64,000 nucleotides of DNA, from assembly GCF_018350175.1 (NCBI RefSeq), contig NC_058368.1:102054001-102118000 (forward strand), in the 5' to 3' direction. This stretch comes from Felis catus (lineage: Eukaryota). A model generated the notes under the pieces. It worked only from the letters and a program-made list of their open reading frames with translations, made no database searches and had not been told where the DNA came from. Positions 1 to 64,000 of the stretch are shown piece after piece. Numbering within the stretch: the first letter of the stretch is position 1; each line of letters begins with the position of its first letter. A program made the position numbers and the translations under genes.

Positions 1-849
1 ATTTTATAGTGGGAATGCAGAACCTCACATGTGTCCCTAAGCAGATGCACTAAGTAAACAAAATACAAATACATATAAATATTTTGGAAACTTGATAAAT
101 CTCTATTTATACAAGGAAACATTTGAATAATACCATTAATGTAATCAACTTTACAATGGTCAAATCTTTTGATCTCTTCCCTCCAAGTGAGTTAAATACC
201 TAGACCTACATTCAAATATATCCATATTTAGACAGGGTGGTTAGTTTCCATGCTACAGCCGTCTATATATTGTATGTCTATACACGTATATAAAGCACAC
301 CAGCCCTGCATATAATCTACCTCTGGGGAAGTCCTATTGATTATTTTTCTCAAATGTAAAGATCAGCTAGACAATTGAGAGGTTAAGAGTGAGCAGCTGG
401 TAATTTAGGAATGATTAACAGTATCTTCAGCTATAATTTCAAACTCTGAAAACTGCTAGGATCTAGGGAGCAGTTTTATTGGCCATTAAAATGTTCCTAA
501 GCTGCGGAATAACACAGAGTCTCTGAGCTGTTAGTGGTCAGCTTTATTTTAAGCAAATTTAAATATATTAATTTTTCCAACAAAGATTTAATTATGTATG
601 CTAATGCCAGTACAGTAATTCTGCAGCCTTGAATTATCGTAAGGTCATCAAAGCCTCAGGGGAAGGGTGGAATTCTGAAGGTGGCTACTTCCCACAACCT
701 GGAGGTACAACTTACTTTTCATAACAGACAAGGCCTGTCTCTTGCTAGACAAGCCACAGGGTGAATTCAAAAATTTCAGTTCAGTTCAGCAAGTATTCAC
801 TAGGTACCTTCTACAAAAGGAGTTAGAGTAACACACTGGTTCACCCAAC

Positions 850-990
850 GGGCCTCAGGAGCTAAATCCCTGGTCAACTCCTCGCTTTACCACTTTATAC
901 CTGGGTGACTGCCATTTGCTAAAGTTACTTCATAGCTCTGTGCCTTGGTTTCCGGACCTGTCAAATGAGGACAATACCCATCTCAAAGAA
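850..990 (+). mobile_element. MIR fragment
   Basis: Core-like ctgggtgact..aagttactt..ctctgtgccttggtttcc..ctgtcaaatgaggacaata. Confidence 0.6.
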
Positions 991-1043
991 CAAAATTAGT
1001 TTAAACAAACAAAAAAATGTGTGTTAAGTTCTTTAAAAGTCTT

Positions 1044-1252
1044 GATGCACCTGGGTGTGCCTCAGTCGGTTAAGCATCCGACTTTGGCTTAGGTCATGAT
1101 CTCGCAGTTGGTGAGTTTGAGCCCCACATCAGGCTCTGTGCTGACACCTCGGAGCCTGGAGCCTGCTTCGGATTCTGTGAATCCCTCTCTCTCTGCCCCT
1201 CCCCTGCTTGCACTCTGTCTCTGTCTCCCAAAAATAAATAAAACATTAAATA
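1044..1252 (+). mobile_element. Can-SINE (SINEC_Fc-type)
   Basis: gcacctgggt..ctcagtcggttaagcatccgac head, (CT)n, aaaataaata tail. Confidence 0.9.
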
Positions 1253-1286
1253 CATAAAGTTTTCATGCCAGAAGTGTTCAATTAAT

Positions 1287-1926
1287 TGTATGGGAGGTCT
1301 CCAGAAAAACAGAACTAAAATGATATATACATTATATATAAAATATAATATATATACCCCTATTATAAATTATACAAAAGATATAGTACATATATATCTA
1401 CATACATATCTACATTTACATGTATATACACATATATATATGTAACCTACACATTTATACATGTTAACATATATACATATTTTATAAATAATATGTAGTT
1501 TCCTATATGATAATTTATGATGAAGAATCAGCTCACAGTATAATGGAGGCTAAGTCTCATTATCTGCCCTCTGCAAGATGGAGACCCAGTAAGCCAGTCG
1601 TGTAATTCAGTACAAGTTCAAAGGCAGGAGAACCAGGGAAGCCAATGGTATAAATCCCAGGCTGAACGTACGAGAAGGTAAGATGTCAAGGAGGCAGGCA
1701 GGAAAAAAAGGGGCAAATTCCTCCTCCTTCTGCTTTTTGTTTTATGGAGGCTCTCAAGAGACTGAACGATGCCCACACACACTGGGGGGGGATAATCTAC
1801 TTTACAAACTCCATGGATTCAAATGCTAATCTCATCCAGAAACATCTTCACAGACACACCCAGAAATCGCGTTTAATCTGGGCATCCTGTGGCTAGCCAA
1901 CTTGATGTATAAAATTAACCATCACG
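1287..1926 (-). mobile_element. MLT2-type (ERVL) solo LTR with internal (TA)-rich low-complexity tract
   Basis: Ends aaaattaaccatcac (revcomp of MLT2 start tgtgatggttaatttt); begins tgta..tctccagaaaaacagaac. Confidence 0.8.
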
Positions 1927-2680
1927 TGAACGTCAGATGTTGTGTGCAAGGAACTGTGTTTGGTGCTAGGATACAGTGTGAATACAACACAACTCTCTCC
2001 CATGAAACAAGGCAGCTCTGCAAAATTTGGGCAGGCAGCCATCATGTTGCCCTTTTCCATAATCCCAACTGGGAGCGCTCTATTGTGGACAACTAAGAGG
2101 TAACAATGAGAGATGTTCATTGTATACTTCCTACACAGCTTATCTGCATAGTGATAGAGTCATTTAAAAATAGGGAGAGTTTGGTCTCAAGAAAGAGCGC
2201 ATTTGAATGAAAGCCTAAGGAGAAATAATTTCCCTTCTGTCCGTCCCACTAGGTCTCCAGGAAGAGACTCATTCCCCAGGCACTGCCTTTTCTGGTCTGT
2301 TGATACAATTGGTTTCCAAGTGTTGTTGATCCCTCACCAGAAAGTGGCTGGAAAACACTAATTCTTTTCTAGTTTCTTTCCACTGGAGATAAAATTTAAA
2401 TTTCTACATTGAAATTTACAGGACCAATACACAATTTCAGGCTACCATACTCTCTCATTTCAAAAAGGCTACTTTTAAGAAGCAGACAGCTTAGGTGAGT
2501 GGACTCTATCATTTCCAGAGGGCTAATGTAGATTTCAATATAGCCATGAGGAGTGGGGGCAGCTGGTGATGGCAGGTGAGGGTAGACGGGAACCATCTAG
2601 GATTACTTGAGAACTTCTAGAAACTCTGCTTTTTCCCTCCATCACTCAGTAAAGTTTCTTCCCTCGGTAAAAGAAATCCA

Positions 2681-3114
2681 GGGGCACCTGTGTGGCTCAG
2701 TCAATTAAGCATCCAACTTCAGCTCAGGTCATGATTTCATGGTTCATGAGTTCAAGTACCACATCAGGCTCTGGGCTGACAGCTCGGAGCCTGGAGCCTG
2801 CTTTGGATTCTGTGTCTCCCTCTCTCTCTCTGGCCCTCCTCCACTCATCGCTCGGTCTCGCTCGCTCTCAAAAATAAATATGGGGCGCCTGGGTGGCTCA
2901 GTCGGTTAAGCGTCGGACTTCAGCTCAGGTCATGATCTTGCAGTTTGTAAGTTCGAGCCCCGCGTCGGGCTCTGTGCTGACAGCTTGGAGCCTGGATCCT
3001 GCTTTGGAATCTGTGACTCCCCTTCTCTCTCTGTCCCCTCCCCAGCTCATGCTCTGTCTCTCTCAAAAAATAAATGTTAAAAAAAATTTTTTTTCATAAA
3101 CATTAAAAAAATTT
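2681..3114 (+). mobile_element. Can-SINE (2681-2880) with a second Can-SINE (2883-~3095) inserted in its A-rich tail
   Basis: Two heads in tandem; outer TSD agaaatcca before 2681 and at ~3121-3129; tail ataaacattaaaa resumes after inner copy. Confidence 0.9.
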
Positions 3115-3464
3115 AAAAACAGAAATCCAAATGTAGTTGGCTTGAGCAAACAAAAAGAACCTATTGTTTCTCATTAAAGCAAAAAACAAAAGCATCATGA
3201 TATAAATCGAATTTGTTAGAGGTATCCACACCAGAACTCAATAAATATCATTAGAGTTTCATCTTTGCATGTGATGGGCCTGATGCTCCCTATCAACCAA
3301 GAGTCCCATCCTGCCAGCTATGCAGCCAATGCAGGGAGACAGCATGAGCCCTTCATCACCTGCAACCTGTCTGTCCTACTGGGCCACATGCCTTATCCTC
3401 TGAGTACAGAAGGCAGGGATACGGGTCATCTGTCCACATTGAGGGCAACACTGGGGTGTACGAG

Positions 3465-3690
3465 GTAAGAGCACAAGCCTGGAGACACAGGACCCGGGTT
3501 TGGATGTCGGTCCCCCCCATTGCTAATGTGACATCAGGTGAAGTGTTCAGCCAATCTGTGCCTTCGTTTCCTCATCCCAAGAATGGAGACAATAAATTAT
3601 ACCTATCTCATCTTTTTGTTGGAGTCACCGAGTTCATACAGGTAAGGCATTTAGAACAGTACCAGCTCCCTAGTAACTACTAGCTCAGCC
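3465..3690 (+). mobile_element. MIR
   Basis: gacccgggtttggat..tgtgac..tctgtgccttcgtttcctcatc..atacctatctca..aggcatttagaacagt. Confidence 0.75.
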
Positions 3691-5959
3691 AACATCAGCA
3701 GGGCAGCCTACTAGAAGGAAGAGAAGGACAAGGAAGTAGAGGAATCGGCAACTGAGAGCCCCACCAGGAGCAGACAGAGGAGAGGAAGGACGGTCTGAAA
3801 AAGGAATCGGTTACTGGCAAAACGAACCAACAAAAAATCCCCCCCAAGCTAGCAGGTGTCTGTCCCTGCCCCCCCCTCATCAAGCTCTAGCCTCTGCTTT
3901 GTTCCCTAATAGACTCCCACATAATTTGGGTGCTGGAAAGAGAACATGTGTTGTGAGTAAATCTCTGTGAATGTCCTGCTTGGTGACATAAATATGAACG
4001 CGTTGCTTCTTCTATGCTTTTAAAAAGAAAGTACTCTGATATGGCAAAGGTACGGTTCAAGGCCCCGCCAAGCATTTTTCCACTTGTAAATTTTGTGGCT
4101 AGGTGTCTGACTACAGCAATAACGCTACATTTGAGTGTGTCATAGGGTGTGGGGGCGGGGGGAGGGGGGGGACAAGCCTACGTCAAACAGACCTTTTGAA
4201 AAATAAGGTTACTCCCTAAAACTTCTTTCCTGCAGAAAATGGATCGCTCACGCGTTTGCAGGCAGGCAGCACGGAGGTGGAAGAGGCAAGGAAACGGGAA
4301 AGGAAGGGAGGCAGCAAAATAAACCCACTCCGGTGTGGAGCCCTGGAAAGGGCACTCCCCAAGACTTCCTGTTTGGCACAAAGTGCCGGCAGAGGCGGCA
4401 TGCGGGGCTGTGGGTGTACTCAGCTGTGCAGCGCTGATTACAGAAGATGAAAGGGCTTGGCAATTTATTTCATCTCACGCTGAAGCACTGCTGACAACCG
4501 AAAGTGAGGACAGAAGGATTCATTTGTTCAACTTCTGTTTTAAAAAGCAGACTTCAAATAATACCGCAGAGAAAAAGGAGGAAGCGCCAAAGTGTAATAA
4601 AAAGCCTATTTTTTTTTTTTTTAAATACGCTAGCTGCAGCATTTGTATTTTGTATCTGGGTGTGGAAGGCAAAGGGATTGGCTTTTCGCGATTGTGATCA
4701 ATTCCAGAGACCGCGATGTCGGCACGCAGGATCAATTACTCATCAGGTACACCAACCTCACCTCATCTTACCAAAGCGCACACATGCCTTCAACCCTGAG
4801 TCCAAAGATCAGTTTGGGTGAAAACAAATCCAACCCTACAGTGTTTAAAAACTTCTCAGGACACAGAAAATGGGAAAGATTTCATGCAGGATCTTAACGC
4901 TAAAAGGGCGTAAGTATACACTCCGTGACAGAGAATATATTTTAAATTTCATGATCCCGGCCCTTTAAAATTTGAGTTCGCAAATTTAGATTTCCTACAT
5001 GTATCTCTATTACTGACTGCGTTTCAAGTTTTGGAACAAAATGTTCTACTTCCTTTTAAATAAAATGTGGTATTATTTTTCATTAACATATTTAGTGTTG
5101 GAGAATGAGGAATATTTTTCATTTCAAAGACTCACATAAATTATTTTGAAATCCAATGTACCTAGCAAAGTGGTCTTATCCCAAAAGATTTAGAAAGATG
5201 GGTAATATCACATATTGGTAGCACATTAGCTATTAATGATTAAACACAAATACACACCCAAATATTAATGACAAAGATAAAGAAATACATTCTTCCCATA
5301 ATCATTAATATTAAACTCAAGTATCAGTAACAGGAGCACATCACTCTTAAGTAATTTGTTTCTTAAGCAATTCACTTAAATCATTGATTCTTTTCTTTGC
5401 AATGTATATTTTCACTGCGTATTCAATGTAGGTTTTGTTTTTTGGTTTTTGGTTTTTTTGCAAGCAATCAGCACCGCGATAGAAATGGAAAAGATTACAG
5501 CCGAGGAAAATTCACTAGCTCCCTTAGCCTCCTGAAAGCAGAAACTCAAGAGTTTGTTTTTCAGCAAGTATTTCTGGAGCACCTGCTGTGGGCCAGGCAC
5601 TGTTTTAGGGACTAAGAATAACATCACTTAGCAAGAGCGCTGCCTGTTCTGCAGGGCCACGGTAGGGAGCTGTGTTGATTTATCTGACCCTCCTCTGGGG
5701 GGCACTATTCACATAAACCGCAGTGCAAAAGAGCCCTCCCCCTGGATTTGTGAACTAGAACGCACAACCTTGCTTCTAGTTCAATAGAGGGAGACAGAAA
5801 ATGGACAAGTAAGTAACAGACAAATCAGGTAAGAATTAGGAGTTTGATAAACATAAAGATACAGGTAATAATACTGGGAATGTTATAAAGAGTGACTGGA
5901 AATACAAACAGGGGCCGCATCACATGGACATTTCAGAGAAGGTGGGGGGCGGGGCGGGA

Positions 5960-6455
5960 AAGAAGATCCTGCTATTTGCAACAACACGGAAGGACCTGGA
6001 AGACATTATGCTAAGTGAAAGAAGCCAGACACAGAAAGGCAAATACTACATCATCTCACTTGTATGTGAAATCTGACCAAGTCAAACTCCTAAAAGCGTA
6101 GAGTGGCATGGTGGTTGCCAGGGCCTGAGAGGTGGGGGACACGGGGAGTGACTGGTCAGAGTAGAATCTTTCAGTTACGGAGGGTAAGTGCTGTGGACCT
6201 AACGTACAGCATGGTGACAACAGCTAACAATATTCTACTGTATCCTTGAAATTTGCTAAGAGAGTAGATCATCAGTGTTTTCACCACACACACACAAAAT
6301 GGTACCTACGTACGGTGACGGTTATATTAAATTACTTCGATTGTGGTGCTCATTTCCACAATGTATATCTATTTCCAAACATCGCACTGTACACCTTAAA
6401 ATTGGTATGTGTTTTTCAATTATACTTATATAAAGTGGAGGAAAAAATAAAAAGA
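5960..6455 (+). mobile_element. L1 3' end (L1MA/L1_Carn-like)
   Basis: atcctgctatttgcaacaaca..gacattatgctaagtgaaa.aagccagacacagaaaggcaaatac; A-rich end. Confidence 0.85.
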
Positions 6456-7855
6456 AGAAACATTTAAGCTGAGATTCTCTGCAAAGAAAGATCCAGCCCT
6501 GTGGATAGGTTATCTGAGGAAGAATGTCCTAGGTACGGGATCACAAGAATGAGTCTGTCAGTCCCTGGGGTCAGAGAGAATATCTGAGCAGCCAGACTGG
6601 TGAGCAACGGGAGGCAGAAGCAAAGTCAAGGAACAGAAAGGCCATTCTTCAGAGGAGCTCATAGGCTAAGGAGTTTGAACTATGGAGAGTTCCCTCCATT
6701 CAAGACAGTGATGCTGGAGATCCCAGAACCATGAGACTGTCTCAACACATGGGGGTGGGGGTGCCCTCGTCCCATCGTGGATGATTCAGAGTGTCAGATG
6801 ATGGAATTTTGAACTAAGAAGAGCAGGTATGTTGATAAATTATCACTCAATGGGGATTATTGTACTGAAGTTCTAGTGGTAAAGTAATGACCCAAACCCT
6901 ACAAGAAGCGAAACTCAAGCCAGGGGTGCTCTAGATCTGTCTGGCTGAGTAATTATTTTTCAAATACACTTGGACACTCAACTGTACATTTTTTGCTCTG
7001 TTGTAATGAATGGTATTTAAATGAAACGGAAGACTGAGCAGCATACTGTGAAAAGGGTCTGTTACAAGAGCTGGTCCACGCACCAGCAGGTTCTGATAAA
7101 GCCAACGGCCTTTGCTTAAGTTACATATAGCTTAACATTGAACCTAATATTGAGTGATATTAAATATTGTGTATATTCAGTAATATTCCAATACTGAATG
7201 CAACTTAATTATCTACAGCCTAACATAGAATCATGTACACCAAACCATATACAAAATATAATTACTTTGCTACTTAAGCTAGAATTTATTATTAGAAAGA
7301 CCAAAGGTTTTGGGAGAAGGTAAAGCACATAAAGTCTACTTACTCTAAAATAAAGGTGTTAATAAAAGTCTGAATGAAAAAAAGGAATGTCCAAACTTCA
7401 ATCGCCATTTAATAAAAATATGTATTTAATTGCAATTATTTGACTTGCAAGTTAGTCTGAATGTCTCATCATTTAATGAAATTTAAGTCTTCCTGATGTA
7501 AGGGATGCATGATGCTCTATCACATTTTACTGACAAAGAAAAACGTTCCAAAAATGACACTTTAACCTTTGCAACTCCATTCTAATATATAATATATTGG
7601 GCATTATCATACATATACTCAGTTTAAGGCAAAGATTTCATCTCCATAGAGACAGTGTGGGAGGAGTAATGATTAGAGTGTTTTGATAAAGGCTGCCATA
7701 AAGTACACTTTTCTTAAGTTTGCCTTTGCAAAAGAGTAAAATCACAGAAAAATGCTTTAAGAATATGTCCAGAGACAGTACTTCCGGATAACCAGAAACA
7801 TGAAAAATAAACCACTGACTCAAGCGCACAAGAATATCAAGAGATGAGGGTGACA

Positions 7856-8091
7856 GGGGCGCCTGGGTGGCGCAGTCGGTTAAGCGTCCGACTTCAGCCA
7901 GGTCACGATCTCGCGGTCTGTGAGTTCGAGCCCCGCGTCGGGCTCTGGGCTGATGGCTCAGAGCCTGGAGCCTGTTTCCGATTCTGTGTCTCCCTCTCTC
8001 TCTGCCCCTCGCCCGTTCATGCTCTGTCTCTCTCTGTCCCAAAAATAAATAAACGTTGAAAAAAAAAATTTTTTTTTTTAAAAATAAAAAA
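7856..8091 (+). mobile_element. Young Can-SINE (SINEC_Fc1-like)
   Basis: Near-consensus, CpGs intact; perfect 17-bp TSD aagagatgagggtgaca 7839-7855 and 8092-8108. Confidence 0.97.
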
Positions 8092-8460
8092 AAGAGATGA
8101 GGGTGACAATTCAGTCACCCTTCCCCGCTTTATTTTTCCCTTCCCTGCCTTTTTCCTTTTCCTGTCATACAAATTACACACGGTGAAGCGCATGTATCTT
8201 AAGAACAGTCGAACAGGTTCTGATAAACGTGTACACCCTAAAAACAGCACCCACACCCCAGAAACTTGCTTCAAGGCCCTTCCCAATTAATGTCCTCATC
8301 CTCCTGCTAGAGGCAATCACTCTTACATCACTGTAGCTTAATTTTATCAGTTTCAGCAAATTCATTCAAGAGAATTCTATTACTTAGCGATAAAAAAGAA
8401 CTGCTGATAGACAACAACACGGATCAAGCTCCAAAAATTTCTAAGAAGAAAAAGCAAACA

Positions 8461-8678
8461 GGGGCATCTGGGTGGCTCAGTCGGTTGAGCGTCCGACTAA
8501 GGCTCAGGTCATGATCTGGCAGTTCGTGAGTTCGAGCCCCGCGTCGGGCTCTGGGCTGACAGCTCAGAGCCCAGAGTCTGCTTCAGATTCTGTGTCCCCC
8601 TCTCTCTCCACCCCTCCCCTGCTTGTGCTCTCTGTCTTTCAAAAATGAGTAAACATAAAAAAAATTTTTTTTGTAAAT
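8461..8678 (+). mobile_element. Can-SINE
   Basis: Head ggggcatctgggtggctcag; TSD aaaaagcaaaca both sides. Confidence 0.93.
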
Positions 8679-8914
8679 AAAAAGCAAACAGAGAAAGAAG
8701 TAAATACAATGTTATTTATGTGAAACTCTAGAAATGCCAACTCTCTTCATGACAGATCGCTGGTTGTCTGGAACAAGGGGAGGGATCAGCAGGAGGAATT
8801 AAACGTGGGCAGAAGTCAATTGAGGGGTGAGGGTATATTCACGTGCCAAAACTCACTGAAATGTACACTGAAAGTATGTTTACTTGTCTTGTTCAACTAT
8901 ATCTCAATAAAATT

Positions 8915-9236
8915 TATTTTTTTTCAACTTTTTTTTTTTTTTTTTTTTTTTTTGGGACAGAGAGAGACAGAGCATGAACGGGGGAGGGACAGAGAGAGAG
9001 GGAGACACAGAATCGGAAACAGGCTCCAGGCTCCGAGCCATCAGCCCAGAGCCCGACGCGGGGCTCGAACTCACAGACCGCGAGATCGTGACCTGGCTGA
9101 AGTCGGACGCTTAACCGACTGCGCCACCCAGGCGCCCCTTTTTTTTTTTTCCAACGGTTTTTTTTTTGTTTTTTAATTTATTTTTGGGACAGAGAGAGAC
9201 AGAGCATGAACGGGGGAGGGACAGAGAGAGAGGGAG
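8915..9236 (-). mobile_element. Young full-length Can-SINE (8915-9138) abutting a 5'-truncated Can-SINE (9139-9236)
   Basis: Full copy ends cccaggcgcccc at 9138; second copy has only tail plus 3' ~50 nt; taaaattta flanks the pair. Confidence 0.9.
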
Positions 9237-10149
9237 TAAAATTTAAAACGCACCGTCAAATGGTCAGTTTGCAAAGAAAAGTTCACCTTGCAAGTCATAC
9301 TGAGCTTCGAGGTTCAATAAGCAACGGAGCATTCCTAATTTATTTGGAAAATGTTTCAACATTTTTTTTCTCCAAATATTTTTCTCTAATGCAAAGCCCG
9401 CCCCCCTCTATGATTCCAGTTCCCCATAAGTGTGATTTCTTGATATTGTCCTATAATAAACAGGTCAATGAGTCTTCTTCTTTTTTATTATTATTATTTT
9501 CACTCTGGGCTTTGGTTTGGCTTATTTATATGGACTTATCTGCAAGTTCACTGATCTCTTCTCATTTTCCAATCTGTTGTTGCAAACTCCAGTGAATTTC
9601 TCATCTCAATTCTCAAATTTCCATTTGACCCTTTTGTAGTTCTCATTTCTCTCCTCTGGACCCCAATGTGTTTGAAGATTATACCCATCTTTACCTTCAA
9701 TTTTTGAAAATATCTGTAATATTTTATTAAATCCATTGGGCTAGAAGGCTCAGGCTACATCTTCTTTTGGTTCAAATTCTAAGACATTTGTGAATGTGTG
9801 ACATCTTAATCTCAGTAGGTGACTGATTTAATGTTTTAGGTATTTTGATATAAACTCGAAGCATAAATACTGTACTCTTTAAACCTACACCCTCTCCGTC
9901 CCATTTATCCAGTAGTTTGGACACGTAACTAGGAGATGTGCATTGGAACTCAAGTTAGGAGTTTTGGGAAAACCACCATTACTGGAAGAAAAAATTCATA
10001 GATCTACCGAATTCTGCAATGGTTTCAACATGTTCACTTATATATTACTAAGTGACCCACTAAACTGACCTAAAGTCCAGCTCTACCTTTGGAATTATTA
10101 TTCCCCCTCCACCTCCCCTTTTTTTTAAACAAGTGATAGGTACCTATTA

Positions 10150-11280
10150 TCTTGTTATAAACAAATAAATTAATGTCTCAGTCCAGATTCATTTTTAAGT
10201 GATGCTGTACCTGTACACCTCCATGTAACTACCACCCACATTAACATTTGGAACATTTTCATCACCCCCCAATGTCCCTCATCCTTAGTCTGCTTTCCCC
10301 TAGAGACAACCAGTTTCCAAGTTCTACTAACAGGAAATAGATGGGCCAAATCTTGGAACTCGTGAAAATGAAGCCACATATAAAATACTCTCGTGCATCC
10401 AGACACATTTACAGAAGTAATATTGTTGAGATTTAGCTGTACTGTGTCAGCAATCAAAAGAATATTCCTTTTTGTTCAGTAATATTCCATTATATAAATA
10501 TACTGTAATTTCTTAATCCCTGTTTGTACTGATTCTCCTTTGGACTGTTTTCATATTTTGCCTACTATAAATAAAGTTTGCTATGAACATCGTATACATG
10601 TTCCTAGGGACACATATTTCCTTTCTCTTGGCTTAATACCTAGAAATGGAATTGCTGTGTCATACGACAGGTTTTCATTTCACATTATCAACAGCTTACT
10701 TACACTTAGTATTTTTGAGGCACATTTTTTCCCACTCTTAAATTCACCTTGTGTTTTTAGATATTACAGATGTATCTTGTATACAACATGCAAATGGGCC
10801 TACTTTTTATCTACTCTTATAATTTCTTTCTAATGAAGTGCTTAATCCATTTATATCTAAAATCAGTACGGCTTTGTTCAGATCACTTTAATTCTACTAT
10901 CTTGCTATTTGTTTTCTATTTATAGCATCTGTTATTTGCTCCAACATTCATTTCTTGAAATTATCTTTTGAGCTTATAAAGTATTTTCTACTATACAATT
11001 GTATCTTCTTTCTGATTTTTAGCAATATTTCTTGGTGTGTGTGTGTGTCTGTGTTTTAGTGTTTCACCTGAAGATTGCAATATGCAATCTTTACTTATCA
11101 CAGTCTCAATTCAAGTATTATACTACATAAATAACCATATAATGGTATAATTCATTTAATCCCCACTCAATTCCTTGTATTGAACTCATATATTTTAGTT
11201 CAACATATTCTATAGACCCCACAATCCATTATTATTATTTTTGCTTCAAACAGTCAATGGTCTTTTAAAGAACTTCAGCA
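10150..11280 (-). mobile_element. Old L1M fragments
   Basis: 3'-end hallmarks (taatattccattatata..atacctagaaatggaattgctg) and T-rich L1-like sequence. Confidence 0.65.
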
Positions 11281-11646
11281 ATCTCATGAGTCTAGAAGAC
11301 TAAAACAGGAGTTCAGGGACCAAGGCTGCAAGGGCGTAAAACACAAAGATTTTAGATAAAAAATTCAAAGAACTCAGCTCAACAGTCTGATCTTCCTTGC
11401 CCTTTAAGTCATTTGCTAATGTTAGACAAGAAGGCCAAGAAGTAAAAAAAGTAGAGAAGAAAGTAACTGCTATGAGTCTGAGAAATTGGGCAGGGCTTTT
11501 ATCAGTTTAAGGGTTCTGGGGACACAATAAATGGCATGAAAGGATCACCAATAGGTAAGGTTCTGATAAAAACCCCAAGTATTCAATTGAACCCCAGAAG
11601 GGCTACACTCTAAGAGTGAGGTTAAACTAGACATAGTTCATCCTCA

Positions 11647-12640
11647 CGTTCAACATCACTACTCATCAGGGAAATACCAATTAAAACCACAAGAAGATAC
11701 CACTTTACACCTTTTTACAATGACCATCATCAAGAAGACAAAATATAACAAAAGCTGGAAGGGATGTGGAGAAAAGGAAACCCTTTATACACTGATGGTG
11801 GGAATGTAAATTTGTGCAGCCACTATGGAAAACTATATAGAGGATATTCAAAAGGTTAGTAAGAACCACCCTTGGTCTAGAAATTACACTTTTGGAAATA
11901 TGTCCAAAGGAAATGAAACACTAACTCAAAAAGATATCTTCACCCTCATGTTCATAGCAGCATTATTTACAACAGCCAAGACAGTGAAACAGCCTGAATG
12001 TCCATTGATGGATGGATGGATAAGTTGTGATAGGCACACACACACACACACACACACAGATTATTAACCCCCACACAAAAAAGAGAAATCCTACCATTTA
12101 TGACAACATGGATAGATCCTGAAGTCAATAGACTAAGTTAAGTAAGTCAGACAGAAAAAGGCAAATACCGTATACGATCTTACTTATATAGAATCTTTAA
12201 AAAAAGCAAAAGAAAACTAACACAGAAAAACAGATCAGACTTGGCGTTACCAAAGATGGAGGGCAGGGGGGACTGACTGGAAGGTGGGAAGGTGATCAAA
12301 GGTACAAACTTCCAGTTATCAGACAAACAAGTACAATGGATGTAACATAAACATGATCACTGTAGCTAATACTATTGTATGCATGTAGGAAAGCTCTGAA
12401 AAGAAAATCTTAACAGCTCCTATCACAAGGAACTCTCTTTTCCTTTTATTGTATTTATAGGAGAAGATGAATATTAGCTGAACCTATTGTGCTAATCATT
12501 TCATAATATATGTAAATCAAACCATCAGCTGTATGCCTTAAATTCATGCGGCGATGTAGGTCAATTATTTCTCAATAAAGCTGGGGGGTGGGCGGGGGGA
12601 GGAGGAAATACTAAAAAAAAAAAAAGAAAAAGGAAAAAAG
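11647..12640 (+). mobile_element. L1 ORF2 C-terminal region plus 3'UTR (L1MA/L1MB-like)
   Basis: tcaacatcactactcatcagggaaat..aaaaccaca..gataccact; peptide KDIFTLMFIAALFTTAK; aataaa and A tail. Confidence 0.88.
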
Positions 12641-12644
12641 AAAT

Positions 12645-13057
12645 CGACCAGCCTTACAAAGAATGAAACCCAGCTGTGAATCGGCTCAATCTGTTTGGAT
12701 TAAAGTAATCCATGCCTACTCTAATTGCCTGCCAGAAGCTAAAGAAATCCTCTCTGGAGAAAGGTAACTTTTTTTTTTTTTCCAGGAACCTCTATTATTT
12801 TTAAACTTAATTTCCATAATTCAATAAAAAAGTTCTCAGGTATACAAAATAAAAGCTCAGGGAAAAAAAAACAAAACAAAAAGGAAACTGATGCACAGGT
12901 GATCCAGCTACTGGTTTTCAGAAACAGATTTTAACTGTGATTAATGGATCACAAGGGATAACAAGATGGAACAATGAACCAGAAAACCGGAAATTTCTAT
13001 CAAAAGCATCAAATGGAAATTCTCAACCTCAGACTAAAAAACAACACTATCGGAAGT
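12645..13057 (+). mobile_element. Old L1 5' region/ORF1 fragment (continues at ~19470)
   Basis: Encodes QKHQMEILNL..KNNTI, resembling L1 ORF1p KNQMEILELKNTI. Confidence 0.6.
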
Positions 13058-13117
13058 CAGGAATGCAAGAGAGGTCACTTCACACTGGCCACAAGGGATC
13101 AAAGTAAAACTACTCAC

Positions 13118-13560
13118 CGCAGGGGGTTGCGGTGCATTCTGCGGGGAGCTGCTGGCGGTGAAGGTGAGGAGCGGCCCCAGGGGGCTGCAGGGTCCGGGTG
13201 CACTAGGTTCGCCGCCCGCCCGCCCCGCCGCCGCCGCCACAAGTCCGGCTGTACCAAAGTCCCGGTGGCCTCTGGACTCCACCCGATGGCACCATGCGCT
13301 GGCGGGCGGAGGGGCCCAGCTCACGGACGCTCATCCTGCTGGACTCCCAAGGGGACAAACTACTGGGCTGCATACTCAAGCCCAAGTTCACGGACTTCAC
13401 CCTCCCCAGCCAGGAGCAAAGAGGTTCCAAGGGCCTGGAGGAGGCTGTGCGCGGGCGGGCAACCCCGACAGCAGCTTGGGAAGCACCGACGGCATCCTGC
13501 GTCACGGGTCCGTGGATAACAGCGTAGCCAAACCTCGCCAGTTGTTCACCGAGTTGAACT
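13118..13560. promoter_or_regulatory. CpG-rich, GC-rich segment (retrocopied UPF1 5'UTR and first coding region)
   Basis: Dense CpG, e.g. cgccgcccgcccgccccgccgccgccgcc near 13210-13238, against AT-rich L1 flank; promoter activity not shown. Confidence 0.5.
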
Positions 13561-16500
13561 TTGAATATGTAGATACCTGTGAGGCAAAGGGTCTCCCCAG
13601 GCTTGCGCGCAGTTTCTGCAAAATACACAGTACTGTTTGCCTGATTTACTGTGAGAGCAGCAAGAGGAGGGGCTGTAACCCACGTGTAGAAACGCCTCGC
13701 AGCCGCAATGTAAATCACTTCCTGGGGGCCACAGGCACAGAGGCGACTCGCCACCAGGTTGGGCCTCTCGGACAGACGGTTCTGGAATGTTCTAAGGGTG
13801 GCTGGCTCACCGTCTTCCTCCTCGGCTTCAATCCTGCCAGTGCCAATTGGGTCAAAGCGCTGCCGTCGGAACGGCCCAGTCAAAACAGCCTCAACTGCAC
13901 CCCCCGGGACCACTTGGAGCTGAGGCTTCCTGCGCTAACGAGGCAAGATCCCCTTTGAGCAGGAGTAGCTGTGGGCTGGGCACATCACCACCCTGCAGAT
14001 CAATCCGCCTAGTGGAAGCGCTGGGGCAGGAAAATCCTTCCGCCACCTTGCAGGACTTAGAGAAGCCAGGGTTGGGAGGAGCCAGAGAGCGTCGTCCGGC
14101 TATAGGAGGACGCCTACCACGACCGGATCCTAGCTGGTCCTGGCATCAAGGTGGAGGCCAACTATGATAAGAAACCGGAAAGAGTCCCAGTGTCAAGATA
14201 ACATTATGGCAAGGCGGCACGTGGTCCTTAACGAAGACACAATTGCCTACTTTACTCTGCCTAAGACTATGAGTGCTCTGCTAATGAGGCTTCAGCCAGA
14301 ATTTGTTTGGGATATGCAGCTTACCCAAGGGGACTAGATATGCCTGCGTACAAAGGAAATGGAGTGGGCACCCCCTGTGCAAAGTGATCAGCCACGTCAT
14401 CGAGACCCCTGTCAATTATGGTGATGAGATCACCACTGAGCTGCAGAGCAGTAATGAACGTGCCTGTGGAGGAAATCATCACTTCCAGGTGGATTTCAGG
14501 TGGAAGTCAACCTCGTTCCACAACACGCGGAGCACGCTGAAAATGTTTGCACTGGAGGAGACCTCCATATGGGGTTACATCAGCCACCAGCTGGAGGACA
14601 TGATCGTCAGATGCCAGCTGCCCCAAAATTTCATGGCAGAAGGACTCCCCAACCTGAACCAGTCTTCAGGTTTACAGATAACGACTGTGCAGTAAAGTCC
14701 AACAAGCCAGGATGCAGGAACTGTCAGGCACCGGGAAGATGGTCACCTTGGCCCCCATCAGTTACTACCTGGCCGGGGGAAGTGCGCCCCTATTTGTGTT
14801 CCAAGTAATATAGGCATCGATCAGCTAACGAGAAGATCCGCCAGACGGGGCTGCGAGTCATGCTGTTCTGGATGAGGACTCAGTATCCCTTCTGGCCTTG
14901 CACAACCAGGTCAAGAGCACGGATAGCCTGCCAAGTTCCAGAAGCTGCACCAACTGAAGGAAGAGACAGGGAGCTGTTATTGGCAGAAGAGAAGCCGCAC
15001 CTGACCCTGAAGCTCGCCACGGAGAACGAGCTGCTTATGGGCACAGATGTAGGTATGGGTGTGGGCAACGGAGGCCCCTTTTAATTGATGCACGCTCCCA
15101 TGCCACTGAGCTGGAGGGAATGCATGGTCCTGGCCCAGAGCCCAGAGGAGATTGGCAGCTGAAGCAGCTTCTGCCTGAATAGGAAGGAGACTGCAAACAC
15201 GGAGTAGGTCGTCCCAAAGCTGCTGAAGGAAGGTGCCAAGCCAGACCACATCGGCATCATCAGGCCCTTATCCGGGGCTAGCATCCTACCTGATGCAACA
15301 CGTGCAATTCAGAGGCTCCCTGCATCCCAGGAAGTAGAATTCACTCACGTGGACACATTCCAGGGCCAGCAAAAGGACTTTATCTAACGCTCCTGCATAT
15401 GGGCTACCGAGCAACAAGGCATTGGATTTTTAAACAAGCCCAGACAGCTTAACATGGCCCTGACCAAAGCATGATGTGAGGTCCTTGTCAGAGGCGACCC
15501 AAAGGTCCTGTCCTCACAGCAGCACTGGAAACACCTGCTGAGGCTCCTGAACTCTACCTGTAGTAAAGCTTCCTGCTGCTCAGGAAGCCCAGGGAGCGAG
15601 CCGGTCAACACCATCTATGCAGGGGTCAGATATGACCCCAGGAGGCTATGACCCCAGGGCCAGGCTATGATCAGAGCAGCCAGAGCTGGCCCTGGAACGC
15701 GTACTTCCAGACCCATGACCCAGATGGGCATGATCCGTGCCAGGGCCAGCCACACGGCTGCCATGGACATTGCCCATCCCCTTCAACCTGGTTGTGTGGC
15801 CCGTGCTGCCTCGGGGATATTTTGGACAGGCCGACCCAGGGAATCCCAAAAGGCAAGGCCGATCCTGGGGGATGCTGGATGAACAGCTCTGAGCTTCCTG
15901 GGCCCAGCCAGGCATCTCCCTGCCCACCAGGCCAGTCAGGAGGTGGCACTGCAGCCGTTCTCACTGGGCGCCCTGGCTCAGAGCTCTGTCTTCAGAAGCC
16001 AGCCCTCCAAGGTGAGCCAGCCCGAGCTGTCCCAGGCCAGTTACCCTTGGCAATCAGTTTCAGGCACACATCGATTGACGTGCCACTGTTGCAAGGCTCC
16101 TCGCGGAGGCACGGTGCAGTGATGGGGCTGTCCCAGTATACCAGAAGGGGACTCAGTCCAGCAGCACTTATTTTGAATAATAAAAAGTAAAATAAATAAA
16201 TGGATACCTGTTTTCCGCTGCTGGAACTGGAGGGCCACTGTTAGCCACAGGAGAGGAGCAACTGAGGGAGAGAAGGTCCGAGACAGGACAAGCACCCACC
16301 GCTGGCCCACAGGACGAGGAGATGGGAGCCCTCTGCCAGCCCCTGGGCAGGGAGGCCCCATGCCAAAGCAGCCACACTGAGTACCCGGGGCAGAGGGAGG
16401 AAGCCCCTGATCTCAGAGTAGGCCTTTCGTCTGTTTGCTCTCTTCTCTTTTATAGAAAGGGGACGGTGTTTTAGAAAGGAGAAAACTTTGCCTTTGAGTG

Positions 16501-17561
16501 CCCCAGCAGGTCCCTGGCAGGTGGCTCCTTGCAGGCGGCCAGGTTCCACACTGGCCCCCTGTCTGTGTTCTCAGGGGGCTGTCATTGAAAGAAAAAACAG
16601 CATTTGCGGGTTTTCTGCATTTTAAAGATTCTTTCAAAGGAGTACTGAAAAATATCTTCGCGCCGAGTTTGTCTCGCACGTGATAGTGGTGGATGAAGGA
16701 GATGGGAGATGGTTACGATCCTCGAGTTTAGGATCAACACCTGTGACGAGACCCAGAGAAACAGTTCTGCTTTCAGGTTTAGCTGCCAATGGCTGTTCCC
16801 ACATTGAGGGTGGTGAGGGGGCACCGTGCCAGGCCGGACAGCTCCCCGGTTCTCTGGTGCACTCTGAAAATCAAAGCGCTGACCATGTCTGGTGGCCTCA
16901 CCCCCTTACTCCAAGGGGTTCTGGCAAGACTGGCCGTGAGGCCAGAGAGCAGGAAGGTGGCTATTCTCAGGCCAATGGCTCCTTCCCAGAGTCCTTCCCA
17001 AGGATTTGGTGGAAGACAATGGCCAAGAAGGCCCATCTCCGTGGAGATGCCCACAGTCCCTGTGGCCTGTTAGACAACCTGAGCGCCCCACCCCTCTTTG
17101 TTCTCGAACCACCCCCAGATTTAAAGACCCTCTACCTGTGGGCACAGGTTCAATGAGCAGGGGGTGGTATCAGAAATAAGTTGGTCCTGTGCCAGAGTTT
17201 GGAGGAGTCTGTCACATCAGCTAGTGAAGGAGGCATGTACCTGGATGGGGGTTGCAACTGAAAAACATACTGGAGCTTGGAGAACCACCCCTAGGTTCTT
17301 GCTCACCGTGGTGACCCCCCAGTGACCACCTAGTTGGGAACCGTGCCTTCCTAGGTGGTAGGGGCCCTGATCTCCCCTAGACACTGGCACTTTTTCGAAG
17401 CCTCCAGATTCCAGCTTGTGCACTGGAGAGACAGGGACACCCAGGCCACTTTCCTACTAGCCAGGGCTCTTATTTATTACCGCTGCTATCGGGTTCTGGT
17501 TCCCCCCCTTTTTTGGTGGGGTGCATAGACACACAGTATGTGTGAGGCATGACCCACTGTG

Positions 17562-17583
17562 TGACGCGCCCCCTGGTGACTTC
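17562..17583 (-). promoter_or_regulatory. Candidate CTCF-binding motif
   Basis: Minus strand reads aagTCACCAGGGGGCGCgt; 13/14 match to core CCACCAGGGGGCGC. Confidence 0.55.
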
Positions 17584-18099
17584 CATGCCCACCAATTCCG
17601 TCCCACTGTTCCACTCATTGGAATGCTTTGCCGCCACTTTGTGCGATGTGCTTTCTTCTCTACCTTCCTAGCAGCAGTGATTCTGAGTTTTCCCAAACCA
17701 AGGAGCATCTGTACCAAGGCAACTTTGGATTTTTGGTCAATTTGTCTTAAGCTCTTTTAGAGCCAATAAAGTCTTAATGAGCCCACAAACAAAAACTACA
17801 TACGACAGTAACCATGTTGTAAGGAACCGTGACAAAGTCGAGCAGCCAAAGTTCTTACACGTTGTTACATGGTATACAAAATAATACAAAATCTTTGGGA
17901 AAAGATGTGACAGTTTTTAATCAAAGTAAGTAATGTATTTTCCTTATGATCCAGCAATTTCTATGATCTTAGCATTCAAACTAAGACAAACGAGCATACC
18001 AAAAAAAAGACCCGAATGAGGGTATTTATAGCAGTTTTGTCATATCTCAAAACTAGAATGAGTTCAGTTGTCCATCTATAGAATAAATTAAAAATAATA

Positions 18100-18310
18100 G
18101 GGGCACCTGGGTGGCTCGGTTGGTTGAGCGTTCCAACTTCAGCTCAGGTCAGGAACTCCCAGTTTGTGAGTTCGAGCCCCATATGAGGCTCTGTGCTGAC
18201 AGCTCGAGGCCTGGAGTCTGCTTTGGGTTCTGTGTCTCCCTCTCTCTCTGCCCCTTCCCTGCTCATACTGTCTCTCTCTCAAAAATACATAAACATTAAA
18301 AAATTTTAAA
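18100..18310 (+). mobile_element. Can-SINE
   Basis: ggggcacctgggtggctc head, (CT)n, A tail. Confidence 0.9.
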
Positions 18311-18377
18311 AATAAATAAACTGTATAATATTCATACAATGGAATAGTATTCAGCAATAAAAGAGAATGAACTACCA

Positions 18378-18830
18378 TTATGGATTGAATTGTATCCTCC
18401 AAAAAAGAAAGCTTGAAGCCTTTACTCCCAATACCTGAGAATTTGACCTCACTTGGAAATGGGATTTTTATAGAAGTAGTCAAGTTAAAATGAGGCTGAT
18501 GACCAGTAGAACTGGTGTCTTTATAAAAGGGGGGAATTTGGATTCAAAGACTGAAACACAGAGGGAAGATGGTCTGAAGATTCAAAGGGAGAAGACAGTC
18601 ATGTGACTATAGCGATGCATCTATAAGCCAAGGAATGCCAAAGGTGGCTGCCAGATAGCAAATGCTAGAAGAAGCAAGGAAGAACTCTGCCCTAGAGCTA
18701 TCAGAGGGACCACGGCCATTCTAGTGCCTTGATTTCAGACTTCTGGTCTCCAAACTTAGAAAATAAATGTCCATTGTTTGAAGCCGCTCAATTTTTGCTG
18801 TTTTTTATGCCCACCCTGGAAATGAATACA
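18378..18830 (+). mobile_element. MLT1-type (MaLR) solo LTR
   Basis: tatggattgaattgtatcctcc..aagccaaggaatgcc..aaataaatgtccattgtttgaagcc..gaaatgaataca. Confidence 0.85.
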
Positions 18831-19469
18831 ACTACTAAAAAAAATTTACTCTCAGAAGATGATACAGGTGAATAGATAGATGAATCTCAAAAGCCCTATG
18901 TTGAGTAAAAAATCTTTACATGAAAGATGCATACTGTATAATTCACCTTATACGAAGCTCTACGACAGGTAAATCTGTGGTGGAAAAAAATCACAACAGT
19001 GCTTGTTTATGAGCGTGGAAATTGGGGTTGACTGGGAATGGGTGTGAGAAAACTTTCTGGGGTGATGATAATGTTCTATATCTTGATAAGGGGTTGGTTA
19101 ACACAAGTGTCTGCAATTATTAAAACTCAGCAAATGAATGTTAGCAATTTGTACCTTTCATTGTACGTAAATTCTACCTAAAACAAAACACACCCTATAA
19201 ACAAATGCTGAACTCTAGCTAATGGTGTCTGTGGCATTTAGAAAGGAGGGTACTGATGTCTGAAATTTAATTTGAAATGCATCAACGAGTGAGATGGATT
19301 GATGAATGGATACAAAGATGGGTAGGTAGATACGTGATAATGCAACTATAATATACTGTCAATGGTAGAATATAGTTGACGGCTATATGAGTGTTGCATG
19401 TAAATTTCTTTCTGTTCTTTTGCGTGTTTGAGTATTTTCATCATAAAATGTTAGAGAAAACAAAAGAGA

Positions 19470-19900
19470 GTAATGTAGAAGTTAATATCGGAGTTTAACA
19501 TAGGAGTTTACCAAGAAATTAGACAAAGCTAAGGAGATGTGTAGTCAGGCTAAAGAATTAAGAAAAGAACTGAAAATATAGAAGGGTGCATCAGTGATAC
19601 TAGAATCAGTGATTTATAAATACTACATAATTAGAGCTGGAATTATAGAAGGGAAGGAGAAAGAGAATGGGATAGAAGCATTTTTTAAAACATACTAGCT
19701 CAGAAGTTTTCCAAGCAGATGAAAGACTTCAAGCCACATATTCAGTTAATGAAATGAGTTACAAGCATTTCCGTGGAGTACAAAGAAAACCACAGCTACA
19801 TACGTCTAGTCAGATGGTTGACAAAAACAGAAAGCTCTCCAGGCATTCAGAGGAGCAACATTCAGACTGAGAGCTCACTTCTCAATGCAATGACATCTTT
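19470..19900 (+). mobile_element. Old L1 ORF1-region fragment
   Basis: gaaggagaaagagaatggg..gaagca..ttttccaa..gatgaaagacttcaagccacatattca typical of L1 ORF1. Confidence 0.65.
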
Positions 19901-19915
19901 AAAGTGAGGCACAAT

Positions 19916-20157
19916 GGGGGCACCTGGGTGGCCCAGTCACTTGAGCATCCGACTTCAGCCAAGGTCATGATCAGCCCAGGTCATGAATGACCTAGGTAAT
20001 GACTGACCTCAGGTGATAATCTCAGGGTTCGTGGGTCAAGCCCCACGTTGGGCTTTGCTCTGCCAGTGCGAAGCCTGCTTCCATCTCTCTGTCTCCCTCT
20101 CTCTCTGCCCTTCACTTGCTTGGGCCTTCTCTCTCCCAAAAATAAACATTAAAATAA
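19916..20157 (+). mobile_element. Can-SINE with internal ~16-bp tandem expansion
   Basis: TSD tttaaagtgaggcaca 19898-19913 and 20158-20173. Confidence 0.92.
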
Positions 20158-21329
20158 TTTAAAGTGAGGCACATGGACAGAGCTAGCATTCCTTAGCCTA
20201 ACCGCTTCACAGACCTTATCCCGTTTAATCCTCATATCTCCCCAGCCCCCAAACTGGGCTGTACTAATGTCCCCATTGTAATAAAATGAAATTGAGGCCT
20301 GAAAAAGTTAATGATATACATAAATGTGGACAGCTCACCAGTGGTAAAGATTTCAATTTAGCTGCGACAGACTGCAAATATATTCATCTGATATATTATG
20401 CTTCCTCCTATATTATAAATGTTCTGCTTTTTTTCCCTCCCCATCCCTGTCCATCTGCCTAGGCTCTCGATCTTGATATCCGCTGATTTGGCAATCTCCT
20501 TGCCAAGTCTTGTAGCAGTTATAACAATATACTTGGGGTTAATAGTGAAAAAGGGGAGAGAGAAAGAGAAAGTGAATGTGCTTGAACACTAGTATCTAAT
20601 ATTGGATAACAAGGATACAGATCACATTATTGTATGGTGCCGGAGCACTGACTGTAGAGAGAATACATTTAATTGGCATCTTTTCTTTGAATACAGTATA
20701 TCTAGTCTCCATTTTGACACCCTAGTAGATGACTGAAATGCTACCTTGCGTCTTGTTAACACCGGATTGTAAAGTGTGTATTATTATAGAAAATTGACAG
20801 GGTGATGAGCTGTCACTTTAGCTAAGAGAATATCCTATTTTTAATGAATATTATTTCATAAAGAAATGTGCTGATGACAGCTTATTTCAGTGGAAACTGT
20901 TGATGCCTAACCTTTCTGCTAGACAACATCATATCAGTGGTGACTATACCTGAAAAAAACGATACCAGATCCTAGAAATGTGTGAGAATAATTGTTGATA
21001 AAGGACTACCTAAGAGTAAGCAGGAGTATGTTTAGTGTAGTGTGTTAGCATATATGTTACAGGAAGTTTTGGAGGGGGATATATTTTTTATGATAAGATA
21101 GTGATGCAGATCCCAATAATATTGTTATTATATTTTTATTTAAGCCTGTGATGAGATGAAAACCTCTGTCTTCAGAATAAATGTGTGTGTGGAGGTGAAC
21201 TCACAAACGTGCGTACACATCTATATATCTATATAGATATACATATGCATATAGATAAAATTCCAAAGTCGATACCTACATAAATGCATCCAATCTGGCA
21301 CCTAAACTCCAATCTTCTACTGATCACTG

Positions 21330-21520
21330 GAATTAGGAGAACCAAGGTCAAGGCCTGATTCTATACGTTTATTTAGTCATCTTGGGAAAGTCACTTCATC
21401 TCTTATTTAAGTTGATTTTACTTCTCAGTTAAAACGAAGACAATAATATTGCCCTACATGCTTCAGAAGGTGGCCAGGAGGCATTTCAAAGAGCTCATAC
21501 GTATGAAATAAACTTGATAT
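21330..21520 (+). mobile_element. MIR fragment
   Basis: cttgggaaagtcacttcatctc..aaaacgaagacaataatattgccctac. Confidence 0.6.
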
Positions 21521-22309
21521 CGCAAAAAGATACCACCACTAGGTATATACTTGTATGTTATTATATTAGGTATTATATATTAAGTATAATTATGAATATA
21601 AATACAAATATTATGATACGGGCTAGGAGTCACCAAACTATGAGTTCAAATAAGGGCCAATGGTTGTTAACAATAATAATCTAATTTCAACATTCCATTG
21701 CCCAGATGCTGATGAAGCCACCTCGAAATCGGACCCAGCTTGTTCTAGGAAACAAGGGGAAGCTTAGGGAAGCTTGTGGAAGGTCTTCTCGTGTTCCTGG
21801 TTCTGCTCACTAATACTTCCATGAAGCCATCAGAGGTGCCCGTGCCACCTCGTCCCAGCCTATCCGTCCAAAGTGACATCTGCATCCAGATGCCACCTTC
21901 ACACCCCCCAAAGTGGTCGATGATCAAAGGGCCCAGAGTGCCGCTGTGCTCCTGTCCTGCACCCAGAGCGAGACAATGCCCATCACACTGGCACCATATC
22001 CAAGTCACTCTTTGTCGCACTGGCAAGAAGCCGTGTTTCTAAGCGCCCTCTGTTTCCTCCTGCCACCCTCTCTGCCCACAGGACCCTGTCAGGAGTCCAG
22101 GCTTACAGCCCAAAGTCTTGGGCAGACAGTACAGTTTTTCCCATTCCTTCTGGCCTCTTCCTTTCCTTTCTCCCTGTATATGAAAACCCCTGGTCTCATT
22201 TTCTTCTAACCAGAAAGTATTTTCTAAGTGGCATCCTGTCAGGCATATTTCACCAGTTTGCCAGACTTGGCTAGAAATGTCTGACCAAAATCGAATTGGG
22301 CACGCTTAG

Positions 22310-23250
22310 TGTTCAAGTTACTCGTGGCTGTGTAACATACTTTAGTGACCTCAGACAGTAGTGGTGTTTTGTTGTTCACAATTCTCTACATTGACTGGAT
22401 GGTTCTTTTGCTGGTCTTCCTGAGCTGGCTCATGGAGAGGAATTCAGTGGAGTTAACTGGCAGCTGGGCTCAGCTAAAACACTGGGATGGCTATGCCCCA
22501 AGTGTATACCAAATAAAGACAGAAGCTGCCAGTCCTCTTAAAGCTCAGATTCTCAGATGCACAGCACTATTTCCATAGCATTCTGTCGCTCAAAGGAAGC
22601 CACAAGGCCAGCCCAAGTTCAAGGAGATATGGCTTCTACTTCTTGACGGAAAAGGCGCACAAATAGGAAGATGATAGGAATTGCTGGAGTGGCATCTTTG
22701 AAGGCAAGCAAGCGACTAGAGCTGAGCCTCTGGAGGCCACAGCGCACAACCCTCGCACCTGCAGAATACACAGTCCCCCTCCCAAGACCCCCACATCTCA
22801 TCCAATTCCAGCATTAGCTCCAAGTCCTGGATTTTATCATTAAATCTGTTCCACACGTAGACAAGTCTCCCCGGATTCAGTTACTCAGATGCACCTGCTC
22901 AAGTGTAGCTCTCTTGATGTGTGAATGAAAATGACTGGTTAATCTGCCTCCCCCCTCGCCCCCCACATATACAAGATGCAATAGGGAGAGGGGGGTGGGG
23001 CAGGAAAACCGTAACAGGGATTCCTGTTCAAGAAAGGGGACTATGGAAGGTACACAGAGCTACTGCTCCATAGCAATTCTGAAACCTGGCCAGGGACATA
23101 TTTTTAGGTCCCCTACTATGGGGACAGGGAATGTTACTTGATGAGGGACCAGCTCTGCCCTCTGGGAATAACTCTCCCGACTCGTCGTTCTGTTGGCTCC
23201 TGGCTTGTGCAGGAGGCTCTTGGCTCTGTTCTCAGTACAAATAAAGAAAC
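22310..23250 (-). mobile_element. Old MLT1 (MaLR) LTR plus internal fragment
   Basis: ggctgtgtaaca..; cacaaggccagcccaagttcaagga; internal-like ggggcaggaaaaccgtaacagggattcctgttcaagaaaggg. Confidence 0.6.
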
Positions 23251-23937
23251 AGCCACCATCGCACAATCAGTGTACCATTTTGGGTCTCTGACAACGCATT
23301 CGGCTTGCCAACAGCTGACCAGGATTTCTTGAAAATTCAACAGGGGCCGTGTAACCTTCCCATTCGTGTGAACACATTCAACTGTGCATGTGGCAACGCT
23401 GAAGTCACTTGTATAAACTCATCAGAATACTTATGCAACGAATACACGAATAATCTATGTAAGTTATGTGCAAAGTGAAACTGTCTTCTACCACACTTAA
23501 GCTGTGAAGAAATATTTCTTGTGACCTAGGAACTGCAATAGTGTTTTCATGTCTCTTAAATGTGCTCTTTTTCTTAGTCCTAGAAAGGTAAGGAGGACGT
23601 AGCTTCCTCCAGACCCAGAAGTGAAACTCGGGGCTATCGCTGACTTCAGAAGTGCCTCAAAAGAAGAAAAAAGCAAGAAGAGATATTTGCCGGGATCTCT
23701 CTCTCTGTCTCCTGGATATCTGTGGTAAAGAAAAGAAACCTTCTAATTGGACACAGTATAGTACCCTTTGGGAATAATAATACTAACAATACTTCAGCTC
23801 TCAGGCTCTTCCATGCTTCTGGGAAACTGTCTCATAAAAGTTTTAGGTGAGAAGTCCAGAATCTGAGAAACAGGTGCATATCAAAAATATTCCTGTGTAC
23901 CCCAGTAGTCGACCCGCATTAAAATAGATTTCCAATA

Positions 23938-24155
23938 GGGGCGCCTGGGTGGCTCAGTCGGTTGAGTGTCCAACTTCAGCTCAGGTCACGATCTCACGGT
24001 CCGTGAGTTCGAGCCCCACATCGGGCTCTGGGCTGATGGCTCAGAGCCTGGAGCCTGTTTCCGATTCTGTGTCTCCCTCTCTCTCTGCCCCTCCCCCGTT
24101 CATGCTCTGTCTCTCTCTGTCTCAAAAATAAATAAACGTTAAAAAAAATTTTTTT
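23938..24155 (+). mobile_element. Can-SINE
   Basis: TSD aaatagatttccaata 23922-23937 and 24156-24171. Confidence 0.96.
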
Positions 24156-24249
24156 AAATAGATTTCCAATAATATAAATATTAATTGCAATGTTATTGAT
24201 CCTTTTCACCATCCTTCCTATAATTACTTAAATAAGCAAATATATATAT

Positions 24250-24460
24250 GGGGCTCCTGGGTGGCTCAGTCAGTGGAGCATCCAACTCTTGATTTTGACT
24301 CAGGTCGTGATCTCACAGTTTGTGGCTTCGAGCCCCACAGCAGGCTCTGCCAGTTCAGAGTCTGCTTGGGTTTCTCTCTTTCTCTCTCTCTTTCTCTGCC
24401 CCTTCCCTGCTCATGCATTCTGTCTCTCTCAAAAATAAATAAGTAAACTTAAAAAAAAAA
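24250..24460 (+). mobile_element. Can-SINE (older subfamily with cttgattt insert)
   Basis: ggggctcctgggtggctcagtc..actcttgattttgactcagg. Confidence 0.9.
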
Positions 24461-25824
24461 GCATATATTCACTTCCAGACAGACTTGAAAGGGCAGATTA
24501 TAAGATAAAGGAAGAAGGATTTCATGTTCTTTGGCATTTTTTTTTCCTACTCATCAGATCTAAACCACACAAGTCTTGGCAAAGAAAGGCTTGAAAATTG
24601 GTGGAAGGTTTTGGTACTGTCCCTGTCGGACTGGAAACCCATTTGTTTTTAATATTGGATATATTTTTCAATGTTATATAATAGTGTCTTTCTCCCAGAC
24701 ACTATGCTGGGCACGTACTCTAATTTTTCCCTGGATCTCCCGAGCATCCCTTCAACATTATCATCACTTATAACTGAGCTCAGAGATATGAGATACCTCA
24801 TATGAAGTCTTATGCCTGAGTGTGCCATATCTGTCACACTCCAGAGCCATAACCCTGTCCCCCCCGCGTTCCTTACCTTACAGATTTACTACTTTCTCCT
24901 AGGGTGTATTTTACACCTTCCTCTACTATGTCCCCCGGCTGAAACCGACTACGAAGTTCTCGCTAAATAAAATGGCGAGTTCTTATCTGAAACAAGCAAG
25001 ATTCAAATAACTTGAAGGGGAAAGCTTGCTGGAGGATAACGTATTATTTTAAGGGCATCCCTCAGAGTTATAATGATAAATGAAATTATATTACATATCT
25101 CAATAAAGAGGAAACTACCTTCTCCAGAGCACATAAAATTAGTTCCAAAATTAAAAATTCAGAAGTGAGACGTAAATGAAGGCCATCAATTAATTTTTAT
25201 AAAAGAGCTGGCACCATTTTGAAAAAGTTCAATTGTCTCCTCAATGAAAATTAGATAAATAACTTCATTTTATTGAGAAAAATTATTACGATCTGAGAGA
25301 GAGAACTGGAGGCTTTTCGCCTTCAATTAAAAATATCAATCCTCCAGCAGCGTCCCCCCAAATTACTCATCCGCAAATGAGCACACACTCAAAAGAGGAT
25401 TTCACCTAGAGAGCAAAGGAGCAGGAGCTGACAGAGATGCTTCTTTTTATTTGTGATTCTATTTCATCAGGGATAATGAGATTTTTTTTAAATACCCCAA
25501 CAATGGTCGAATAAATATTTAAGTTGTTACAAGCCCCAGGTACTGTCTTACCAGCTGTAACCTACATTCCGAAGGGACCTTAAGACACTGAACGTATTTT
25601 CCAAGTACTTGAGGTTTCTCTAGGTTTCAGGGGCATCTTAGGGCCGCTTGAAAAAGTCACTGCCTGCTCGATCCCTGGTAAAGGGAATAAGGAATGGGAA
25701 GCTGAGCTCTCTATTACTATGTGGTTGGCAAGAGATCTAGAAAGAAGCTGTGTGGATGGTTTATCACTCAGAACGTGAGCGTCCGCCGCATGATGGGAAA
25801 AGACGCAAAACTGTGGCCCTTTAT

Positions 25825-26046
25825 GGGGCGCCTGGGTGGCGCAGTCGGTTAAGCGTCCGACTTCAGCCAGGTCACGATCTCGCGGTCCGTGAGTTCGAGC
25901 CCCGCGTCAGGCTCTGGGCTGATGGCTCGGAGCCTGGAGCCTGTTTCCGATTCTGTGTCTCCCTCTCTCTCTGTCCCTCCCCCGTTCATGCTCTGTCTCT
26001 CTCTGTCTCAAAAATAAATAAACGTTAAAAAAAAAAAATTTAAAAA
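25825..26046 (+). mobile_element. Young Can-SINE (SINEC_Fc1-like)
   Basis: TSD aaaactgtggcccttt 25807-25822 and 26047-26062. Confidence 0.97.
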
Positions 26047-27081
26047 AAAACTGTGGCCCTTTTTATGGTGTTCCACATATGCCTCGCCTCCATGTTTCTC
26101 GACGTACATAGAAGGAAGAAACAAGAAGGGTATTTCTGTGTCCCTGGTCATCCTGTTTATTGACGCTGTGTTTTCACTACTGGAGAAGGATTTGTCAGCA
26201 GGCGCTCAACTAATTGAAGGAACCGGAAACATCTATGAACTCTGCAGAATGTTTCAGGATAGAGCTGTAAGTGACCAGCCCATTTGTTACAATCCTCTCA
26301 ATGGCACAAATGGCCTGAATTCCAAATATCATAATCTAACTGAAACAAGATAAAATGGACTGTTTTCTGTGTCGTCCTGCTGTTTCTTTTCTTTTTCTAA
26401 AGGCATGGAAGCATTTGCCAAAATGTGATATCTGTCATAACAAGCCACAAGGAAAAGGAAAAACCAAAAAAAAAAAAAAAAAAGCAAAACAGTGACGTAT
26501 CCTATTACATGTAACCTATCCACACAAATTGGTCCCAGCAGTTTTCTCTTTAATTCGGGATTTATGGAAACATCTGAGATTATAAAATTAACCAAACAAA
26601 AACAGATGCTATAATTGTGAGGGGCCCAATTCTTGGATGAATCCCAGAGCTAAACATCAGTATATGGAGTAGAAACATTTTTACTTAAGTTCTTATATCT
26701 CAGTTTACAAGCTGATGTGAATATTCCGCATGAAAAGAACTATCTTAAACAGCTTGGAGAAATGAAATTATGTGTACATAAGTGGCCCATTTCTCTCCCT
26801 TTCAAAAGGAAGACAAGGGCTATTAAAATGATAATTTTCTCGAGTTTGTTAATTAATAATAAGATCTCCCACCTATATTTACAATTCCGAGGGAAGACTG
26901 GGAGAGATGCGTGTCTTTGATATAGCTCCCAAATTATGCTTTTAGGTTACCCTGGGGTGATATGTGATAACTCCAGTGCCCTCCAGTCTGCTTATTTACC
27001 GCAGAAGACCAATTCTGAGCAGTATTTTAGCATTTGGTCAGAGGTTGTATCAACCAAAAGGGAAAAGAACATCTTCACATT

Positions 27082-27120
27082 TAAATAAAGGTAAATAAAG
27101 TAAATAAAGGTAAATAAAGT
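27082..27120 (+). repeat. Short tandem repeat (TAAATAAAG[G])x4
   Basis: taaataaaggtaaataaagtaaataaaggtaaataaagt. Confidence 0.85.
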
Positions 27121-27866
27121 AAAGGTCATAGAAAATACCCTTCTAGTCTAGGCTACACTTAGACGTTGTCAAAGACGTGGCAATTATCCTCAGGAAAAAG
27201 AGATATGAAAAGTGAAGTTTGCTCGTCATATTTCCGTGTAAGGGCTGAGGGTGGTTATAGCAATTGACTCCTTGTGGCTATGCTTTTGCCAAGACTGTTT
27301 TTAAGGTAAAAATACGAAGGAAATTAGAGACTTCGGATCAATCAAAAATGTGTTCTTTTTAGGAGTGAAGAGCCTTTAAGTGATCCAAGATACGTGTTCC
27401 GTAGTTTCTCTGAATTCAGGAACACGGGGCAAAAGCTATGGTTCTCAAACTGGGTAAAAGGGCTTTATAAACACACTCAGAGAAATGTCAGGATAATACC
27501 TCCAGGGGACCTTGGCCAAGATTTGTTGATTGGATTTACACAACTAAACCAATCATGATTAAATCGCCTCAGGGCCAAAGTTCAAAGGGATAACAATCAG
27601 AATGCATAAAGAGTAGAGCCACAACTGGCATGTATTAAAATAAATAAGATGTCGACATAAAGGGATGTGTCTTTCAGTGCTTTATAGTCCTGCTCATAGA
27701 AGGTCATTAGAAAAGGATTGGACCAGACCATGGCGAATAAAAAAAATCCCACAAACAAGGACCTTCCACAGAAATCTAATTTCTTCTTGAGTTCTTTATG
27801 GATGAAATGTGGTAACTGTTAGCAAGAGCCCTCCGGCTGATTTATATTTCTATGAAGTTGAATAAG

Positions 27867-28100
27867 CAGTGTTTCCCACAATGTATTCCAGGAAACACAA
27901 AACCCATGGAATGTTCATTAGCTAACCATTCTCCTCTGCTACCAAGGTGAGTCATCTAGGAAACATGGGTTTAAATCTGGTTTACCAGATCGTCTTCCTA
28001 GAATCCACGTTTCCCAAATTTATTGGACGGCAGAATCCCTTTTTCTGAGGCAAATCTTGCAGGGAGAGTGTTCCTTTGGAATACGCTTTGGGGAACCCAA
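27867..28100. mobile_element. hAT-Charlie non-autonomous DNA transposon (MER103-like)
   Basis: Imperfect terminal inverted repeats cagtgtttcccacaatgtattccaggaaacac / gtgttcctttggaatacgctttgggaac. Confidence 0.6.
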
Positions 28101-28849
28101 ATCTGCATTAACTATTGTACAAGTTCCGTACATGGTTCAAGGTCCCAAGGTGAAGACAGCTGGTTGGTTGGTCCATTCTGACCCTGAGCCAGCCTTCCTT
28201 CACACTCAAGAGCTGCACCTTCATCTTCTTCTCCATCAAATGATGATCTGATTCCCCTTAAACTAAGATAAAAATGCTTTCTAAGAGCCTGTTTTCTTCC
28301 ACAAATTTTCACCCAACAGAACTGAAATTGTGACGTGAAAGAACATCATACTTACTCAGATATTCTAGGCAAGCAAGTGAGAGCAATGTTTGGAAGACTC
28401 ACGGAGGTCTTTACAGGCATCTTGAGACCGTATGCCATAGACAGATAGTCATACCAGACGGTAACCCAGCCCAAGCCACCAAGAGCTTGGAAACCCAAAG
28501 CACTTGTTTCTTAAGTTCCCTGCATCTGAGCAGTTAATTCCATGAGCGATCTGATAACAGAGTCACCGCAAAGTGATGGCCTCAACCTCATTTCACCACT
28601 GACCTTGGACTAGATGTTCCCTACTAGAGAACCTGGCCCAAGAGCCACCTAGCTGGCCAGGGCTCAGCTGACAGTGGATTTGTCTTGGCATCAAGTGTCC
28701 TCCACTCTCCAGACCATGTTCACACAAGCTGTTAGCACCACAACTCCATGAAGTAACAGTTCCCCAAGGTGTCCAGAAAGTCAACATTCAAAACTCCAGG
28801 CAGAAAGGCAGTGCGCATCTTGACTCATTTCCCATTACCGGGCTGATTC

Positions 28850-29100
28850 TTTCACTAAACTGTCACTGAGCCACGTGGTCCTAGGTACTGGAGACAGAAT
28901 AAAGAACAAGACAAATAAGGCCCAAGAAATTATGGGTCTTACAGTTCAGTTGGGGGAAGACAGCCAAGAAACCAACAAAGAAGAAAATATCAAGCGATGC
29001 TTAAATACAACAAAGAAAATATCACTAAGTGACATGAAGTACAGTCGTGGAGCTATTGGACCAATGTTCAGAGAGAGGACTCTGATATCCAGAGATAACA
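28850..29100 (-). mobile_element. L2 3' fragment
   Basis: gtcctaggtactggagacaga..aacaagaca..cttacagttcagttggggaagac. Confidence 0.55.
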
Positions 29101-29567
29101 AAGACAGATGCAAGGCAGGATCTGAGAAGGCACCTGAGACATTGGAAGAAAGGTAGACATACATGTAGGATCTGAGGTATATGACCACAAGTGGGTGAGG
29201 GACTCAGGAAGTCAGGCCCAAGAACACATAACAGAATGAGGGTGTGTAGAGGTACAATATGGCTGCCACTCTTTGAACATTACTGAGCGTGTGATGATTC
29301 TAATTCCAATTAAAACATTTAAAGGTCAACAGTGGGATAGCAAATGCCCTGTAAGGAGTAAAAAGAGTCAGCCAACCAAAGTTCTTGCTCCAAAGGGTCA
29401 CTGTTTGATTTTCTGTTCCAATTACCATAGATCTTGGACCTGGGGTGAACATATCCCTACTGCGTGGGAAGATGAGTGAAGAGCAGGAACCAGATCCTGG
29501 CATTTTTACAAAGAGCAAGTCAAGTGACTTTATCCTAAAGATTCATATATGAAAGACCCGTAGGCCA

Positions 29568-29761
29568 GGGTGCCTGGGTGGCTCAGTCAGTTGAGCGTCT
29601 GACTCTTGATTTCGGCTCAGGTCGTGATTTCATGGGTTCATGGGATGGAGTTCCGCATCGGGCTCACACTGCCCACTTGGAATTCTCTCCCTCTCTCTCT
29701 GCCCCTCCTGTGCTTGTGCGCACATACTCTCTCTCTTTCTGAAAATAAATAAATAAATGTA

Positions 29762-29762
<1 letters not shown>
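29568..29762 (+). mobile_element. Can-SINE followed by (GA)n
   Basis: gggtgcctgggtggctcagtc head; aaaataaataaata tail. Confidence 0.9.
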
Positions 29763-29808
<46 letters not shown>

Positions 29809-29930
29809 AAGAGAAAGACAGACCGACCTGTACTTCACTTGCTTATAATGATAGCAGCCAGAACTCAGCTGAATTTTCTAACTGCAAATTCAAACCTGGC
29901 TTCACACATTTGATTCATTTCCTGGGCTGG

Positions 29931-30489
29931 TGTGATGGTTCATTTGATGTGTCAACTCAACTGGGCTAAGGGATACTCAGAGAGCTGGTAAAGACATCTT
30001 TTTCTGAATGTGTCGGCAAGGGTATTTCTGGAAGAGGTTAACATTTAAATTGTAGACTGAGCTAAGAAGATCTGCCCTTGCCAACATGAATTGGCATCAG
30101 GCAACCCACTGAAGGCCCAAATAAAACAGGCAGAGGAAGGGCAAATTTGCTCTCTCTGCTTGAGGTGGGACATCTATCTTGTCCTACTCTCAGATACTGT
30201 TGTTCCTGCTTCTCAGACGTGTGGACTCAGGTACTGGAGTCCCCTCTTTCCCAGGCCCTCACCATTGGTTCCCCTCTTTCCCAGGCCCTCACCATTGGTT
30301 CCCCTCTTTCCCAGGCCCTCAAGTGTGACCTGGAACCACACCACCTTTCCTGGTTCTCTAGCTTGGGGAGGGCAGATTAGGAGACTTCTTGGCCTCCACA
30401 ACCATATACGCCAACCCCTCATTATAAATCTCTTTATATATTTTCTTATGTATCCTGTTGGTTCTGCTTCTCTGCAGAATGCTAATACA
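29931..30489 (+). mobile_element. MLT2-type (ERVL) solo LTR
   Basis: Starts tgtgatggttcatttgatgtgtcaact, ends ctaataca; TSD gctgg/tctgg. Confidence 0.9.
30240..30321 (+). repeat. 30-bp tandem repeat, ~2.7 identical copies, inside the MLT2 LTR
   Basis: cccctctttcccaggccctcaccattggtt at 30241, 30271, partial at 30301. Confidence 0.95.
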
Positions 30490-30861
30490 TCTGGTATAAG
30501 AAATGGTGATTCTGTACATCAGCTACAGAGAGTACCCATATGACCAGTTGGCTGGGCAGGTATTTGACATGACACGCACTCTCTTTAAATGCAAAATCCC
30601 TTATTGTTCAATCTGGTTAAGTTAGCAGTCACTGGTAATATTTGCATATAAGCTCTGGACTTCATATCTCCTGTAAAAAAAAAACAGATGGTCAAAAATA
30701 CATTTTCTACATATAAAGATTTCATTAAAAAAAAAATTCAGTCTATTTATTTCTCGGCCTGGCCATGTAATAAAATGTGGTTCTGAAAATTTTGGGCATC
30801 CTGCCTAAGAAACGGTTTTCAGGGTCAGCTTTTTCAATGTCCTAAAATGAAAGAGAGAGAC

Positions 30862-30894
<33 letters not shown>

Positions 30895-32984
30895 GGGAGG
30901 GAGGGAGAGACAGACAGATGGGGGGCAGGGAGAAAAGCTACTTTTTGGCTAAACTATAGGAAAAAAATAGAAAACATTTGAAATTCACTTACCTAGAAAG
31001 TTGATTGAGTTTAATGCTTTACACCAAGAGTTAATGCTGTCGAACATTGATATTTTCAAAATCTGGTCACAGTTTTTCTATTTTCAGCAAACATGAAGCA
31101 AAAGGCAGTACTTTCTGTTACATTCGGTGACGGGTAAAAAGATAAAACTCACTTCAGCTCTAGAAATGCCCTTTACACATGTTTTATAAGTTGCAAACCC
31201 TACCGTTCATACTTGGTGCTCCCAAAGGGTATCATAGGGGCCCCTTTAACCTCTACATAACCTTCACTAATTCCAAAATCTGCACTGGAATTCTCAATGT
31301 AAGTTAGAGCAGTACGCTTGCTATGCAATATAGTTTTAATACATTCCCTTCCCTTGCCTTCTCTTCCAGTTTGCTACTTTTAAGCCCCTCCCCGCAGAAA
31401 TCCTATGCCCTCCCACGGCCCCTGTACCGTATGATAGACGAAGAAAGATCAAGCCCACGTGGGAAGAAAGGGCATGAGTAGAATGTAAGAAAACCTCAGA
31501 GAGGAAACGTGATTGAGTGTTCCTTAATGGCTCTGTTCAAATCTCCCAAGTGGGGTGAGGGCCGGCCAAGTCCTGCCACAGCAAAGGTCTGGTTGGACAC
31601 TGAAAAGTAAGGGACAGTGTCAAGAAGGATCCGGAAGACCAGTATGACCCCAGGCATAGTGTGAGCCTGGGGGAAACCATTCGCAGGTATGTGGTATGGA
31701 GCTGTGCTCCAGGGGACCCCCTGAAAGATCGGGGTACCTGGCTGGATAACAATATTGACTGTTCTCTCAGGGGGTTACATCTGAGAAGAACAAAATAAAA
31801 TTCTTTCTGAATACAAAGTACTCTGTAAAGACTAAACAATGGCAAAGGGCTCTCCAGCTTGTATATCTTGGTGAGTGCTTTCTCACTTTGCTATCTTTCC
31901 TGCAGGACTGTTCACAGGGACTTGCGAATGTGTGTCTTTTTCTCTGGCTTCATTCGTCTTTCTCTTTGTACCGTAATCAGCCCGTCTCCAGCTCTCACTT
32001 CCACTGATATCAGAAGAATGTCTTCCTTTCTGCAGATCTTTGCATCTCTGTTAGTCCATCTTATTTAATTTCAGGCTCTCTACAGCCCTTCCCTTATTCT
32101 CTCATAGATCTTACTTTGAAAAATAGATCGTGTTTTTGAGGTTCCCTCCTCAACCCTGCCCTGTCCACCTCTCTGACATCTCATTTCTTTCTCTGCTCTG
32201 CCATGTACCTCAGCCTGCCTTTATTTAATACTCTAGAAAGGGTGAGGCGGGAAAGAGCGGGCTCATAAATTACACAAAGAACCAATCTCTCTACTACTAA
32301 AATGGTGTTCTACTGATCTAATTTGTCAATAGATTGTTTAGTACCTCACAAAATCGGACATGCACAACTGGTAGTAAAAATTGACCACGTTGCTAGACGT
32401 AAATTCCCTCTGATTGCAGGGCCAAGAAGTGGAAATCCATACACGCAAGCAGAGAAGTATTGAGGCAGCTGCATTCGCTTCAGGGCTTGACACCCTATCG
32501 CGGACGTTTCAGGAAAGTGTTGGGTCCCAACTCCCCAGATGCACTTCGGAGGGCTGAGCAGTGTGAACGTAATGAGAAATGAAGCCTTTAAATATTCCTC
32601 CGTACGGGCTTGTCGTCGTGAGTATCTACAGAATATCATGTGAGCGGGCGAGAGATCCACAGACATTCACAAGGACAATATAAGCCAAAAGGATCACCAC
32701 TTCACGTGCCACAGCACTTCCGACTGAAAAGGAGTATTTGTCAAAAAGACATAGGTGTGTTCCCCAGGCGGTGCTGACCGTACAGCTGCGATGGGTTTGC
32801 TGAATGTCTCTCACTGACGCCCCATCCTTCTGAAGAGGCAAATAAGGATCTTTCGCACGCAACATCTCTTAACGAGGGTTTGGGGATGGCAAATGCTTTA
32901 ACCATAAAAAACAGATCGATGAGGCGTCCTGAAATGTTATGATCAGGAAAATTACCCTAGCTGTAACTTTCAAATAGCCGAATT

Positions 32985-33046
32985 TTCTTTCTTTCGTTCT
33001 TTCTTTCGTTCTTTCTTTCGTTCTTTCTTTTTTTTTTTTTTTTTTT
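32985..33046 (+). repeat. (CTTTCTTTCGTT)n plus poly-T
   Basis: 12-bp period, about 3.5 copies. Confidence 0.85.
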
Positions 33047-33927
33047 AGGCTTTGATAACCCATACAAACTGGTCTCACCATTTCAAATGACTTTGGGAGC
33101 TCTAAGTTATTTATAACCCGTGCCATGCCAACGAAAGCAAACTATTTTACGATGGCTTATGAGGACAGACCTAACCTGTATCTTTCTTCCAGGCTGTCCT
33201 TTCCTCCTTATTGCCTCTTTTTTATGTCCTTTCTTCCTCTCACTGGTTTACACCAAGTCTCTTGATAAACTTTAACTGCACGGACTTGATTTATTTGTCA
33301 CCCAAATTTATAATTCTTAAAGTTTTCTCGGAAGACATTTCAGGGAATTGTGTAAAACAATTGTTTGTGTCTCCTATAGCACATGCTAATAGTATCTTCT
33401 GACTCTGTGTTTATACAAGCTTTCTTTCCGTCCATTACAACCAATCAATGGCTTATCAGATGCAGCATGCTTGAAGGGTGAGCTTTCCTGTTTCCACTAA
33501 ATGCTGAAATACGTCCTCTGGAATGATGTCATTTGGTATGTCCCGAGCTACTCAAATTGCTGGAAACCAGAAAAGCCCTTACTATTCAGAAAGATAGGTA
33601 GACAGGTGGATGGATGGACGGATTGATGGATGGATAGGTACGTAGGTAGGTATGGAAAATAAACGAGTACTTCTTGGAAAAATGAAGAGACGCAAATATA
33701 TCATAAAATAAAACCTTCTCCCGTGTGTTTATGTTGTGTGCGTGTGTAACTTCCTGAGCTTCTAAGCTCTTGAAGACGGAGAATATAAGAAAAAACTGCC
33801 CGTCAGTAGAGCCAAAATGAAGTGAGGTCACTGGACATTCATGACCTCTGGGTATATTAAGAGCAATTTCTGGGTACAAGGAGGACTGTTATCGGATACA
33901 GATGCACATACACAGATAGGAGTATTT

Positions 33928-33996
33928 ATGCAACTGACATAAATACCAATAGGATGGAATAATTTGAGCGGACATAGGAAAAATAAATCAAATCCA

Positions 33997-34003
<7 letters not shown>
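33928..34003 (+). repeat. Copy 1 of 76-bp dispersed direct repeat, followed by (CA)n
   Basis: 73/76 identical to 36942-37017. Confidence 0.93.
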
Positions 34004-34039
<36 letters not shown>

Positions 34040-35886
34040 CCACATACATACATATATCTCACAGGGTGATTCTTACACACCCTGACTTTTCCACTACTTG
34101 ATTAAAAGACTAGACATTTCCCCTTGAGATTGGATCTGCCGCCTAATGTGCTGTAATTGCCACAGAGTGCTCGCATGGCAGCAATGAGCACTATTCTGTA
34201 ATAAATTTGGGTCACTGCAGAGTTCATCATGCAGTCCTCGGCAACGGGAGATAAAGCGCTGGTTAGTTCGTCTCTAGCTTTAAGCTGTGGCGTCACTGGT
34301 TGTCCGGCTTAATGATATTAATAGAGGTAAATGGCCGCCAACTGTCCATGTCCTAGGGCTTTCTCTTCCCACTGCCTACGTAATCTTTCATCCCTAAGAG
34401 ACGCAAATCAGAGTGCGCAAAAAGGAGCAATTCCCCCTTTTCTTTCGCTCATTCTTTTCATTACCCTGTATGCCTTCAAATCAGTATTTTAAAAATCTTT
34501 TAGCTCATGTAAGTTGCCTCATCTATTTCTCTGGCAGAAAAACAAATAGAGCTTGGCGCAGGGTTTTCAGAGGTGCTGACTCCAATAGCTAAGTGGTCAA
34601 ATGAGCTTAGTGAGTGCTTTTCTTTAGAGAAATGTTTTCTTCCCTTGCTTCATTACCCACCCACTTCAGAGATGGCTTATTTACAGATTGCTGACCGAAG
34701 GAATGAATTCCTGCCACCTCTAAACACATTTTACAAGACTGCCAGCCAGATTTAACCCTCCACTCCAGCCGGCACCATGTTCTAGTCATCTCTTTCCGGA
34801 TTCTTCTACGTCCACACCCACAGCTCACTCTTTCTCCCGCTCCCCCCTCCCCCCCCCACCCCGCCCGCCATGCCCTGAAAAATCTAACATCCATTAATGC
34901 TCAAATTTTCTTCTGTGAAACTTTCAGAACTCATTATTGTAATACAATACAAGGGGGATTCAATAAAAGGAATTAAAGCAACGGAGCAAGAGCTCAAAGA
35001 ATTAGAGAGACCACATGGCCACCTTTCAACACCAGCACACATATTTAAATCAGGGAGCCCCATGCAGTGGGCTTCAGACCGAGGGCTGAGACATGCGTTC
35101 GGCTTTTGAAGATCTTCACCTTAAAACACGTTTGAAGCTTTTAATAAGTGAGTTAGGACGGTGTAAATCTTGTTAAAGCAAGGGAACATGAAGTGCACCG
35201 TCGAAAAGGCAGCCTGTTAGTGCTCGGAGGGAAATAAGCGTCCTCACTCTGCTCTTATATCAACATCAGTGGGGAAGCAAGAATGCGCCCTTTACCTCGC
35301 TTCCCATTGATGAAAATTCTCTCCCTTTTAAAGAGAGAAGAGGTTCTAGCATGAACAGGCACCCGTGCTTGTTTTACTTATCATTATTTATTTTCACGGG
35401 AACTTCTTTTTTTCTTCTAAAAAGATTTCTTTAATCCTATGTAAATGTAGGGTATAATCTTCCCCAGCTGCGACCGGTTACAGAGAAAATTCTCACAACT
35501 CAGATTTGTCCTGTAACAGTAAATCCCTCAAAATGAAGGAAGAGGCTCAAAAAGGCAAAAGACCACCCCCAAGGGCTTTGTCATCAACAGTAGGCAGGAA
35601 AAAAAAATGTCCCAAGTGTGTGGGTACCCCAAGAAACCAAAGACTAAATGTCTGAGACATATGGAAGTTCTTGTGGGTACGAGAGAACCCAGTTCTCAAA
35701 GTCATAGGAGCCACCAGATTTTCCCACAGGAAAGAAAAGAAAAAAGAAGAAAGAAAGCTTCACTTTGTCTTAATTCCCATTGGCACCAAATATTCTTAAA
35801 GATGCACAAATAAGTAATAATTTTCTAAGGACATACAACCACAATTCTTAATAACCTACCCTAGGTTTTGCAGACAGGAAATTCTT

Positions 35887-36090
35887 TTTTTTCGGAAGTT
35901 TTATTTATTTTGAGAGAGGGAGGGAGAGAGCAAGAAAGCAGGGGAGGGGCAGAGACAGGGAGAGAGAGAGACAATCCCAGGCAGGCTGTGCACCATCAGG
36001 GCAGCGGGACTCGAACTCGCAAACTGTGAGATCATGACCCGAGCCAAAATCAAGAGTCGGAAACTTAACCTCCTGAGCCACCCAGGCGCG
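35887..36090 (-). mobile_element. Can-SINE
   Basis: Ends tgagccacccaggcgc; TSD-like acaggaaattctt/acaagaaacttctt. Confidence 0.88.
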
Positions 36091-36941
36091 ACAAGAAACT
36101 TCTTATTTACAGGTGACCTTGAGCAGCTCACTAACCCTCTCTGGATCTCACTTTCTTCCCCTGGATTGTGGGACAAGGTCTATTCTCGCATGATTGCTGA
36201 AAAAATGGGAGGAGCTACTAAAATCCCTGTAGGCGGCACAGGGTACCCACTTAACAAACTTCAAGTCCCTGCTATCCTTGCTCTGAAAGGCAAAAACCAT
36301 GTCTTGTGATACAGAGAAAACGTATTTTAATAATACCGGCAGTGGATTTGGAATTATATGAAAACATAGCCTACGTTCAACCCGCTATAGACTGTTGGGG
36401 TGTTTATTTCAGTGAATCTCATTGTGTTTTCTTTCTCATTTTTTTTTTTTTTCCACCAAAAAGAACGCTGGAGTCATTTATTTCCTTGCAAGAGCACTGT
36501 GGACGTCTTTGTAAGTCTGAGAGCATTATCTGACAAATAATCAATGTTTGGCTGTAACCCGAGGGCCTCCAAAGCGAGAGGACATTACTCAGCATGGTAT
36601 CATGGGGAAGGAGGCAAAGCTAGCTCAACTGTTTTCCACATGGAAATTATCATGTGATTTTTGCCCGGGACTCTCCGTCATACCACTTCCTATAGGACTG
36701 GATCTGGAGCTCGGAATTATTTTGATTACGCATCACGTCTACCTTTGTATCTAGACAACTTTTCTTTCACACGCCTGCTGCAGCGTGTCGTATGTTTACT
36801 GACAGGTATTGGTGAAGCGACAGAAAAGCTGTATGTCTTTATGTTCTTCACTTTGCAGAGGTTAAACTGACCTTTTAACAGACCCACAATAAAATTGGAA
36901 TCTGAAAAGAGTGTAGGGCCCAGGTATAAAACACCCCCCGG

Positions 36942-37017
36942 ATGCAACTGACATAAATACTAATAGGATGGAATAATTTGAGTGGACATAGGAAAAATAA
37001 ATCAAATTCACTCACAC
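36942..37017 (+). repeat. Copy 2 of 76-bp dispersed direct repeat
   Basis: 73/76 identical to 33928-34003. Confidence 0.93.
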
Positions 37018-38332
37018 TTAAATATAGAAAACTATGGTAGAGACACAGACCATGACTAAAGGTGTGATTTACTTCTGACAAAGCCCAGTAAAATTGAAAT
37101 ACCTAAAACCATATTCCCAACCACCTTGAGGAAAGCACGCAAGTTCCGAAATTTTTTGCTTGCGTCCAAAATACGTTCTTTCTCTGTTATCTGCTAATGG
37201 AGAAGTATAAAGCATACAGACTGTTATGAAAAATTCCCCCAGGGTATGCTTTTGAACTGTGCAAGGAGCAAGCAAATAATTTCCACATAAGGTCTTGTGT
37301 CATAAATACATGATCCTCTCTTGTCTTAACTGCCTGATTTTATATAATATACCGTAGAGCGAGATATGGAGTTAGGCAGAAAAATCTTTAAGCTCGAACG
37401 TGAAAAGGGCATACATAAGCACCGCCTAATGAGTTTTTTAATACCTTGTATACATAAGCAGACAGTTGGGAGAATCTGGGGTGTTGTGATGACTAGAGCT
37501 ACTTTGGTCATGATTTTGCAGGATCGCCCCAAATCAGAGCCAATGCCGAAGTGAGGAGTGAAAAATACAATAGGACACCCCGACGGAGATACAATGGTTA
37601 GGGAAGAGCAGAAGAACGGGGACAGAAAGATCCAGGGCAGTCCTGAGAGCGCTGGAGACCCTTGAGAAATTGGTAATTATTAAGAATAACCACATCAGGA
37701 ACGACGGTTGCACTTACAAGAGTATCTTAGACAACAGGCTTTGGAATTTGAGACTGCGACCGACGACGGAGGGCTGTGAAGTGAGCTACCCTTGGAATAT
37801 GAGCCATATAAACGAGGTTCTGAATTCCTACTCTCTCATTGTGGCCAACCATACAGAGCAGCTGAAGCCCTGAGCATCTGGGCCCAGACGCCAGTCGGTA
37901 GACTATCACCACGGGGCCTGCATTCATGACTCAAAACAAAGGTGGTTCTCAGCCAGCTTACAGCACCTAACCTTGGCATTTTAGGGGATGTTTGAAATGT
38001 TTTTTAGCATTCAAAGTCTTACTGTTTGAACCTAAAAGAGCATTCTGCAGAATATGGCAAGAATGAAACGAGCCGCAAATTCTAGGTAATATAAGAAACT
38101 TTTTGAAATGTCTCAAATTCCAATGAGGAGTATCCAAAAAAAAAAAAAAAAAAAGAAACCTGCAAAAAAGGGAACATTCCCCTTTTTAATTTACATTTGG
38201 GGAAAGGTGAATAGGAAATGTATAAAATAAGTTACATAATATCTCTTAATTTGGGGAACAAATCAAAAAAGGTGATTATTTAACATAGAAGATGGAATTA
38301 TAAATGACTTCTCTCAAAAAGCTCATCTATCA

Positions 38333-38512
38333 GGGGCACCTGGGTGGCTGAGTCAGTTAAGTGTTCAATTCTCGATTCCCACTCAGGTCATGATCTCACG
38401 GCTCATGAGTTTGAGCCCCGAGTCAGCGCTCTGCGCTGACCGAATGGAGCCCCTTGGGATTCTCTGCTCTCTCCCTCCCAGTCTCTCTCTCTCTCTCTCT
38501 CTGCCCTTCCCC
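38333..38512 (+). mobile_element. Can-SINE, tail missing
   Basis: ggggcacctgggtggctgagtc head to (CT)n. Confidence 0.85.
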
Positions 38513-39039
38513 AGCAAACATTGTTCTTGTAAGAATCAGCTCAATGGCAGATCAATGACGACATTCAAGAGGGTCTCCCACATGGCTCTTAATGTGAGGT
38601 GCATATTTGAATTCATTTTTGGTCTTCTCTATCCACAGCATCTTAGTATGTATTCCACGCCGCCTCTAAGGCAGGCACACAGGTCTTTCGCTGTGCAACT
38701 CAGTTCGGCCACTCTGAAAACGTGCCAGGCTGTGTGAGATCCTCCCAGAGGCTCCTGAAATAAGTTGTGCCACACAGCCTATACTTTAATTGGCCGCTCT
38801 AAATGTACCTTTCAAATTCAGGAAAACTCCATGTCATGGTTCCAAGTGTTCTATAGCAGGCAACAAAGAGAGAGGAGCTAATAAGTTTTTATATAAAGAC
38901 CTCCCGTAAAGGGTCATCAGAGTTGACATCTGTTGGCTAGCGTGTCTTTCTTCCAAATGCACACCAAAGGAAGGTCAGGAATGTTTTCATAGTGATTCCT
39001 GCATTCCTTGACCAGTTGGAAGAATAGGTATAGTATCAA

Positions 39040-39201
39040 CCCAAATATTAGAATTAACTGGGCAATCCTATAAAAGCATAAAAGCCCAGATGCCTTCTCT
39101 GGAGATCTGGGCTCACTAGGTTTAGGGGTGAGACCAGGATAGCTGATTTTTTTGTCTATTCACTGGTAACAATGCTGCACAGCCAGGGCTGAGAAACACA
39201 G
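39040..39201. mobile_element. MER5-like hAT fossil
   Basis: ttagaattaactggg..taggtttaggggtgagaccagg..cagccagggctgagaaacac. Confidence 0.6.
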
Positions 39202-40190
39202 ACGGAGAATTCTTAAATTCCATTTAAACTCATCATTCATAGTCCCATGCTGTGTGTGGGCGGGACTCACCGCCACCTAGACAGAAAAGCTTTGATGGAG
39301 GGCGGTGAAGAAGGAAAGCGAAGCACACAAAACCTGGAATTTGACCCCAAAGCAGCTGGGGTCCCCATGGGACTCGACAGCCGAGTTCCCTGGGTTTCAG
39401 AGGGGTACAAGGAAGTCAAAGCTGCCGTGGATGGACTTAAAAGACAAATCAAAATAAAAGGGTCTAGACGTAGAAGACTTGTCTGCCAATTAATTCTGAA
39501 CACTCAGCCGTTCTGTTTAGTGCCTGGGTTGCTTACAGAACACTAACATACAGCAGAGCGAGGTTAAAGGCTGTGATGTGGTTGCCCCAAACTGAATCAG
39601 CTCTGAGGAAATACCATTCTGCTGCGAACCTTTAGAACATTTCACGTTCTTACGGAAACGACTGAGGACTCGGGAAGCTTCTTGGCAATGGCCATGCTGA
39701 TTATTTGGCTGTTAGTCGCCACAAGGGCCATGTGTGTTCTGTGTTAAATAACACATAGGCTCAGAATGTGACCCCATCTTTCAGTGACAACACTGATGTC
39801 CAGGAGCATTTACACCCCACGAGCACACATCAACTTGATGGCAGAGTCAGCACTGGGCCACTGACATCGGGTCCCCATTGGCTGTCACCCAGGGACGACT
39901 CCATCAAGGTGTGGTAGGCACATTCTGGGGCCAACAATAGTTTCAGGGCCCATGGAGATGCATTAATTTCTTTTAAAATCAGAAAAAGTAATTAAGTCCA
40001 AGAAGATGTCAGTATATTCATCTTTATGCCAATGCAGTTGTATAATTTAATTTTTTACATTTTTACAGAGGAAAGGGCTCATAAAGGCAGGAGTGCCTAG
40101 GACCTGTGAAAGTCACAAGGCAGACCTGGTTATATATGATCATGGCCAGCTACATAATTCGCAGGGTCCATATTCAAAACGAAAAACGGC

Positions 40191-40407
40191 AGGGTACCTG
40201 GGTGGGTCGGTCGTTTGAGCATCCGACTTTGGCTAAGTCATGAACTCGCCCTTCCCAAGTTCTAGTCCTGCATTGGCCTCTGCGCTGACGCTTAGAGACC
40301 AGAGCCTGCTTCAGGTTCTGTGTCTCCCTCTCTTTCTCTCTCTCTGCCCCTTCCCCACTCACACTCTCTCTCTTTCTCAAAAATAAACATTAAAAACTTT
40401 TTTTTTT
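40191..40407 (+). mobile_element. Can-SINE (diverged)
   Basis: Head, gagcctgcttcaggttctgtgtctccc, tail. Confidence 0.88.
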
Positions 40408-41090
40408 AATGGCAAGGGCCCATTGTTCAAAATACTGTGGATTTCAGCAAAGCATTAATGTAAGCCAGAGTTCAATTGCCCTTGTAAGTTGCCCAAGGGC
40501 ACTACGATATCGTTAGGAGCTACTATTTCCTGAGTTAAGACCAGCGTCTTCCGCTATGTTTCGCCTTATCTTTCCACATTTCCAATTCTCTTCTTCCTTC
40601 ACTCGACTCCTTCCACCAGAGGTGGCCAATGAGAAGACGAGAGTGCTGAAGAACTTTATGGCTGCTCTGAGCACTGGGCTGAGAAATTTCCTTCTCTTCA
40701 TGACTATCATTACTTTGATGATACCGTATGTTCCAGCCTGTCATTGGGCAGAGGCTCTTTTTCCCCTGCTCAACCACCAATGTAACATTTAGTGACCTTG
40801 AAAAATAAGCATTAAAGACACCGTACTTTATCTCAGCACATGTCACTGTCACCAGGTAAGGCCTTCCCCTTCCTTTTGCTTTGAAATATACCATGGCCGG
40901 GAAAGGAATCTCCGCTGTTAAACCTGCCTCAACACAAAGTCGGCGTTATTTATTTATGATGTTACATGAATCATCTGGACTTTCCCTGATAAGCCCTGGG
41001 TTGTGTGTCTTTCATTTCAGCTGACATTTCGCTGCCATTTGCCAGGCTAAGTAACTACTGTGCAATCACTCCGAGCTGATGCATGGTCAT

Positions 41091-41326
41091 TGTTTTGTAC
41101 AAAATGGATTTTTAAGTCAGCTGAAAGGCTTTGCGAAGAATATAATTTGACAAAGTAAATTTTTGCCCATATAACAGAAATCAGCCAGGGCTGCACCAAA
41201 TGTATTTTTTAAGATAGCTAAAAGGATTTCTGCACAGAGTTTGACAAAGTATTTTACTTTTGTGCACAAAGCAAAAATTGATTAGTTTTGAACAAAAAGG
41301 ATTTCTCAGGGCGCTGAAAGGCTTTT
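41091..41326 (+). repeat. Degenerate ~96-bp tandem repeat (~2.5 copies)
   Basis: gctgaaaggcttt 41120, gctaaaaggattt 41217, gctgaaaggcttt 41313; tttgacaaagta 41146 and 41240. Confidence 0.7.
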
Positions 41327-42256
41327 CTCTGGAATTAAATATATTCTTCTGCTTGCGGGATAAGATATTTGAAAGCAGTGTCTTTGAGAAGACAAATAGC
41401 TGTCAGTGGCATTTTTTTTTTTCAGGAACAAGTTAAAAGAATATACAGAAATGACATTTTCAACCACCTAAACCTGGTTTGGCTTCCGATGTCTTACCAC
41501 TCAGAGAAAGATGACCCATTTTTCAGCGTATGAAGCTTATTGCATGATTCATCGGCTTGTTTAATCCTGCCCCTAAATTGACAGAATCACTGGGTAGACA
41601 TTTCACTGAACACTTGTCCCCATTTCGTTTAACTACAGAAGACAAGAAATCTGAACAAAGTAGAAGGCATGAGTTTTCACTTAAATTGTTTAGCCGCGGG
41701 GAAATTTTGCTGACAACTGTCCCAAGATCCACAGTGCTTCTATCTGAGGAGGGGAGGGGATTTGGAAACGGGCGGCTTGCCTAAAAATGGATTCAGTTTT
41801 TTCCAGTACCATCGGTCTGCTGTCATGGAGAATTTTCTAGCTGGGAGATAAGTTCTACGACCTGCTTTTCCAATACATGGCGAGAGTTTTCTGCCCATAC
41901 ACGTGTCTGTACGTGTGTGTGTGTGTGTGTGTGCACGTGCGTGTTAGTACAAATGGAGTAACAGGAAGGACACAGTGTGGCCAGGAAACCAATCAAATTT
42001 TTGAGTAGTGACTGTTTCTTAAATCCAAAAAATGTATTTTGGAGTACACCTAAAAGTAGTAATTTGGGGGGGATATACCTTGAATATCCTTTACATGCTT
42101 TTATAATTCACTGGTGTAAATGTGGATCTTTTTTCCAGTTCAGTTTGTAGTCTCTGCATAAGATCACGACAGGGCAGAGTCAAATTATCTCTGTTCCTCA
42201 TTTCCCACTTATGCCATTCATATGGAAGCCAAAACTAAATTTTCTTCATTAAGAAT

Positions 42257-42462
42257 GGGGACACCTGGGTGGCTCCGTCAGTTGAGCGTGGGACTCTTGA
42301 TGTGGGCTCAGGTCATGATTCCAGGGTCGTGGGATCAAGCCCCACCTTGGCTGAAACTGTTTGGGATTTTCTCTCTCTCTCCCTCTGCCCCTAGCCAGCT
42401 CACATGTGGGCGTTCCCTCACGCTCCCTCTCTCTAAAAATTAAAAAAAAAATTAATTCAAAA
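42257..42462 (+). mobile_element. Can-SINE (older)
   Basis: ggggacacctgggtggctc head; aagaat TSD. Confidence 0.85.
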
Positions 42463-42500
42463 AAGAATAAATTGCTGACGCTTTAGAAATTATACCTATT

Positions 42501-42726
42501 GGGGCGCCTGGGTGGCGCAGTCGGTTAAGCGTCCGACTTCAGCCAGGTCACGATCTCGCGGTCCGTGAGTTCGAGCCCTGCGTCAGACTCTGGGCTGATG
42601 GCTCAGAGCCTGGAGCCTGTTTCGATTCTGTGTCTCCCTCTCTCTCTGCCCCTCCCCCGTTCATGCTCTGTCTCTCTCTGTCCCAAAAATAAATAAACGT
42701 TGGGAAAAAAAAAATTTTTTTTAAAA
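42501..42726 (+). mobile_element. Young Can-SINE
   Basis: TSD agaaattatacctatt 42485-42500 and 42727-42742. Confidence 0.97.
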
Positions 42727-43237
42727 AGAAATTATACCTATTATTATATATGTTATACCTACAAATTTAAGGACAGTTTATTTTCAACAGTTTCATTATT
42801 TAACAAGGCCATATCCATATTTATGAAACAGGCGTTGATTTGTTTACATTGCCATCAAAGACTATAATATGTAATCTTATTTTTGTCCTCTTTTCTTATT
42901 TAAAATCAAGGTAACTTAAGGCAAATAGAATCTTCTTATCAACAAGATGTTCTTTATCATGTTTTCTGAAAGCTATGATATTAAAAAAATAAGAAATGGG
43001 AATCAGGGGGTCAGCTTTTTTATTTTATTTTATTTTATTTTTTTATTTTATTTATCAAAAGGAGGACCACCCACCCACCCACATGCTCTCATACACGTAA
43101 TGATGGCTAAATTACTATGAGGGCTAAAGCTTGACAATGAACAGCAAAAGAACAATTTCTTAATGGCCCAAATGATCTGACTTACTATCAAAACAAAACA
43201 AAGTATAGCAAACTTACAGGATTTTGACTACCAAACT

Positions 43238-43304
43238 ATTTTTTTAAGTTTGTTTATTTAATTATCTTGAGAGAGAGAGCATGAGTGACGAAGGGGTAGA
43301 GACA

Positions 43305-43346
<42 letters not shown>

Positions 43347-43444
43347 CCCAAACAGGCTCCAAACTCTGCACTGAACCCAATGAGGGGCTCACGATGGTGA
43401 CATCAAGAGTCAGACGCTAAACCAACTGAGCTACCCAGGCACCC
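43238..43444 (-). mobile_element. Can-SINE with (GA)n expansion
   Basis: TSD gactaccaaact/gactaccaacct. Confidence 0.88.
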
Positions 43445-44286
43445 GGACTACCAACCTGTATTTTACAAAAAGACTAACACAACATGGCACATCATCTCAT
43501 GTCTTGACTAATGTCACACTGGGCCTTAACTATGTTGACGCACAATGAAGTCTGCAAGAGCAGTAGCTGTAGTCCGGGGCTCACCTTCACGAGGCCATTT
43601 CCCACGGACATGAAATCCAGGGTGGCCATTGACGAGTGATTCACCTTGTAGAGTAACTTTCTTGGTATGTGGTTCCTGGGTGGGTGAGGGTTCGTGACCC
43701 TGGGGACAACCACAGAATGACTGTGACATAACCAGCAGGCATAACCAGTTCCCTGAGTTCTGTGGGAGAACTGGTGGGGTAAGCGTCTTGCAAAGCAATA
43801 CCAAGCAGTTAAAGTTAAATGAGTATTTGACGCTATACTAATTTTGAGAGGGAGCTGGTAATACTAACCCTTCAAGCTGAAAAGGCAGAGAGATCACCAA
43901 GTATCTTTAGATGTTTCAGAAACAACAACCTAACAGCAACGTGAAAGTCAAATGAACTCATGAGAGCCCATAAGGAGCTGAACACGGAGAGAAACAGAGG
44001 AAAATCTAACTATCCAGGAGGGACTATGTCACGATGACAAATCATAGCATTTTCTTGGGAAATGGAGAATATAAAGCGTCTGAGTTGCCGAGGAATAAAC
44101 AGTCATGCAAATGCTAGATCATAACCATTGCTCACTCAGAAGTGGCAACTAACGTTAAGACAGTCGTGCTTCCGTGGAACCAGGACCTTCCCCACTCAAA
44201 CTCACCACCGCAAACCCCTTTAAAAAGTGCAGCTACTTTTAAAGGTGCGTTTAGCGAGAGACTTTCTTTGTAAGTCAGTCAAGTGA

Positions 44287-44498
44287 GGGGTCCCTGGGTG
44301 GCTCAGTCGGTTAAGCGTCCGACTTCGGCTCAGGTCATGATCTCACGGTCCGTGAGTTCGAGCCCCGCGTCGGGCTCTGTGCTGACAGTTCAGAGCCTGG
44401 AGCCCATTTCAGATTCTGTGTCTTCCTCTCTCTGCCCCTCCCCTGTTCATGCTCTCTCTCTGTCTCAAAAATAAATAAACGTTAAAAAAAAAAATTTA
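44287..44498 (+). mobile_element. Can-SINE
   Basis: TSD taagtcagtcaagtga 44271-44286 and 44499-44514. Confidence 0.96.
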
Positions 44499-45780
44499 TA
44501 AGTCAGTCAAGTGATTTTTTTTTTTCAGGGACGATACACTCCAGAGGGAGTGTGCATCACCACCTTCCAAAAACACTGACATTAACCCAGGTTTGCTCAA
44601 AGAGAATAGCCCTGATAAGTCTACAAACTCTACATAGCAGGGATGACAGGAAATAAATTTTCTGCCATGTCATCAAAATAGGGGCTAGAATCCAATGTAG
44701 CTGGATTTTAGGGAAAAAAAAAAAAAAAAAGCAGTTGGATATTTCCAGCACCTGAGCATCGCTCATGTATACCTATCATACCTACATCTTTAGGTGCCAA
44801 GCCCTTGCTGGGCCCCCTGATGAAAAAACCGAGACCCTGAGAAGCTGGTCAGATAACGTGGCAGAGCCAGGTTTCAAGTCCAGGTCTGGCTAACGCCAAA
44901 GGCTCCGTTCCTGACGTCTGCCTTATAACGTGGCAATCCCATTACTGACAGCATTGTACCCTTAGCCGAGTCATTTTTTTTCTTCTCTCTTTTGTGTACA
45001 CCTGTATTTATTCATCTAGAAGATGGTAACATTAATTCCACCTACATGGGATTTTGATTTGGAGAATTGAATAAGAAAACGCATGTAAAATATTTAGCCT
45101 GGTGCCTGGCACCGTGGAGTGGTGCCTACCTCTTAATTACCCCATTGTGATTTCGTGTCGGGCCAGGGGTTCCTGACCTGGATCCATACGTGAGCGTCAG
45201 CACGGCAGAAAAACCCATGAAGCCGAAACGGTTAAGTTGTGTCGATGTACAAATATGCATGCTTACAGTACGGGGTCAGATTAAATAGCTGGGCGGGCGC
45301 AGGGGGGGAGGGGGGGAGGGGGGCGGAGAGGGCGGAGACTGACCAAGAAAATGATAACCCACCCCCACCAGCAAAGGGTGTGATTTCACCGAGAAGAGAA
45401 GGCATGTACCCTTTGAGGAGGCCATGACAGTTAAAGAGACCCTCAGATCACTTTAAAACTCTGGTAACACCAAGAAGAACCTTCACAGAGCAACCATTGG
45501 TCAATTTCTTCACTTGAAAATCAGACCACTTCAGTTACGAATTAAAGAACCAATCACCTTCGAGACTAATACTTCACATTCCCTACATAAGATATTGAGG
45601 CTCAGTTGGTGAGATGCTGGATGCCCATTAAGCTTTATGTCTTTCCCAAATGGCCATTTTATAAAACTCCAGTTTTAAAAGGGGAAAAAAATGTTTCAGG
45701 AAAACCTCCCTTGCTTTTTCAAAGTTCTAAGAATACTAAATAGAATTGAGCTGTTAGTGGCAGCTTAGGTCACTGATTTT

Positions 45781-45814
45781 TTTAATTAGTTTTTTTGAGG
45801 TTTATGTATTTATT

Positions 45815-45873
<59 letters not shown>

Positions 45874-46033
45874 CAGCGCACAAGGGAGGTGCAGAGAGAG
45901 AGGGAGACAGAATCCCGAAGAGGCTCAGCACTGTCCGTGCAGAGCCCAATAAGAGGCTCGAATCCACAAACCGTGAGATCATGATCTGAGCCAAAACTGA
46001 GAGTCAGACACTCAAGTGACACCCAGGAGCCCC
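45781..46033 (-). mobile_element. Can-SINE with (TG)n(GA)n
   Basis: TSD taggtcactgatttt/taggccactgatttt. Confidence 0.9.
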
Positions 46034-46852
46034 TAGGCCACTGATTTTTATTGGGAAGTTGCAAAACAGTCACCTACCTTACTTTCCGCCCACACTGTGT
46101 TTTTAAAATCTGCAAATGGCACAGAAAACTCCAGATTTCTATCTTGCCTTCAAACCCTTGAACATCTGCCAATATGCCAACAACGGGTGGCCCCTTGTCA
46201 AGTGGCATTAAACGGTGTGACCTTACTAGGGAGCCTGCTTATCAATATATAGACCACAGTCCGCATCATTCTCTTACGGCCAACACTTTCTCATTTACAC
46301 CGCCTACCTGCCTTTGAGTCTGTGAACCCTGATGCAGAAACGGAGAAAGATTACAAAAGCAGCCATGCTTTTCCGATGTTGGAACGTGGTTCATCTATCT
46401 ACTGCCTCACGAACTGGACTGTCATACACGGAGGTTTAGGTGGCGTTCTGTGGAGGTGATTTAGTGCCCACATCTTGCCAGATTGACAGTGCAGGAAATA
46501 AGGTGCAGGATCTATGCGGCAGAAGCAAGACAGGTTAGGGAAGTATTGACAAATGAATTGGTTTTTCCTAGAATCCCCCACCTGTTTACCTAACAGCAAT
46601 GTAGATGATCATTAGGTAAACATTTCACCACTGACAGTAGAAAATAAATCTTGGACTTAGGTTTTATGTGCTTCCTTCCATAGAACGGGACTCTGATGGC
46701 ACCGAAGACTGAGCCTTTTCCTCCCAGCTCATTTATTCACTGAGCTCCCCTAAGTAAGAGGTACTGGGGAGAAAGTAGGAATAGAAAGTAGGAAGAGAAA
46801 GTTCGTGGAGCTTTCAGACTAGTGGAGGGGTCAAGGTGTGGTCCATTAGGCG

Positions 46853-46964
46853 CCTTTAGCCCTGATCAAGACCCCAGATACTACCCAAGCCACGGACATC
46901 ACCATTGTCCTTTAGCCCTGATCAAACCCCCAGATACTACCCGTGCCACAGACATCACCATTCT
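46853..46964 (+). repeat. 56-bp tandem duplication
   Basis: cctttagccctgatcaa..cccagatactaccc..gccac.gacatcaccatt at 46853 and 46909. Confidence 0.93.
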
Positions 46965-47288
46965 CCAATGTCCAACACCAATCCATGTTACTCACCATCC
47001 ACGTTAAAAATAACCAGAGTTGTTTTTAAATATGATTTTTCTAAACCACTTTGTGTTTTAAGTCTTTTGTCACAGCCCAGAATGAATCATCCTATCTCGG
47101 CCTGAAATGTCCTCCTCTATGAGGCTTCCTAGGTAACCACATCCCCTCAGTCCAATTTGCCACTCCTCTTCTGTATTCTGAAAGCAGTTTGACATGCCAG
47201 TTTGCTAGCTTTTACTATACTGTGTACAGTTACTTTCTTAAATGTCTCTCCTGCCAGCTTGTGTCCAATGTATCTGGAATGTTGAAAG

Positions 47289-47695
47289 GTAGTGGATTGA
47301 ATGATGCCTCCCCCACCCCCCAAAAAAGATATGTCCGCGCAGAACCTGTCCATGCGATCTTGTTGGGAGAAAGGGTCTTCGAAGATGCAATTAAGCGAAT
47401 CTCCAGATGACATCATCCTGGATTACCTGAGGGGGCCCTGAATCAACCGATGTGTTCTTATAAGAGACAAAGGAAGAGAAGACCACGCGAAGATAGAAGA
47501 AGAGACTGGAGTGTCATCAGTTACAACGCTGGAAGAGGCAAGGAGAGATTCCCCCCTACAGGCTTCAGAAAGTGCGGCTCTGTCGACATCCTCACGTCTC
47601 AACTCTGGCCTCCAGACCTGCGAGAGAATACATTTCTGGTGCTGTGAACCGCCCAGTTCGTGGCGATCTGTTATGGCAGCTCTAGGAAACTAACA
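47289..47695 (+). mobile_element. MLT1-type (MaLR) solo LTR
   Basis: gtagtggattgaatg..aaagatatgtcc..aagggtcttcgaagatgcaattaag..gttatggcagctctaggaaactaaca. Confidence 0.88.
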
Positions 47696-47832
47696 GAAGG
47701 TGGTTTCCAATACCTAGTCGCTTAAATCATTATTAATTTGATTAATAACTAATTTAGGGCTAAATTGTTCCCCAGTCCCGTGACTGCAAACCAAGAGAGG
47801 AAGCTACCAGCTCCTCAAAAGTAAGGATGGCA

Positions 47833-48047
47833 GGGGCGCCTGGGTGGCTTAGTTGGTTGTGTCCGACTTCGGCTCAGGTCATGATCTTGTGGTTCATTGG
47901 TTCTAGCCCTGCATCAGGCTCTGTGCGGCCAGCTCAGGGCCTGGAGCCTGCTTCGGTTTCTGTGTCTCCCTCTCTCTGCCCCTCCCCCCACTCACGCTCT
48001 GCCTCTATCTCTCAAAAACGAATAAACAGTAAAAAAAAATACAATAA
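47833..48047 (+). mobile_element. Can-SINE
   Basis: TSD taaggatggca 47822-47832 and 48048-48058. Confidence 0.93.
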
Positions 48048-48665
48048 TAAGGATGGCAAAATCTAATGGCTTAACCACAAAATCATAGGCTGTCCCTGAA
48101 GTTATTAACAACTGGAATATTCCTTCCTCCAACACCTTACAGAGGTATGTTAATGGAAAGTTGAGTACAATGAAAGGGAGACTCCTGGATTGGCTCTGCC
48201 AGTTCTTGGGGTCACTGTGCATTGGCTGGTGCCCCAAAGTTGATCCTCAAACTAGCAGCTACTCCTAATCCCTGAGAGGCCCAGGGAAGGTTTTCTTTAC
48301 GTGCTTATGCCTAAGAAAAACCACACCTGCAGAACCCATAACTACACATTTTGCGATACCTTTTTCAATGGCAAGGACCTCCTTTACCCCTCACCCCCCA
48401 GCCCCCACCCTGATGATGAGTCTACCTACTGAAATTAACATCTGGGTTCCAAACACATTCTTCACAAATATGTCACTTAGGAGACTGTGGAATTATTCGC
48501 CTATTAAGTTAAAGGGAAAAATAAGTTAAAATAGTGTATTCTTCTTAACACCACTTTTAAAAAGTTTAGGATAAAGATTAGAGAGACATAGGCGATGGCT
48601 GGAGGATAAAGGAACTGAAATCATAACCATAAATATTTCTAGGTAGTGAGAATGCTGGTTATACG

Positions 48666-48860
48666 TTTTTTAATGTTTTAATTTTTTTTAAAGAGAGAGA
48701 GTGAAAGGAGGGGAGGGGCAGAGAGAAAGAGGGAGAAGATCTGAAGCAGGTTGTGTGCTGATAGCAGACAGCCTGATGTGGGGCTCGAACTCACAAACTC
48801 ATGAGATTCATGACCTGTGTCAAAGTTGGAGGCTTAACCGACTGAGCCACCTGGGTACCC
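48666..48860 (-). mobile_element. Can-SINE (diverged)
   Basis: gggctcgaactcacaaac..gcttaaccgactgagccacctggg. Confidence 0.87.
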
Positions 48861-48892
48861 TACTTTTTTTTTAACTGTTCCATTTGTGTACT

Positions 48893-49113
48893 TTTTTTTT
48901 AAATTTTTTTAAATGTTTATTCATTTTTGAGAGAGAGAGACAGAATGCAGGTGGGTTAGGGACAGAGAGAGAGGGAGACACAGAATCCGAAGCAGGCTCC
49001 AGGCTCTGAGCTGTCCGCACAGAGCCCGACGCGGGGCTCGAACTCACGAGCTGTGAGATCATGACCTGAGCCGAAGTCGGACGCTCAACCGAGTGAGCCA
49101 CCCAGGCACCCCC
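48893..49113 (-). mobile_element. Can-SINE
   Basis: TSD catttgtgtactttttt/catttttgtactttttt. Confidence 0.93.
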
Positions 49114-49568
49114 ATTTTTGTACTTTTTAACTGACCACATTTTCTTTATTAGATTTTAAAAAAAACATACACTAGAAAATAATAAAACTGTAATAAAGAT
49201 GCTATATCGAGGATAAAACATGTTGAGTATTCAGAAGCAGAGATGAGCACTAATCCAGGAGATTAACATTTGCATGCAGGTTGCCCAGATTTGAATACAC
49301 AGATTTAGTACAGAGTGTAACATAGTATCAAGCCCATGAGGGAATGGACAGAAAAGGCGAGGCTACGGTTAGAAAATCAGGTTGTGGAAAGCAGACCTGA
49401 GCTAGACTTTGTGAAAATTCCCTAACCATTCCAATTAAGTAAGACAGTATACAAACATCACTTAGCACAACATCTGATACATAATAAGGGTCAAGGAAGT
49501 ATCAATAGTCTGTCAATTATCATCATATAGGTTATCAGTAGTTTAGATTGTCATAAAAATTAATTTCC

Positions 49569-50004
49569 GGGGCGCCTGGGTGGCGCAGTCGGTTAAGCCT
49601 CCGACTTCAGCCAGGTCACGATCTCGCGGTCCGTGAGTTCGAGCCCCGCGTCGGGCTCTGGGCTGATGGCTCGGAGCCTGGAGCTTGTTTCCGATTCTGT
49701 GTCTCCCTCTCTCTCTGACCCTCCCCCATTCATGCTCTGTCTCTCTCTGTCTCAAAAATAAATAAACGTTAAAAAAACAAAAAGAGGGGAGCCTGGGTGG
49801 CGCAGTTGGTTAAGCGTCCGACTTCAGCCAGGTCACGATCTCGCGGTCCGTGAGTTCGAGCCCCGCGTCAGGCTCTGGGCTGATGGCTCAGAGCCTGGAG
49901 CCTGTTTCTGATTCTGTGCCTCCCTCTCTCTCTGCCCCTCCCCCGTTCATGCGCTGTCTCTCTCTGTCCCAAAAATAAATAAACGTTGAAAAACAAAATT
50001 AAAA
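49569..50004 (+). mobile_element. Head-to-tail pair of young Can-SINEs (49569-~49784; 49786-~50000)
   Basis: Outer TSD aaaaattaatttcc 49555-49568 and 50005-50018. Confidence 0.96.
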
Positions 50005-51122
50005 AAAAATTAATTTCCAATGGATATTCCTTCATAGAACTAATCATTCATTTCATGCAAAGTTAAACAGAACACAATTGAGAAGCTAAATAATCTGAGG
50101 TTAAATATTCCCCTATTATTTCAGGGTAATTCACGCTGTGACTAACTTATATCCTTCAGTTCTTGCGAGTAAATATTTTCCAGCTGATCATATGATTACA
50201 TAATATTATAATTAATTAATTTTCGTATTTATGAGGAGAGCCTCTGGTTAGTTCTCTTACAATATTTAGCAAAAATTAGAGTTTTTTCACACGTCACGTC
50301 CATAGGATTGTTTAGCAAGGGGGAACTTTTGAGACTTTTTAAGGTAATCCATTTTCTAATTATACAAAGGAAGAAATACGACCTGATGTCCCCATAGCCG
50401 CCCAGCTAGATAGTGGTATGGAAGTCAGGCCTTGTATTCCCTTGACCAGCGAGATCTTTCCCTGGGCCATTCTAGTTAATCTCTGGCACAGAGGCAATCA
50501 ATGTATCCATTCTGCTTCCATAATACCAATAGGGTTGGGGCGCTGTCAAAGCAACTTCCTGGGACATGCTCGGACAAGGACATTACCTAAGTCAACCAAG
50601 TGAACAAGTGAATGGTGGGGGAGTGAATGGTGAATCCGCCAGAGGATTAGGTGAGTTTTTCTGATGCTTGATTGACTATCACTTGAGAGGATTAAGTGAG
50701 ATTAAATTATGAAAAGCTTCCTGAAACCCCTTGCTTTATTTTCATAGCACTGACAAATATGTCTTCCTTAATCACTCACGCTCTCTCTCCTTTTGTACAC
50801 CTACGCGGGACATGCTTGCCTACGGAATTTTGAAGATTTGTGAAATGTGAATTGCCCTGCAGCAATGATGGGGAGAATGGTGATACCATGATACTGCCTT
50901 CAACCATCCTCCCTCTTCTCCTTAGAATTATTCTTCGCAGGGTCAAACACCAAACCCTGGGAAAAAATGTGAAAACAATGGAACGTCATCAAAGGAATCA
51001 TATACCTTTCTAATTCCCAACATAGGTAAGAGGATGTTGGGAAGAATACTTCCTATTGCCTCATTATCAGGGAGCTGAGACGAGAGCTGAGGTCGAGAGA
51101 GCGTTTAGAACCCCACATTTTA

Positions 51123-51348
51123 GGGGCGCCTGGGTGGCGCAGTCGGTTGAGCGTCCGACGTCAGCCAGGTCACCATCTCGCGGTCCGGGAGTTCGAGCCC
51201 CGCGTCGGGCTCTCGGCTGATGGCTCGGAGCCTGGAGCCTGTTTCCGATTCTGTGTCTCCCTCTCTCTCTGCCCCTCCCCCGTTCGTGCTCTGTCTCTCT
51301 CTGTCCCAAAAATAAATAAACGTTGAAAAAAAATTTTTTTTAAAAAAA
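51123..51348 (+). mobile_element. Young Can-SINE
   Basis: TSD agaaccccacatttta/agaactccacatttta. Confidence 0.95.
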
Positions 51349-51496
51349 AGAACTCCACATTTTAAAGACAGGACCCCCAAAATGCTGCAAGACGAGTTCT
51401 CTGAGGCTTACAAAGAAGGGAGAAAAACTGTCATTAGTTCTAACAGCTATTACCCCGGTCCCTCACCTTACCCTTCCTCTTCCTCAAAAGCTGAGG

Positions 51497-52546
51497 TGTG
51501 AGATGGCAAGATAATTACTGGAGCCTTCGGGGAGAAGGATTGGTGGTAATATCCTACTTTGCTCTTCTTCCAAAAGGGAACTGTGTGTATATATATCGGG
51601 GTGGGGGGGGGCAGGGAGGGGAGAGGTGGCCTCCAAGGAACTCACTCAGAGAGACCAGGAATGCCAGGGAGAAAGAGAAACCAGCATATTATTCCCAGGT
51701 GGATCCCTGAGGAAAGGCAAAATTTGCAGACTCACCCACAACCTGAGTAACAAATAGCAAAGTTCATGGATGTACCTGACACATATCTATGGAACTGAGA
51801 GGGGTGGGGAGGAAGGAGAACCTCTAAGACATATATATACACGCGTGCTTCTCACTTGAACATTTCTCAAAGGCAGAAAGTGCCAGAGCTGTCTGAGCAG
51901 AGCTTGCGTAGAGACCATCCTACTGTGTCTAAGAAGAACCTGGGGGAAGATGCCACCACACTAGGGTCCTACAACTCTTGAAGGGTACCATAAGTGACCT
52001 CAGCGATTCTGGGAATGCCCCTAGATGTGTACATGAGATAAGATGCCATAAGGCTACCCAGGTGGTTTTCAGGTGAATCAGGTAAAGAAAAATAAAGTCC
52101 TGCTTGGAGAAAGGTGTGAGGTAGGGAGCACTTAGCAGGGCTAAAGCAGTAGAAGGCTGCCTCTCTCTCTGTGAATTCTTGATACCGGAGGGGATCAGAT
52201 AGAAAGCTGACCCTTTCAGGTAAACAAACACATCCTCTATGCAAAGTCTGCCTCGCCAGCGGAGGACTGCTGCAGAGTTGGAACTGAACCAAACCAAATT
52301 ATGACTGCTCAAACAGGAGACTGAGAGCAACCTCTGCTGCCGCCCTGGAAATGGCTCTCTTTAGAGAGTAGTAGGCAAATGTGTTTTCCAAACAGGAACA
52401 ATCCAGAGATAACACATTCTAAAGGGAGACGCTTACACCGGAGGTTAGACACTTCCCCCTGATGCTTATTAAAGTTGTGGACCCCAGGCCTGGTGCTCAC
52501 CACCCTGTGATCCAACTGACCACCTGCACTCCCTCCCCATACTACA
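51497..52546 (+). mobile_element. Possible ancient ERV solo LTR (family unassigned)
   Basis: TG..CA termini (tgtgag..actaca) with ATTAAA ~75 nt before the end; no clear TSD. Confidence 0.35.
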
Positions 52547-53499
52547 CAAGACTGAAGAGCAATCAGTCACCACTGAGGACCCCCCATTAAGTCACAAGCC
52601 TTACGGGAAGTACTGTGTTCACTTTGATATGCCATTTCTGCTGCGCTTTGCAGCCAAGAAACTGAGGAGGAGACTCCAAGAGTTACTCATAGAGATTACG
52701 GGGACAAGAGGAAGAAGAGACATTCTACTCTTGATTATGTGCTCGGCAATCTAGCCCTTGCTCTATGGGATCACAGAAGACAACTACTGGAAAGACATGA
52801 CAGAACGGCGAAGAATTGTCCTATACACATGTCTTTTGCTAAAATGGCAAGAATTCATGTGTTTTCTGGAGCTTTAACTAGACTCTGTAGAAGGGGGCTC
52901 ACCTTTCAGCTTCCTGCCAAGACCCCATATGAGACCTGCCCACTGAGCAAGACACCACAAAAGCAAGAGTCTGCAGTATGGAGACGAGAGATGAAGGAAG
53001 GCGTTGTCCAAAGCTGGATCTCCAAGGTCAAGGACAATGCAATGGTGGCACCCCTGGACCCTCCATGGGGTTCATGCACGCACCCCATGAGAGAGCCAGC
53101 ACTTGAAAGCCTAACAAGAAGAAAAGCAAACAGAGCAGAGAGCTGCAGCGTCAGCCACCGAGCACAGAGACAACTGTCTCCTTTCTCTCTCTGCTCTTTG
53201 CCCTGACCCACAAGAGGGGCTAGGCCTTCAAGAGGCAGGAAGGAAGGTGTCTCCACACAAGATCACCCACCTTCTCTCCCTCATCCTACCTATTCAAGCT
53301 CTCCGGGTCCCAGCCTGTGCCTGTTCTCGGGGGAAGACAGAAGAGATCTGTGTACAGTTTCAAGCTGCTCCAGACTTACTGTTCAGTTATGGAATATGAC
53401 CTTGAGATTGGACAAAGTAGTTGAACACAGCGAATGAAGAAAAGTCTTTCCTATTATATGATTCACGGGGTTTGCCTCTTCAGTATGTCACATTTTTCA

Positions 53500-53820
53500 A
53501 AGATAAACTTTATTTTTTAGGACAATCTGGGATTCATAGCAAAATTGAGTGGAAAGTACAGAGAGTTCCCATACACCCTCCTCTTACCTATGCCCAGCCT
53601 CGCCCTATCAGCATCCCACACCAGACTGTACTTGCTAGTCTAAGAACCTGCATTGATGTGCTGTCATCACCCAGAGCTCATAATTTACACTAGGGTTCAC
53701 TCTTGGTATTGTATGTTGCATGGGACCTCACAAATGTATAATCTAATCACGTGTACGGACCATTAGAGTCTCATAGAGAACAGTTTTCACTGGCCCCTAA
53801 AAATACCCTGGGTTCCACCA
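53500..53820 (-). mobile_element. L1MC-like 3' end
   Basis: aaaattgagtggaaagtacagagagttcccatacacc..tttacactagggttcactcttggt. Confidence 0.75.
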
Positions 53821-53942
53821 ATGACATCCATTTTCTATATGGATTTTCTCTGGAGTAGTAATGGGCTCATTCAAGATGTTCATACCACAACCTCTTCACA
53901 ATGGTTAACAATAACCCTCTTTAAGAATATTCTCGGATGTTT

Positions 53943-54375
53943 GGACATCCGTGTGGCTCAGTCGGTTAAGCATCCGACTTCCGCTCAGGTCATGATCTCA
54001 CAGCTCCTGAGTTCGAGCCCCATATCAGGCTCTGTGCTCACATTTCAGGATCTGGAGCCTGATTCAGATTCTGTGTCTCCCTCTCTCGCTGCTCCTCCCC
54101 AGTGTGCACTCTGTCTCTCTCTCAAGAATAAACATTAAAATAAAAAAAAAAAAAAGAATATTCTTGGGTGTTGCCTAGGTGGCTCAGTCGGTTAGGCATC
54201 TGACTGTTGATTTTGATTTTGGCTCAGGTCATGATCTCGTGATTCACAGGATCAAGCTCCACGTTGGGCTCTGCACTGATAGCACAGAGCCTGCTTGAGA
54301 TTCTCTCTCTCCCTCTCTCTCTCTGCCCCTCACCTGTTCACGCACTCTCTCTCAAAATAAATATATATTTTTTTA
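53943..54375 (+). mobile_element. Two Can-SINEs of different subfamilies inserted at the same site (53943-54153; 54168-54375)
   Basis: aagaatattct(c/t)gg occurs three times: 53923, 54154, 54376. Confidence 0.92.
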
Positions 54376-55353
54376 AAGAATATTCTTGGCATTTGGTAGT
54401 TGATGAATAAGTGGTGTTTTGTGATTATTTTTATGACTATTTATTCTATTTTTTTGGTATGATGTTCCTGTTCCTAGAATACTCTAATATACACGAATGG
54501 ACCCCATCCGTAACCATTAAAACAAAACCAGAAAGCGTTTGCACATCTTTCCACTGAGGCATTTACTTACAACTCTGATGTGATCTATCCTGGGAAGAGG
54601 GTGACATTATCATCATTTTACAAATGAAGCAAAGAGAATTAACATACCCTGAGCGTTAAAGGCTCCACATTCAGCCAGTGGAAAAACTAAAATTAAGCAA
54701 ATATGAGAGTCTCACTTAACACGAGTACTTCATGCCTACGAAACAAAGGGACGTTTTCCCTAAAAATGCTGATCAGGAGCCTAGTTTCTTTTAATTTAAG
54801 TGGAAAAGAAATATAATCCATCATACTTTAATACAAAGCCCTCCAGTGATTTCTTAAAAGGTAACTAAAATACAGCAAATTGCCTCCATACTAAGTAACA
54901 AATTACCATGTTAGCTTATAATGCACTTAAAATATTACTTCCTGATTACCAAACAATGACTACTGTTAACCAAGATTTGTCGGTGCAAGGTCGGCATGCT
55001 TTCTAAATGCCCTACACGACACTGTGATGCCCTAATACTCAAATATGGAATGTAATTTGAGACTAGTCTAGCGTATCATTTAGTTCAAAATATTGTGCTA
55101 AGTTTTAGATCCATAAATATATACCTATTTTTAACAAACAGGGGCTGAAATCTTGTTAAAAAACACATAAGTTCTGTGAAGTTTGGATAAAAACAATAAG
55201 GCAGAGTACCAGGCGATATGTCCAGACACATTCTGCAAGGTATGCCTGAATGTTCCTCGAAAGCCAAATCTAACACAGCTCTGGGAAGGGGAAATCGACT
55301 TGGTGAACTACCAGGAAAAGCACTTAGAAAAATAACACCCACATTGGATTTCT

Positions 55354-55587
55354 TTTTTTTTTTTTTTTTTTTTTTTTTTTCAGCGTTTTTTTATTTATTT
55401 TTGGGACAGAGAGAGACAGAGCATGAACGGGGGAGGGGCAGAGAGAGAGGGAGACACAGAATTGGAAACAGGCTCCAGGCTCTGAGCCATCAGCCCAGAG
55501 CCTGACGCGGGGCTCGAACTCACGGACCGTGAGATCGTAACCTGGCTGAAGTCGGACGCTTAACCGACTGCGCCACCCAGGCGCCCC
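55354..55587 (-). mobile_element. Young Can-SINE
   Basis: TSD tggatttct both sides; long pure poly-T. Confidence 0.95.
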
Positions 55588-56631
55588 TGGATTTCTAACT
55601 AAATGGCAATTCCAAGGGAACATATCGCTCTGTGTGCACTTAATCTTTAAGAGCACATCTACCAAGTATGGAAAAGTATATTTATTTTGAAGGCCTTTAA
55701 GGAAAGTTAAATGATCAGTTTCCCTACTTCCAGGGACTACTAGCCCTAATTCGGAAAAAGTAGGCAACTAATGTTTCAGAACTGGGGTGAGAAGGAGTCT
55801 TGATGACTTCCTTGGGCTTGGTCATGGCCTTGTGGCTATGTGGGGCAATATCCTTTTGATTAGGAAGTACATGTGTATGTATTTAGAGGTGAACTTTCAT
55901 GATGTCGGCAATGTACAAACAGTTCAATATATATATATAGTGTTGCATGTATATGTTGGGTGTAGATACCGTAGAGAAACAGAAAGAGAAAGAAAAGGCA
56001 AATGTAGCAAAATAATTGCTAAAGTTATAGCAAGAATGACTTGTCAGTGTAGTCTTTGTTCGAGTTCTCTACAGGGTTTGAATGTTTCCAAGCTACAAAA
56101 TTGGGAAAAATATTTGTTGATGGCAATGCAGTCGAAAATAATGACAAAGAATATTTTTCGTTGTTAGCATTTCACTATTTTACCACAAATACGTGGCATA
56201 TTTGTCTATGCAATGATGAAATACAAAGAGAATAAATAGCTAGAAAATAATCATTTATCCCAAATATAATTTAATCCAAATAGACTCTTTGCCAGTCTTT
56301 TGGTTATAACAGTCCAGATTTTTTAAGTAGGTACATCTTTTAAAAAGTGAGATTTTACTCTTGGAGTCTTTTGTTTTCCACTACTTAATATATTAGGAAG
56401 CTATTCCGTAAAAATAAACACCCATCTACATAATTTTAGTAGCTCTGTAGAAATCCATTATAAGGGTATATTACTATTTGTTTAATCAATACTTGATTTT
56501 AGAACATTTGGTCTGTCACCTGTCTTTTACTACTACAAAAAAACTTGCAGGGAGCAATACATACAATGATCTATAGCATATTTTTACCATTCATAACACT
56601 GTTCTCTTAAAAATACCTCCGGTATTAATTA

Positions 56632-56943
56632 CAATTGACCCTTGAACAATAGAGGTTAGACGTGCTGACTTCCCTGGAGTTGAAAATCTGAATATGACCT
56701 TTGATTCCTCCAAGACTTAACTACTAATAGCCTACTGTTGACCAACAGCTTTACCAATGACATTTGACTAATGCATATTTCGTCCTATATGTACTAGATA
56801 TTGTATTCTTATAATAAAGTAAGCTAGAGGAAATAAAGGCTATTAAGAAAGACATAAGGAAAATATATTTACAATACTCTACTTTCTTTATTGAAAACAA
56901 TCCACTTGAGCACTTCAAACCTGTGCTTTACGAGGGTCAAAAG
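56632..56943. mobile_element. Tigger2-derived MITE (TcMar-Tigger)
   Basis: TA then caattgacccttgaacaa left TIR; cgagggtcaa right TIR; internal cttaactactaatagcctactgttgacc. Confidence 0.85.
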
Positions 56944-57422
56944 TCTGAGCAAATTTTGCCATATTGCTTCTCAAAAAACCTGTACTTGTATAGCAAAATT
57001 ACCAACAAGGTATGGGAGGTTATTTTTCCCACTTTTTCCCATCTTTGCCAGCTGCATTTCTTGACTGCAGCAAGGTTGATCATTTTTATCATAAGCCGAC
57101 TGAATAGCTTCTCTGGAATTTTGTCTTTAAAAAGTTTTTTCAGTCCAGTTTTCCTTTAGGGGGTTATCATTTTCTTAATTTGTGGGAACTTGTTATATAT
57201 TAAGAATATCAACACTCTCTGGAATATACGTTGCCAACATTCTCCAAATTTCTTTTTAAACTGAACTGGTCATTTTGAGTAGTGTTGGATACAAAACTTT
57301 TAAATTTATACCTGGTTTATTTGAACGACATTTGCCTTTATGACTTCTGTCCTCGGGACAGCCCTTTCCTGCCAAGATTATATAAATATTCACTGGAATA
57401 TTTTACAGGTTTTTATAACATA

Positions 57423-58820
57423 TTTTTTTCTTTTTTTTATAGCTTATTGTCAAGTTGGTTTCCATACAGCACCCAGTGCTCATCCCAAATGGTGCCCTCC
57501 TCAATGCCCATCACCCACTTTCCCCTCTCCCCCACCCCCCATCAACCCTCAGTTTGTTCTCAGTATTTAAGAGTCTTTTGTGGTTTGCCTCCTTCCCTCT
57601 CTGTAACTTTTCTTTTTCCCTTTCCTCTCCCCCATGGTCTTCTCTTAAGTTTCTCAGGATCCACGTATGAGTGAAAACATATGGTATCTGCTTTCTCTGC
57701 CTGACTTATTTCACTTAGCATAATACCTTCCAGTTGCATCCACTTTGCTACAAATGGCCAGATTTCATTCTTCTCATTGCCAAGTAGTATTGCATTTTGT
57801 ATATATAAACCACATCTTCTTTATCCATTCATCCATGGATGGACGTTTGGGCTCTTTCTATTATTTGGCTAGGGTTGAAAGTGCTGCTATAAACATGGGG
57901 GTACAAGTGCCCCTATGCATCTGCACTCCTGTATCCCTTAGGTAAATTCCTAGAAGTGCTATTGCTGGGTCATAGGGTAGACCTATTTTTAATTTTTTAA
58001 GGAACCTCCACACTGTTTTCCAGAGCGGCTGTACCTGTCTGCCTTCCCACCAACAGTGCAAGACAGTTCCCATTTCTCCACATCCTCTCGAGCATCTATA
58101 GTCTCCTGCTTTGTTCATTTTAGCCACTCTGACTGGCGTGAGGTGGTATCTGAGTGTGGGTGTGATTTGTATTTCCCTGATGAGGAGAGGCGTTGAGCAT
58201 CTTTTCATGTGCCTGTTGGCCATCTGGATGTCTTCTTTAGAGAAGGGTCGATTCATGTCTTCTGCCCATTTCTTCACTGGATTATTTGTTTTCTGGGTGT
58301 GGAGTTTGGTGCGTTCTTTATAGATTTTGGATACTGGCCCTTTGTCTGATATGTTATTTGCAAATATTTTCTCCCATTTCGTCAGTTGCCTTTTAGTTTT
58401 GTTGATTGTTTCCTTTACAGTGCAGAAGCTTTTTATCTTCATGAGGTCCCAATAGTTCATTTTTGCTTTTAATTCCCTTGCCTTTGGAGATGTGTCAAGT
58501 AAGAAATTGCTGCAGCTGAGGTGAGAGAGGTTTTTTCCTACTTTCTCCTCTAGGGTTTTGATGGTTTCCTGTCTCACATTCAGGTCCTTTATCCATTTTG
58601 AGTTTATTTTTGTGAATGGTGTGAGAAAGTGGTCTAGTTTCATTCTTCTACATGTTACTGTCCGGTTCTCCCAGGACCATTTGTTAAAGAGACTGTCTTT
58701 TTTTCCATTGGATGTTCTTTCCTGCTTTGTCAAAGATTAGTTGGCCATACTTTTGTGGGTCTAATTCTGGAGTCTCTATTCTATTCCATTGGTCTATGTG
58801 TCTGTTTTGTGCCAATACCA
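57423..58820 (-). mobile_element. 5'-truncated feliform L1 (L1_Fc/L1_Carn-like); ORF2 C-terminal ~290 aa remains open (57861-58733)
   Basis: [49 protein letters not shown]; 3'UTR and T tail; taacata TSD core; embedded in older L1M. Confidence 0.95.
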
Positions 58821-59020
58821 TATTTTAACATAAAAACTTTTAATCTAATACAAAATTATTTTGGTGTAAGTTATGAAGTAAGGATATTGAATGATAAATT
58901 TCCAAATGATGACTGAATCACCTGTTATTCTTCATTTTGGATAATCCCATTTTCCCTCAACTTATTTGAACCACCTTCCCTTCTTATGATTTGTTTGTTT
59001 CACTAGGTCTATTTTGGGAT

Positions 59021-59253
59021 TAAAAAAATTTTTTTTTCACATTTATTCATTTTTTGAGAGAGAGAGAGAAAGAGACAGAGACAGAGCATGAGTGGGGGAG
59101 GGGCAGAGAGAGCAGAAGACACAGAATCAGAAGCAGGCTCCAGGCTCTGAACTGATAGCACAGAGCCCGATCCGGGGCTCGAACCAACAGACTGTGAGAT
59201 CATGACCTGAGCCAAAGTTGGACACTTACCCAACTGAGCCACCCAGGCGCCCC
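59021..59253 (-). mobile_element. Can-SINE
   Basis: TSD ctattttggg both sides. Confidence 0.93.
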
Positions 59254-62200
59254 CTATTTTGGGGGTTTTAAAATTTTGTATCATTGATCTAACTTACTAT
59301 TACCTGCAAAAGTGCCACCCTCTTCCGTAATGACTATGTCCTCACGATTTATTTATGCAGGTTTTCAAGTTAGCTGAGGTCACTTTCGGTCATTTATATT
59401 TTCTCAGGAAATCATTCACACAATTCAAAGATTTTAAGTTTATTGCCCATTGAAGCAGAATCATTGCCCATTGAAGGCTCTGTGATCCTTTATGTGTATG
59501 ATTCTGTGTATCTTAACGTTCCTCACTCCTTTCACCTTATTTCATCCAGCCAACAGTTTGGTTCCAATATTAGGCTTTTCAAAGTTCCTCGATTTGCTCC
59601 TTAAATCTATCCTTTTCCTTCTTTCCTAATTAACTATTTTAATCGCTTTCTGTTTTCTGTTTACCAGAAATTTAAGTTCCCACAAATGTCATCTCTGTAT
59701 TTCTACTTACTGTTCACCATCACTATTTACTCTTTTTCTTACCTTTACTTACGCCTTTCTCTTGTTTTTGGCTTTAATCAGGTGTTGCCGTCTGTCTTAT
59801 TTCTTGAATCGGTGTCCTGTTGATTTACCTTCATTCTTGTTTAATAATAAAGGCCCTTAATGCTACGAATTTTCTTCTGAATGGAACTGTGGCTCTATCC
59901 CAGACTTATTTATGAGCAGTGCTTCAGATGTGTTTATTTATAAATAATCTATTTCAATTATGAGCCACTCTTTCACCTAAAAGTTGCTTAGGAAAGTATT
60001 GAATTATAATGAAGGGGGTGGGTTAATCTCTTGCGGATTACAGTAAGAGTTTACTTATGGCCTATCCTGTGGTCAGTCTTTATAACTCCTTCACAAGGGT
60101 TGGAAGAAGAAATTATATTCCTGATTTTTTGGATATCCAGTTTTAAAAATTGCTAAAAAAAATGAGTTATATTACTTATACCACTTAAAGCTTCAACATC
60201 TTTATTCTTTTTTGATGTCTCAAAGACCAAGAGTAATTTATCAAAGATTCCCTATACTATTATTATACTATGACTGTTATTTCTTCCTAAGAAGAACTTA
60301 AGAAATGAAGGTAAAAATAAGAGCAGAGAAAATTTAAAGTGTTAGAAAATATTACTGGAAAATATTTCTACAATTGTCATCAAGGAAATGTTTCACAATC
60401 AAGACACCAAGTTCAAAGACCATTAAGAAGAGATTAACGCAGTTAGATGCAGAATTGTAACAACTTTTGGGTAAGGGACACCATCGCCAACATTTTTAAA
60501 GATCGCAAACATTTGCAACAAATAAGGCAACATTCCCAAGTTGTTGTTCTCTCTCATCGTCTTTTGAAAATTCAGAAGGGATAACATACAAAGAACCTAA
60601 AATGTTTCTAGAAATAAATATCAGCACCCTGAACTTCATTCTTCATCTCTTTTACCCGTGTTTATGAGTAGACAGCCTGTAGAGCACTGCGACGGCCATG
60701 TCCTGAAGCCACTTCTGGGCTGGGTGATGAAAGGCTATTTCTTTCCATCGGCTTCCATTCCTTGTCTACTATCTCCTGCAATTCTCTCCACAACTCAGTG
60801 TAATAACAATCAATGTCTAATGCAAAAAGACCCCACAAAAAAAACAGCAAGAGTAGGCCAGTGAAGTAGTTTCACGTGAGAACTTTTCCCAGTAGATACT
60901 TCCTACACCCATTAGTGACTACTCGATCTGACTAGCCAACCCAATTCCCCTCTCTTAGGGGGTTAAAACTCAGATGTGAGAGACAGGCAATCAACATTAG
61001 AGAAAAGCAAAAGACAAGAGCCACATACAGAGAAGTCAGCAAGTAGAAACCAGTCGGTTGGAGAGGCCATAGATCAAACGAAACCAGGAAGTGAGGAGGT
61101 GAGTAAAAAGAGACAGAAATGATAGGAGGAAGAAAAATGTAATACTGTTGCGGTAGAAGAGAGGGAGAGAGAACTCAGTAATGAGTACAGCAGAATAGAT
61201 AAAGTAGGACACAGACGTCCTCTGAGATGACAAGAGCTCTTCTTTCCCCTGGACGGGACGAGTGAGGTTATACTTCTCAGGGGTCTGACTTTTCATCTGG
61301 AGAACAGGATCTCACGTTCCCTGTGTTTCAGGTGTCATTTGGACTGCATCAGTGGTATTGAGATAGCCTAAGCCATTTCTCCATCCTTGTAAGATCCTAA
61401 CTAAAACAATTTCTCAGTATCCTTGCAGTTGGTGCCGTCCCCACCTCTTAGTACATTTCTCACGAATTATCTGAGCTTGTCGAGCATCTCTGCTCCACAG
61501 GCATACTCACCCTGCCACTGAATGTGCCAAATAATTGATGACTTCTTTATTCCAGAACTGTTAGCATTCTCTGCAATCATCAGTATAAATACTTTATTAA
61601 TAATTTGTATTTATAGAACATCTGCCTCCCAAAGAGCTCAGAGCTGTTGACAAACATCATCTCATTAATCCTGATAGCAGCCCCTTTATTTTTCATAAGG
61701 TAGAAATGTGTAACAGCTAATGGGTACTGTCACCTCCATTTGACTCATAGGAAAACTGAAATCCAGACAAGACTTACCTTTCCAAGTTCAACCAGAAATC
61801 AGAGAAATAGCCCAGCAATATAATCCAGAACTTCTGCCTTCTTATGCTCTATGTTCTCTCCTTAACACCTCTCACTTCAGGTCACGCACATATTCGTTAG
61901 AATGTACTAGTATAAATTTTTAAAGACAGCTTCTTCCATGAAGGGTAAAAAAAAAAAAAAAATCCCATAAACTCAAGATGAAAACTTAGTGGACTTTGAC
62001 CCGACTTTTCAAGAGGTTATCACTACAGCCAGACTCATGAAGAATGATTAAGTTCTAGAACTTACATTTTTACCGGCATTTTTAAGCTACCAAAATGGCT
62101 TCCGGATGTGATTTTTCCCTCATCCTGGGAACAGGAGAAACAACTTCAGGATAACTAAAGTGAAAGTAATAAGGCTTTTTGAGAAGGACACAAGCAATGG

Positions 62201-62879
62201 CACCTCAAAAAAACATTATATATCGAATAAGGGCAGCATGCTAGATATATCCATGCCCTATGTCATTGCAACCCTGTGAAACTGACATCGTTATCTTTAT
62301 TTTATCGGTGAGGAAACTGAGGATCAATGCAGTATATAATAAGCTGAGCTTTAACCCCCTTGACTCTGCTTCTCTTAGAAGCAGAAAGACTCTGTGCTTT
62401 CAGCAAACACCACCCAACTACTACAAATAATGGTAATCGCTGTTGCTGCTACTTTTGTTGTTTTGAATAACAGAATCCTGGAATCAGAGAGCCAGCCGAC
62501 TATAGCGTGGTACAGACACCACAGTTGATGCTTTATGTCAGTTACAGGAAAAAAAAAATCTAAGGAAAGTAATTAAACAATACTTTTTGATGCTGGAAAT
62601 CCTTCAACACGATTTGCAAGCGAGACCCTGAAATAAAACGTAGCCGCGTAAAAAAGCCCGCCTCAAGACAACTCTGCACAAAGATGGGATGGTAGTAAAA
62701 TCAGGACAAATTGGAAACTTTTTCATACTGATTCCTAATGGAGTACAATTGGACCCAACGTTTCCCGTGAGCACACAGATCCAGAAGAAAATTCCACTAG
62801 ACACCTAGGGCATATTAACGGGCTGCATTTGTACAGACCTCTACAAAATTTTCCAACGGAGCAAGCTACCCACAGCTCA

Positions 62880-63107
62880 GACAGAGGAAGCAAATTAGCT
62901 CTGCCTCCACTTTTTCCTTCTCTTCAGCCTTCCTCACATAGGGCGATGCCCACCCACATTGCTGACGGCCATCTTTGCTAAGTCTACCAATTCAAGTGCT
63001 CATCTCTTTTGGAAACACCCTCACAAATACACCGCTAAATAATATTTTGCCATCTCTCTGGGCTCGCCTTAGCTCAGTGAAGTTGACACATCAAATTAAC
63101 CACCACA
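62880..63107 (-). mobile_element. MLT2-type LTR fragment
   Basis: gaaacaccctcaca..aagttgacacatcaaattaaccaccaca. Confidence 0.75.
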
Positions 63108-64000
63108 TTTAATTTGGTTGTCCCAGCAGCTGTACCTCTGCACATTACTGCCAACAACACACAAGGGTTCCGTGTTCTCCGCATCTTCGCCAATGTTTCC
63201 AGTTTGGGTTTTTTATACCAACCCAGTTCGATCTGATTCATTCATTTTACCTACTGTACACCATTTCCTTCTACGAATATACCATAACTCATTATCCGTC
63301 CCCTAAGGGAAGCCTTTAGGTTGTTTCTGATTCGGTTGCTATTATAATCACCCTCAGCTTGAGCATTTCTAGGTATCTCGCTGCTTGCAGAGGTGAGAGT
63401 TTCTCTGGGCTACATAAGTGGAGTGGAATTTCTGTATCACGGGCAGATATAATTCAAACCTTAATATAATCTTGCCAAAATTCTCTTCAAAGAGGTATTT
63501 TCCCTATATTTACCCTCCCACCAGCTGAATGTGAGGGTGCCTGTTACTCCATATCCTGGAAAATAATTGCTATTCTCATAACGGACATAGCATCTCCCAG
63601 AAGTTAGGACAAGAAGGATTTCCGTGTCTGCTCTGTCCACAAAGGTACGGATGTTCTGTTAGTGCTTTGTCGTCCTCATTTTCTCTCTTCCCTGCCCCAC
63701 CTACACCCGATACCTGGAGATCCCCCTTTTCCCCTTCTAATGCCAACTTTATGATGACACTGATCTTAGATCTTTTCCCCCACTTGTGAACCTGTCAGAA
63801 GCCCAGCCAATCATCTCCCTCTTTATCAGAACTATGAAGTGAAATGCCTTACAGACCTCGTGGAATTTTCCAGGTAGTGAACTAACACCCACATGTTTCC
63901 CAACCATCAGAATCAGCCTCTAAGCCATTCTTTGGCTAAATTCTGCGGGCATAACCCCACGGGTTGTGGGAGCAGACAAAGAATGCCCAGGTATGACTGG

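Follow-up and report, generated by a model that had tools for sequence, protein, structure and literature searches.

A decayed, full-length UPF1 retrocopy in the cat genome, most likely copied from long-loop UPF1 mRNA

The UPF1 copy and its parent gene

A processed pseudogene of UPF1, a gene for RNA quality control, extending from the 5' UTR to the remnant of a poly(A) tail, lies in the 64,000-nucleotide stretch of the Felis catus genome that we analysed (NC_058368.1, positions 102,054,001 to 102,118,000; hereafter, the window). Its parts are listed in Table 1. The copy is on contig C1, and the parent gene is on contig C2 of the same genome.

Table 1. Parts of the UPF1 copy, numbered by position in the window.
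Feature	Position	Strand	Basis or remark
UPF1 processed pseudogene, full length (5' UTR to poly(A) remnant)	13106..17808	+	blastn and global alignment to the 24-exon parent; ends taken from the candidate target-site duplication
Candidate left target-site duplication	13106..13122	+	13/17 identical to 17792-17808
Candidate right target-site duplication	17792..17808	+	pairs with 13106-13122
CDS-derived part, dead	13294..16143	+	alignment to parent
Exon-7-derived part, ending at the short-loop (SL) donor position	14191..14280	+	alignment to parent
Separate 5-nt insertion in the exon-7 part, aligned as 2+3 nt	14268..14275 (about)	+	alignment to parent
Decayed 33-nt long-loop (LL) extension, 24/31 identical, 2 nt lost	14281..14311	+	parent extension C2:14076622-14076654
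Exon-8-derived part, abutting the extension, with no intron left between	14312..14414	+	alignment to parent
3' UTR-derived part (parent exon 24)	16148..17776	+	AATAAA at 17765-17770
A-rich remnant, likely a decayed poly(A) tail	17785..17795	+	letters; parent alignment stops just 5' of the remnant

Introns are absent from the copy at 21 of the 23 parent junctions. The other two junctions fall within a 303-nt deletion at 15130, which took out exon 15 together with parts of both neighboring exons, 14 and 16. The largest insertion near any exon junction is 3 nt. Identity to the parent is about 76% overall and ranges from 68 to 84% by exon (exons with aligned bases). At the 3' end, the alignment to the parent stops soon after the AATAAA, and the A-rich remnant beyond it is short and decayed. 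The best pair of segments for a target-site duplication, at 13100/17786, matches at 12 of 14 positions; of 300 random segment pairs, 3.7% do as well, and the candidate duplication is suggestive only.

Both flanks of the copy (12640-13105 and 17810-18080) resemble old, decayed L1 sequence, so that an older L1 fragment was probably the site of insertion. The 4.7-kb copy is free of SINEs, as against more than 20 in the window. Elsewhere in the window, the minus strand carries an open stretch of 291 codons (57864-58736) that presumably corresponds to the end of L1 ORF2.

The parent gene was located by a Pfam search (PF18141) of the same genome, and its 24 exons were assembled from 70 kb at C2. It occupies C2:14054721-14092215 and has an open frame of 1119 residues in the SL form or 1130 in the LL form. 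At the end of exon 7, two GT donors are separated by 33 nt, and the intron measures 188 nt (SL) or 155 nt (LL). Two side observations concern other introns. Intron 8 (C2:14076909-14077379) has a U12-type (minor-spliceosome) donor and a U12-like branch sequence near its end; this intron is cleanly gone in the copy, and three outgroup RefSeq models have six additional residues at the same junction. The last intron, intron 23 in the 3' UTR (C2:14089768), appears to have a GC donor, five bases past the point where the stop codon begins, and the copy is without this intron also.

The parent's 33-nt extension encodes GNEDLVIIWLR, the same peptide as in the human protein (PDB 6EJ5). The initial annotation had cited an 11-residue loop insertion of this sequence that arises from an alternative 5' splice site, and both the peptide in the human structure and the second donor in the parent agree with this account. 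The peptide is identical across human and the RefSeq models of bat, monkey and two rodents. Among 46 protein matches, it is present in four named mammals and three fragments and absent from nine named fish entries, and no named marsupial, monotreme, afrotherian, xenarthran or bird entry occurs among these 46. A supplementary legend describes the insertion as found in mammals alone, for an alignment in which human and mouse represent the mammals (PMC5861435). The three fragments (P0002-P0004) translate the extension and the next intron codons exactly as the parent does, which suggests that conservation reaches past the LL donor.

No second UPF1 copy was confirmed in the same genome by searches with DNA, with the PF18141 profile and with the parent as query, whose counts are lower bounds. 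The DNA search returned the window only, and the PF18141 search returned the parent only, missing the window copy. Four parent-query searches of the genome recovered the window copy; two of these gave the parent and the window only, and one added a single weak match (E 3.75). Of 11 further weak matches (E 0.098-8.4), seven were fetched, and none of these seven has a blastn match to the parent cDNA. With one copy found, there is no sign that UPF1 mRNA is a favored template for retrotransposition.

Decay, age and substitution bias

The coding part of the copy holds 11 stops in 901 gap-free codons and 58 indels, 46 of them frameshifting. These comprise 37 deletions, with the 303-nt deletion as the only one longer than 33 nt, and 21 insertions; all insertions in this part other than the extension are 1-4 nt as aligned. 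The frame is broken, and no protein is made from the copy. Because the first and second codon positions are 22% and 21% diverged from the parent, despite a parent protein that is 98.8-99.7% identical to those of bat, monkey and two rodents, the comparison gives no sign of lasting protein constraint on the copy.

Functional retrogenes are recognized by an intact ORF, a dN/dS below 1 and expression (PMC5470649). The copy shares with them its origin by retroposition, its full length and a CpG-rich 5' end, but neither an intact ORF nor purifying selection is found in it. RNA reads on the copy amount to one partly fitting read in run X24 and none in run X21, where 12.9 million records of each run were searched (1-2% of the run, tissue unspecified, without a positive control). 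The single X24 read touches 13394-13487, at the 5' end of the copy, and continues into unlike sequence. We found no role for the UPF1 copy in these analyses.

The copy is evidently old. It differs from the parent by 21% over the 1416 zero-fold, non-CpG sites that are clear of gaps, which corresponds to a K2P distance of 0.25 (0.22-0.28); dating by a clock is unsafe, however, because this distance is inflated by A/T-to-G/C changes. Residue 93 is a serine codon in the copy, serine in four of five outgroup proteins and asparagine in the parent, and the retained serine codon indicates that the copy predates the parent's change at this residue. We also considered dating by a Laurasiatherian-type extra glycine at residue 79, which fails because the copy is deleted there. 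As a yardstick, 22 SINE copies in the window, presumably of a carnivoran, cat-like family, were compared with their own majority line. For A/T-to-G/C changes, the copy is 5.9 times as diverged as the SINEs, and for three further substitution classes, 3.2-3.8 times; the SINE figure is lowered by leaving out alignment columns that contain CpG or in which 20% or more of the copies share a second letter.

A/T-to-G/C transversions are roughly threefold more frequent than the reverse (59/781 versus 16/635, p 2e-5). With wider gap masks, p is about 1e-4; at isolated mismatches only, the counts are 18/347 versus 7/261 (p 0.15), and total W-to-S against S-to-W change is borderline (p 0.059). Equilibrium GC, estimated from substitutions that are not polarized with orthologs, is 0.56 for the copy and 0.41 for the 22 SINEs, and the flanks are about 35-47% GC. 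GC-biased gene conversion at some time is likely to lie behind the bias of the copy. Signatures of such conversion have been reported at hypomethylated loci in most mammals, with a deficit in some felids (PMC11161765).

The 5' end of the copy (13001-14250) is CpG-island-like, with a GC content of 0.57-0.63 and a CpG observed/expected ratio of about 0.6, and is unique within the window in this respect. Parent CpGs are kept at 10 of 40 positions in this region versus 13 of 118 further 3' (p 0.04), and the region may be unmethylated in the germline.

The exon 7-8 junction

According to the initial annotation, 31 extra nucleotides stand between codons for LPKT and DMQLTQGD. The letters that it quoted are present in the window, and the extra segment is 14281-14311; the range originally given, 14280-14310, is one base off, as a G stands on both sides. 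That description was right about the 31-nt LL segment but missed the separate 5-nt insertion just upstream. The insert therefore consists of the 33-nt extension less 2 nt, plus 5 nt, for a net gain of 36 nt over the SL form. One frame is open from LPKT through DMQLTQGD and meets a stop eight codons past the insert. We ruled out that this open frame is a surviving or new peptide: it is a product of the +5 and -2 indels, it stops early, and the copy carries 46 frameshifts.

Compared with the parent's extension, the 31 nt agree at 24 positions and differ at 7, with one 2-nt gap. When the junction was aligned to both isoforms, as the initial annotation had proposed, the score was 199 for LL and 136 for SL; with the whole intron retained, it was 79. 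None of 5000 shuffles, 5000 shuffles with the GT kept or 5000 random 33-mers from the parent region reached 199 (z 7.4 versus shuffles). Scored by the length of the extension, the junction has its maximum at 31-33 nt and is lower beyond. Five of the seven changes are A/T-to-G/C, the commonest class in the copy, and, because human, bat, monkey, two rodents and the parent all share one and the same LL peptide, the changes fall on the branch of the copy. Since only 4 of the 11 LL residues survive, we regard the match as convincing in its DNA letters and not in its protein.

An upstream alternative acceptor, which would add only the last 0-59 nt of the intron, was rejected, as its best score is 164 versus 199. 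A contig from run X15 that covers 14024-14402 (depth 4) has no difference over the insert; X15 is possibly the assembly's own source.

Origin of the copy and what it records

We consider it very probable that the locus is a full-length, intron-less, dead copy of UPF1, most likely derived from UPF1LL mRNA and probably made via L1 in a germline or pre-germline cell. What was observed directly is that a second donor lies 33 nt beyond the first in the parent, that the copy has an LL-like junction matching use of this second donor and that its reading frame is lost. The earlier proposal that the template was UPF1LL mRNA is thus the most likely one, given the 24/31 match of the extension and the advantage of LL over SL in score. 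Target-primed reverse transcription by ORF2p is established L1 biology, and the poly(A) remnant and candidate target-site duplication point to this process here. A UPF1LL transcript would have been drawn by chance from a pool in which LL made up about a fifth of UPF1 mRNA, and ORF2p would have reverse-transcribed this polyadenylated mRNA in a germline or pre-germline cell, at an A-rich target that had been nicked. Later decay would account for the seven substitutions and 2-nt loss in the extension and for the 5-nt insertion beside it. Because the copy was inherited, the LL splice form was presumably made in such cells at the time of insertion, much as the initial annotation had held for the ancestral germline.

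The further suggestion that a single LL copy hints at abundance of UPF1LL in germ cells, or at favor by the L1 machinery, is not supported. LL makes up 15-25% of UPF1 mRNA in diverse human tissues (bioRxiv 10.1101/2021.01.27.428318, Fritz et al.) and is likewise the less abundant form in a report in which its share varies among mouse tissues (PMC5861435). At the human share, one LL retrocopy is a 1-in-4 to 1-in-7 draw and is therefore unremarkable. The likelihood ratio that it provides for a germline LL share of 50-80% is 2.0-5.3, and the 95% interval for the LL share, from 1/1, is 0.025-1. One copy cannot show a preference of germ cells or of L1 for LL.

It is nonetheless conceivable, although unlikely, that UPF1LL is enriched in germ cells or early embryos, or that its mRNA is preferentially passed to L1 ORF2p, and that the copy is a trace of this bias. 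The sole copy found is LL, and the variable share of LL among mouse tissues would allow for such enrichment. UPF1 protein co-purifies with L1 ORF1p and ORF2p and is reported to enhance retrotransposition (PMC5821459), and its presence in L1 RNPs keeps the idea of cis-recruitment alive; because LL is reported to bind RNA better in ATP (bioRxiv 10.1101/2021.01.27.428318), a possible route is tighter binding of nascent UPF1LL to L1 RNPs. However, the sample is a single copy in a 2.4-Gb genome, with the small likelihood ratio given above. Moreover, the L1 passages of PMC5821459 considered here concern UPF1 protein, not UPF1 mRNA or isoforms, and testis, germ and ovary go unmentioned in the main text of the preprint. 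Judged by title and the start of the abstract, none of the literature matches listed, which include 25 of 458 and 15 of 149 from two sets, concerns a UPF1 retrocopy or LL in germ cells; this does not imply absence from print. A bolder version, in which UPF1LL mRNA was over-represented where L1 makes heritable insertions, or was preferentially handed to L1 RNPs, and in which the copy is the earliest direct record of this and possibly predates the split of the living mammal orders that have the isoform, strikes us as slightly more doubtful again.

A different template, an mRNA that retained intron 7, would also fit the junction if a deletion of 155 nt later removed all of the intron but roughly 28 nt at its start and roughly 5 nt at its end. 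We scanned 2400 joins, each made of the first L and the last R intron bases. Under four scoring schemes, the exact LL join ranks 13th to 28th; joins that outscore it (199) include 28+5 (203), which has one A-to-G mismatch fewer, and 31+0 (202). These near-equal joins leave the last 2-5 bases of the join unfixed by the letters of the copy, although the join falls within 2-5 nt of the LL donor. The last bases of the extension resemble the last bases of intron 7, and for this reason a trimmed retained intron fits the letters as well. The intron is also short (188 nt), and deletions are common in the coding part of the copy, one being of 303 nt. This explanation, however, requires that one intron was kept in a transcript whose remaining visible junctions are all spliced, and that a deletion then began at the LL donor and ended at the acceptor, in each case to within a few bases, where only 1 of 37 deletions exceeds 33 nt. 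The mismatch that it spares is of a common kind, A to G being found at 10.7% of A sites. Our rough estimate, which is not a computed value, favors LL 100- to 1000-fold, and we regard intron retention as improbable.

More improbable still is an SL-derived copy that acquired the extension later by gene conversion from an LL cDNA or the parent locus, for which we found no direct support. In its divergence, the extension does not differ from the remainder of the copy (24/31 versus about 76%, binomial p 1.0), so that any conversion would have happened almost as long ago as the insertion. Identity to the parent in exons 6-9 (0.78-0.81) is only a little above that of the other exons. An independent insertion that landed at the exon 7-8 junction by chance might be imagined from the 21 insertions in the coding part, one of them beside the site, but we set it aside as refuted, because the others are so short and because the in-register 24/31 match is equaled by none of the 15,000 controls; the initial annotation had named a match no better than random as the sign of such an insertion.

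Processed pseudogenes were reportedly treated as records of splice variants by Shemesh et al. in 2006, under the term "genomic fossils". Retrocopies that record past splicing are also the subject of "Fossilized footprints" (Podlaha and Zhang 2009, cited in PMC3162935). With L1-made processed pseudogenes of this kind, the cat copy shares its lack of introns, full length, poly(A) remnant, candidate target-site duplication and retention of an alternative parental junction. It differs from them in recording a known, ultraconserved minor isoform and in being heavily diverged (K about 0.25 at zero-fold non-CpG sites) and GC-biased. The alternative 5' splice site that it most likely follows, 33 nt into intron 7, is that of UPF1LL, or UPF1 isoform 1 (Gowravaram 2018, PMC5861435; bioRxiv 10.1101/2021.01.27.428318; PDB 6EJ5), but the copy itself is dead DNA with a broken frame and 4 of 11 loop residues left. 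Both the LL isoform and the use of retrocopies as splicing records are already known, and the copy is a neat but ordinary fossil.

As such, it offers evidence from RNA for splicing at the LL junction in an ancient germline or early embryo, and donor conservation alone cannot give this. Identical LL peptides already place the isoform in the common ancestor of human, monkey, rodents and bat, and a one-in-five isoform is expected among retrocopies by chance, so the significance is modest; it would carry greater weight if the copy predates that ancestor. If many independent UPF1 retrocopies were LL, a stress-tuned decay isoform would be tied to germline biology or to L1. Should such a bias be real, counts of LL versus SL among mammalian UPF1 retrocopies would provide a readout of germline splicing over tens of millions of years.
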